Below, in pieces: positions 1-64,000 of a DNA stretch of 64,000 bases (within the stretch, counting starts at the first letter, position 1; the number at the start of each line of letters is the position of its first letter). The position numbers were made by a program, and so were the translations under genes. The notes beneath the pieces were generated by a model that searched no databases, was not told the origin of the DNA, and saw nothing but the letters and a program-made list of their open reading frames with translations. The stretch lies in assembly GCA_965113315.1 (NCBI GenBank), contig OZ220363.1; one strand, 5' to 3'. Origin of the DNA: Podarcis vaucheri. Taxonomy: Eukaryota.

Positions 1-160
1 GCGGAGCGGTACCTATTTAACTACTTGCACTTTGACGTGCTTTTGAACTGCTAGGTTGGCAGGAGCAGAGACCAAGCAACGGGAGCTCACCTGTTGCGGG
101 GATTCGAACCGCCGAACTTCTGATTGGCAAGCCCTAGGCTCTGTGGTTTAACCCACAGTG
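1..160 (-). mobile_element. Sauria-type SINE, 5' part (cut by window edge)
   Basis: Reverse complement matches the 5' half of the copy at 25782-26147, including the GGTTCGAATCC B-box. Confidence 0.85.
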
Positions 161-177
161 TGAGATATTTGCTTATC

Positions 178-540
178 AGTTTAAACGGCCTCGGCCCAGT
201 ATACCTGAAGGAGCGTCTCCACCCCCATCGTTCTGCCCGGACGCTGAGGTCCAGCACCGAGGGCCTTCTGGCAGTTCCCTCATTGCGAGAAGCAAAGCTA
301 CAGGGAACCAGGCAGAGGGCCTTTTCGGTAGTGGCGCCCGCCCTGTAGAACACCCTCCCATCAGACGTCAAAGCGATAAACAACTACCTGACATTCAGAA
401 GACATCTTAAGGCAGCCCTGTTCAGGGAAGCTTTTAATGTGTGACATTTTAGTGTATTTTTGGTGTCTGTGGAAGCCGCCCAGAGTGGCTGGGGAAACCT
501 AGCCAGATGGGCGGTGTACAAATAATAAATTATTATTATT
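178..540 (+). mobile_element. L2 LINE 3' end
   Basis: LNGLGPVYLKERL...RAFSVVAPAL peptide typical of the L2 ORF2 C-terminus, followed by 3' UTR and (TAT)n tail. Confidence 0.85.
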
Positions 541-1599
541 AAGCATCTTCCTGTATAAATACCAACTTCCATAACACTTGGAAGTATTTTGTCATTCATT
601 TACCTTTTCAGTTGGCGTAAAGCATTGAACTTTCCCCCTCCTGCAGTCAATTTGTTTTTTATTTCAGAACAGTTGTTTGGTTTTTATTTCAGAACATATA
701 TACTTCTTGGTTGCAATGAAATCTCAATGCAGTTGTAACAAACCCAAACAATAAAGCATTGGTAAAAAAGAGACAGAGAGAGAAAACAGAATTAATTAAA
801 TATTCAACAAATAATGGAAATTACTGAGAAAATACTATATGGTTACCACTTTGTTAAACCATTACATTAAGCCGTTACATTTCACCCTTCTAACATGCAT
901 AGCTTGCTTGCTTTGGATATCTTTCTGGGTGAATACATTCAAGTGTGAAGGTGAGTTAGGAGCCAAATCAGAGGCAGCTGCTCTGTAACCTATGTTGCCA
1001 TGTTTATGCTCGGTTGACTAAATGGGAAATGGTATGGTTTAAGTCCTTTCCTGCATTTCTACTTCACTTCTCTTTCTGTGTGCTTCATCGTGAATTCCTC
1101 TGCAGGCAATGTCATTTCTCCCCTTCTCCCCCTTCCAGGCAGAAAGTGAAAGGGCTAATATGGCAACCGCAAAAAGTTGGGTTAAAAATAACACTGCACA
1201 AAAGAATGGCATGTGGCTGGAAGAGAGGGTGTCATGGAGATTGTATTTCCGCCGTCATATGCTGGTGCCTATTCTGCCCACACCCCATAATAAAAGCAAC
1301 TCTGGAATATCTCTACCCTGTGATACTTGGATATTTTCTAATATTCTTCTTTTGCTTTTTGTCCAACTTTTGCTTAAGTCATAGCTACAATCTGAACAAG
1401 TAGCATATTAATTTACAAGCAGATGTGAACAGATCCTGGGCTTCCTTTGAGGTATTCCTATGTAGCAACTCTCATTCTGAATTGACAAACCGCTTTGAAG
1501 ACTAACCTTGTTGTGCCACATCCTAGTGGACATCAGAGGAAGGGCCTTTTCTGTGGTGCCACCCATACTATATAGATTCACCTTCCTTCTGCCCCTTAG

Positions 1600-2605
1600 G
1601 CAAACATATAAAAGTTATGACGCTGGAAGATGAGCCCCTCAGGTCAGAAGGCATCCAACATGCTACTGAGGAAGAGTAGAGGTCAAGTACAAGTAGATTC
1701 AGAGCCGATGAAGCTGCTTGGCCAAAGCCGAAAGGTCGCTCAGTTGCGGCTATGCCTGGAAACGAAAGGAAAGTCCAATGCTGTAAAGAAAAATATTGCA
1801 TAAGAACCTGGAATGTAAGAATCATGAATCTTGGTAAGTTGGATGTGGTAAAAAATGAGATGGCAAGAATAAATATTGACATCCTGGGCATCAGTGAACT
1901 AAAATGGATGGGAATGGGCAAATTCAGTTCAGATGACCATCATATCTACTACTATGGGCAAGAATTCCTTAAAAGAAATGGAGTGGCCCTCATAGTCAAC
2001 AAAAGAGGGGCAAAAGCTGTACTGGGATGCAATCGAAAAATGATACAATGATATGAATCCAAGGCAGACCTCTTAACATCACAGTAATCCAAGTTTATGC
2101 AGCAACTACTGGTGCTGAAGAAACTGAAATTGACCAATTCTATGAAGACTTACAACACCTTATAGAAGTGACACCAAAGAAGGATGTTCTTCTCATTATA
2201 GGGGATTGGAATGCTAAAGCAGGGAATCAAGAGATAAAAGGAACAACTGGCAAGTTCAAAACGAAGCAGGGCAAAGGCTAATAGAGTTCTGTCAAGAGAA
2301 CAAGCTGGCCATCACAAACACACTTTCCCAACAACACAAGAGACGACTCTACACATGGACATCACCGGATGGGCAGCATCGAAATCAGATTGATTATATT
2401 CTCTGCAGCCAAAGATGGAGAAGTTCTACACAGTCAGCAAAAACAAGACCTGGAGCTGACTGTGGCTCAGATCATCAGCTTCTTATAGCAAAATTCAAGC
2501 CTCAACTGAAAAAAGTAGGAAAAATCACTGGGCCAGTAAGATACAATCTAAATCAAATCCCTTATGAATACACAGTGGAAGTGAGAAACAGGTTTAAGGA
2601 TTTTT
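1600..2605 (+). mobile_element. RTE-BovB LINE fragment, APE endonuclease region, frameshifted
   Basis: CCKEKYCIRTWNVR.MN.GKLDVVKNEMARINIDILGISELKW, IIGDWNAK and NQIDYILC motifs. Confidence 0.92.
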
Positions 2606-2685
2606 GAGTACAAATGGAGACGATGATTAGGAAAGCTGTATGTGTGGATCTCTGGGTGTAAAAGGAGTTGGTCAAATTCTTGGAG

Positions 2686-2898
2686 GCCAAGGCTTTCAGT
2701 GGCTACTAGTCATGATGGTTATATGCCACCTTTGGGTTCTAAGGCTGCAATGCCTCTGAATACCGGTTGCTTGGGAGCAACAACAGGAGATGGCCCCTGC
2801 TTTGGGGCTTCTAAGGGGCATCTGATTTCCCACATTTCATGGAAAGCATTGCTGGACTAGATAAGCCTTTTGCCTGATCAACGCTCTTGTGTTCTTAA
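2686..2898 (+). mobile_element. Degenerate CR1-like 3' UTR
   Basis: ggctactagtcatgatgg...gctggactagat...cctgatca...ttctta pattern. Confidence 0.55.
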
Positions 2899-3834
2899 AC
2901 AGTGATGCCTTGTTCCTTAACATAGCTTTTGACCACTTCTATTTATTTCCAAAGAGCTTTTGTGGAGTGTCTCACAAGCACCACCCAATTGAACGGAAGC
3001 TTTAGAGAAGCACTGCTTGTTGGAATACAAACACAAAAAGGTCTCAGTTGGACCTGACAAAGTAATTATTCAAATGATTACATGTGTGAAAGTGCTGGAG
3101 GAATTGCACTGTTAAAAGTGGGCTAAAGCAAACTTGTTTGACATTTATGATGGCAGTAAAAATACCCTTGCATTTCCCTGCAAAATTGTAAAATAAATAA
3201 ATAAATACTTGTGGTTTTTAGTAGTGTGTCCCTGAAAAGATGGTGACACCTAATGGTTTGTAGGGGCAATTGCAGGTAGCTAGTTTGGATTTGCTATCTT
3301 CAATTTTTTCCATAAGACTGAAATTATCTTTGGCATATCCACCCTGAGATTACTATAATTATTGAGTGATTATGATAGGTAAACAAAAATAAAGAGTAAT
3401 GTTGAGTTGCAGCGGGGGTGGGGGGCAGGGGGGGCAGATCTAAAAATGGGGGTGCAAAATTACATAAGTTAAGTAAAAAGTTCCTTCAGCAAGTTACTCG
3501 CGTTTTGAATAACATTTCTGGAAAACTTTTTGAAACTTAGTAGCTTTGTTTTGGAGTTTGCCCAATTTTGTTCCATTTTCAGGTCATCGTTTGGTTTTGT
3601 ATGTTTTCAGTGTGCTGTTTTAACAGGTCATAACTGTGCTGGGCAGCATTCAATTATGTCTGTTGGTGAGTGGAATGGATTATAACGCTGTAAGGATTGG
3701 TCAGATAGGATAATTTTGGCCTTACTTCCCATCCCCTGTGAATGTTACCATTATTGTATCTTGCATGTAAATAACTTATAAGTAACTGGTTCCTCCTAAA
3801 TTGCTTTTTCGGGTTTTTTTTTGTTTTCTTTTAG

Positions 3835-4049
3835 GTACCAAAGCAGCTGCGGAATATACAAATGGCGTCTATGACATGGTGTCACCTGCTCAGTCAGTAT
3901 ATTTCGGCACACTACAGATTCTTCATCTTCTGGAAGACTTGAAGCTGGCATTAGAAATGGTCAAGGATCCACAAGAGAGAGAAGCTTTGCGGAATCAGAT
4001 CCCAGGGACTACAGCAGCATGCATACACGCCTGGCTGGAAGAAAATCTG
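3835..4049 (+). CDS. PPFIBP2: Liprin-beta-2 coding exon (GTKAAAEY...AWLEENL), phase 1 to 0
   Basis: Pyrimidine tract + TTAG acceptor at 3831-3834; GTAAGG donor at 4050. 215 nt. LHLLEDLKLALEM...LRNQIPGTTAACI matches the liprin-beta N-terminal region as I recall it. Confidence 0.95.
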
Positions 4050-4602
4050 GTAAGGAGAAACTCAGTGTGTTTCCATATTATATTGAGAGACTAAAGACTT
4101 GTGCACTGAAATAAGCAGCCAGCTAACCAGCAGATAGGAGTTCCTTTGTACAGGTGCTACTGGCCTTTAAGAGAGATCATAGTGCATTGGTTTTCCTAGG
4201 TTCAAACCATGATAGCTCTAGTTGAAGAATTCCAGTTTGCAGGGCTTATTTATAAAAAAAAGATTATGCCACTTAATATAATAAGGAACTTTTAGGAGTT
4301 TACTTAAAAATACAACAGTCAATAAGATTTCCCAAAAAGTAAAACACAATTTTATATTGCACGTAAAAGTGATTAGTGTACAAAACAGAGGATTAAACAT
4401 TAAGAGTCCATGGGTGGAATTCAACAGTGAGCTAATGCTAATGTTCTGTCAGCACAATTCTGCTTGCCAAATAGAACAAGCGCCTCTCCCCCTGGAGCAC
4501 ATATGTAAAGTTGAATGTTGCGCTAAGAATCCTAGCAGCAACATTTTACAACAGCTGTGCTGCCAAACCAGGTGCAAGAGTAACCCCACCTATATCCCCA
4601 TA

Positions 4603-4959
4603 AAGGTAAAGGTACCCCTGCCCGTACGGGCCAGTCTTGACAGATTCTAGGGTTGTGCGCTCATCTCACTCTAGAGGCCGGGAGCCAGCGCTGTCCGCAG
4701 ACACTTCCGGGTCACGTGGCCAGCGTGACGAAGCTGCATCTGGCGAGCCAGCGCAGCACACGGAACGCCGTTTACCTTCCCGCTAGTAAGTGGTCCCTAT
4801 TTATCTACTTGCACCCGGGAGTGCTTTCAAACTGCTAGGTTGGCAGGCGCTGGGACCGAGCGATGGGAGTGCACCCCGCCGCGGGGATTCGAACCGCCGA
4901 CCTTTCAATCGGCAAGTCCTAGGCGCTGAGGCTTTTACCCACAGCGCCACCCGCGTCCC
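4603..4959 (-). mobile_element. Full-length Sauria-type SINE with TSD
   Basis: (ACCTTT)n tail, CpG-rich body, TSD TATATCCCCATA at 4591-4602 and 4960-4971. Confidence 0.93.
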
Positions 4960-5438
4960 TATATCCCCATACAGTAGTCTTAATTGTGAGGTTACTGTAG
5001 CAAGGCTATCCCTGTCAAGGTGTGGGCATAGGTGTGCACCAGCTGAAGTTGGCAATGGGCACTGTGAACCACTGAAATCACCTGAGCCTTTAGTGTCAGC
5101 AATGAATCTAGGAGCACCCCCAAAACTATGCACGTGCTCTTTCAGATAGATTGCAACCCCGTCCAGAGCTGGTATATAAACCGAAGTCCTAGATCAACCA
5201 TCCGTAAGGTCAGAATTCCATTGCAGCTATTAGCCCCCATCCAGCCCATGACTTCAACCAGGTACCAGTTTAGGACATAGATGGCCTCTGCTTATTTAGA
5301 TGTTGCAGAGAGATCATCAGCATCCTGGTGGCACCTTGCTCTGAACCTCCTTATCATCATCATCATCCCCAGTGGGCTTTGCATAACATTGAGGACAAAA
5401 TCATTCCTGCGGACAAACTGCCATGGACCTGACCTATA

Positions 5439-5680
5439 CAGTGGTACCTCAGGTTAAGAACTTAATTCTTTCTGGAGGTCCATTCTTAACCTGAAACTGT
5501 TCTTAACCTGAGGTACCACTTTAGCTAATGGGGCGTCCTGCTGCCGCCCCACCGCCGGAGAACGATTTCTGTTCTCCCCCTGAAGCAAAGTTCTTAACCC
5601 GAGGTACTGTTTCTGGGTTAGCAGTGTCTGTAACCTGAAGCATCTATAACCTGAAACGTCTGTAACCCGAGGTACCACTG
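5439..5680. mobile_element. Tc1/mariner (Tigger-like) MITE
   Basis: TIRs CAGTGGTACCTC...GAGGTACCACTG with TA on both sides. Confidence 0.9.
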
Positions 5681-8600
5681 TAATAGTCTCTGGATCAGGC
5701 CCCATAAGTAGGAGTGAAACAGTAGGAGTGGTCCATGGAGATAGTCCAGGAGGAAGTCAAAACTTCCTGGCAGGAGTAGACATGGTATCAGCAGATGGGG
5801 AGTTATGCACAGTCTCAAAGAACACTCTGCTCACCCACTTTGTGACTTCTGAAGTAGAAGAAGCACCTGATTTTAGGATGATATAAGGAGTGTGACACTT
5901 CCACTTGCCCACCGCTGATTTCCCAACAGCTCCTTTTCCTCCCAGCCAGGCTTCCTTCCTGTATCCGAAGGCAGATGAAGGGAGAAGAGTGTTCAAAGGA
6001 AGGCTAAGGGGAAATGAGTCATGGGTATGGTGAGATTTCTGCATTTGCCACCTGTCCCTTTTACTGACAGCCCCCCCCCCACTTTCTGTGTGATTGTGCT
6101 AGAGGCGGGTCTGACTTTAACAGACAGATCTGCTTTGAGCATAGCGTAGCTCAAAGACTTTCAGAAATTGTTGCCACTCAGAGTAGGCAACATAGGATTG
6201 GATGGACTGATAAAACATAAGGTAGCACTGCGACATTGACCAATGGCAGGTTTGCAAAATATGTGTATGGAGTCAGCCAATTCTGAACATGATGGTTGAT
6301 AGTGACATAGCACCAACAACAAACTGTGCAAAAGCAGTTTTGTGAATTTGGCCTCCGACCTAGTTTGGGAAAGAGTTCCTAGAATGCCAAGGAGACTTTG
6401 TCTTGCAGGTTAATGTGTCCTGTCGCTTTGGAACAAGTTAATGTGTACTAGGACTATGGAACACTTTCAGGTTGTTTGTTAGCAAAGTGACCTGGCTTCA
6501 GATTGCATGCCTCCAAGGTATTGTATCACAATTAGCAACATAGCACTGGAAACTGGAGACTGATGCAGATTTCTAAACATTTCACTTTGAATGGGCTGTC
6601 TGTCTCATCAAGTTGGCTCTTACCGTTCAGGATTTTGCCGTCTAAAATAGGACAGTTTGTCTAAAGAAGCTAGATGGCTATACATGGAAGGTCCACCCCA
6701 TAGTGGGGATCTGAAAATTTGCCATATGGTACAAGTCTAGCAGTGCATGTACTATGTTTTTAAAAATAGTTATTTATGTTAGATAGCCTTGAAGCATAAA
6801 TCTTAAGAGTCTTAGTATCTTAATTTTTTTCAGTGTTTCCTCTGTAGTAGTCTTATTATTAATTACAGACATAAAGGTAGGAAACGGGTATTTTATTTGA
6901 CAGCAGATTTGTTTTGTAATAATCTTACAAGTAAATGAATGCATACGCTGCTAGGAGCTTCCTGTACAGGAAATTGCCCAATATTGAGAAACCACAACAC
7001 TTCTTTTTCTCTCTTCTTAATTAATATATGTCAAGTCATGCTAGTTTTGGCTCTCGGTTGTTAAGCATGATTGACTTCATGCACAATTGGCTTCACTATT
7101 TTTCATTCTGTGCTAATATTCATTCTATGCTAACTTCTGCTTAGCTCCTTGTGAAGCGTGCTCTGGTTGACAAATACCAGGGTTAACATTATTTGATACA
7201 ATTTGCCCCCAAATGGAAAATTAATCTTTAAAACTCTAAATATTTATACATAAACCTTTGCTGAGATTACCTTTATCCTCATATATACGCAATATGACAG
7301 AATTATCTTTTGGGTGTTAATAAAATGGATTTCTGTACAGGAATTGTAAGGTAGCTCCAAATACGTTTCCCAGATGTTTCCTATCAATCAAGGTTCTGGT
7401 TAGTTTCCTGCATCCACTTCTACAGCTTGAAAAACAAACAAACTTGGAATTCAGTATTAGTGGTTAAGAAGTTTTCCTTCCCAGCTCTTTTTATACATTC
7501 ATCCAACCGCTACATGTTTAGGGGGAGAATGGAAATAGCACCTTTCCATCTGTACCTTTCATCTGTAGGTCATTAGTTCAAATGTGGTGACAAGCTAGCA
7601 GTCTGAAAACCACTGCAATCTGTTTAGTTAGCAAGCGATCTGGAGGTCAAGGTTTCCAGTTGCATTCTTTGTGTTGCATTACGGTTCTTTAAAACTCAAA
7701 CAGCCTAACTGGCATCCATTGTTCATCTGAATTAGAAATATGACGTACTTAACTTTGTATCTTTAGCAAATATATAGTTCTATCCCATTAATGATTGTGT
7801 CTGTGGTGAAAGGTGGGCAATACAACAGCTTCCTGCCCTACAGACTGTGGCTCTGCTATTGATTACTCATTCAATGTCCTCAGTTTCTCCTTTTGAGTTC
7901 AGTGATCGTAAACTGATACTTCCTGATTAGGCCATGTCGTCTTTCTACAGTCAATGTGTGCTTCTCATCTGACACAAATCCCTTCAAAGCCAATGTGAAG
8001 GTGTGCTTTGATGAAAGCGATTCAAGAGAGACTCCACTTCAAGGTTTAGTCCACTTTAAGGTTTTGCACTACATGTGTTGTCATCCTTTGTTGTTGTTCT
8101 AAGTCAAGTTATTGTTGCCAGAACGTCTGCTTTGCAAGTAAAATTTCCCTTGTGCGGCTCTGTTTTTGTCAGGCTTAAGAACAAACATTCAGGTACCCAT
8201 TTCATTCAATCATTCTTCTTCTCACAGAACACAACCCCTCTCCCTTTTTTCTCCATCAGAAAGCAGTTGTGTATGTTTTGGAGTTGGTCCAAATCCTGAT
8301 GTTCCCAGAGTCTCTGTGATCTGTTGAAAAAAATTGTAATACACATATGAAGTGCCCTTAGGAAAGAAACATGCCTCCTTAGATCTTAACATACAATAAA
8401 GTCCAATTCACTGGCTTTGAAGAAAGCAATCTTTGTCTTACTTGATACATCCCTTTCAGTAAAAGAATGTCAGTAATGAAAATATGAGTGTTCAGTTTGT
8501 TGTCCCTTCTTCTTGCAAGTGTTGGAATTGAGGTATTGAATCTAGAGTTCATACGCTGTGCAAATAAACCTTGTCTGGGAGGAAAGTACAACTTGCTTCT

Positions 8601-9919
8601 AACCTCACTGCCCAGCCCACCACAGATTGGCACTTCTACCAAAAGCGAAAAATGGCTTGCCTGCTTAAATTACAGGCCAGTCCATATTGTCAAAGGCAAT
8701 TTTGGCGTCTGAGCCTTTTTTTTAAAGGCGGGTTGGATGTAGGGTTGTCTCCTGACTAACCTTTTCATGGAGAGAAGACCTCCTTCCATTTATGGACAGT
8801 ACTGCTATCCAGCAGAGGCTTCCCCTGGAGAAAGGATCCAGTGGAATCCCAATCCCCCCCTTTCTCCTGCAGCCTCCAGTACCAAGGTCCCAACCCTCCA
8901 AAGCAGATTTTTCAGGAGCCACAGGAAGTTGCAGGGAGAAGGAAGAATGGACAAAAGTCCCCTCTTTTCCCTGACAATGGCAGTATCCCAAGAACAAAGT
9001 TACATACAGGGGATTTTGGAACAAAGCTCTACATTTCGGGAGTCTAGCCTAAAGCTTTGCCAAATCGATTTGTCCAGTTACCAGTCTTTTGAGTTTAAGT
9101 AGGTTAGGCATTTGAGGAGTCTCGTGAACATCTGTAGTTCAAATGTTACTGAACTACAACTCCCATCACACCTGCCTGTTGGTCATGCATACCTGGGGCA
9201 GACAACCACCTTCAGTGGGTCACAAGTTCCCCTATCCCTATTTTTAATGATGTTCATATTCATTAACTTATTGCAAGCTGCTTTGTGAAGGCTTGTATTA
9301 AGATGGGATGTGTAAGTAAATAGACATGTAAGTAAATAAATGTCAGTAAATAAACAATGCAGAGAGGTGCTGGATCTTCCAAAAAATAAAATAAAAGATC
9401 TAGAATTAAAAACCTACTGTGGATGTAATCTTGTTGGTCTGGTTTCTGTTTGATGGAATGAGGGGGGAAATGAAATGTTTCTTTTACAAAATATGGAGGA
9501 CTGGGTGCACAGCATTTATTTCAAACAGCAATCTGGGTAACTGTGCCAAATAGTTTTCCTTCCGAACAAGAGTAGGAAGTTGACGGTATCTGTTTATGCA
9601 ACACTTTGAGCTATATTGTAATGTTGTATGGCATTGAAGTATTAAGTCATTGTATCCATATGTATTCATATGTGAAAACACTGTCTGTGTCTCTGTTTCT
9701 GTGTGTGTGCTCACTAAATAACACTTATCTCTGGGAATACTTTAGGCTTCGAAACAACAGAACACAAACTGAAATAATTATTGGTTACTTGCTGATATTG
9801 GATACAATGACATAATTATTTGCTAAATATTTTAGCAGTGAGGGATCACAAAGTGGGTAGTAATCTTAACATTAAAAATTATACACTAAACCATTCTTGG
9901 CATGATCTGCTGAACTATA

Positions 9920-10619
9920 CACTAGTGGAAACTTTTGGGGAAAGTTGTATTTCTAAGGTTTGATGGCTCATAACAGCAGTCCTTTTTAGAATAACACCAC
10001 AAAATAATACCATAAAATTATATACCATTAGAAAGATAATTTAATGCAGAATATGATGCAACAAACTCTGCCGAAGTATCTTTATTCTATCAAATGTTAT
10101 AGCCTAATAACTCAAAAAAGAAAGCATAGCTGCCTTATGTAAGAAGTGGATTTCCATAACTGAAAACTGACCTAGAACAAACAGTGAAAAACGTTGGCTG
10201 GTCATCTAGAAAGCGATGTAACAGCTAACCTGAATCCAGAAAAATCTGTGAATCTGATTAAAGAAGCAACCAAGGAATAAAGCACAATTGACAGATGCAA
10301 AATCCTTGGTTCACTCCTTGGGACACCATTGTAGGGCTGTAATTGCGGCAAAAGATATCCATACAAAGTACTAACAGAAATTATGAGAAGCTATGCAATA
10401 CTCTTTATCATGGTTTTCTGTGTATAACTTCTTTATTTGGCTATAACTTTTGATAAAATAAAGATAATTAAACAGTTTGTTGCATTATATCCTGTATTAA
10501 ATTATATTTCTAGTGATATTTAATTTCATAGTATTATTCTAAATAAGAGATGTTATTAGCCATCAAACTTCAAAAATATAAATTTTCTTAAAGGTTTCCA
10601 CAGTTTTGGCCATTAGCGT
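9920..10619. mobile_element. Degenerate TIR DNA transposon derivative (Tc1-like ends)
   Basis: ~55-bp imperfect inverted termini: gtggaaacttttggggaaagttgtatttctaaggtttgatggctcataaca versus tgttattagccatcaaacttcaaaaatataaattttcttaaaggtttccac. Confidence 0.65.
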
Positions 10620-11734
10620 TTATACTTTGTTACTATTCCTCCACCTGACTTTACATTTCTCAATGTTGACTTTTCGGTCTTAATGAAGGATTTACAGCTA
10701 CCACTGCTACTCTGAAAATGTATTTAGATGTGCACTATGAATACTTCTACAACTTTGAGGGGAGAGGGAGATTTGGTATTGGTATTTATTTTGTAAGTTT
10801 TTAAAAAATGATGAGGATACAGTGCTCTAGTTCTACCGGCACTGAAGAATGGAAAAAATCCTTCTTAAATATCTTACTACTAAATAAATGACAATAGTTT
10901 TTGACTTTCCTTACAATTAAGGATTTGCTTTGGAGCAAATCACTGAATCACCTTGAAGCATCAATTGCTTGATCTTGGTATTGACATAATATGATACATG
11001 GCTTTAATTTTGCAAATGTTGATGCTGCATTCTTAAAGGCAGCATTGATAAAATACCTTAAAACTCCTCTTGAAAGTATAGCTAAGAAGAAAGATTTGGA
11101 TCAGAATTATGTTTGCATAAGAAGATGTAGTAGAATATCCTCTCACCCCCAATTCCAGAGTGATCTTTAGTTTGAATACTTTTTTAAAAATTTATTTTAA
11201 AAAAAGACGCAAAAAGCCATTCCTGGAAGTATTCTGAATGTTGAAGTGAGCTATGTAATTATATACTAATCTTACTGTCAGTGCCAAAAATATAATGTAT
11301 AGTTAAACTGGCCAATATACCAACCTATAATTTGGGCAGGAATCTTGCATTTCTAGTGTTTCTGAACAAAAATGCATAAAACTACAGAATATTATTTAGG
11401 GCCCAATTATTAAGAAAGTGGTGTCTCTCTACTTATTTCCCTTTGTGTCATTGCTTCTCTTTCTTCTACAATTACTTGTAAATAGAAGGGGAAGTGTGTT
11501 ATGGGAAGTGGTCGGAGCTGCAGAAACTTTTGGAGACAGTGATGATTGGTGCACAAGGCCTCAGATTGACTTGGAAAAATTATTTTGAGTTCCTCCATTT
11601 TTTGGGGGGGGGATGTCCAAGTTAATCTGTGGAGAGTTTGCTCATTTCTACTCTGGTTTGGCTTCCAATGTGCTCAGTGATATCAACATATGTTCCAATC
11701 AGATTTAGTGATATAACGATGAGCAGGTTTGCAC

Positions 11735-12320
11735 ATAAGGCTAGCCAAACCATGGCTAAGAGTGAGTTCATGGGGTTCCCAAAGAAGAGATTGTTGTCAT
11801 TGCACACCTGCTGCTTGGCTTAGTGGGTTGTCCAAACCTGGGCTCATGATTTGTCTCCCTTCAGATGAACCATGAGCTGCATTCAAGTGTTCTTTGTTTA
11901 GAGCCAGTGTGGTGTAGTGGTTAAGAGCGGTGGTCTCGTAATCTGGGGAACCGGGTTCGCGTCTCCGCTCCTCCACCTGCAGCTGCTGGGTGACCTTGGG
12001 CCAGTCACACTTCTCTGAAGTCTCTCAGCCCCACTCACCTCACAGAGTGTTTGTTGTGGGGGAGGAAGGGAAAGGAGATTGTTAGCCGCTTTGAGACTCC
12101 TGAAGGGGAGTGAAAGGCGGGATATCAAATCCAAACTCTTCTTCTTCTTCACAGCTCATGGTTTGTCTAGACAAAGCACAAGCCGTGGTTTGGACAACAT
12201 GCTAAGTCAAACCATGGCTTAGCTTGCAACGATGCAGCAGCAGGACTGGGGAGGAGGACAGCAGCTACAAGGAGACCCACATGTTAAGCCATGATTTGAC
12301 TGGGCACTACATGCAAACCA
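11735..12320. repeat. Palindromic non-autonomous element surrounding the SINE
   Basis: Inverted arms such as gaaccatgagctg / cagctcatggttt and gttgtccaaacc / ggtttggacaac. Related motifs recur near 46470-46630, 49805 and 52990. Confidence 0.6.
11900..12150 (+). mobile_element. tRNA-derived CORE/MIR-like SINE (Squam3-like) with (CTT)n tail
   Basis: A-box TGGTGTAGTGG, B-box GGTTCGCGTCTCC, core gctgggtgaccttgggccagtcac, tail aaactcttcttcttcttc. Confidence 0.85.
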
Positions 12321-13099
12321 GTTCATTGTCTTGCACTCAAATGTTTCTAGAATGAAAATTACCAAGGAAAAAAATAGTGCTGAAATTGTACTCTTGTTGT
12401 GCAGCAATGCACTGGCACAAAAATAAAATCTTTGGGGCATTTTTTAAAAAATGTATAGAAACTCGCATCCTGAAATATTTTTTTCATGCTGGAAATATTT
12501 TTAGCCCTATAATCATAACCAATGGACACATTTTTAACTTCAGGTGAAATTTGTAACTGAAAAGTAGCACATTTTTTTTAGTGATGTGGATTTCATTTAT
12601 TCTATATAAAAAAAGTAATATCTTGGTATTTCTAGTTACTGCAGACCTGACTTTCTGACCTAAATAAATAGTAGAGATCCTCAAATTGTGGCCTGAACAC
12701 CATGACTTTATCCTTGCCTATAGCCAGAGGCAGGTACCATTTACTGCTACAGCTTCTGAGAAGACAGAGTGGTGTATTGAGAGTAGTGGTGTTCAGTGAC
12801 AACACACATTAGATATCCCAAAATCTACTGCACCTGCTAGGGGAACTCTGTTTTTCATTCAGGATATGCAACCTGAGTCTAGTTTAATCATGCAGGCTTG
12901 GAAAGGGAAAAAAGGAAGACAGGACAAAATAAGCTGTAATAGGGCTTGCAATTAAAACATCATATGCGTTTAAATATGTTCTCGTTTACAAGTAGTGAAA
13001 CACGAGGCACTGTATTTCTAGTTTGGTAGTGTTTTATGCAAATCTCTGATAGTGGTTTTTCATTGTTCTGCACCCAGAACCGCTTAAAGAAAGGGTGTG

Positions 13100-13102
<3 letters not shown>

Positions 13103-13134
<32 letters not shown>
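13103..13134 (+). repeat. (GT)n microsatellite
   Basis: Read directly from the sequence. Confidence 0.95.
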
Positions 13135-13135
<1 letters not shown>

Positions 13136-13456
13136 TAAAAATGTAAGAAAATGCTTAGTTGTACATTACGTTTTTCTTTTTTTAAAAGATATTGGGAAGG
13201 TATTATGTAGCTACCCAAGTTTACTAGTGTTTTTGGTTGTTTCCCACTCATGCTGTAATTAGAAAATCCCTGTAATGAGTGTGGAGACTAGACAACTTAG
13301 ATCATGTATTAAAAAATTGTGAGTCTGTGATATCCCACCTTTCTCATGGGACTTGCAGAAGCATAGATAAAGTTTGCCGTGGGAAACATACCTGTTCAAC
13401 TTTCAAGGTGGATTCACGGGTTACAGTTTCTAGGCTCACCTTGTCACATTACTGTA

Positions 13457-13669
13457 CAGTGGTACCTCGGGTTACGAACTTAATTCATTCCAGAAGTCCG
13501 TTCTTAACCTGGCGCGGATTCCCTACATAGGCCTCCCGCGGCCCTGGAAGCGGATTGCGTTCATATCCCAGGGTAAAGTTCGCAACCCGGAACACCTACT
13601 TCTGGGTTTGTGGAGTTCATAACCCAAAGCATTCGTAAGCTGGACTGTTCGTAACCCGAGGTACCACTG
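13457..13669. mobile_element. Tc1/mariner (Tigger-like) MITE
   Basis: TIRs CAGTGGTACCTCGGGTTACGAAC...GTTCGTAACCCGAGGTACCACTG, TA TSD. Confidence 0.92.
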
Positions 13670-16600
13670 TAAACTTGAATGCTTGACATGGAATCTGGAT
13701 CCAGAGTATATGGGGGAATGCTTCATTCCCTGTAAGCTCCCACCCCCCTGCTTTTTCATTTAATCACCTAAAGCTCTCCTTAAAGGCAAGGGAAGCTATA
13801 GCAGAATGTTGCTTTCTGTGGGAGTGCACATTCTGTAGAACTTGTTTTTTCTACAGAGAGATTTATCTGGCTAACTTTCTTCAGGTTTTTAAAGGGACAG
13901 TACAGACTTCTTTATTCAACAAAGTATTTGCATATGTTTAACGTGCAGGATTTTATTTGACTGTATTTGACTTTCTTCTGAAGGGACCTTGTTTGCAAAA
14001 ATGTCAATGAAATATTGGCACTGGAGCAAAGTTGGTAGGTGGCTTTAATGCAGTGGCTGCTTTTATATTTGTAGTGGGAGCTATTTTAGGATAGAGTGGT
14101 GGTATATAAATTTTAAAAGTCATAGCAACAAACAAAGAAGAAAAAGGAAGTGATGAAAATGTCTAAAATGCTTTGAAGGAGCTCATCAGTGTGTGTACTT
14201 AGGAAAAAGAAGCAGATCTTGTTCCACTGGTTTTGTAAACTCAAGGGTTAACTCTTCCGATTATGTTCCAGGAAGTAGTAGTTTGTCTGTACAATGACAC
14301 TTTACTTTTATTTTCTGACATGGAGAGATGGCAAACCGTACACTTCTAAACAAAAAGTGGACTATTAAATCAACGTAGCAAGTGGTCTACTTTCAGCAGA
14401 GTTCTGCATTTGTAAGTATATAATGCCAAGTAATAAATGCACTGTGTTTCATAATTGAGAATACATATTCTTTATATCCTGGACAAAATAAAATGAATGG
14501 GCTGGAAGGTGGAAGGCTTCAATCACTCCTAGGTATCTTATTTAGAAAACATTCACACCAGTTTGTTAAATAGAGAGGTGGGTGTTTTAAAGTTTGTTTA
14601 AACTTATTTTTTCTTGCATTTACATGGGGCCAAAGCTCAAAGCTGACATAAAACTAAGACTCAGGTAGCATGTGACTCAACGGAATGTACTTTATCAACA
14701 TTCCTAACCGATAGGGCACTGACAGGAGTGCCAGATAAAAGCCTCTGAATTTCTAATTTCCTTTTTGGCTCAGAAGAAGGTGCAGGGGGAAAATCAAGGT
14801 GCAGTTACATGAAATCTGGAAGAAGTTGCTGAACCAGAAATAGGTATGTTAGATATTTTAAAAGACCGTTTTTGACAAGTGCTGCTAGTGTTCAGGTGTT
14901 TAGGCTAGCAAACAGGATGGTGTAGCTCTCCCTTATTGCCTGTTTTCAGGGAGGGGACCTGGTTCTGGGCAGGGACAGCTGGGCTTGAGTGGTGTGCTTC
15001 AGTGTGGTAGGATAATGGGGGAAGTGCTAAGCCAATCAAACAAAACTCTTCTGTAACCAGTGCTTTCAGAGCCGCAGCACATAGGAAATACAGTCAGCTT
15101 AACTAAAGACCTAGGAGATTTTAACCGAAAACATACATGTAGTAAAGCTTAGCTGATGAAGTAACTAGTCAAGGATCTAACTTCTCTTAAAAAATAAATT
15201 ACCATCTTCTAATAGTGTGGTCTTGGTGGTCCTACTCATGTATCGCCAGTCTGTCCAAAAACACAGATTCCAGTGCTTTTAATTTCTAGGACATGTTCAG
15301 ATTCTTCCTTTTGCCTCTCATTTCCACTGAGAATTATGCCCAGGGAGAGAGTAGCAGTTGGCTTTGGGCTCACGTAATCTCTCCCTGCCCCTGCCCCTGC
15401 CCCAGGCTCCTTACCCTGGGAGAAACAAACATTATTTTTTTCTGTGTTTATTAGATCATGGGATCTCCTTGGCTCTCTCAGGTATATAACCCACAAGTGA
15501 AGAAGTGGGAGAGGTATAGAAGTGTTAGTTGAACTGAAGCCTGTTCTCAGTTTGCCCATTGATGGTGGTGGTGGTGGGTATATTGCCTATGGAGAGCCCT
15601 TGTTTTTAAGTTGAGACGCATGCTGACTAGGATGCTCAGGTGTCTTAACAGCAGGCGTTCCTCTCACCATAAATGGTGGTATGATGTGTGGGTGGTAAGA
15701 GAACGCTGTCTTGGCAATCTGCCAGAACTTGCTGTCCTCAAGGCTTGAAACTCATTGAAATGTCTGTGGGATGTCTAATTTGTTGAAATAGAAACCAGTA
15801 TGGGTGGTCTTGGGGAGATTGTTTTAAGTGACCTACGTAGGTTTTCATTGGGGCGTATGTTTGTATATGCTGTCATAGTACGTTACTGCATACCAACATG
15901 CCTGAAATATACCCACACTTAAGTTTTTCACCCCCATTTTTGATATATTATGTAGATTTAGAAAATGCCACCAGCCATGATTCTGATTAGGCCCCGCTGT
16001 TGCTGCTGCTGTTATGCAAAGTAGAAAAAATGACCCTGCATTAAACTATGTATTGAACATAATACTTGGTTTGGCCCATAGTGAGATTTGGATGAGGAAG
16101 CTACAGTAGTTGGAAACTGCTTGGGGAGATAGAATTCCATGCCAGATCAAGTAACCCACAGCTTGGACAAGCTGGAAGCTGTCTTTCACATCTTGTTCTT
16201 CCTGTGGGGTACTATTTTGGGGTAGCTATTTTTGAGCCATTCTTAATAACTTCAGTAGTACAATCCTGATATTGTTGTGAAGATGCTCGACTGTTCCCAG
16301 TGCCTAGCATTGCTGTAATTCCAAGAGTACCTTTTTGTCATGGTTAAGTGATCAGCTGGAAAAGCTCGTGCCATTCTGTTGCTGTTGCATACCCTCTGGG
16401 TTTTGCTTCCTGTTTGGGTACTTCTGTTTCAAGGTGTGCATTCTCCCCATTCGTGGATGCTGCACAGAGCAAGACACTGAGATGGAGATTGCTTCTAGCT
16501 CCCACCCCATTTTGTCAAGTGGCCTTTGGCCATTGTGAAAGACAAACTGGTAACAGTGGCACTTGGAAATTCGTTGTTTGCTTAAGAAAAGGCATGTGCG

Positions 16601-17000
16601 CACAGGTATATAAATAAACTGTGCACATGCCCAGAACAGAAAAATGGGGAGGAGTGGAGGGTGGGGGAAGAGTGACTGAGGATAGAGGCAGAAAATCACC
16701 ACAGAGATACTTTCTGTCAACCCCCACCCACTGGTGTGCTCTGAATATCCATGGCTGAAAACAGGAATGTGTGGGACCTGATCTGCCCCTCCCTCCAAAA
16801 CCCCCAGATCTTTGTGACTTCCTGTCTTGAAGAAGCACCCCTAGACATCTCCCTAAGAAAAAGAGGGCCTAGCAGCTGGCACTTTTTGCTGTGGCAGATG
16901 ACAGTTTCTTTCCATGATCAACAGTTACCCATAGTAAGCATGTCTAGTCTAGGTGAGTTACTTCATGTAGATGTTTCTTTGGGGCCTTCTGTTAAGAAAG

Positions 17001-17170
17001 GTCGATAGCTCAGTGGGACAGCTCATGCTTTGGGAGTGACAAGTGATAAAATCCCCACCTTCTCCAGGTATGACTGGAAAAGATTCCTCTCTGAAACTGT
17101 GGAGAGGTACTGCCAGTCAGTGTGGGGCATTACTGAGCTGGATGGACCAGTAGTCTGACATGGCGTATAT
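17001..17170 (+). mobile_element. Degenerate tRNA-derived SINE
   Basis: TAGCTCAGTGG A-box head and ctgccagtcagtgt...actgagctggatggacca...gtctgac body. Confidence 0.6.
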
Positions 17171-18358
17171 ATTTTCCAAACGAATAGACACAGTCTGCCT
17201 GTTTTAAAGATACTTGGGTATGTTCTTGAGTTTTATTGGGAAATAGCACAACAGGGACACATTTTGGGGTGGGGGTGGGGAGGTGCAGCTAAGAGCTTGT
17301 TAGGCATGCAATATGTTCACTTGCCATTTCCCCTTCTCAAGTATTACATGCAATGTATCTGAACGAGTCAAGAGCCAAAGCTAATGCTGTTGCAGAGAAG
17401 AAGAAAGGGGTACACTTTGTTATGGGGATTCGATGAAGAGGGCTGAACCATGTGAGCTCCTTAGAGAAAAAGGACGGGATATAAATGCAACAAACACACC
17501 TTAAGCATTGCTTTGATATGTGTCCTCATGTGACTACAACAATACCTGAATGCTTCCATCTTCAGCCAGGGAATGTAAACACGTTGAAGGTATTTTTGCA
17601 ATCTGTTGATGCATTGCCCCCTCTTGGAAATCTGTACAAGAAACGCTTGGCTTTGTGCAGAAGGGGGCTGTCCTAAAATATTTGTGCCTTTGTGAGAATG
17701 GAGTAACCAGCAATTCTCAAACGGCAGGGCTTATTTTTAGCTAAGTCTCAGCCTGAAATAAATTGGAAGCTGAGGAGCGTTCTGATAAACACGAGTAAAA
17801 CAGAGACAGGAAATAGAGGGTCTTTGGGTAATGAGTTCCAGCCACTCTTGAAACAGAAAGCTAGTGAAGGCATTACTTGAAAATAGTTTCTCTATGACAG
17901 CCTAGCAATTTTTAGCTTGTTATTTTACCATTAAAAGGGAACACTCTTACTGCACTACAGAGTTTTCAACTGCACTACAGAAGCTTCCCTTTCTCCCTCC
18001 CTCCCTCTCTCTTTTTTCCCCTCAGACCATCTGGCATTATGCATCTTTTGAAGCCTTTAGAATGATATTACTGCCTGTTGATGACTGATCTCTGCTTAAA
18101 AAAACCCAGATGCTCTCTGGGTTGGGGAGGTGGGGAGACGCTGCCTGAAGTTTGTACAGTTGTGTGTGTACATTCAGCAGAAGAGTTTAGAAGGAGCCCG
18201 GGGGACAATTTTAAGTCAAATATGTACAGACATCCAGCTTGCTAGAGGTAGAGAAACTCAGTGTGAGTTGGGGAGAGCGCTAGATAGAAAGATTGTGGTG
18301 TCTCTCCAGAACAAAGCTGTGAACCCAGGGAATATAATTGCTGAGATGGGCCCGAAGC

Positions 18359-18406
18359 ATGGAGAGTGAGATTGATATTTACAAACACTTCACGTGGCTA
18401 AAGAGG
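18359..18406 (+). CDS. PPFIBP2: Candidate alternative first coding exon (MESEIDIYKHFTWLKR), phase 0
   Basis: Strong Kozak context agcATGG, 16 open codons, consensus donor AGG|GTAAGT. Phase 0 matches the next exon at 25321. Confidence 0.7.
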
Positions 18407-20817
18407 GTAAGTGACTCTTCTGCAGTTCTGTTACTTAACAGCTTTGTGGGTAGAGAAAATGGAATACATTAACTTTTTCCACCTCTGTGGGAAATTATGG
18501 CTTGTCCCACAGTCTGAAAATGGGACAGGCATTGAGGAGAGAACCAATATTCCTTTGTCTTTACAAAGATCAGTGGAAGTGTTCTGAGTACTGTTTTAAT
18601 GTGGTATTAAATGATAACTGTCCAAAGAGGGTTTCAGATCTGATCCTAGTTCACAGCTAATGGTGAAAATGCATGTGTGCATTTCACGTTACCAGCTTTT
18701 CAGGTAACCCTTTCTTTCTTTGTCTAACGTTTGCGCATATACTATAGTTGCGTGCTTTTAAACATGGCAAGCTAACCTGTGGATTTTAAATAACTCAATC
18801 CCATTGACCACAATAGGTTTGAAATCAGTTTCTCCCAATTCGTTTTGCATTTAGATCACAATGATCATCTTAATTTTTTAGTGGCTAATTTAAATCCAGT
18901 ATTGAGAAGCACTTTAACTATATTTTATCTATAGGGGATGTGGGGTAGCGAGGATAGCATAAGGCAGAATTTCTTCATCTTCTTGAAGAATTTTTGTTTG
19001 TCTCTCTACATAAATGTACTTAAGGTTGCAGTGAAATACACTTCACAAGGAGTATTCATATCACTACTCAGTTGAAATAATGCTAAGTAGTACTGGAACA
19101 TTCCTCTTCCAAGTGCCTTTGCGTACTAAGGAAAATAATATACAACCTTGGCAAAGTGCAGTATTCATCATTGGCTCTATTAATGACTAAAGTGAAGTTT
19201 AAATGAACTGGGATTACATAGTTGAGTTTTTGCACTGAGGAAGTTTGTTTCACTATGCAATATTATGAATGTCTACTTATAAGCAAAGCTCATTGAGCTT
19301 AATGGTCCTTACTCCCAGCTAAGTGGATATAAGATAGCAGCCTCAGGTCTGCCATTCTGGAGACTCAAAAGGACAAGAAATGGCAGTTAATATTTTAAAG
19401 GATATGCATCTGAGTGATAAAATAATGCACATTTTATTTGTGTAGGAAGTCTGATTTTAGCTCCGAAAGTAAATGGTCAGATTACGTATTTAGCATCATA
19501 TATTTTCAAAGCTAAGTGGTGAAAGTTCATAGTAAGTAGGACATACAGCATTTGCACTAAATTGATCTTAATATTGGTTCTCTTCAGCTAAACAAATTTT
19601 CAGAAAGCCGGACTATGCTTGCAAACTAAGCTCTGGTTTCCTGTGGCAGAAAGGACATTGACACTGTGCAACATTCTTGTGGGAGAACTCATTCTCAAGA
19701 TTGTGGGCGTAATTGGGATTATATCCAAACACAGTTTGCTAAATATGTGCACGGTGCTCTGTTAGAACAGCCTGTGGAGTCTCTGCTCTTATTCTAAGGA
19801 AATGGAAGTGTGATGGAATGTCAGTAGCTGTGAGTAGCTTCTTTATATGTAGAGGGTTTTAAAAGTGTGGTACACTGATTGCAACATGCCTGTGAATAGT
19901 GATTCTTAAAGAATGGTTGTCGGGGCAGCGGAGGGATGTAGTAAAGACAGAACTTATGTTGTGGTCCCGTGGGGGATAAAATGAGGAAATGCAGTAAAAG
20001 GGCTCCAGGCATTTCTGCATTTCTCCCAGGAAAAACTTGATTCCCATTGTGCTCACACAAGCTCCTTTGATAAGTAATTAAAACATTTGCAGAAAGCTGT
20101 GCAGTGAATTCATTCTGATGCCACATGATCCCGTTGCTGTTGCATGCTTGGGCACCAACTGCGGTGGTAACCTGATGCTCTTTTGGCTGGTAATAAAAGC
20201 ACTGCTTCCTCCAATAGATGCTGGGGGGGGGGGGGAGAGCAGCAAGGGTGAGGAACTGAACTGGGCTCCCGTCAGTTCTCAGTTACGTGTGCCAAACCTG
20301 GCTCTAGTTTCACGGGACGGGGGAATGAAATGGGCATAACATCAGTTTTGTTATTGCAAGAGTGCAGAGCCAGGTTTGCTGAATGATTTAGTGGTGAGTT
20401 GTAAGGCAGGAGGAAAAGTATGAAGTGGCTAAAATACTCAGTTGATCAAATGATTCAGCTGCCCAAACCTTTGAACCCACTTGCATTTTATAAGCCATAG
20501 AATCTAAGGGCTTGTGGTTGCTCTACTTGAACTTGCTTGAAAGTGCCATTCATGATATCTGTAGCACTCCTATCAAATGTCCATGACAAAACACCCCTTC
20601 CTTGTAAGCAATTCCAGCCAAGAAGAGGCTTGTTCAAAGTCCAGTCAAGAGATCTTGGGGCACTGGTCATGTGGCAGCATGCGAAAGGGACAAGTAACTG
20701 GAGCCAAAACAAACAGCCTCCCCTTTTCTTTGATCATAAAGCAAGCAGAGTTGCTTTTCCCCCCTCTTATCAAAGAGGCTTTGGTGACAAGTAGAGGAGG
20801 GATGTGTTATATGTGTA

Positions 20818-20965
20818 TAGTGGCGTAGCGTGGGTTGTCAGCACCCGGGGCAAGGCAAGTAATTTGCGCCCCCTAACCCGTGGATTTGCGCCCCCTAACC
20901 CTAACCCCCAGATGTTGCGCCCGGTGCGGCTGGCCCCCCCCTGCACCCCCCACGCTACACCACTG
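20818..20965. mobile_element. hAT-type MITE with 8-bp TSD
   Basis: TIRs TAGTGGCGTAGCGTGGG / CCCACGCTACACCACTG; TSD TATGTGTA at 20810-20817 and 20966-20973. Confidence 0.9.
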
Positions 20966-23900
20966 TATGTGTACTCTCATTTAAGGGGGTGATGTAAATT
21001 GGCCACAAAAAGCACCTCATTACTTTGTTTTAAATTATATATGCATGGATCTCCTTTCCATTAAAGAAATTGTGGCTTCTAGTAAGCAGGATAAGACTGC
21101 AGATTTGAATAATGGTAATACTTTTATTAATGTTAAGTCATGGTTTGTTCAGCTAAGTTACAGTTTGTTTTAATATCCGAAGCAGAAAAAGAAGGAAGAA
21201 TAAACCAGAATCCTTTGAACCAGCATAATTTAAAGCTGATTTTCAAACTCTCAGATTTTCTGTTCTCTCTGAATTGATAGACCATTGGCAAGTCATGGTT
21301 CGGGCTCTGATTCTACTTGAAGAGTGTGTCACAACTTTGGAGACAGAAGTAAACGAATGAAGCTGAGTTCTGAGCAGATGATAGACAAGGGTAGAGGAGC
21401 TCTAAACAATGATTGGCCTGTGGTACGTCAGAGTGCTACTCCATTCACTTTGTGTAAAGGACTCTTAGCATAACTCCACCCCCACACCCACACCCATCAT
21501 GGAGCTCTTGCATGTACCAGGACATCTAAAATACTCTAAGCCCATTACTGGAAGCATCAGTATTACAAACAAGTTGACGTATACCTAGAAATTTCTTTAA
21601 AATCCAGTATTTGCTGTAATATGAAGAAATTGGTCATGTAGTAGGCACATTCAAATGAGTGGTTCGCAACAATGGACATTAGTTTTTCTCTTCTTGATAT
21701 TTTTCCAGACATGAGTGCAGATTAACTAAATCCAAAGTCTTCAAAATGGTCTGTAGGGCTGAGCTACTGAACGAATAGTTGGATGACTACATTTTGTTGG
21801 CTCTGCTCTGTTTCCATCTGCCAGTTTGCATTTAAAGGAAAGTCAGAATACATTGAACATGTCTCAACAGCTACACTTGTCTGCACAAGCAGTTGCTTTT
21901 ATCATCACATGGCTATTATTCAGTATTCCAAATGGAATATAATGGCTTCACATAAACAAACAAAGCAACCAGTCCTTGCGATATAGCTGCAGTGAATAGC
22001 CTGGGAGAAAAAAGCAGCTAATCTGAGTAAATTCACCAAAGCACTCCTGCATGTGTGCTGCGTGGAAGACCAGCCTTGTTTGTGCTCAGTTGAATTAAGG
22101 AAAGGATGTTTTTGAGTTCTTCTTCATGACAGTTGTTCATACAAGGCTATGCAAGGCTACTAGTAGTGTTGTTGAAACTTGGCATGTCTCTCACCTGCTT
22201 CCTTCCACATTTAGCCTGTTACCATGTTGTGTTCCCATAAAATGTTGTAAAAATTTGTCCCCTCCTCCATTTACAAACCATGGGGGCATCTTTCTTCTCT
22301 CTGGTCTCCTACTTTTTACATTCTTTTCTTACATTCAGACCTTGTAATACTTCCTCCAAAATTAATGCACAGGCTTTGTATCTTCTTCCTAATTACCTCA
22401 CATGGTCATTTGTGAGTATAAAATGGGGGTATGTTCCTTTGAGCCCCTTGTTGGAGGAAAGGTGGGTGATAAATGAAGTAGAAAAATCTATTTTCTTTTT
22501 TTTAAAAAAAGCACTGAACACTGCAGAAACCTTATATACCTTTCTCCCTCAGTCCACCCAACACACAAATTGCAGTATGCCCCACAAAACTCTACCGTGG
22601 CCCTCTTAAGTTATGTTTTCCCTTTGAATTGTTTTAGAGGCTTTTGGAAAGAATTTCTTGCACATTAAGTTAGAGATGAAAGGGCTTCTACCAGGCACAC
22701 ATAATTTATTGGCTCTTTGTGTTAGGTACCCAGGTCCTACTTTTAGGCGCAGAGTAAGGCAGCCACTTCAGGTAGTTGGTTTTTGGATGTATTGAAAATG
22801 CAGCGGATTGTAGGTATTTAATATATTATTATATTTCCACTCACGCGAGTCACGTTTGTGCTGCCAAAATAACTCGGCAAGCATTGGGCGCACTATGCAT
22901 CTTGGGTGCTTTGTTCAGCCTTCAGGCAGCAAAATGTCTTGGGCCAGTCCTGCAGATGCCCAGTACTCCCTGTTCTTAGAGAGCAGTGTCTCTCTCACCT
23001 GCCTATGTAAACACATTTCTGAATAACCTTGGAGTCCTCCAGGGCATGTCTTTGACTTTATGCAACCTGTCCCACTCCAGATTGTCTCTGGAGCCTCTTG
23101 ATAGCAGTCTCCCCTTGTTCCAGTTCTGAGCTCTAGGTCCTGGGATGGTTGCTCCAGTTGTCCACTGCTCCCCTACCTCCTCCTACAATCTACGCAATTC
23201 CGAAGCCATATGTGAAAGCTTTCACGTTAATTTGGAAAAGTGTGGATAACTGTGTAGCTCATACTGCTCAAGGAAAATGTCTACACTTCAAATATGACAT
23301 TCTTTAAACACAGCCAGTGAACGGCTGCCAAAACTTTAAAAGTTCAAAAACCAGATGTTTCTGGGGTCTGTGATCCTTTACCAGGTGAATGACCACAGGA
23401 GGTTCTTCTTGGGGAGCCATGACAGCACTTGCTTCCATCATAATCTACAAGCCTGTACCCTTGGGCCATATTGCTATGTTTTTTATCTTCTCATTATGTT
23501 TGCCATAAAGAGAGCCAGTATCTTAAGAGATGCCGTCTGAGACAGAGCAGCTGTTTGCTTAGTAGGTGAGCCTGTCTGGACTGCATTTGTCTGTTCTTAT
23601 TAAACCTCGAAGCAGCTGATGTTTTGGCAGAGCTGATATTTTCTCCTTGGATTACTCTGTCTGATGTGGATGTTGGCTGATGTAGTTCCATCCCAAGATA
23701 TTTTGGAAGCGTTAATCAGAGCAGGAAGCATTGTAATACATTATCTATTTATGGCTTAATGCAGGATGAATCTTTATCCAGAATTTAATGAATTGTCCTG
23801 AGAGAGGCAAAACCTATTTCAACGTACAAAATACACCTGCTCTTCTAGTTGCACCAAGGGGCTTTTATCCTATAGATTCATCCTATTATGGACTTTCTGG

Positions 23901-24104
23901 GTCAAATGTGTCAGCCCAATATTAGGTCTGGCTACCTAATGAACAGAGGTCAGGAATATGCTGAGCAAAGTTATATCCCGATCATAAAGAACGTTGTGAA
24001 AGGAAATAAGACACTCTGTTTCCAGGTAAGTATGTAGATACTGCCCTCTTGGCAATGCCTGTTGCTGCCTTTCGATCCTGCACAAAACTGACTTGAGGAC
24101 AGGC

Positions 24105-24245
24105 TCAAGTGAGTAGCCATGAAACTTGCTGGGTGGCCTGTGTCTCAGCTTAACATCCTCTGCAGGGTGGCTGTGAGGATAAAATGGAGCAGGGAGGAGA
24201 ACCATGTATGGCAACTTGAGTTCTTTGGAGGAAAGGTGGCATCTA
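24105..24245 (+). mobile_element. Old CORE/MIR-like SINE fragment
   Basis: gctgggtggcc...tctcagcttaac...cagggtggctgtgaggataaaatgg...ttggaggaaaggtgg. Similar remnants near 22350-22470 and 31430-31590. Confidence 0.5.
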
Positions 24246-25320
24246 CATTGACATACTCGATAAGTATCTGAATAGAGGTGGTTAACTCATTTTACCTTTC
24301 AAATCCTGGCTGTGGCATCTTCAGCTGTGCCGGGAGTTTGTATGTTTTTTGCTACATACTGGAATTCAAGGAATGTTCTTTATAAAGAATTCAGCAGTTG
24401 CATGGAACTGTGTCACTCTTATTGCTTGATTTTCATTTGTTGTGATAAGGGTGAACTGTTGACTTTTCATAAACTGTACAATACTTTTTCCAGTGCATGG
24501 GAAGAAGTAATGAGTGTATTAATTGTTCGTCAACAGTGAATCTGAAGAACATGGTAGGATTGCCACCTTGCAGGCCTGGATGCGTACCTTAAAAAAAAAA
24601 ATCAAAAATTCCCAGTACTGTGAGAGAACGTAGCTGTGTCTTCTCTCTTCTGTTCTCTTCCCTGGTTCTGATGTCTCTGCCTGTTTTGCCCTGGTATCTC
24701 ACCCACCACAGCAGCCAATGGCAGGACCAGGATAAGAATAGGTGGGATATGCAGGGGTTTAAAGGCAACTGAACTAGAAAATATGTCTGTTTTACATATT
24801 TAAAAAATGTGCATTTCCTGTTTTGAAGGCAGGAGGGTAATAAGTAGCAGACAGCTCACTGATTTTTGGATCTGATTTGTCTTTTGTGGAATTCCAGAAA
24901 TATGCTGGAGTTGGATGGGTGGCAGTGGACTGACCTTACAGCTGGGATCAATTAATTCCCCTCTTAACCACCCCCTTCTCTCTCTCTCATATATGGGTGT
25001 AGAGAGGGGGAATGGGAAGATGTTTTCCCTTTTGCCACGATTATATCCTAGGAAATTGAAGGTGTTCCAACTTAAATTTCATTTTAAAATCCTGTAAAAT
25101 GTTTGTGGCTTAGACTTTGCCTGCAGTCCTAACCCCATTTACCTGGGAGTAGACATGGTTAGGACTGCACTGTCAGCTGAGAAAATTGTAAGCTATGTGA
25201 TACAATTGTGGCATGTTCTTATAGCTATGATGATTAGACAGTGCTTTGAAGTTCAAGGCAAGATCTAACAATACAATCACATTTCAATTACTTGTAATCT
25301 TAACCTGTTGTTCTCTTTAG

Positions 25321-25413
25321 TCCCAGGTGAATCACCATACTTCTGCCAGTAATGAAACCTATCAAGAACGCCTGACAAGACTAGAGGGTGACAAAGAGTC
25401 TCTCATACTTCAG
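25321..25413 (+). CDS. PPFIBP2: Liprin-beta-2 exon (SQVNHHTSASNETYQERLTRLEGDKESLILQ), start of coiled coil
   Basis: ttctctttAG acceptor, CAG|GTATGC donor, 93 nt, phase 0-0, conserved YQERLxRLEGDKESLILQ. Confidence 0.96.
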
Positions 25414-25781
25414 GTATGCAATTTATAGCATCACCATTTGCATTTGGAATTTATTGGTGTGTTTGTTGCTCATTGTGAAAAGCAGGAGAATAGAATATCA
25501 TTATCTCATGTATTTTATATTCTGCTTTTCAGGGCAAGGACTATTTTTAAAAAATCCCTGTACCTACTTCAAATGAAAGAATTTTGGTCTTGGCCTGTGT
25601 GGTGTTGAATTCACTTTATTCTTTTAACAGTGTTATTTGAAATATAATAAAAGTCTTATGCTCTGTTTCTTGGGGGTTAATCGCAGCAACTGTTAGTTAT
25701 TGTAGTGGTTGTTGTCAACTTTTAAATTCAATTTCCTATCTGAAAATTCTACATATTTTAGATACACATATATATTATAAT

Positions 25782-26147
25782 GAGGGACGCGGGTGGCGCT
25801 GTGGGTTAAAGCCTCAACGCCTAGGGCTTGCCGATCGAAAGGTCGGCGGTTCGAATCCCCGCGGCGGGGTGCGCTCCCGCTGCTCGGTCCCAGCGCCTGC
25901 CCACCTAGCAGTTCGAAAGCACCCCCGGGGGCAAGTAGATAAATAGGTACCGCTTACCAGCGGGAAGGTAAACGGCGTTCCGTGTGCGGCTCTGGCTCGC
26001 CAGAGCAGCGATGTCACGCTGGCCACGTGACCCGGAAGTGTCCCCGGACAGCGCTGGCCCCCGGCCAATAAATGTGAGATGGGCGCACAAACCCCACAGT
26101 CTGTCAAGACTGGCCCGTTCGGGCAGGGGTACCTTTACCTTTACCTT
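25782..26147 (+). mobile_element. Full-length Sauria-type SINE with TSD
   Basis: GGGACGCGGGTGGCGCTGTGG head, GGTTCGAATCC B-box, (ACCTTT)3 tail, TSD TATATATTATAAT at 25769-25781 and 26148-26160. Confidence 0.94.
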
Positions 26148-26703
26148 TATATATTATAATATTTAAGTACTGAGAGAGCAGAAAACCTTAGGCCTCTATA
26201 CTCTAAATTTCTGGGTCAAATAGATTGTGGATTCAACTAGATATCAGCAACAGTAACAAAAAACACACCAAAAAATTCACATCCCTAATGGGCAATTGAC
26301 TTTTAAGGGGGACCTTTTAAGTGTGACCCCATAGCCTTTAATAGTGTCTTGAAACTGCTTGACTGCTGCCTCTCTCTTTATCTCTGCCAGGAACATGTGT
26401 TCAAAGCTAGAACAAAGCTCACTTCAGTGTTTAGCAGTAGGAAAATAGTATCAGTCCATTTTGCATAGCCTAAAAAAATTGAAATTTGAGTGAGAAACTC
26501 CAGGCTGTAATGTTTGATGGTAGCACCTCTTGTTCCCCTGCTTACTTTTGACTGAAATGAAATGTACAATTGTTCTCAAACTTGGGAGTTCAGTTTTGGT
26601 TGGTGGTGCTCATTTTATCCAAGAAGAAAGAGCTTCTCGGTCCAAAGTCTTAAAACAGAGAGGAGAAGGAAAGGAAAGATTTGTGTGATGGGCTTTTTGA
26701 GTA

Positions 26704-26944
26704 CAGTCGTACCTTGGCTCTCGAATGCCTTATGTCTCGAATGTTTTGGCTCCTGAACTCCCCAAACCCAGAAGTGAGTGTTCCGGTTTGCAAACGTTCT
26801 TTGGAACCTGAACATCCAACACGGCTTCCAATTGAGTGCAGGAAGCTACTGCAGCCAATCGGAAGCCATGCTTTGGTTTTCTAATGTTTTCAGAAGTCAA
26901 ACAGATTTCTGAACGGATTCCGTTCAAGAACCAAAGTACCACTG
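26704..26944. mobile_element. Tc1/mariner (Tigger-like) MITE, older copy
   Basis: CAGTCGTACCTTGG...CCAAAGTACCACTG with TA flanks. Confidence 0.8.
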
Positions 26945-29900
26945 TACTGTATTGTGTACAGGGCTTTTTTCAGCTGGAGCTCACCAAAGCTCAGCTCTGG
27001 CACTTCTCAGTGGGTGCCCTTGCCATTCTAAGAGAAAAAGGGAAATGTTCAGCACCTCTTTTTCTAGAAAAATAGAACAGCTTCTTATGCTGGTTACAAT
27101 GTCCAGTCTACACTCTTACCTTCCAACACGAAAATTACATTAAGGGAATGTAACTCACAAGCTGTGTACACTGGTGTTCTACAGGACGGACTGAAATGGG
27201 TGTTGAAATTAAGTCAGCGTGTTGGGTGTTCTTTGTATTGTTATGCAGAAATTATTTTCTTCCTCCCCAACACCCAAACATAAGCAGTGAAGGAGAGTGA
27301 AATAATTCACCAGGATACTCTCATGCAGTCTGCACTGTGACTGAGAAGTATGGGGCAGTCCCAGAAGCATCATCACTGCTCAGAAAGCAATGGCTCATAG
27401 CTGAGTTATGAATAAATGGGCAAGGAAAGCAGGACATGGCAAAATAATATCGCACAGATGCACATAGCTTCAGGATCAGGAAGAACACAAAATGTATGTG
27501 TGGTGTGCAAGCTTGAAGTGTTCATCTGTTTTAATCCAAATAAACCCAGTAAGATAAGGTATCTTATTTTCATGAATATTTTCACCTTCCTATGCACTGG
27601 CATTGAATATTCAGGGCAATTAGCTGAAGAGATGATCTGATCTGATCATAGTTGTGAGTTCCATGAGTATTATCAGTTCCTGTGCATCTGTTTACCCATT
27701 CAAAAGTACAGAAAACAATGTGTGTGTCCTTGATGTTCATGTTACGAGCAGTTGGCTTAATTGTGCATTTTGTTCATTAATCAAACATACAGAAATCAGT
27801 GGGCAATTGATGTGCATTGCTTGGATAATTTGCTTAATTGCTGCAAAGCAACTTTCATGGTTAAGCTGATGCATCAGGTTTTCTCAAGAATTTGATTATA
27901 ATACATGCCACCAGTTAGGGCCATTGTCGAAAGCCGTGAAATGAGGAGTACGGTATTTTACGAGAGGAATATTACAGTGCTTGCAGCATCTCTGTGTGAT
28001 TCAAGTATCGCAAATGGTTCATTAAGAAACTATTGCAGTAATGTTTATAGTTTGTTTAATTGCTGTCATTCCTTTAGTATAAGATGTAATGACTACTAGG
28101 ACACAGACCTTTTGACCAGCTTTTGTCTTAATAGGTGTTTATACTTACTACTCAAGAGGCATGAAGGGAATAGAAATATTTGAAGCAAGAATACATACAT
28201 ACTTAATATAGATTATGCCTTAATTATAACTGTTAAGTGATATTGAGTTAAGAGATCATTTTTTTAAGGGGGGAAAAACAATATACCAGTAGACCCAGGG
28301 AATTCCCAATGTATTAAAATAGTAGACGGACCATGAAGACTGAAATTGGCCCACCAGTAAAGTAGACAGCGAACTCGAATATGATGCCCCTTTTCAGGTT
28401 GCACAAGTAGGGCTGTTCAAAATGTTAATATGTGAGCATTTTTACAGTTGTTCGTGGAGCTGAAATGCTACCCAAAGATTATGAGGAGGCAGATGCTAAT
28501 TGTTAGTAGATTTTTTTTGGGGGGGGGATTTGTAACTGGTTAATGAGGTGGTCCAGGGACTAGTGTTTTGTTTTCTGTCTCTTGTTTTAAAATGAAGGGG
28601 CAGCTTGACAACACACACTTGGGAAATGGGCCCACTAAAAAAAAAGAATAAGAGAATCAGCCCAATCTGTATCAAAGTTAGTAAAGAATACATTCACCAC
28701 CACCCTCACATTTCAGAGAACTTGGGGCCCTTCCCCTGGATACCACAAAATGTCTCCCCTTGTTTCTATTCAAAGGTCTACTGAAGGTGGGAGAGAGGGT
28801 TTTATGCTGTCCCAGGCACAGGATCACCCCCAAATATAGTCCTACTTACCAAGAGACAAAACTGCCCTTGGCTGCTTTTCCAGACTAAAGCTGCTTATAT
28901 ATAATTACTCTTAACTTTGGATAATTGGCTTCCTAAATAAGTAATGCCATTGTGATTTAGTTGGCATTGTTTCTAATGGACACAGGAGATTTGGATTTAA
29001 ATCTCCGCTCAGCCCTGAAATTCTCAAAGTCTGCCTTGGGAAGCTCACTCTAGTGCAAGAGCTTTGCCCCATGTTTGCCCCATATTTCTGGCTAGTCAGC
29101 TACATATTGCAGGTGAACATTGTGTGCATATAGACATTTTCAAAGAATCACATCCGCCTAGACCGATTGGGTGAGACACCTTTTGAAATAGCCCCAGAAA
29201 GAAGAGCTACTCTGCAAAATCAAGTGTCTCTCTCTTCAACATTCCTCTATTGTAGCGGCCAACCAAAACTGTTGTGGGCATCACTTGGAATCTGAGCTCC
29301 ATGAAATGATTTCTTAATGCAGCAGGCATCATTTGGGGTTCAGAAATGGGAACTATGGCAAGAATCTAAAATTCCTAATTAAATGCAAATCCCTTCTGGA
29401 TTCTATCCAGAAGAGCCAATCCCGACATTGTCTGCTCTTCATGGACAAAGCAGATTTCAGTTCTGAGAAGTAAAAACTGTCTATGAGGTTTTGACATACA
29501 GGCTTCCATTGTTGGTTATTTGCCTATTCCATACAACACAAAGCAGGAAAACATTCAGTTGGCAGAGATACAGTTCATTAGATGTAATGTAGCTGGGCAC
29601 AGGCATCTCTTTGCCTTAATGTTGGCCACCCCAATTCTGCAGACCTGTGAAAGAATTAGCAGCCTGTCAAATGACAGTTGGTTTCCTATATGGTCAATGC
29701 GGCTAGAAGTCTTTATGTTAAATGTTGGAGATTACAAACCATACCAATAAAAAGTATGGGTTGGGGAAAACCTGGGAAGCCAGCTTAACATATTTTCTAA
29801 GAGGTTGAGAAAGAAGAGACAAGACTGGAAAAATGGATGAAATCTATTGATTATAGTAAGGGATTTCAAACCAAACAAGCATTATGGATTTAAAATGGAG

Positions 29901-31735
29901 TAGTATTTGTGAATCACTATTTTGGAAAATAGATATGTTTTATTTATTATGGGATAGAATAAGGAATCTATGGAAATAGTGCTTTATGTTTTAACATGGG
30001 ATTATAGCAGGTAGGAGGATTAATCTTCTGAATAAGCTTTTAGTTAGTAACATTATTGTTAAGTGATTATTAAGGGATAATGGTTTTGCTCACTTATAAT
30101 TAATAATCTTACTCATTTTGTGTTATAATTATTTATGCTGTTGTGAAAACAATAAATTATTTTATTTTTTTTTTAAAAAAAAGAATTTGTAGTCTGTCTG
30201 CCTACAAATCCTGGCTCTTGGCATGTGGATGACCTCAAAATGTGGAGGTGTCTCTATTTCAGCTTGCAAAATCTTTGTAAATCACAAGAGGTGATTTTTC
30301 CTTTGCAAAGTAGAACTAGGTTAGCATTTTTTTTAAAAAAAAAAGAAGGCAGCTGGTTTTAAATATGACAGGGCTTGCTTTGCTACACAGTCAACTGCTT
30401 TCTCCCTAAATCTGGATTTTTTGGAAAAACCTACAATTATGTACTTTTACTGAAGTACAAAAGGTGTGTCTCTGACGCATACCACTGCAATATTTCTTTC
30501 CCAATTTTTATGTTAGCAAACTTCTCAAACAAAGGAGGAGGCAGAAAAGAATATCAAGTCCTTGAAGCTCTTCAGTCCAAATTATTCCAGCGTTCAGGTT
30601 TAATTGGCTAAAAGAAATCTGGAGGTGTTAGTTCTGAGAGGTAGGAAGCCCAGGGAACCCTCTGACAATCCAGATTTGCAGAAGGCACACAAAGTCTGTT
30701 TGCTTGCTTGTTTGTTTCAGTTACATTAGCTACCATTGGGTTCCGCTGCTATTTATTTCTTCGCATAGAATGAAGAGTTCATGTTGTTTTCTGTAGCTGT
30801 GGGGTGACCATTCTTGGATCTCCCTGAGAATTCTTACTAATTTATTCCCAACAATTCAGTGCCTAAACTCTGGCATTCATGTTTAAGCTTGTAATACTTT
30901 GCACCTGTGAAAAGCAGAGCACTGCCAATGTTAAAACATGTCTTTTGCATATTACGTTTTTTAAACAGTCACAGAAAGCTTTGTTGATAGGTAAGCTGTT
31001 CCCGTGCTCTCGTAAGGAGAAAGGTAATTGGTTGGCTTCCTACAAGACTCTTTCCCTTACGTTTCCCCCTTTCTAAGGAGAGAAGTGTTGGCAGAAGCTG
31101 AAAGGGTTGTGCGTGCTCAAAGCCCACTTAAAATATTAACAGGATTCTTCAGGGGCTTTTTCCCTTTGAAGGATTATTTACTCTAAATGCTAGTACATGA
31201 TCTTCAGTGTTCTGTTTTCACATCAGCATTTGTTTGTTTTTCTAACCTTCCAAATGCCTCTTTATTCATTTTTTTAAAATGTTGCTGGTATTTTTCTTCT
31301 TCTCCAAAGTGTGATGCAGTGACTTCTTAAGGTAAGTAGCAAACTGTCATTTTGAAAATAGAGTAAGACATTTTAAAGTCATTTAGTAACTAGTTGAATG
31401 CTTTGAGGGGATTAAAAAAAAGAAAAAGCCTGTGTAGTGAGGTGTATGTTGGACTGAAGCCTGGAAAGGAGTGGGTTCAAATCCCTATTTGGAGATGAAC
31501 TTTATCAAGATGACCTTGGTTCAGCTACTTGCTGCCTTTAAACCAAATCTATTTTATCTGGCTGTTAGAGAACATGAAGAGATTATTCCATGCCACCACC
31601 CTATAAGGAAGAGTGGCCAACACATGTGGGTGGGTGCATATAGCTATGATTCGTTACTAACAGTAATGGCTTTTATCCCTGAAAGTATGGAATATTTCCT
31701 TTTTATGACTGTTCATTTTTTGTCCTCAATTGTAG

Positions 31736-31849
31736 GTGAGCGTCCTTACAGACCAGGTGGAGGCCCAAGGAGAAAAGATCAGAGATCTAGAAGTTTGCCT
31801 CGAGGGGCACCAGCTGAAACTTAATGCTACCGAAGAGATGCTTCAACAG
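31736..31849 (+). CDS. PPFIBP2: Liprin-beta-2 exon (VSVLTDQVEAQGEKIRDLEVCLEGHQLKLNATEEMLQQ)
   Basis: tgTAG acceptor, CAG|GTAGGA donor, 114 nt, phase 0-0, hallmark liprin-beta coiled-coil peptide. Confidence 0.97.
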
Positions 31850-32649
31850 GTAGGAGGAGTGTGGGATTTATAAGGAATTTTTTTGTGAATAAGCAGACTC
31901 CATGTACACATCTGGCTCTATAGTCCTTTGAGATAAATAGGTGGAATTAGATATGTCTCTAGCCTCCTTACAAATAAATTTTTATGAGTTGCTTTTGCTT
32001 TCTTGATTAGTGTGTGGTGTTCTATGTTTCAGGCATATAATGCTGTGACCAGTAGGCGTGTAAATTGATACCATTGTGTGTATTATTCTTCATTAGTGTG
32101 ACAAAGAAAAGTCAACAAGAGGGCTGGATGTGGCTGAAAACCTGTTAAACTGGTTAGATGTTCTTTTTTTATATAGCTGTAGAGGTTAACCTAATGAAAT
32201 GGGTGGCTCAGAAGCTGTTTTCACAGAGTTTGGTTTGAGGTTTAAATAATGAGTGATTTTATCGAATTTGGGAAGTTTTAAGAGTTTTAATTGATATTCA
32301 TTATTTTTAACTGAGCACCTGCGTCCGAAGGTCTCCTTATATGCAGCCATTTGCTCGCAAAAGCCCACCTTTCTACAGCAGCAGACAAAGAGGGGTCAGT
32401 CTTTGCAACTTGAAGTGACTTGCTGAGTAGAACAAAAGCAACTGTTAATACATAAAACAAATTCTGAGGGATTTGTTCCTTGCAGTCTCCAGGCCTGCCT
32501 ATAATCTTGGGATTCTAGAAGTACATCACACTCTGAGATCCTGGCACAAGGAGATCCCCGTTGCTTTTCTCCAACACTAGGAGCTGACCCCTGTCTTGAA
32601 GCCCCCAAGCATGTGTTTCCTATATGCCTTCATATTCACATAAATTAGA

Positions 32650-32791
32650 GGATAGCTCAGTCAGTAGAGCATGAGACTTTCAATCTCAGGGTCATGGGTT
32701 CAAGCCCCATGTTGGGCAAAAAATTCCTGCATTGCAGGGGTTGGACTACATGACCCTGGTTGTCCCTTCCAACTCTACAGTTCTATGATTC
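32650..32791 (+). mobile_element. tRNA-Lys-derived SINE with CR1-type tail
   Basis: Head nearly matches tRNA-Lys (TAGCTCAGTCAGTAGAGCATGAGACT...AATCTCAGGGTCATGGGTTCAAGCCCCATGTTGGGC); tail ggggttggacta.atgaccct...gtcccttccaactct...ttctatgattc. Confidence 0.88.
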
Positions 32792-33610
32792 AGATCCTGG
32801 AGAAAATATGTGGCAAGCATGCTTCAAAAATACATGCTTGAAGCATGCTTCAAAAATATATTTTTCTGGAACATGCGAAGCATCCCATAAAAGCACACTA
32901 GTGAAAATGTGTTTGATAATATCATCATTTGCAAGGGAAATTTAATTTAAATTGGTGAGTTGCATTAAAACAACAACCAGGAATAAGCCCTCCATAATCT
33001 TCTCTTATGAAGTACAGTATCTAAATTGCATGTTGCTTTCACTGCCCTGAAGTTGCTTGATAGCCCTAAGCAAGCCATGGTCTCTCTGCAATATGAGGAT
33101 AGCAATACTGACACACTCAGCATGGTACTTTGCTTGTAAAACTTACAAGATAAGGTAGGTGGGGCGGCTTGAATATTTGTATAGCACTCTAAAGGTTAGG
33201 TGTCATTATTCCTACACACAATTTGATACATGGTAGAATTTATCTTCTGTTTCTCTTCCGTACAGCAACGGTAGATCTTCTCAGACGTTTTAGTTGGGAT
33301 ATTCTTCAAGCTAGGACTGACTCACATAATCAAATACAACTGCCAGCAATATGTTTATAAATATATACTGTGTATATATATATATAGTCTCCAGGCTTGG
33401 CTATATGGATTCAAAGATGCTAGTGGCAAAGTATTTCCTGGAGTGCAGTGTTGCAAGTACAAACTGTGGTTCAGCATGCCAACTCTCATTGCACATCAGG
33501 TTGGTTTTGGAGTTTAGTTTAATTGTGGCATTTGCCATGAGCGTTCTTGAATCTGGGCTGTTGTGCTCTAAACAAAAAGGCACAAACTGCACAGTCCTCA
33601 AAATGTTAGT

Positions 33611-34078
33611 CTTCTTCTTCTTCTTCTTCTTTGGCAATCACTCATAGCCGAATAAAATTGTCTTCCATAAAGACGTTTTAACAATGAGTCCGTAAGTGAC
33701 TGTGGAGACCAATTCTGGATCCACACGTCCTTTTACAGTGGGGAAATTGGTTTCTGGGCGGGAGTTGATTACGTTGTAGATTTGCCAAGCGTGCCTTCCT
33801 CTTAGCATGTTTCTCCCTTGCGTCCTGAGTTTGAGTGTCTTCAAAGCCCATTACTCCTTTGGTAAAGGCTGTTCTCCAGTTGGAGCGCTCACAGGCAAGT
33901 GTTTCCCAATTGTTGGTGTTTATACTGCATTTTTAAAAATTTGCCTTGAGACAGTCTTTAAACCTCTTTTGTTGACCACCAGCATTACGCTTTCCATTTT
34001 TAACTTCGGAATATAGTTGCTTTGGAAGACAATAATCAGGTATCCACACAACATGACCAGTCCAACAAACGGATGTCG
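33611..34078 (-). mobile_element. 5'-truncated RTE-clade LINE with TSD
   Basis: Minus-strand WTGHVV..PD..LPKQLYSE...GKRNAGGQQKRFKD.LK...C.SRIGLHSHLRTH, (GAA)n tail, TSD AAATGTTAGT at 33601-33610 and 34079-34088. Confidence 0.88.
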
Positions 34079-35052
34079 AAATGTTAGTACCCAAATGGTG
34101 ACACTTTCATCACGTCTATGTCACAGAAAGCATGCATTCATGAGCATAAAGAACTGGTTATCTGTGAAGGTTGGGGCTCTGACTTCTTTCCCAGCCATGT
34201 GGCAGGAGCAGTGGAGGAGAGTCAGAGCTTCTCAGTAGTGTGCTCTAACCGTGGTTTCAATGTGACATGTGGGCCAAGCCTTACCCTATCTTTGATCATC
34301 ACAGCCATTGACTAATTTACTTGGTATCCAGCTATGTTTCCATTTGGTCTCGCTCATGATCCAAAAGCACGTGAGGCAGCTGCATCAGCTGAAAGTGAGC
34401 AGGTCTGGGCCAATTCAGTGTCTAGATGGAAGGCTGCCCAGGAACCCGATGTGCACTGCCTTGCATGCCTTGAGGAAAGGCAGGATACAAAGAATGTTAA
34501 ATAAGCACCGTCTTGGATGTTTGGTGTATTTAATTTCCAAATACTGCTTTCTGATATGAAAGTGCTGTCCCTTAGTCATTGGTGTCTTAGGCTAGTTAGG
34601 ATTTCTGGGTGGTAAGAGGAAGGTGATGCTCGTTTTTCCTTTTTTGCTATGCTTGAGGTCTCACTTTCAGCACCTGAGGAAAGTTCTGGGTCTAAGCACT
34701 GGTGAGGTATGTTTGAAATCAGTCTTTGGCTCTTTTTGCAGGGACTAAGTGTTCAAACAGTCACCCTCCTGGCAAGTTGCATGCTTCTCCTTTCTTTCTA
34801 ACTTCTCTTTTTGGACTCGTGGTGTGTAAACAGAGAAGTGGAAGCCTGCAATCCTCTGCCTCTTACTGTGTCATCTTGAAATGGTGCAAGAAGCCACATT
34901 CTCAGCTGTGTTTTAACTTAAGCGAATATTCCATTTATACCACAGCTGACACACAGCTCTTGTAAAAAGTGCCGCCCTCATCCTAGCGTGATTCTTGCTG
35001 AATTTTGGGTAGGACTCTAGCCTGTTTGTTTCCATATTGCTTTAACGAAGGA

Positions 35053-35097
35053 ATGGATTGTACCAGCTTCAACTTTCAGCAGTGTATTTCCCACAAA
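35053..35097 (+). CDS. PPFIBP2: Possible second alternative first coding exon (MDCTSFNFQQCISHK), phase 0
   Basis: ggaATGG Kozak context, 15 open codons, AAA|GTACGT donor in phase with exon 38736. No homology check possible. Confidence 0.35.
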
Positions 35098-36974
35098 GTA
35101 CGTATTAAATGTTGTGGAGTTTAAATGGAATATTCTTTTGGGATGTTCTGTTATACAGCATGAGTTCCTGCTTGCTTTTGTCTTTTTATTATCTTGGAAC
35201 AGGATGGTGGGGATTTGTGACGGATTGTAAATTCCACTTACCAGGTGAATACTCTCTGTGGGTGAATACCTTGGTCTTACACCAACTATGCAATTCAAGC
35301 TAGCTAATATTCCTCAACCCTGTCACCATTTCCAAGTTTCCAGTAAGCATAAATATGCCTGTGCTGCTGTTTTTTGTTACAAATTCATTTCATGCTTAGA
35401 TTTCAGGAAGATTAAACAGCACTTCAGTGTGAAAACTGAACACAATGTGTTAACCTCGTGCAATGTGGTTTTTATGTTGCGGTTTAGACATTAATATGAC
35501 TTTAAAGACAAAGCAAACTTAATATATGACATTGTTTTAACAGTTTCTGCAGGGTTTGCATTTTTGGATCCTTGAATTTGGGTCTTCTTTTTTTTTCTTA
35601 AGAAAGGAAAAGATTTGGAGGGGGTGTTTCTTGCAACTTACTTTGATCAGTAGTAAATGACAGATTTATAGCAGTCAGAATAAAACAAAGACGTTGCATC
35701 ATGTACTGCCAAATTTTGTTATGCTTATTTATAAATGTACTAAACAATATAGATTATACTCTGTCTGGCTGTCTCTGCTACTGTCTTTTTACAGATCCTC
35801 CTGAAACCCTTGTAGCCAAAATTAGCTCTGCACATGACATGTATTATCTTTTCACTTCAAAACCAATAACGCAATCTGTACTTTTACTTCTTACAACTCT
35901 GTATTTATTCAAGTTGCCTTCCAATTGCATCATACCGCTGGAATACTCTGTAATTTCCCCATAACAAAGTGGGTCATATTCCACTAATGAACTGCTCAAC
36001 ATAAGCATCTGCTTGAAGATGGAAATAATGACTTCCACATGTTAGCAACTGCACTGTGGCATTTTATTCAAGCTGTGCTTCAGATAATTTTCAGTTCAGT
36101 AGACTTTCTGGACCACAAGTCTCATCTGGCTAAAATTAAAGCAGCACCACTGAAGTATAACATCGGCGTTTGCTTTTCTAAAAACTAAAAGTTAGGGAAG
36201 TTGCAAGGGTGCCATGCATTGTCACTTTAAGTAAGGGTTGTATGTAAGTCCTATTCACACATTTCTGTGTTATATTCCACAGATGTGTTCACCAACTATT
36301 TTGCATCTCTTACTTTTGTGCTAGTTCAACATGTCTTTCTAACACTCTGGATGGTGATCTCTGCTTGCTTCCTTTTATAACTGCTAGCCTGATTCAAAGT
36401 TTGTCCTTACTGTTTGTGGGATAACACCGAAATCCATCTGTGTTGAATTCAAGATTAGAGCTCTTGCTTTCTAGCTGACCCTATTTGCATTTTAATGCCG
36501 GCTTCAGAAATACTTAAATTGGGACAAGACTCTCAACAGTTAGCTCCAGATCCTGTTTTCAGTGCCAAGACTTAGTCCTGGATAATGTGAAATAGCAGTT
36601 AGGGGAGAGTAGCTTTCAGCTTGTGCACTGTATCACTACACCACACAAGCAGTATTTATAAATTGGGGGTTAAGAGGGGAGGTATTTTGGGGGTGAGAGT
36701 TTAAAACAGGATTGGACAAATTCATGGGACAGATCCCTCTTTAGCCATCAGCTGCCATGGCTGTATGGAATCCTCTCCTTCACTAATATAGCACTGCTCT
36801 ATACATATCCACAAGCTACTTTTCTGTGTTCAGGAACTGCGTGCTTCTGGAATACTAATGACTTGAAGAATCTTGTTCAAGAGTGCCGGGTAAATTGTTT
36901 CTCACTGCAAGCCTGGAGACTTTCTGTCCAATAGAGCTGCTTCAGAACCCCCAGAACGCCAATGTTGGAGATGG

Positions 36975-37155
36975 CAAGAGGGGGTAGCACTTTTTCCCCT
37001 TGGCACATAGTTAAATTATGGAAGTCGTTCCCAGAGGAGGCAATGATGGCCACCAACTTGGATGGCTTTAGGGGAGGATTGAATGAATTCATGAAAGATA
37101 AGGCTATCCATTACAACTTGCTGTGATGGCTATGATCTGCCTCCATAGTCAGAGG
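36975..37155 (+). mobile_element. CR1 LINE 3' fragment
   Basis: catagttaaattatggaa...ccagaggaggc.atgatggccaccaacttggatggcttta...ttcatgaa.gataaggctatc. Confidence 0.7.
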
Positions 37156-38735
37156 ACATCCTGCCCCACTGAAGGGGGTTTGGTATGCTAGGAACCTGAG
37201 GCACATAAAGCATTAGAGATGACAAAGTTCTGTTTCAGTTTTATAGGGAGCACTCCCAAGCTGTTGAGGGCAGCCTAACCACCACTTAAAGCAACAAGAG
37301 TTCTTCTTTTGTGTGGGGGAAAACCCTCAGCCACCTCATCTTCAAAGTTGAGGCCACACCACCCTTTGCAAGTTCTGTGATCTCCTCCTCTCCCAAGTTT
37401 AATCCAGTATTCTAGGTTGGTGGGTTTGCCCCACCCTGCTCCAAAAAACAAAACAAAAAAAGATTTTAAAAGTCTGGACCAAACACTACTCTGTATATGC
37501 CTGCAAACTACTTTCCTGTGTTTGGGAAATAAACTCTTCTGGAACACACATTTAGCACAAGCCCAATGCACATTCCAATGCAAGCCTGACTTGGTTGTGC
37601 CAGATGACTTTCTGTCCAGTAGAGCTGGCCCAGGAACGAGCAAATTTACCGAAATACATAGGAGCACAGCCGACAAATTAGCCTTAAGAGTTATATTGGG
37701 CAGCACTGAACTGGAAAACTGCATGAGCAGAACAACTTGAGCAAGGGGACTTCCTGCCTGCCTCCTTTATGCATGTCCCGCATCACTCCAAAATCTGCTC
37801 TGGAGTATTGGGGAAAACCCCAGAACAGATTTAGGGGGTGTGCTGGGGGAGAAGTAATTCTGCTTGCACAAAGCGCTACAGCCTATGATCTGTAGGAATC
37901 ATGTTGTGATATGTCATTTGAATCCATCCCGCAGCATGATGTTTCAAAAACAAAATTAAAAGCAAGGTCTGATATGTAGGATTCCACACATATCCTGCCT
38001 CTGAAATATGTCTGATATGACCATAGGCAGATCTGCAGGAAGGTGAGACTGCTTAACCCTTCAGCCTTATCCATTTTGCCACTTAAAAATCTTCCCTCCA
38101 AAATCTCTTTTCACAACCACAAGTAGGAAACAATATGAATACAAGTAGGTCTTCTGCGCGTGGAAAAGCGGGGACAGGGGGTGAGGCTTAAGCAGAGGGA
38201 AAGGGTTAAGCACCTCTCCTTCTGACGCTTTCTCCATATTTCAGCCTCCCATGACAACTTCAGGTTTTTAAAAATAAAGCAGGGAATACATATACACAAT
38301 TGTGTGTAACGTGTATATGAAACAATACGCTAACGTTTAAGAAGCAGAGCTGCAAAATTCATTGCTAAGCTTTCAAAACACACTCAGTACTAACAATTGC
38401 TGTGTAATGAATTTGTTCCACTGCCTCAGCAAAAGACCCCTGTTCTGTATTCTCAAGTAAACTTGAAAATCCCTTGCCTTGTGGTGTCTTTATTTTGTCC
38501 CAGGTCTAAAAACAATTATGAAGGGTTGCTTTCCTTAATGGTAGTGAACACTTGGGTAAAATGTTTCCATAAACTAAAACATTTTTAAAATGCCTATGTG
38601 GCTCTTAACGTAATATTCATATTCAGTAAAGTGTTGCCTGTAAATTGTTCGATTTGGAGAAGGAAGTACTTTTTCTGTCAGCCATGGAATTGAGTGAATA
38701 AAAAATATCACAGACATACACTCCTATTTTTGCAG

Positions 38736-38867
38736 GAGCTGCTAAGTCGAACATTGCTGGAAACTCAGAAATTGGACCTAATGGCAGAAGTTTCAGATCT
38801 GAAGATTAAGCAGGTTGGGATGGAGAAGGAACAAAGCGAATATGAAGAGAAGCAGAACAAAGCTGAG
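38736..38867 (+). CDS. PPFIBP2: Liprin-beta-2 exon (ELLSRTLLETQKLDLMAEVSDLKIKQVGMEKEQSEYEEKQNKAE)
   Basis: ttttgCAG acceptor, GAG|GTGAGC donor, 132 nt, phase 0-0. Confidence 0.97.
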
Positions 38868-39463
38868 GTGAGCCTTGCTTGGTTGCCATTTGAATTCATG
38901 ACACTGAGAACAGACCTACATGCTCCATCTCCTAAGTAGATATTTAAAATCTGGCCACGAGCGTCTAGTTACCAGCCATGACATGGTGCATGGGAGGGTA
39001 ATGCTGTGCACTTCCTTCACCCTTTGCTAGTCTCTACCAACTATTTCCAAGTTGCTTTTCACGCAGCACAGATCCCAAGCTCGTTTCTGCAAGCTTTACT
39101 GCTCTGGTAATTTTGCTTTCTGGTCAGTCTTTGCCAAGGCTGGCGAAGTGAACTGCCATCTCTCTTTGTTGAACAATCCAGTTATTCCTGATGCAGAAAA
39201 TTACCCATCCTCCATGGAGGCTGGTGTCTCTGATGAGTCACTGCTCTGGGTAACCTTGTTCCAGTGAGGCGACATGCACATAATAGCACCTTACAGATAA
39301 ACACGGAGTGGTCTCCAGTGAGAAAGTTCATTCCACTCTAGACATCTTTGGATGCAAGAGTGGACTCCCTAATTTTACCTCTGAAAAAAAGTGTGCCACA
39401 GGTGCTAGAAGTCTGGTGAATACTCTGGCTAAGCAGTTTTTCCAAATATGACTGGGAGCAAAC

Positions 39464-39515
39464 AAAGTGTGTGTGTGTGTGTGTGCGCGCACACACACAC
39501 ACACACACACACTTT
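39464..39515. repeat. Self-complementary compound microsatellite AAA(GT)9GCGCGC(AC)11TTT
   Basis: Read directly from the sequence. Confidence 0.95.
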
Positions 39516-39658
39516 ACCATGTACCTCATTTACCATATCATTGTGACCACTCAAACTCACTCTTCTTATCGCATAGGTGCTGTCATTTGTTTGTTTGTTT
39601 GTTTCGACTTCATTCCATGTTTCCTTCGGTCTTAATTTTCTCTCTTCCTCTTGTGTAG

Positions 39659-39841
39659 TCAGTAGTGAACCTGATCAGTGAACTACAAGAACAAATGTGT
39701 AGACTGCAGCTGGACATTAATAGTAAAATCCAGGAAAGAAAATCCCACAGTAGGAAGCCAAATATGGCAGCAGTCGGTCCTCAAGATAGCATTGACTCGG
39801 TGACAGAGGTCCCTGTTTGGAAGAATTGCACTCAGTGTGAT
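39659..39841 (+). CDS. PPFIBP2: Probable cassette exon (SVVNLISELQEQMCRLQLDINSKIQERK...NCTQCD)
   Basis: Long pyrimidine tract + TAG acceptor, 183 nt (61 codons, no stop), GTATGA donor, heptad-like N-terminal half, phase 0-0. Confidence 0.8.
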
Positions 39842-42483
39842 GTATGAGAAGTAAATTTTGGCCTGAATTTGTGCATTGCCCCCTTTCAGAGACCAAACTA
39901 AACTACTAACTGGAGCTTGCTGTGACCAATTGGCATTAGTTTGCGTAGCTTTCAGTAGACAGAGTGCTGTGTTTAAGAAACCAACAGGAAATTTTTGCTT
40001 GTCTTGGCCCAGCATGCTTTCATCCAGACCAAGTAAACATGTGCTTTATCTCCCAGTTGTAAATCAGTTTTGTCTCCTGTTTGGAATGATTTTCTCAGGA
40101 GTTGCTCCATGTGAAATTAGGAGGGCTGCTTAAATTGTGCTGCAGCTAAGTTGGCCTAACTTACAAGATACTTATCATGGTGTTCAACAGTCTTTTGTAT
40201 CTATTATGGGATGCTTTGGTAATGGTCTGGTTGAATAAATGCAGGTAGGCACCTTGATTGTGGGTTACATGGTTATTCTTTGTTGTTCTTTGTCTCTCAC
40301 ATATGACATACGTAGAAGGTTTGCTAATGCCCAGAAAAAAGGATACACTTTCAGTATAGGAGGGGGGGGGAGTCAAATTGAGTATGTACTGATTTACATG
40401 TGATTATTGCTAAACTGAGGATCATGAAAAGACATGTAAGGATAGACCCAGGGACCTCTCAGGGAGAGAGGGGTAGTCTAGGTCTCTTCATTTCAAGAAG
40501 TTAGCACTGTTGCCTCATGAAATCATCATCATCATAAATTTATATGCAGCCATTTTGGGTGGCTGTAAGGGGAAAGAATTCAGAAAGTGTTCCACATAAC
40601 TGCTCAGTATAGTAAACCTGATTTTCTACAGCACCAAGGGCAATAAAGGATTGTTATGTTTAGCAATTAGTGGTGTGTTTTTTAATTGGAATAAGTTATT
40701 TAATATATTTAATAGACAACTTGCATTTAGAACTTCCCTGTTTTATATTAACACCCTATTAAAAACAAACAAACCACCCCCTTCCCTCAGGGCCATGTAT
40801 ATTTTTGGCTGCAGGCTTTCATTTAGGAAAATGAGCTTTGGAGTGTCTTAAAATCATAGGCATATGATTTTTGCTTATTGTGTGCATTCTAAGAGGATCA
40901 AATGAAGGGGGAGAGGCATGGTGAATGCTCTGTCGTGTGTTTCTTTGTTTAAACCCCATAAATTTTGATTGCTTATCCTGCATAACAAGCACTTCAGTGA
41001 AGGCTTTCTGGAATTTATAGAACAAACCTTTGCTGTGTTTGATCAGAAACCACTTCACATGTCAGGCTGAAAGCTACTTTGGTTAAGCTGATGAAGTTGA
41101 ACAGAAGAGGAATGACAGTGGTATGCCTAACATAAGCTCGTTTAAAGACTTACTAGCAGCTTGGTTTGTTCATGTTGCCGTGTTGTCTTCTGAATTTTGT
41201 AGAATCACATTTTGGAGATACAGTAATACGTTTTTAATCAGTTCATGTTTGATTTTTTTTAAAAAAAGAAAATTATGGTGGCTTTCTCTACTGTGCCATT
41301 ACCTTCCTTTAAGTGTGTTCCAGATATTGGTTGCCCAACAATGGCAGCAGAACACATCCTGTGTTGTGAACCACCGTGTAATCTTTGAATGAAGGGTGGT
41401 ATACAGATTTAATAAATAATAATAGCCATTCTGGAAGAGAGAGACCCAAAAGATTTCATCTGCAAGCACATATAAACACAAAAGAACATGATGTGATTGT
41501 GGTTCCTGAGAAAAGTGCTGTTAAGAAAATAGTTCTGAACAGTTCGAGCAGTCGGAAATCTAGTTTCTGAACTGCATTGAACTCCTATTCAGAGAGGGAA
41601 GGATATAAAAATCACTTGTGTGGTTCATACATTAACTAGCAGAGTCAGCTGCTCTGGAGAATTTTGTGTGTGTACCACTCACTGAGTCGAACTTGTATGC
41701 CAGATTTAAAGCAGTTCCTCAGATGACATAAAAATTGTCAGTGGTGTCTCAGAGACAGAGCATTGAAATGAGACAGTTAAAAAAAGAGAGTTTAAAAAAA
41801 GCAGCAGCAAAGCATGAAGCTTTTGATTCTATTCAAAGGCACCAACTTGCACCAAAGATGAAGGGGGCCTGGCGTTGCATGCATGTAACATCATGTTCAT
41901 GACGTCACATTGTCGGGAGGAGGCTGAGTGTGCAGCATGGCTTCAATGGCTGGCGGCGCCTCCTCTCTCGTGCTCAGCCTCCTTCCATGGCAGGAGGAGA
42001 TGCTGGCCAATGAAGCTTAGCCTCCTCCATCCCCTCAGCATTGGGGAGGAGACTCCCAAAGGATATAGGGGGCCCAAAACAGCTCAACCCCCATAATAAG
42101 CTAGTGTCCCTGACTCTCTTTATCACATAGGCAAATCTGATTGGCTATGTGGTTCTTTGGCATCATGCTGGCTACATGTTCTGCAGTTGATGCTGATGAA
42201 ACAAGCCTTCAAAACATTGGTTTGCAAAGCCAGTTAAAACCATGGCTTCAAATCACTGTGATTAGTTAGACTCTTCAAGATTGTTCTTTCCTTGACAGCT
42301 GTCTGGGGTTATTAGTAAAAGAGAGTTCATTTTAACAGACTACCAATTCAAGACTGCTCTCTATCAGCAGTCAGGCCTGGGGTAATTTTATTTTATTGAG
42401 ATGGGTGCAGTCACTTGACAATTTCACCCACGAGTCCGGTCTCACGAGTAAATGTGTTTTCTCTCTCCCCTCCCCCTCTGCAG

Positions 42484-42576
42484 AACTTATTACAGGAACT
42501 AAAACACCTAAAAATTAAGGTTGAAGAGCTGGAAAATGAAAGAACGCAGTATGAATGGAAACTGAAAGCAACCAAA
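42484..42576 (+). CDS. PPFIBP2: Liprin-beta-2 exon (NLLQELKHLKIKVEELENERTQYEWKLKATK)
   Basis: CAG acceptor after pyrimidine tract, AAA|GTAAGC donor, 93 nt, phase 0-0. Confidence 0.97.
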
Positions 42577-42964
42577 GTAAGCCACACAACCATTTCACAT
42601 ATTATGCAGAAACAACCCAAGTTTGTCATGCAGTGTAAACTCAAAAGAGGCCTGTAATTCCTTTAAAATGTCATGTGGTCCTAGAAAAGTTTTCTCACCT
42701 CCCCAAAGGGAATATACTTACATCCATCCTTTTGCTATGTTTCTGCGTTGGCTGGCAATAAAAGTTTTGAGTGTCAAGGAGCAAAGGGCAAGAGAAGATT
42801 TGGGTGCAGTGTGCAAAAAATAATAACAGCATAAAAATGCTTTGTCTGAAGTTTTTGTGTTTCTAACATGCATTAGAGAAAATAATCTATAGTGGTTCTT
42901 TGTAATTTATTTTTTTGGATGAGATAGAGATGAAAAGAAAGCTAATGTTAATCTGTTCTTTCAG

Positions 42965-43073
42965 GCTGAAATTGCACAGCTTCAGGAACAGTTAGCTCTA
43001 AAAGACTCGGAGATTGAACGATTACAGAGTCAAATCTCGAGGACATCGGGAAATAATGAAATTGCAGAAAGAG
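42965..43073 (+). CDS. PPFIBP2: Liprin-beta-2 exon (AEIAQLQEQLALKDSEIERLQSQISRTSGNNEIAER), phase 0 to 1
   Basis: ttcttttCAG acceptor, GAG|GTAATG donor, 109 nt. Confidence 0.96.
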
Positions 43074-44412
43074 GTAATGATGGGGGGATAGCAAAGTTGC
43101 TATCAAAATGTTTTGTCTTCAGTTCTGTTACTGTTATCCATTCTCAAATGGAGAATGGGGTATGGCTTATTACATTTAGGGGAAATATTTTCCAGGAAGT
43201 GTAGGTGCCAAAGAGATTGTTTTGTAATCCTCTGTTTGTGGCCTATTTTTTTCTCACTTATCCAAAATGTGATTGCTCTTTTTATGAAAGTTTCTTTTAA
43301 AGCATTCCTAAATTGACACAGCAGTTTTATCCCTGTATCCTAATCTTACTATTATCTGTTATATAGTACATTTAAGCATACAGCGCTGTATACAATAAGT
43401 ACTTTAATCCACATAACCCATTTTACTGGAGGAGTGACAAGCTTTTTAGCCTAGGTCACCCAGGTAGAAGTCCAAGAGTGGCTCTAATGTCAAACATATG
43501 GAGTCTGTTTTCTTTTTTTAATAATAAAAAACAGAGAATAAATCTTACCTTTCTCTTTATCTTTTTACTGTTCCCCTTCCCCTTGCTGTTCTATCGATGT
43601 CAGGACTTCATAGGGAAATTCTATGCAGTGCTATGAATTTCAGCTCTGAAGGGATTGGTTTCAATAAATGGTTAATATGTAGCAGGGTATACTGGTCAAA
43701 TATGAACAGCTATTTGCAATGTGCAGCATTTATTAAGGCTATCTCTTACCAAAGTGATGACTGAGCTTTGACAATCCAGTATGATAATCCTTCAGCCTAC
43801 CATTTCATGTATGAATGGCTGGCTCTCTCTAGTCGAAATGAATCCATTTGTTACTTTGAGAAAGGTAAATAACTCTTTTTAGGTGAGATCCGTTCAATGA
43901 TGTATTGACACACATTAGATATTATGTTGTTTGTTTATATAGCCTTGAGCTTTGGTATTGGTTTCCATTGTTTGTAGTGTCTATGCATGTTTGGTATAAT
44001 AGGGTTTGCATGTGTTACTATTTCTCTAACAGTAACTAGGGAATGTCAGCAAGCTTGTTTCCTGCTGAAGTCCATTGATTCCAAAAGGAGGAAGGTTCAA
44101 ATATTTGAGATGCCTTGGGTTGCCATTCTAAAGCCTCAGTAGTATTTATAAGCCCCATTAAACCTGATAGTGTTGGGTGATCATACATTCGAAGATGTTT
44201 ACTCTTAATGAGCCCAAAATGGAGTTTGTTGCATTTCTTAACAACAAAGCTTTGTCACCCTCCTTGTCAACGTTTGAACACTGATAGAGATCAGCGGTCA
44301 TCTCAAATTGTATCTTTTATTTCTGAATGCCTATTCTGATGAAATTGCATACAGTCTCTGATCTGTGTTCTTTCTGCATACCTTATTTGACTCTCTTCAT
44401 TTCCCACCGTAG

Positions 44413-44445
44413 AGGAAGTGTATAGGCGAAGGCTAAAAGAAAAAC
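44413..44445 (+). CDS. PPFIBP2: 33-nt microexon (EEVYRRRLKEK), phase 1-1
   Basis: Pyrimidine tract + TAG acceptor, C|GTAAGC donor, frame-preserving. Resembles the short DENFKKKLKEK segment at the same position in liprin-beta-1 (from memory). Confidence 0.82.
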
Positions 44446-45853
44446 GTAAGCCCTAAGATTTCGCTTTATTACTTTTCACACACAAATTATACCTAAAGTG
44501 CACTTCTGCAGCAATAATCATTCAATGTTGGCTCTGTAGTTGACTGCTGAATCGTAACATGCGGGGTGAATATCTCATTGCTTACAGCAGACAGAATGGC
44601 TTTAATACAGTCAGATTTATTATCTCACACAAAATCTCCAATGTTGCGTAAGTGAACAGAAAATGGGCATTAAAGAGGCTCTGTCAAAGTTGGTGGACTC
44701 CAGAATAGACATTTGTATATTTAAACCACAAAAGATGCATTGCTCATGCACAGCTTTTACCCCCCCACCCTTTTTGGAAAGGGGGTTTTTCTTCCAAACC
44801 TTCAAGACCTAGCATTTTAAATATTTCCATCTTAATTGTAGATAATACCTTATTTTTGAAGAAGTCTTCATAAAAGTGAGAAAACCTTGACATAGCTCTT
44901 TTAAAAGTCTTTTTTCCTCCTTTAAATCTGACTGGGTGCTTGTGCCTTGCTTGTCGTTAAGTGTGGCTTTAAGAAAAGCAAAAACTGTGTCTGTCCATGC
45001 CACATCTATGTGGAAATTCCACTGCCTGCTAAAATATGATTAAAACACATAACCCACTAATTGGATCACTCCCACCACTAGATTTGCAGTACAGCTGTGA
45101 TAATCTAAACTTTATTTTTTTTTAAAAAAAAACTACTGAATACTAATTCTCCCCCTCCCTGTACTAATATTTTTGCAACACTATTCTTCTTTTCCTTGTG
45201 TGTCACATTGCCATCTTTGCAAATTATTGTTTTGAAATGTCACTATTTTAAAAATGCCTAAGATTTGGGATAGTTTTGTTTAGAACACCTAGGAATGTGT
45301 GTTGCTAGGACAACTGCTGTAGTCAAATCAGTCCCTGCATTCTCAGTCAGCTGTATCTTCATCCCAAGCCAAAGACTGTTAGCTCTAAAGTTACTTCCAT
45401 GTCTGCAGTGAGCAAAAAACGATCTAATGAACGCGTACAAAACTTCAACTTCTTCCCAGAAGTTTTTCTCTTTGAAGGGTACAACCTATTCACAAGGTGT
45501 ATATTCTTATTGGAGAAAGAAAGACAGTGACTCCCATACGAAGGCTTGAAAGCTGATAACCAAAACTTAAATTTTGCCTGTTGATGATAGCAGGGTATAA
45601 GGCAGTTAGAAAGTGAGCCCCTAACTAAAAAGCATCTGCTGCTGTTTGGTAAATGGCTTTAGCACGGACTAGGATTTCTTTTGCACTACTTGGTACAGGG
45701 GTGTGGAACTTGAGGCCTAGAGGCCAGATGTGGTCTTCCAGGTTCCTGTAACTGGCCCTGGAGACTCTCACTAATCCTGCCCTCCAGTGCTTTTGTGTGG
45801 CTGGAATGTATGCTTGAACTGTGATGATGCCTCCCGTTTGCCTAATTGGAGAA

Positions 45854-45881
45854 GTGTGTGTGTGTGTGTGTGTGTGTGTGT
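45854..45881 (+). repeat. (GT)n microsatellite
   Basis: Read directly from the sequence. Confidence 0.95.
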
Positions 45882-47290
45882 AAGCCCCTGGCTTTTGAGT
45901 GACTGGAATGCAGCCTGTTGTACAAAGGTGAGAGTCTCTTGCTGCCTTTTGCCCACCCTTTGCACATCTTTGGTCCAAAAAGTTCCCCCACCGCTGGTTT
46001 CCTTCGCCATACAATGAAGATAGATGAATGCAAGTAGCAACAAAATCTGTATTCTACCAATCAATAGTTTTCAAGCCTCTGCATCCAATACCTTATGCAA
46101 TTTACTATTTTTGAAAGGTCCACGGTTTTATTTTAAATAATGAGTTATGTGCAGAACACTTTGTTTTCTGTCAGAGGGTAATTACTTTGGCTTTGAAACC
46201 AGCCATCTAGCTAGTTGTAGTGCTTCTTATTTTGCTAGAAGTGTTTATAAAACAACAGTTTTTGCACTCCATAGATTTTTGTGTGTGCCTGAATATCAGC
46301 AAGTGCTTGAAGATGCTGGGCATTAAAGCATTGAATGTTTCAATCACAAAAAATTTTAAAATCGCAATTCCGTTTAGTGGCTGTATTCGGATAGCACATT
46401 AAGCCATAACCCGTTGTGTGCCTCAACGAACAGTGAGTCATTTCCACAGTGCCCCTTCCCTAGCACTTAAAATCATGGTTTGTTGGAAGAGAAACAAACC
46501 ATGAGCACAGATTGGAACACGACAGTAACCAAATGTTTGTTGCTCCTGCTCATGATATGGAAGGAGTGTGTCAGGAGCGATTTCAGCAGCATTCACTCGA
46601 GCACTCCTTGTTCATGATAAGCCATGGTTTAGTTGGAGGCCAAGAAGAATCCATATTTTTAGCAGTCAGGAAATTAAAACATTATGTAGTGTGTCATGTC
46701 TGTTTCCCTTGAACATGCCATACCTGAGCATCAAGTAGGGGGCCTCAGGAAAGACCTAGTTTGTGATGCAGTGGGAGGGTGGAACTGGCAAAAGAAACTG
46801 GCAGCTTGCACAAATTTCAGCTTGCACAAATTTCAGCTCTCGCATCTCTGCATCCAGCCCATTGTCGATCTGTGAATGTTACTGGTTTTTGTTTGTTTGT
46901 TTTGTAGGCACCCTGGAAGTGAGTGGAACTGAAGGGTGGCACATAACATTCTAAATGCATTTATTCAGGGAGGTTGTTTTTATCTCATTCCAAGAGACTT
47001 CTGCAGTGATGTAGAAAGATCTCACCTGATAAAAACGTGTCACGTAGAACCAGCAGAAAGTGCTTGTGCATGCCCTGTGGTGACAAGAGCTACCACATTG
47101 CATAATTTAAACAGAGGCACAGAGATGTAAGGCACTGGCACAGTTTTTTGTTTTGCTTTGAGAAGATTGCCGAAAGTAATGTTACGATTGCACATCTGAT
47201 ATAGCATTACCATTTTGTATACTATAATGGCAGGTAGCAATGTATGTGTATTTTCACATCCTTTATTTCCTTCTGAAACATTTCTTTTAG

Positions 47291-47352
47291 ATCAAGAGGT
47301 CCAATGTTTGAAAGTAGGAATGGAATCATTATTGGCTGCAAATCAAGAAAAG
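47291..47352 (+). CDS. PPFIBP2: Liprin-beta-2 exon (DQEVQCLKVGMESLLAANQEK), phase 1 to 0
   Basis: tttcttttAG acceptor, AAG|GTAAGA donor, 62 nt. Confidence 0.96.
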
Positions 47353-47511
47353 GTAAGAAAAGTGCAACCGTTAAGTGTTGTTGTTGTTTGTTGTTTGTTG
47401 TATATGCCTCCTTTTCCCAGGCTAGGGCTCAAAGCAGCTTACAGATAAAAATGGGGAGGGGCAGAAAAAAACTAAAAACTGAGAAGATCATCATTTATAA
47501 ATACATATATA

Positions 47512-47916
47512 TGGGCAAGTCCCCATTTACGTGAGAGTTACGTTCCAAGACACCGTGAATTAAGTGAAATTGCACACATTTGAAACACCATTGGAAATGC
47601 CTGCAAACACCCTCTAAACCCTTGGAAACCCCTTTAAAAAACCAACAGCACTTACCAAACGCCACCACAATTGCTCCCTCCAAATCTCCTTGATCAAACT
47701 CTCCACAGGCCTCAGCGATTGGCGCAGGGTCTCCTGGGATTGCACTTGCAAATACTTGTGGAATTGCTAGGCACTGTTTGTGTGCCTTTTTGCCCTTTCT
47801 GGGCTCTTTTAGGGATGCTTTTACCATTTTTAAAGTCCCTTTCAGGTTTGGCTCCATGTGCATGTACGCAGTCACGTGTCAATTTGATGCGCATAAATTA
47901 TTGGTTGTTCCCTGTA
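47512..47916. mobile_element. Degenerate Tigger-like element
   Basis: ggcaagtccccatttacg...ttacgttccaagac start and ...ttccctgTA end; imperfect inverted termini. Confidence 0.4.
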
Positions 47917-49472
47917 CATAAAATAATCTATTTCAAATGCAGATAATAATAACAACATCTCAGCACGAACCCTTTGATTGATGGTCATGAAAACAGATCA
48001 TACACTAGGGGCCAGAACTGCAAATAGGGACACCTTACTCAACCAGCAGCACCAGGGCTCCCCATTATTGCTTGCATGCCATTCCTTTTCCCCAAAGATG
48101 ATAGTAGTTTTGATTTTAAAATCTAAAATTATATTGATACATTAAAAAATAGACAATGGAAATAGCAATGTTACAAGTATTCTTTTTGTCCCCTTCCATG
48201 GAATATATCTGATTATTCCTGGTGCTTTTACTGGGGAAGGCACTGGATTGTAAGAGGTGTTTTATTCAATACCCAGCAGTAGGTAAATTGCCCTTCATAT
48301 CGTGTCTGGCCATTTCAGAAAGCTGTAACTAGTTTAAACTGTAGGCCTTGGTGCCCTGAACTTTCCTATGACTCACACTTTCTTGTCACACCTATTTTCA
48401 TGAAGGAAGTGCCATGGGGAGAATTTAATCATAAGATAGCCTTGACCCCTCTCAACTTTCCATCACTGGAAACTACCTCAAGCAGGTGGTGTCTCATGAC
48501 TGGGGAGAAAAATGATTGCTGGACTCCATTAACAGGGTGCCAATATACAGGCAGGCTGTCCCTGCTGATAATATTTCCTAAAGCGCAGAGTGGAGGTGTG
48601 TGGGTCCATGTGCCCCCACCCCCAATATGATTGACATCAGCATGATTTCGACAAAATGAGGCAAGGGTATGCCTGCAACATGTAACAAGCTAAATATGAT
48701 AAAAGCACTTATTTATTTGCACTATTTATAGCCCACTGTACATTGAAATTTTCATTCCAAGAACAGGCACAAAGAAATAAAAGGAAATGGAGAAAAACCG
48801 CAATATATAAGCAATCACAAAATCATATAAAGGCGTCCAATAAACAACAAATTAACTGCTTCGTCATAATGTGAAAGCAAGACTACAATAACAACAAATA
48901 ATATTTCCCCCCAAAGAAACCCATAAGAGAAACAGATTAAGCAACCAGTGAATGGTCTTTGCAACAGTTCCCACCCCATTCTTCACTCATAGCATTCCAC
49001 TCATTCCCGCTCTGTCTCACACTAGCCCCTGTGTGCGTCAATAGACTCTCCCTCTGTGACAACAGTCCTGAGGATTGTTCCCAATCCTGAGGAAACCCAC
49101 TGGCTTCAAGGTCTGTAAGGCTGCCAGGTACAGACATGGAGGAGGATTTGATGACCTCCTTCACCTCTTTTCTTCTTACCTGCCAGCACAAAGAGCATTC
49201 GGGGACCTCAAGGTCCACACTTCTGTGTAACTACAGTAGAAGTATGTGATAAGAGGGACAGGTAACAGGTGCCCCATGGACAGATTCCAGGTTCAGCTTT
49301 CTTTCTCATTTCTTGTGAGCGAATAATCATACAGCAACAAGTCTCAGGGCTGCAGAGACTAGGAAAGGTCTCATGGGCCTCACCTTATTCCCAATATATG
49401 TAGATTCCTGTATATTGAAATCCTCACACCATTCAAATCTGTCTGTTTTCCTTCTCTTCGCTTCCTTTTCAG

Positions 49473-49548
49473 GACCGCCGAATAGAAGAGTTAACTGTAT
49501 TGCTAAGTCAGTACCGAAGAGTGAAAGAGATCATGATAGCAGTACAAG
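49473..49548 (+). CDS. PPFIBP2: Liprin-beta-2 exon (DRRIEELTVLLSQYRRVKEIMIAVQ), phase 0 to 1
   Basis: Long pyrimidine tract + CAG, AAG|GTATGA donor, 76 nt. Confidence 0.96.
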
Positions 49549-52500
49549 GTATGATTGGTGGATATACATCACATGGAAGAGCTTCCAAAACTTTGAGGCA
49601 ATTCTAACAAAGAGTTTTAATTTTTATATTCAGAAAAGGGTTGTGAGGGGAAACTGAGATAGCAGCCCTAGAAAGGCAGAGGGCTGGTTTGTGTGACACA
49701 GTAATCCAAACTATGCCTTAGTGAAACTCTGAATACGTGGGCTCCAGTAGAAGAATTTCCAGCTGCTTCGCTCCTTTCTGGTCCTTTTTGCTGACATGCC
49801 GTTAAGTCAAGGTTTGACTTAGCATGTTGTCCAAACTGGGACTCACGATTAAGCTCACTAACCAGTAGCTGCAAGTGTCCAAGATACATTCCTGTGGTGG
49901 AGAACCATAATAAACACAGTTTCTTCGTCGCCATTCTTATGTTCCCCAACAAGCTTCTTTCCTCTCTCCATTTCTCTTCCAAGGTGCTAAGCCAGTGATG
50001 CTTTGCTTGATTTACTGTAGCTTTTAATATGTGGCAATTCTTAAGCATAGAATAAATTTATAATTAGGCCTTTTGGAGTAGTTACTTCATGGAAAGATTC
50101 CACATTAAGTATTTGTTAGCATATGGAGCAAATAGATCTTGGGTATTTAACCACCAATGTTCGACTTCATTCCAGTCACTTCTTTAGTATAAGCAAATAT
50201 CCCAGTGTTTCATTCCATAGGATCTTGAATGGGATTGACCTGCCACAACAGCACACGTAAACTTGAGACGTGGGGCTGCATGGAATGTTTTATCCAAGGG
50301 ATGATGAACTCGTGTGGGGCTATGTCCCTCCCCTTTGTCCGTGACTAATACTGCTTGGCTCTGCCTTTTGATACATACAATTAGGGCTATCAGCATGTGT
50401 TTGTGGAAGCCCTCTGCCTTTGGGGGGGGGTCAAAGAATGGTATTCCTTATTGCTTTTATAACACAAAGTTCATTGACATTAAGAACAGAGTTCTTGGAC
50501 TAGTCAGTGTTCAGAGACACTCTGCACTGTCAAAATCAGTTCCAATACATGCAGCTGGACAGTGAAGCTTCTGTTTTAGTTACATATAGGACCAATGCAT
50601 TGCTGTCATCACCTGGGAGAGCTTACCTGTTTGAAAATGTGGCAGACACATTTACCTGCTTGTAAATGTGGCAAACAGCAGGCTACTGGTAACGGATCTG
50701 TATTTTTCGGAGGTCGGTTTGAGTAGCTTCCATGTGTGGTCCTGAATACATTGTGTTTCTTTCTGGGAAACACATAGCAACAGCCTGTCCATCTTGACGA
50801 CAGTCAGCAATACTGAGCAAGATGGAGGGGGTGGTCAAACTTGTTACAGTGCAGCTGCCTGCATTCCTAGGCTAGTGGTGTCACACACGTTCTCGGATCT
50901 TCATATTATTTGGCAGAGCAGATAGTGAAAGTTAATTTATTGTCTGCATTGTGAGCTGTTTATCCATAATAAGTCATGCAAGTATTTTTTCATGTCTAAG
51001 AAGGAATAATTCATTTTTCTTGTTAAGAGACTTATTTCGAAAAGTTGCCTAGGAAAGCATCTCCCCTTGCCTGACTAGACAGCCACATGAAATGTTATAC
51101 TTCCTGTCTGCATTTAGAATAACCCAGCCAAGAAGATAAGTGAATAATATATATATAAAGCACAATGGGGCCCAGGATCCACTGAACATGCTTTTACATC
51201 CCCTACCCTACAAGGTTCCTTTAAACTCAGAGTGACTGCCCCTTTGCAGTTTAAAGGAAATGTGTGGGAATGGAAATGGAGAGAGGAATGGCTTTCTGAG
51301 ACCAATCTTCACTCTTTCATCTACGATTATTTCTCATCCATCCTCAGTTGTTATGACTGAATAAGTTTCAGTGTTATCATTACAGATTTTACTAAACATA
51401 TGGTGGTGGTTGAGATGATAAGCCTGAGATGCTATTTTTAAATCATTGACTTTAAAATGTTATTGGGGGGGGGCAGTGCTTGGCCTAAACCTTATTTTGC
51501 TTTTCTTAAACATGAGGTCTAGCAAGAAGCCCATCTGAAATTGCTGGTCTTTTTCTATACAATAGACATATGAGAAGCTGGAAGTAATTTTCCTGTTTTG
51601 TAACCAATCTTGCACTCTCTAATATGTGAAATAGATGGGATTAGGCAACATTTTATTCCACACGGTTATATTTTCCAGTGACTTAATGTAACTTTAAAGA
51701 GCGTGCTTGCCACAGCGACCCAGTTTGCTTTAATTAACTACAGAACATTTGGCTAATATATGCATAACTGTTTTAGATTGTGAAAAATAAGTTGATCGTA
51801 TCCCTTTCCTTCTACATCAGCTAGAATTGGAAAGCTGACCTGAGCCCTTAACTAAAAAACAAAATAAAAAAAAAACTTTAATTAAATGGTGTAGGAATTA
51901 AAAGCTAAGAATTATAAACTAAACCTAACATTGAAATAAATGACATGTACCAGAATGCTGAATACAAATAAAGTCAATAGGAGCTAGACGCCTGCTTGAT
52001 TTTATTACACTTCCTGCTCATTTTAACTAATTAAGTAGTACTAAATATAAATACCCTTTTCTTTTGAGCATTGGTAATGAGAGATTTTTAAGTGTTGCCT
52101 GAATCAATTTAATCAGTTTGTTATTCAACTAAAGTTTTAATTACAGTTAAAATTACCCCCCCTTTTTTTTTTACTGTTTATACAGTCTATTCCAAATATT
52201 ATCTCTTAATTGGTGGGTCTGAAATGAAGCAACACAGTGCTGTGCAGACACAGACATTCCAGTCCCTTCTTCCCTGCCAATGTTATATATATATAAACTT
52301 AACAGCTTTTCTTTCTAGTTGTATAAAGCTAGCATTTTGGAGTGAAACAGTTGAGATGTTCCTTCTAGAGATAAAGGAACACAGGTAAGTATCCTCCCTT
52401 AGATGTGTATCTTCCACAGAGGGATCTGAATCTCTTTTGGTTTGCTCTCCATCCTTACTGTACTAATTTAAAGCAACATTGAACTAGTTACTAAGTTTAA

Positions 52501-53584
52501 ACAACATTTTTAGCTGCTGCAGCAAAACAACAGTACAGGCATTTTTCTGGCCACCTCAGTCAGAATACCTTATCCTTAGAAAGGGCCTGCCTTGGCCCTT
52601 CCTCTGAGATGAGGACGGGGCAGCAGAGAGCCTTGCTGAGTGAGTGAGTGAGTGAGTGGATGGGTGCTGGCAGCAGCTGGGGTGACTGAGGACAGTATGG
52701 CGAGTGAACAGGGGCTTGTAGGACCAGTTACCTGCTCTCTGCAAGCACCACCTGAAGCGATTCTCTTGCTTATTATCATTGTATGACCCACCTTGTAAAT
52801 TCTAAAAGCCGTGTTTTGAAGTGACACCATTTCTAAAGCAGCTGAAAGCCACAATCTTGTATCTGAAATGACATTTGGGGATTCTGTGAGATTTGCAAAA
52901 TTATACTTAGTTGGATATATGTGTCTGCTTCGTGTTGTGGGCTGTGAATTACCAGCTTGGTTTGCACATCATGGTAAGATTATGACCCTATGTTTGGACA
53001 ACATGCTAAGCCGCACAGAGCTAGGAAGACCAGGAGCAAATCAGCTGTGGTCTCCTCCCCGGGAGTCAGTATGTTCATATGAAGCTGTGGCTGAATTACA
53101 TGCAAATATGACCAATGTTTCACTGACTGGAATATCTCAAAACCTGAAGAGATTGAACTTTCACTGTGCTTGACACATAGTTCCATACCACCACCTGTTA
53201 CAAGGGGCTGTGAATGAGGATGTATGAATTAGACCTAAATATGTTAAGAGTCATTGTGAATTTTTGTTTTTGTTTTCTAAAAACAGCCTTTAACCATGCT
53301 CTGCTCTAAATTTCAAAATTTTATCATGTTTAGAGACACACATCTAAAAGAAAATATTCTATGCATCTAAATGTTGAACTGATTAATTAGCAAGACGTAT
53401 TGGAAATTTACTTGCTAAATAATAACTGTACTTTATTGGTTCTGTCTGTTGGAATCCTTCTGTTGTAATACTATGGCTGCTCGATTGAATAATTGATAAT
53501 TTTAGGCTCTCGGTGATTTTTGGTCTGTGTACGTATATATGGAATCCTCTAACCATGCACAATTTTAAATTCCAATCCTTTTAG

Positions 53585-53691
53585 GAACTTCAGAAAGAGT
53601 TTTGTGTGGAAGCAGTGAAGATGATATTGAAGTAACTTTAAGAAAATGGAATCCCATGAATAAGCCCCAAATAGAACTATATAAGCCAGAG
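53585..53691 (+). CDS. PPFIBP2: Liprin-beta-2 linker exon (GTSERVLCGSSEDDIEVTLRKWNPMNKPQIELYKPE), phase 1 to 0
   Basis: cttttAG acceptor, GAG|GTTGGT donor, 107 nt. Aligns by eye with GPSERTL...KWN...ELFKQE of the human protein. Confidence 0.9.
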
Positions 53692-53780
53692 GTTGGTTGG
53701 TTCTTTTTTCCATTATTCTATTTTTTTTTCTTCCCATACCCATACTAAAAAGTACTCAAAATAAAATTCTTTTTACACAG

Positions 53781-53848
53781 GTACCTCCAGGGGAATTGAA
53801 CCTACCTATGTTGCCTCCTCCTCCACAAAAAAAAATGCTGGAAATGAG
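53781..53848 (+). CDS. PPFIBP2: Liprin-beta-2 Pro-rich linker exon (VPPGELNLPMLPPPPQKKMLEM), phase 0 to 2, GC donor
   Basis: ttttacaCAG acceptor. The best phase-2 donor is AG|GCAAGA. 68 nt. Confidence 0.85.
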
Positions 53849-54040
53849 GCAAGAACAATTTTTCTTTGTTAAATCTGTGTTTCTCAGAACACTCTTTTTT
53901 CATATTGTAAAACATTCTTTGAAATACTTGCTTTTGTGTCAAGAGCATGTGGTCAATTGGGGCAAAACAGTTAAATTTAGAATGCATCAAGAAACCTGCT
54001 CTTTAAAATGTGTTCTTCTGTTTACCATTACGATTAACAG

Positions 54041-54109
54041 TGGAAGCTCCCCAGTTCCTTCAAATAACCTGTTTTCTGCAAATGGACAAAGCCTGGAAGT
54101 CCAACATAG
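54041..54109 (+). CDS. PPFIBP2: Probable 69-nt cassette exon (GSSPVPSNNLFSANGQSLEVQH), phase 2-2
   Basis: ttaaCAG acceptor, AG|GTAAGA donor, frame-preserving, stop-free. Confidence 0.75.
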
Positions 54110-54829
54110 GTAAGAAGAATAACGCTGTCAACATTTACCAATCAAGTTATCCTAGACATTTTGAATGGGGATCCTTTCCCCCAAATGAGCAACCACAGCT
54201 CCAGTTCAAAGGGCCCTGAGAAATCCAGTGCAATCGGAGATTCCCTACATTCAGGCCTGGCCATTTTAACTGAATGAGACTTTCCCTCCAGGGATACAAA
54301 ATATAAAGCCAAATCCCATATTGAATAGTTGACCTGACACACAGTTGTTACTGGTTTGACATTTCTGTTTTATTTCTGAATGATAAACAAGAGCTGCGTG
54401 TTCTGGGCATTTGGGTGACAAGAAGATCCACTCATGCCTATGGAAGTAGCCAGATGTCAAAAAGCATCATACATCTGGTCCTCAGGCCCAATTTAGATGT
54501 GATGCAGGCCGCAGGTTGCAGCTTAATGCGTAGATGAGGAGCATTCCACATGCATCCCATCACATTTAAAAGCCCTTAATTATATTTGCTGGCCCATTAG
54601 CATGTAGCAGTAGCTCCACTTTGCTGATCTCCCCCTGGCTGCTGACCACCTTGATGTATAACAAACTGAGTTAGCAAATCACACATGCACATTATGTTTT
54701 AAAACTTAATGGGGAGAGTGTGGAATGTTTGCACAAGTAAGAACTTACCTGTGACCCTCATGTATAAACTAGACCTTAAGCTTGCAGTTTATTTGATAGT
54801 GAAATCAGATTGCCCAGTTACTCCTGCTG

Positions 54830-54832
<3 letters not shown>

Positions 54833-54860
<28 letters not shown>
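54833..54860 (+). repeat. (GT)14 microsatellite just upstream of an acceptor
   Basis: Read directly from the sequence. Confidence 0.95.
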
Positions 54861-54861
<1 letters not shown>

Positions 54862-54889
54862 CATTAATTGTTGCCTTTCTCACTTTAAG

Positions 54890-54950
54890 GGCACCTCAGA
54901 AAAAAATATCAAGTAGTCTTGAAGACTTGCAAAGTGAATCCTTGGAAAAG
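54890..54950 (+). CDS. PPFIBP2: Liprin-beta-2 exon (APQKKISSSLEDLQSESLEK), phase 2 to 0
   Basis: AAG acceptor, AAG|GTTGGC donor, 61 nt, conserved SxSLEDL motif. Confidence 0.93.
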
Positions 54951-55203
54951 GTTGGCTCAGAAATCTTCGCTTTGCCTAATTGTGGATTGCATGTAGAAAA
55001 TGTTTAACAGCTGAGTCATTCCACTCTGTTCTTTTCTGAATTTTGAGATCAAAGGAACGTGGTTGGTCTGTTCAACACCAAACCCAATCAGTATTCTACC
55101 ACAGCAATTACTGCTGGTGTATTCTGACCAATATATCTGTGCAATACAAGTCAGAGTCTGCCCAAATTGAATTCTGCATAACACTCAAATTGTACTCAGT
55201 TTG

Positions 55204-55379
55204 TTTTTTTTTATTATTATTATTTTTATTTAAGAAAGATACACTCTTTACATCGTTATACAAATATATACACCCATAAAAGTTTCCATCATAGGAAGAA
55301 ATAAGAAAAAAAGAAAAAAAAGAAAAAGAGAAAAGAAAAACAAAAGAGAAAGAAAGAAAGAAAGATAACATAAAATAAT
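55204..55379 (-). mobile_element. Short retroposed insert (LINE 3' tail) with 17-bp TSD
   Basis: AAATTGTACTCAGTTTG at 55187-55203 and 55380-55396 flanks a segment with a T-rich left end (A-rich tail on the minus strand). Confidence 0.8.
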
Positions 55380-56285
55380 AAATTGTACTCAGTTTGAAGG
55401 TGGCCTTTACTTGTTGCTGTTGTTAAAAACTGTCACCTTCAAATTGATGCATCAATCTAATAGTATTCAGAAGGAATGTGGCTAACCCAGAACTACTTCC
55501 GGTGTTTCTTCAGCATGTTTAATGTGAGTTTTTCATTTTATGTATGTAGTCTGTTTTGTAATGTTGTATATGGCAAATGAATGAAGGTCTAGCTTCTCTA
55601 GTTATTCCAGAATTCAGAGGTCTATTTTCTCCTTCATCATATTCTGGGTATTTATTGGGTATATAATTTGGATGTGCGAACACTAGAATTTATGGAGATA
55701 CATCACAAATTTCTATCTAAGAGTGCCAAGTCTACCACTTGGCTCAAGAATACAAACCATTATGCACTTGAGCAAAGAATTTCAGCTTCTGCCTAGAAAC
55801 CGCACATCCTTCGAACCCGTAAACAACTCACTTCTGTGCACTTTGTGTTAATTATTGCAAGTATTTAAACAGTTTTTGTATATAAAACAAACAAGTGTTT
55901 TATATGCCGAAATTTGAAAGCACTTCCTTAGACACAGTGGGACATATCCTTCTGAGTCCTACATGAGGTCATGTCCATTAATTTCAATAGGTTTACTCTG
56001 AAGAGGACTAACGTTGGAGGCAACCCTGTACACACTGCCTGTAGAAAATGAAACAAATTCTATTAGCCTCTGTAGAAGCTGTATTTGAGATGTATTTATA
56101 AATTTAGAAGGCATGAGACCCGCAGTAATGCCAGGTCGACATGGCACTCTATACTGAGGAGAAAATAAATCTGCTATTGTCCTCGCTGAGGATCACTAGA
56201 AATTAGACTAAAAATGGCACGCTCCATTTGACACTAACATTTTGTTTGTTACTTTCTCTCCCTCACATTTCCTGCAACTTCATAG

Positions 56286-56327
56286 CATGTAGATGCGAAA
56301 CCAGTAGAACGTGATGTAGCACAAGAG
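56286..56327 (+). CDS. PPFIBP2: 42-nt exon (HVDAKPVERDVAQE), phase 0-0
   Basis: ACTAAC branch-like motif near 56233, pyrimidine tract, TAG acceptor, GAG|GTATAT donor. Size matches the 14-aa segment expected here. Confidence 0.82.
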
Positions 56328-56770
56328 GTATATTAACTCCATTTTAACATTTACTTAACATAATCATCATTTTATGTTGTGGTTCTTCTCTTCTTTGTTT
56401 TCCCCTTGAATGCCTCTCTGTGAGAGTTTATATGCTGATAAGTTTGAGCAAACTAGTTAAACTTCAACTTTTTGATCTTCACTTATAAGCAAGTTTTCCT
56501 TGGGGGCAGCTGGATGAAGACGCATGCCAGTGCGATTGAGCTAAATATGATGATGCCATTCCTTGCTTTCCCACAAAGGCAGAGCCATGAATTCCCCATG
56601 GCTTCAAAGAAAACAAGTGCTCTTCATGTGCTGCAAAGAGTATGAGGGAGAAAGTTCTGTGTGCTGGAGATGATGGAGGCAATTGTGAGCGTAGGGATGT
56701 GCTTAGCTCCAGGCCCAATAAGTGGCGGTATTTATTTCATGCAAGAATATCAAAAGTGATTCAGAAAATA

Positions 56771-56946
56771 GGTAAAGGTAAAGGTACCCCTGCCCAAACG
56801 GGCCAGTCTTGACAGACTCTGGGGTTTGTGCGCCCATCTCACATCTATTGGCCGAGGGCCAGCGCTGTCCGAAGACACTTCCGGGTCACGTGGCCAGCGT
56901 GACAAAGCTGCATCTGGTGAGCCAGAGCCGCACACGGAACGCCGTT
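56771..56946 (-). mobile_element. 5'-truncated Sauria-type SINE
   Basis: (AAAGGT)n tail and body closely matching 4603-4775. Confidence 0.9.
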
Positions 56947-57395
56947 TAAAATAGCAGCACACAAAAATAAAACAGTATAGAAAGGAGAGCATGCATTCTG
57001 TTGGTGACCCACAAAACAGTTAAACAAATTGATGTACTTGCTAATGTCTTCATCTTTCTGGATTTTGAAATTGTCAGATGTTTCCTACTCAATAGCATCA
57101 TTCAGAACAGGGCCACACCTTGACTCCTTTCCTACTTCTGATGTCCCCAATTGTTATCTCAAATGACCACAACAAGAGCGATCTGATGTGAAAAGCTCCT
57201 CATTTCCCTGGGAATCTGTGTGCATAAACTGGGGAACATTCCACCGAAACCTGGTGCCACCATGGAAAACTATGTATTGTCCCAGCACTGATTCTTCTGA
57301 AAAGCTAAAAAGTTCGTCTGCTTCTGATTGAAATGAATATTGTGCACTTTATTGTTGTTGTTGTTGTTTTAAAAAATCTTTTTACAAAAACACAG

Positions 57396-57546
57396 AATAA
57401 GCCATTTGTGAAAAGCAGCAAATACCAAACCTTGCCAGGGAAGCTTCCTCGACCTGCGCACAACGGCGATACTGGGGCATACAGTACTCCTTCTCCAAGT
57501 ACGTGCCGTGTGAATGGCAACGGAGACAACAGTATACAGAGCCTGA
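57396..57546 (+). CDS. PPFIBP2: Liprin-beta-2 exon (NKPFVKSSKYQTLPGKLPRP...NSIQSL), phase 0 to 1
   Basis: CAG acceptor, A|GTACGT donor, 151 nt, conserved KYxTLPGKL. Confidence 0.92.
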
Positions 57547-57622
57547 GTACGTACTTCAGGGAGGAGAACAATTAAAGCATGCCTTCGTGTGATATGCAGC
57601 TTGGGTTTTAGCTACTTAATAG

Positions 57623-58850
57623 CAGTCAGTCAGTCAATTTTATTGTATATCGCTAAAGGCCTTTACAATGGAGGACAGAGAATTTAAGGAAAACTTTCAT
57701 CTAAAATCATACAACATAACCTGAAGCAATTTACAGCATAAAAAGAAATTCACAACATTAAAATTTAAGATTCACATAGCTGGAATGGAGCTTCTTGGCT
57801 CCCAGCGCAAATTTGGCTTCCTGGTGTGTAATATATAGGTGTTTATCTGCTAGGAATTCAACTATCACCTCCTGTGCAGATTGACCTGGAAGCCAATTAA
57901 GAATTGGCGATATAAATTTCCTCTGGGCATTGTATACAGGGGGCAAATCAGCAGGGAGTGTGTAATGTCTTCTGCCTGAATGCATCCGTATATACATTTG
58001 CGATCCTTATAGGGAATTCCCCAATCCCCTCTAAATATGCTGAGGGCATCTGTTGGAATTTTATTTCTACAAAGGCCCTCCATAGTTGTGGGTAGGTCAG
58101 TGTCTCAAGGTGATTGGTCTTAAATTTGGGGGTACCAAGTAGAGTAATAGGTAGCAATGATGGATATTCTGTCTTGGTTGGCATCCTGATCAAAAATCCA
58201 ATTTCTAAGGTCACGTGGGCTAAAGGCTAAGTAGTTCTCCATTTGAAGACTATAAGCCCTAAGCTTATCTTGGCACTTCTGTGCCTAGTCCCCAGTCCTT
58301 AGTTGCTCTGACCAGCAGAGCTTAGTGAGAGTGTGTTCCTCGAAGGCATTTAGCCTGTTCCACTATCTCAGATAGGCTAGATCAATTCTGGCTGATAGCG
58401 AGGGGGTGCCCAACTCAGCTCTGACGTGGGCTGCCGATGTCCCGCCAGAAAGCTCCAAATCTGCCTGTAGGACCTCTATTTCAGATTTAATACCAATTCC
58501 CCATATTTCAGCTCCACAGAGCAGTTGGATGATGATTTTAGAGACAAGGATCTTAAAAGCTGGCTTGATTAACTGCCCACCCTTTGAATGAAAGAACCCA
58601 TATAGCTGCCCAGTAGAATGGCCAGATATTAGCTTAATGGCTTCCAGATGGGGTTTCCATGATGACTTACCATCGATAAGTAACCCTAGATATTTAAATC
58701 TGGGTACTTGCTTTAGGGTGTTACCGTCTAGAGTCCACCTGGACTTAGTAGTCCTCTTGCCAAATAAAGTGACCTTGGTTTTATAGTAATTAATGTTTAG
58801 ATGCTCTTTTTTACACAGCTGTCCAAATTTAACCAGCATCCTTCTAAGCA
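57623..58850 (-). mobile_element. 5'-truncated non-LTR retrotransposon (RTE-X-like), RT C-terminus + Cys/His motif
   Basis: LNINYYKTKV...FKYLG RT thumb motifs; C-terminal CIYGCIQAEDITHSLLICPLY; AATAAA followed by a (TGAC)n tail. Clade assignment is uncertain. Confidence 0.8.
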
Positions 58851-59826
58851 CATAGTATGATGCTTTGCTAAATTAAAGGAGGAAACCTGTTTCCACCTAC
58901 TAGAAGGTGGAAAGTTGGATTTCCAAGTAGCTTAGACCCCAGGACTCTGCTTGGTCATGTTTAATGTGAGCCATTACAACAACTGGGATGTACAGAATAT
59001 GGAATTTTGTTTACCCCTGCAAAGACTACTGTTAGACAATTTGCAGGGGAGGCTGAAATTTCACATGCCGAATGCTCTGTGGGCATGGCTTCATCTAGGC
59101 TAGCAGCTACCATGCTTGGCAAGGCTGTGTAAAGGGAAAACCTGTCCCTAAGCATGTCTGCTTGGGACTAAGCTCCATTAAATACAGTGGAACATCAGAT
59201 AATGGACCTTGCACATCTGTCTGCAACTATTACCTTTTGATATTGGAGTCCCGGAAAGAAGTAGACTACATGCATACGTCTACTGTTTTAATTACAGAGT
59301 GTTAAGCTGCTCCTTTTAAATATCCTAGACAATTTAAAATATTAAGTAATAGTTTCAAACCTAGACTTCACTGGGGAAAGCAAAGTTCTCTGGCTGCTCT
59401 CTATAAATCAAGCTGGTAATTGAGTCTAAAGCGGAGTTTTGATTTGTTTTTTGTAAAAAGAAACATCAAACATCAACTACATATTACTGGGATTTATTTT
59501 GTGTTTAAGTGGGAACAGCCTGCATTTTATTCCTATTTTCTTTTTCACTTAGGAGTGTTCCATATGAAAAGCAATTTTTTTAAACTGCATAATACATTGT
59601 GGATCCTTTTTTAAAAAAAAATCACAGGTCTCACTTTAGAATATTTTCTAGACAGCAGGCCCCAAATGTTCAACTTCATCTGCTTTGTTACTTTTGCTTC
59701 CTGTCAATTTTTTATTTCCTGCTTTTGGCTTTTGGCTTTCTTTGCTTTTCTGTAACTTTCCTTTGCTTGAATTTCCCATCGTCTTTGCTTCTTCATGTGG
59801 CTTTCTGGTTCTTGGAATGATTGAAG

Positions 59827-59859
59827 ATCGCATCAGGAGTGTCAGTGCACCAATCTTAG
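59827..59859 (+). CDS. PPFIBP2: 33-nt microexon (NRIRSVSAPIL), phase 1-1
   Basis: ~165-nt AG-free pyrimidine-rich tract, AAG acceptor, TAG|GTATCG donor, frame-preserving. Resembles RTASAPNL of liprin-beta-1 (from memory). Confidence 0.85.
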   Translation: MASGVSVHQS

Positions 59860-60275
59860 GTATCGTACACCTAGTCCATGCTCAGCTTTTAAGCTAGGAA
59901 TGAATTGCGGGGGGAGTCCCCCGTTACTTCTTGAATTGCACATAGTGGACTGTCTGAAATCTTGATTTTTTTACACTGAAAGGGAAGAGCCCAATTTAGC
60001 TCCTAGTAAATGAAATGTAGACAGACAGTGCTAGACTTCAATCTCTGAACTAGAACAGAGATTCAATATAGTGGTTGATTCTAATTGGAGCTAGACATCT
60101 ATTACTTTGGAAGCAAAATTCATATATTGGAAAGGGGGGGTTAATGTGGCTCCTTATTTAACCATTTTTTAAAATATAAAAACCTTCCTAAATTTATTTT
60201 GGCAATAATGTTTTAACATAGGCACCCACAATAATCTTAGAAATTCAACTGCCATAGTTTTTTCAGAAGGATGCA

Positions 60276-60895
60276 CCGTATTTTTCGCTCTATAACACGC
60301 ACCCGACCATAACACGCACATAGTTTTTAGAGGAGGAAAACAAGAAAAAAATATTCTAAACGAAACAGTGGATGTATGATTTTTGTGGTTCATGCTGTGG
60401 CCACAGACATGTGATCTGACAGTGAGTTTGGAGTAGCCCAGTGCAAAAATCCATGTGGATCCATGCTTTGTAACCATGTTTTTGCACCACTGCGGCCCCA
60501 GACAACAGTGGGTGTGTGATTTTTTGGGTGTAAGATGTAGCCATGGACATTCTATGTGATCTGATGGTGAATTTGGGGTGACCCAGTGCAAAAATCCTGA
60601 GGATTCATGTAGATCCGTGCTTTACACTCGTGTAAGCAGCTCCTCTCATCTCCCGCTTTGCTCCTTTAAAGCAAACAGGCTCTCTGTCCCTCACTCCTCC
60701 CCACTCAGCAGCTCTTCTCCCGCTTTGCTGTTTCAAAGCAAGCCACGGAGGGGGGAAGGAAGGGGAACCATGGATCCTCTGCTCACGACTGCAGCAGACC
60801 CCCCCCCCCATAGGCATTCCCTCCATAACACACACAGACATTTCCCCTTACTTTCTAGGAGGAAAAAAGTGAGTGTTATGGTGCAAAAAATACGG
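60276..60895. mobile_element. Non-autonomous pogo/Tc2-like DNA transposon with internal duplication
   Basis: TIRs CCGTATTTTTCGCTCTATAACACGCAC / GTGAGTGTTATGGTGCAAAAAATACGG; TA on the right; ~145-bp internal repeat unit (60409-60468 versus 60554-60623). Confidence 0.8.
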
Positions 60896-61249
60896 TAATT
60901 TTCAATCCTATATTCATATTACAAATAAGATGAATGTTATTAATCGGTAGTTTTCTGGTAAACCTGACAATTTTATAATGTGATTGCAGAAATCTTTAGC
61001 TAGTTCTTCCAGTCTTTATATGTTTTGATACATTCCGGGGGGAAGTCCTCTAACTAGTAATAAAAAATGCAATTTCTAAGTCTGAGAAGAATCACGGACC
61101 ATTATTTCAGGAATGTTGCCGAGTAAAATTGGAAGTACTTAGCCCTATATGATTTAAGATGTTTTGGGGATTATGAATTTTTGTGAAGTTTTTCCTTTTG
61201 CATTTTATACCATGGCTTCATAAATCTCAATGGCATTTATCAATCACAG

Positions 61250-61388
61250 GGGACTCTGACAATATGGATGGTACAATGAATTCAGATGACCTTTCACCTT
61301 TGTCATCGGGAACAGAATCTGGTGCACAGTCTCCATTATCTCCGGAAAATAAAAGAAGTCCAAGAGGAATAAAGAAAATATGGGGAAA
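61250..61388 (+). CDS. PPFIBP2: Liprin-beta-2 exon (DSDNMDGTMNSDDLSPLSSGTESGAQSPLSPENKRSPRGIKKIWG), phase 1 to 2
   Basis: CAG acceptor, AA|GTGAGT donor, 139 nt. Confidence 0.96.
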
Positions 61389-61550
61389 GTGAGTTTTTTC
61401 AATCTTCTGTATCTTTTTTTTTTTTAATGCCAGTACAGAGAACTAACTAGAAGCATTCCTGCTATCTTGAAAGTTCTTGTGTTTTTATATTAAAGCTGCA
61501 CCTTGCATTTTGATGTCTAGCAACTTCCTATTTTGAATCTTTCCAAAAAG

Positions 61551-61679
61551 AATACGCAGGACCCAGTCTGGAAATTTCCCTGGAGATGATCTGGGCTTGG
61601 TTGAATTTCGAAGAGGTGGCCTCCGTGCAACAGCTGGACCTAGATTGTCTCGGTCAAAGGACACCAAGGGACAGAAGAG
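61551..61679 (+). CDS. PPFIBP2: Liprin-beta-2 exon (IRRTQSGNFPGDDLGLVEFRRGGLRATAGPRLSRSKDTKGQK), phase 2-2
   Basis: AAG acceptor, AG|GTAAAG donor, 129 nt, hallmark EFRRGGLRATAGPRL. Confidence 0.97.
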
Positions 61680-62505
61680 GTAAAGGCTGAGTTCATGCTT
61701 TCTGTTTTGCCCTTGTGGATTATTGCATAATGAAACTCTCTTTGTAAACTGTTTCGAGGTTTTATTAAAACCAAGTAGTGTATAAGTTTTGTGAAGTCCT
61801 ACAAAGAATTTTATAAATTTTGTAGAGTTCTGTTGACTGTTTTCAGCAAAACTGCACCATCGAGCAAATATTACCCCCCCCCCCCTTCATAGAGCAGTGG
61901 GAAAAGTGTACCTCCAATTCCAGGAGAAAGTCCGAGCTATTTGCTTCGAAACCTTTGACTTCTTACTAGTAAATGGTCCATTGTCGGACAAATCCCATCT
62001 ATTGCAGGAGTGCTTGATAGCAGTGTCTCGGGCGGGGCCAGGTTTTTCTGCCTTTCTGTTCCACACTGTATCTTATTACCTTGTCCCTGTGGGATTCAGT
62101 GGGAATCGTTGCGAATGGAGCTTTTGTTTGTTTGCTTTTGTTGCTTCCAAGTTGCTTCCATATGAATGGCTTTCTTCAGCATTTGCAACAAGACTACATT
62201 GTGTGGCACAATGTTGCCTAACTGCTGTTGTGCCTTAAGTATCAATACACTTGCCAACTTTCATGTCAACCATATTTCCTCATTTAGCTTTGACACAGTG
62301 ACAAGAAAAGAGAGGGATTTTCTAATCAGAATGGAGCCAAGTGCACCATCCATTAAGTGATTTATATTCCAGTGTTATTACTGATCAAAGGCAAATGATA
62401 CCTAGTGACATTTAATGATTCGGTATAACAGTAAACAAAAGTCTGTTTCAAGAGGGTGTGAGCCTCTCTCTCAATCTCCCTCCCCCATCAGTAACCGTGG
62501 ATGAC

Positions 62506-62648
62506 GATTATTAATTTGTAGCCTGCCCATCTGACTGGGTTGCCACAGCCACTCTGGGAGGCTTCCAACATATATAAAAACATAATAAAGCATCAACGTT
62601 AAAAGCTTCCCTATAAAGGGCTGCCTTCAGAAGTCTTCTAAAGGTTGT
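62506..62648 (-). mobile_element. L2 LINE 3' end
   Basis: Reverse-complement homolog of ~400-540. Confidence 0.8.
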
Positions 62649-62774
62649 ATGGTCACTTAATTATTGTGAAAGTGAGCCTGACAATTCAAGTGCAAAGTGG
62701 TTTGCCAAGTGTTGCAAGAAGCAGTCATAATGTTACACTAACATGAACCTCCATTCTTTATCTGTGCTTCCTAG

Positions 62775-62925
62775 TGATCATAACGCCCCATTTGCCCAAT
62801 GGGGCACTGAACGAGTCTGTAACTGGCTTGAAGACTTCGGTCTTGGGCAGTATGTCATTTTTGCACGACAATGGGTGACATCTGGCCACACCCTCTTAAC
62901 AGCAACACCGCAGGATATGGAAAAG
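62775..62925 (+). CDS. PPFIBP2: Liprin-beta-2 SAM1 exon (DHNAPFAQWGTERVCNWLEDFGLGQY...TPQDMEK), phase 2 to 0
   Basis: cTAG acceptor, AAG|GTAAGA donor, 151 nt, SAM-domain signature W...V..WL...GL.QY. Confidence 0.98.
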
Positions 62926-63263
62926 GTAAGAAATCTAGAATGACAGTGGTACCATTCTGAGGGAAGTCAGAGCAGCCGAGTTTTTTCCCTTCAAAAATCC
63001 ACCTCTGATTCATCCTCATTCACATACAGAGTATGGAAGATGGGGGGGGGGGGTTGGATCCTACCCTTAAGTGTCAGAGAATTTAAGCTGACATCCTCAC
63101 ATTGAAACCAGTGGTTGTGATACAGAGGTGCACATACTGCAGATTCTAATATCTATCATGTTTCATTGAATAATTGCTCTTTCAATATGTCCCCTTTGAT
63201 GAACCATCAATCAAGAATTTTGACTCCCTTGGGGTATAATTTTTCACAAAATAACTTCTAGAA

Positions 63264-63399
63264 CAGTCTTTCTCAACCTGTGGGTCCCCAGATGTTGTTG
63301 AACTACAACTCCCATCACTGCTAGCTAGCAGCCAGAGCTCATGGATGATGGGAATTATAGTCCAACAACATCTGGGGACCCACATGTTGAGAACCACTG
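63264..63399. mobile_element. Palindromic hAT (Charlie-like) MITE
   Basis: CAGTCTTTCTCAACCTGTGGGTCCCCAGATGTTG / CAACATCTGGGGACCCACATGTTGAGAACCACTG; near-perfect 8-bp TSD (T/C)TCTAGAA. Confidence 0.88.
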
Positions 63400-63523
63400 C
63401 TCTAGAAAGTTTCAGAAGTACAGCAGGTAGTTGCAGGAGCACATTCTCTCTTTGGGGACAAAATGTGTCCAAGTGCCAAGTTGGCAGACCTGTTTTAATT
63501 TTCATTATTACTGTACTTTGCAG

Positions 63524-63635
63524 GAACTAGGAATAAAGCAACCTCTGCACAGGAAGAAATTGGTTTTGGCTGTTAAAGCTATCAATACAAAACAAGATGA
63601 TAAGTCCGCTCAGCTAGATCATATCTGGGTGACTC
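63524..63635 (+). CDS. PPFIBP2: Liprin-beta-2 exon, end of SAM1 (ELGIKQPLHRKKLVLAVKAINTKQDDKSAQLDHIWVT), phase 0 to 1
   Basis: ttgCAG acceptor, C|GTAAGT donor, 112 nt. Confidence 0.98.
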
Positions 63636-64000
63636 GTAAGTATTTTAAGTGGTAAAAATGAAATGAAAGAGCTGCTGGTGAGCTTTTTCACCCACTTTGC
63701 AAAATCTGTTTTGGTTTAGTTTCAGGGTGAAGGGAGGCAGGGATGAAAAACTCATATTTCATCTTCAAAAACTTTCAGTATACTATTATCAGGGTACAGG
63801 GACTCAGAATTGGAGTTTTGTTTTTCATTTTATCAGTAAACTCCAGGAATAGTCACATTAGGGTTATATGGCTTTGTAACACCTGTTAACAGTATTAATG
63901 TCAGTCTTCATATTTAAGTAGCTGTTGTAATTGCAAAACTCGAAAAGATGAGCATATATGGTGAGAAATAGAACTCAGAGGTTATAGAAGTGGCAGGAAA

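Follow-up and report, generated by a model that had tools for sequence, protein, structure and literature searches.

A conserved alternative microexon of liprin-beta2 encodes a candidate 14-3-3 docking motif

The liprin-beta2 gene (PPFIBP2) of the lizard Podarcis vaucheri carries a 33-nt alternative exon that, when spliced in, adds the sole RxRSxSxP motif of the protein. We give a probability of about 0.6 to the reading that a basophilic kinase likely phosphorylates this motif, which then likely serves as a docking site for 14-3-3 proteins. The exon itself is already annotated in public gene models, because its peptide, NRIRSVSAPIL, is present in 57 of 120 sauropsid proteins (the best 120 of 756 matches) and missing from the others. 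The splicing of phospho-motifs is likewise a known principle, and it is the function of this particular site that is apparently unreported.

A 33-nt alternative exon of liprin-beta2

The 64-kb stretch of DNA analyzed here (the window) was assigned to liprin-beta2 by a protein search with the peptide of the downstream exon, which is 100% identical to Podarcis records. Among the best 120 of 756 matches, all lizard or bird proteins, nearly all are named liprin-beta2 or PPFIA binding protein 2. Seventeen isoforms were placed exon by exon on the window (Table 1), and the microexon is found in P0001-P0004, P0010, P0011, P0014, P0022, and P0023. A lone A at 57546 closes the upstream exon, and its joining to 59827-59859 yields the same peptide as in Podarcis gene models. 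The position, the joint, and these models all agree with the first-pass annotation, which had proposed a 33-nt phase 1-1 exon coding for this peptide. With its AG and GT boundaries and preserved frame, the exon falls within the class of alternative microexons of at most 51 nt.

Table 1. Features around the liprin-beta2 microexon and its PPFIBP1 twin (window positions unless a contig is named)
Feature	Position	Strand	Remarks
33-nt cassette exon, phase 1-1	59827..59859	+	AG/GT-bounded; encodes NRIRSVSAPIL; both inclusion junctions in run X6
Upstream exon, 151 nt, ends in phase 1	57396..57546	+	joint 57546-61250 in RNA reads
Downstream exon	61250..61388	+	RNA read joints; loose contig ends; protein-search query
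Next exon	61551..61679	+	RNA joints; contains RRTQS
First exon of SAM domain 1	62775..62925	+	isoform mapping; Pfam SAM match
AG-exclusion zone, 166 nt	59659..59824	+	72% pyrimidine; six TGCT; letter scan
Weak, purine-rich 3' splice site	59792..59826	+	AAG; pyrimidines at 10 of last 20 bases
5' splice site GTATCG and proximal intron	59860..59883	+	resembles PPFIBP1 twin, minus its TGCATG
PPFIBP1 twin 33-nt exon, DRSRSASAPTL	L004:6186-6218 (G000:C29:4993186-4993218)		25/33 nt identical to beta2 microexon

Evidence for splicing comes from 8 of the 24 listed sequencing runs. Run X6 includes the microexon, runs X1, X5, X13, X23, and X24 skip it, and X21 and X22 are uninformative, with the gene barely covered. 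In the contigs of X6, the only including run, depth is 76 at the joint between the upstream exon and 59827, 79 at the joint between 59860 and the downstream exon, and 88 over the upstream exon, although contig depth says little about inclusion level. Skipping is seen in raw reads that join 57546 to 61250 (26 in X23 and 11 in X24, from the roughly 12% of each run that was read), with zero depth over the microexon, and the contigs of X1, X5, and X13 carry the same skip junction. The four contig runs had only been guessed to be RNA, and their spliced junctions show that they are. These junctions are part of those in the read and contig sets, which leaves room for minor forms. Because inclusion and skipping junctions both occur in RNA, this is a real, alternative, and frame-keeping exon, neither unincluded nor constitutive, the two outcomes that had been named in advance as counting against it.

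Several other features of the gene were noted along the way. In X6 the upstream intron (57547-59826) is covered at a contig depth of about 8-14 and the downstream intron at 0-6, which is a weak hint of late removal of the upstream intron. The downstream intron holds a 622-nt element (60275-60896) with 28-nt terminal inverted repeats and heavy coverage by divergent RNA reads, which makes it a likely DNA transposon of the non-autonomous kind. A second 33-nt cassette exon (44413-44445), encoding EEVYRRRLKEK near the coiled-coil region, varies among lizard and bird isoforms and also occurs in the platypus protein P0123. Exons 56286-56327 and 39659-39829 are used by some isoforms only, and the short intron 53849-54040, whose frame is open in the window, is read through in frame by the Zootoca isoforms P0020 and P0021.

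The upstream tract and candidate splicing regulators

The AGs nearest to the tract before the microexon lie at 59657 and 59825 with none between them, which defines a zone of 166 nt. This matches the initial description of a pyrimidine-rich, AG-free tract of about 165 nt with six TGCT motifs (at 59681, 59695, 59720, 59743, 59764, and 59786). It is the joint longest AG gap on the + strand of the window, tied with 45093-45261, and shuffling the window 100 times with dinucleotides preserved never produced a gap of 166. At the 20 other acceptors of liprin-beta2 the AG-free length is 20-81 nt, at most half that of this zone. Separately, the tied stretch at 45093-45261 is A- and T-rich and has no mapped exon behind it. 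An in-frame exon of 201 or 204 nt, starting from AGs where the zone opens, was considered and rejected; it is absent from the 116 segments shown, and X6 joins 59827.

Under the rules for AG-exclusion zones, a length of at least 100 nt marks exons with distant branch points, and both the 166-nt zone and its 158-nt counterpart in PPFIBP1 exceed this threshold. Candidate yUnAy branch sites lie at 59678, 59714, and 59795 (-149, -113, and -32) in the zone and at -81 and -72 in the twin. The distant branch point proposed initially gains no clear support, because a candidate also occurs at the ordinary distance of -32 beside the two remote ones. The long AG-free tract, together with a weak, purine-rich acceptor, would be expected to make skipping the default.

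Sites were counted with the motif definitions in use for MBNL, PTBP, RBFOX, and QKI, and the two of these named in the first-pass annotation, MBNL and PTBP, gained no clear support. For MBNL, the six YGCY motifs equal the dinucleotide-shuffle mean (6.2, p 0.70), and the twin's zone has only two. TGCTT does exceed the dinucleotide-shuffle expectation (p 0.009), and of the 385 tiles of 166 nt in the window, just 7 contain at least six YGCY. For PTBP, CU tetramers fall below expectation (9 versus 14.4). The region around the microexon folds worse than shuffles (z +1.49). GCATG and QKI sites are absent within 300 nt of the lizard liprin-beta2 microexon, unlike in the PPFIBP1 twin, whose flanks carry RBFOX-type TGCATG at +13, +17, and -148 and QKI-type ACTAAC at +159. 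Because the beta2 flanks lack such sites, the regulators of beta1 may not carry over to beta2.

A short, conserved, frame-keeping exon behind a long pyrimidine tract with TGC might also be a neural microexon of the SRRM3/4 type that tunes presynaptic liprin-beta2, and run X6 carries no tissue label that would speak against this. SRRM4 has a position rule, however, by which UGC lies near the 3' splice site, and TGC is absent from -20..-3 of the microexon acceptor, where the nearest YGCY is at -41. The length of 33 nt is likewise outside the 3-27 nt range of SRRM3/4 neural microexons (PMC13174390). Furthermore, inclusion (PSI) of the human twin, PPFIBP1 exon 19, is 0.60-0.74 in four control muscles and 0.41-0.59 in eight ALS lumbar cords versus 0.005-0.076 in 12 ALS frontal cortices (PMC8983780). 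An SRRM3/4-type neural microexon is a very unlikely reading.

The PPFIBP1 work offers another model for control. TDP-43 represses human exon 19 and a 33-nt mouse Ppfibp1 exon at chr6:147016860-147016893 (PMC8983780), the latter being, as we infer from its size, its phases, and the paper's primer as read by hand, the counterpart of the lizard twin. In smooth muscle, a PPFIBP1 exon is activated by synergy between RBFOX2 and RBPMS, and MBNL1 overexpression opposed RBPMS (PMC12721327). By analogy, muscle- or glial-type factors (RBFOX, RBPMS, MBNL) may switch the beta2 exon on, with TDP-43 as a candidate repressor.

The putative phospho-motif, its twin, and its history

The motif RSVSAP conforms to the mode I 14-3-3 consensus RXX(S/T)XP, as had been recognized from the letters, with no proline at +1. 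The microexon peptide is the sole RxxSxP of liprin-beta2, and the skip isoform P0005 has neither RxxS/TxP nor RxRxxS/T. Among 132 vertebrate inclusion peptides from lizards, birds, monotremes, marsupials, placentals, and stickleback, picked by the pattern S-[AV]-P-x-L-G that leaves these positions free, R-5, R-3, and S-2 are invariant (132 of 132), and positions -4 and -1 vary. Mammalian inclusion forms make up 74 of 109 cluster members, in records of PPFIBP2 that, as listed, include no human or mouse. An earlier mammalian count of 2 in 120 arose because the query was the skip form, and these ratios thus do not measure inclusion.

This conserved serine lies outside folded domains, in a linker that is probably disordered, and the first Pfam SAM match follows 102 residues and two exons later. 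The first-pass annotation was right to place it upstream of the SAM domains and loose in saying just upstream. Likewise, its splicing switch holds as far as the alternative exon and a conserved, sole RxRSxSAP are concerned, and docking stands as a prediction from sequence. The Akt-type basophilic kinase consensus fits the microexon only, because position -5 is mostly G or S in invertebrate copies and in beta1 upstream copies; an Akt-like kinase would be the candidate to phosphorylate the microexon serine.

Mode I sites dominate known 14-3-3 sites, and at least 15 residues are needed between paired sites for one 14-3-3 dimer (PMC2860806). A candidate second basophilic site, RRTQS, follows 57 residues after the microexon serine, and an RRTQS-like site is present in 74 of 87 anchored liprin-beta representatives. 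A 14-3-3 dimer may bridge the microexon site and RRTQS, or bind across the two chains of a liprin dimer, and docking would then change the clustering or partner binding of the liprin-beta2 scaffold.

Human liprin-beta1 and -beta2 are both listed in 14-3-3 captures, liprin-beta2 in two studies with a contaminant degree of 0 (PMC3411107). These rows carry the tag "none" rather than gold standard and specify neither site nor isoform, and the captured liprin-beta2 could bind indirectly or through RRTQS. Among the matches listed in literature and supplements outside subscription journals and phosphosite and splicing databases, there is no mapped liprin-beta 14-3-3 site and no study of the PPFIBP2 exon. 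In the accessible portions of PMC8602034 (a review with 0 occurrences of 14-3-3), PMC10802621, PMC12350098, PMC4042849, PMC8929151, and bioRxiv 2022.12.08.519103, the exon goes unmentioned.

The motif also sits at this place in invertebrate liprin-betas. S/T-x-P-x-L occurs in the matching stretch of 47 of 87 anchored representatives, versus 2.6 (at most 7) in shuffles, and a few of the 47 are chance matches; anchoring succeeded for 87 of 150 representatives. Ten named bearers include insects, shrimp, horseshoe crab, scallop, acorn worm, nematode, starfish, hagfish, and one Logan cluster. This pattern imposed P and L/I and left positions -3 and -2 free, where R/K (41 of 47) and S/T (34 of 47) predominate.

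The switch could also be regulated and yet have its motif, with invariant A+1, P+2, and L+4, read by another partner, or used for intramolecular or kinase-docking contacts, with 14-3-3 binding elsewhere. The leucine at +4 and the mostly Asn at +3 that invertebrate motifs retain go beyond what mode I needs, a constitutive RRxxS lies downstream, and no mapped 14-3-3 site came to light in the sources searched. However, the unforced R/K-3 and S/T-2 fit mode I, and both liprin-beta paralogs are captured by 14-3-3 (PMC3411107). On balance we regard a different reader as rather unlikely and favor 14-3-3 docking at the microexon serine.

The twin exon helps to explain where the microexon came from. 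It belongs to a sister gene on contig C29 of the same lizard genome, which is probably PPFIBP1 given its likeness to beta1-type proteins, and its AG-free zone is the longest in the 30 kb fetched. Scored against the beta2 acceptor flank, a likeness of 20 of 33 is attained at just one of the 2051 AG sites in those 30 kb, the twin itself; for the donor flank, a likeness of 13 of 22 is attained at 2 of 1736 GT sites, the twin included. Farther out, the flanks align no better than shuffled sequence does, with 284 and 167 of 500 shuffles attaining the local-alignment score, so that what the twins have in common is limited to the proximal flanks and an AG-free tract.

The beta1 upstream exon ends in KRTASAPNL, and each microexon agrees with this tail at 22 of 33 positions, compared with 16 of 33 for the beta2 tail. 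In translation, the homologous beta2 upstream exon lacks a motif of this type. These matches suggest that the microexon began as a tandem duplicate of the final 33 nt of the upstream exon, made before beta1 and beta2 split, and that beta1 probably kept both copies and beta2 probably lost the upstream one. With that loss, the very presence of the site in beta2 would depend on splicing. In three hagfish models the upstream motif is present and a second copy does not show, which neither dates the exon nor excludes it in hagfish.

Such an origin might make the exon a near-neutral duplication leftover or a mere spacer, as could its place in a poorly conserved linker and its skipping in five of six informative runs. 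The motif residues are invariant while the rest of the linker diverges, however, and the flanks are kept between the paralogs; a spacer or near-neutral leftover is very unlikely.

Broader meaning and comparison with known systems

We tentatively consider it possible, though well short of probable, that liprin-betas share one bilaterian-wide 14-3-3 phospho-site that splicing toggles lineage by lineage through different means, and that the vertebrate twins split this logic. Among models that have the region, the motif-bearing segment is missing from 2 of 13 in Dendroctonus, from 1 of 13 in Cimex, and from 3 of 7 in Asterias, as it is from all five proteins of the Logan cluster, and each time the gap ends at the same PNL boundary. 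These forms are known from gene models and assemblies only, and were read by eye after a script flag miscalled two Dendroctonus rows. The toggle would consist of a 14-23-residue segment in the beetle and the bed bug, of longer segments in starfish, and of the duplicated 33-nt microexon in jawed vertebrates, where the beta1 exon would raise the dose from one site to two and the beta2 exon would act as an on/off switch.

As scaffolds in adhesion and at synapses, liprin-beta1 and -beta2 influence cancer cell invasion in opposite directions (PMC8602034). If true, a split between dose and switch could help to explain their opposite effects on cell migration. The microexon pinpoints one serine and provides a natural plus/minus pair, which makes the 14-3-3 question directly testable. 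It also offers a likely function for PPFIBP1 exon 19, already a TDP-43 read-out in ALS and FTLD.

Some known systems resemble the microexon in part. The alternative exon of HDAC7 (PMC10113009) is similar in that splicing tunes the 14-3-3 binding of a protein; it belongs to a different gene, and the beta2 exon is little more than the motif, with 14-3-3 binding that is only predicted. The striated-muscle microexon of Snap23, which is under MBNL, QKI, and RBFOX2 (PMC12064062), exemplifies a class of microexons, up to 51 nt long, that are not neural, and for the beta2 exon such regulators are candidates; the beta2 exon has no match in the supplement of that study. Planarian and human ppfibp1 have stem-cell-differential exons that are partly orthologous (PMC4978528), which is similar in showing alternative sequence across bilaterians, but the portion of the report available names no motif and the exons may concern another segment. 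The PPFIBP1 exon controlled by RBFOX2 and RBPMS (PMC12721327) is a tissue-regulated cassette of the same gene family, and it may be an exon other than the twin.

The closest relative is PPFIBP1 exon 19 (PMC8983780), which has the same length, flanking exons of the same phase, and the same place in the sister gene; the available portion of that report is silent on its peptide and on 14-3-3. It differs in that beta1 retains the upstream copy, so that its exon adds a second site 11 residues from the first, under the 15-residue minimum for one dimer in cis (PMC2860806), whereas beta2 has none without the exon.
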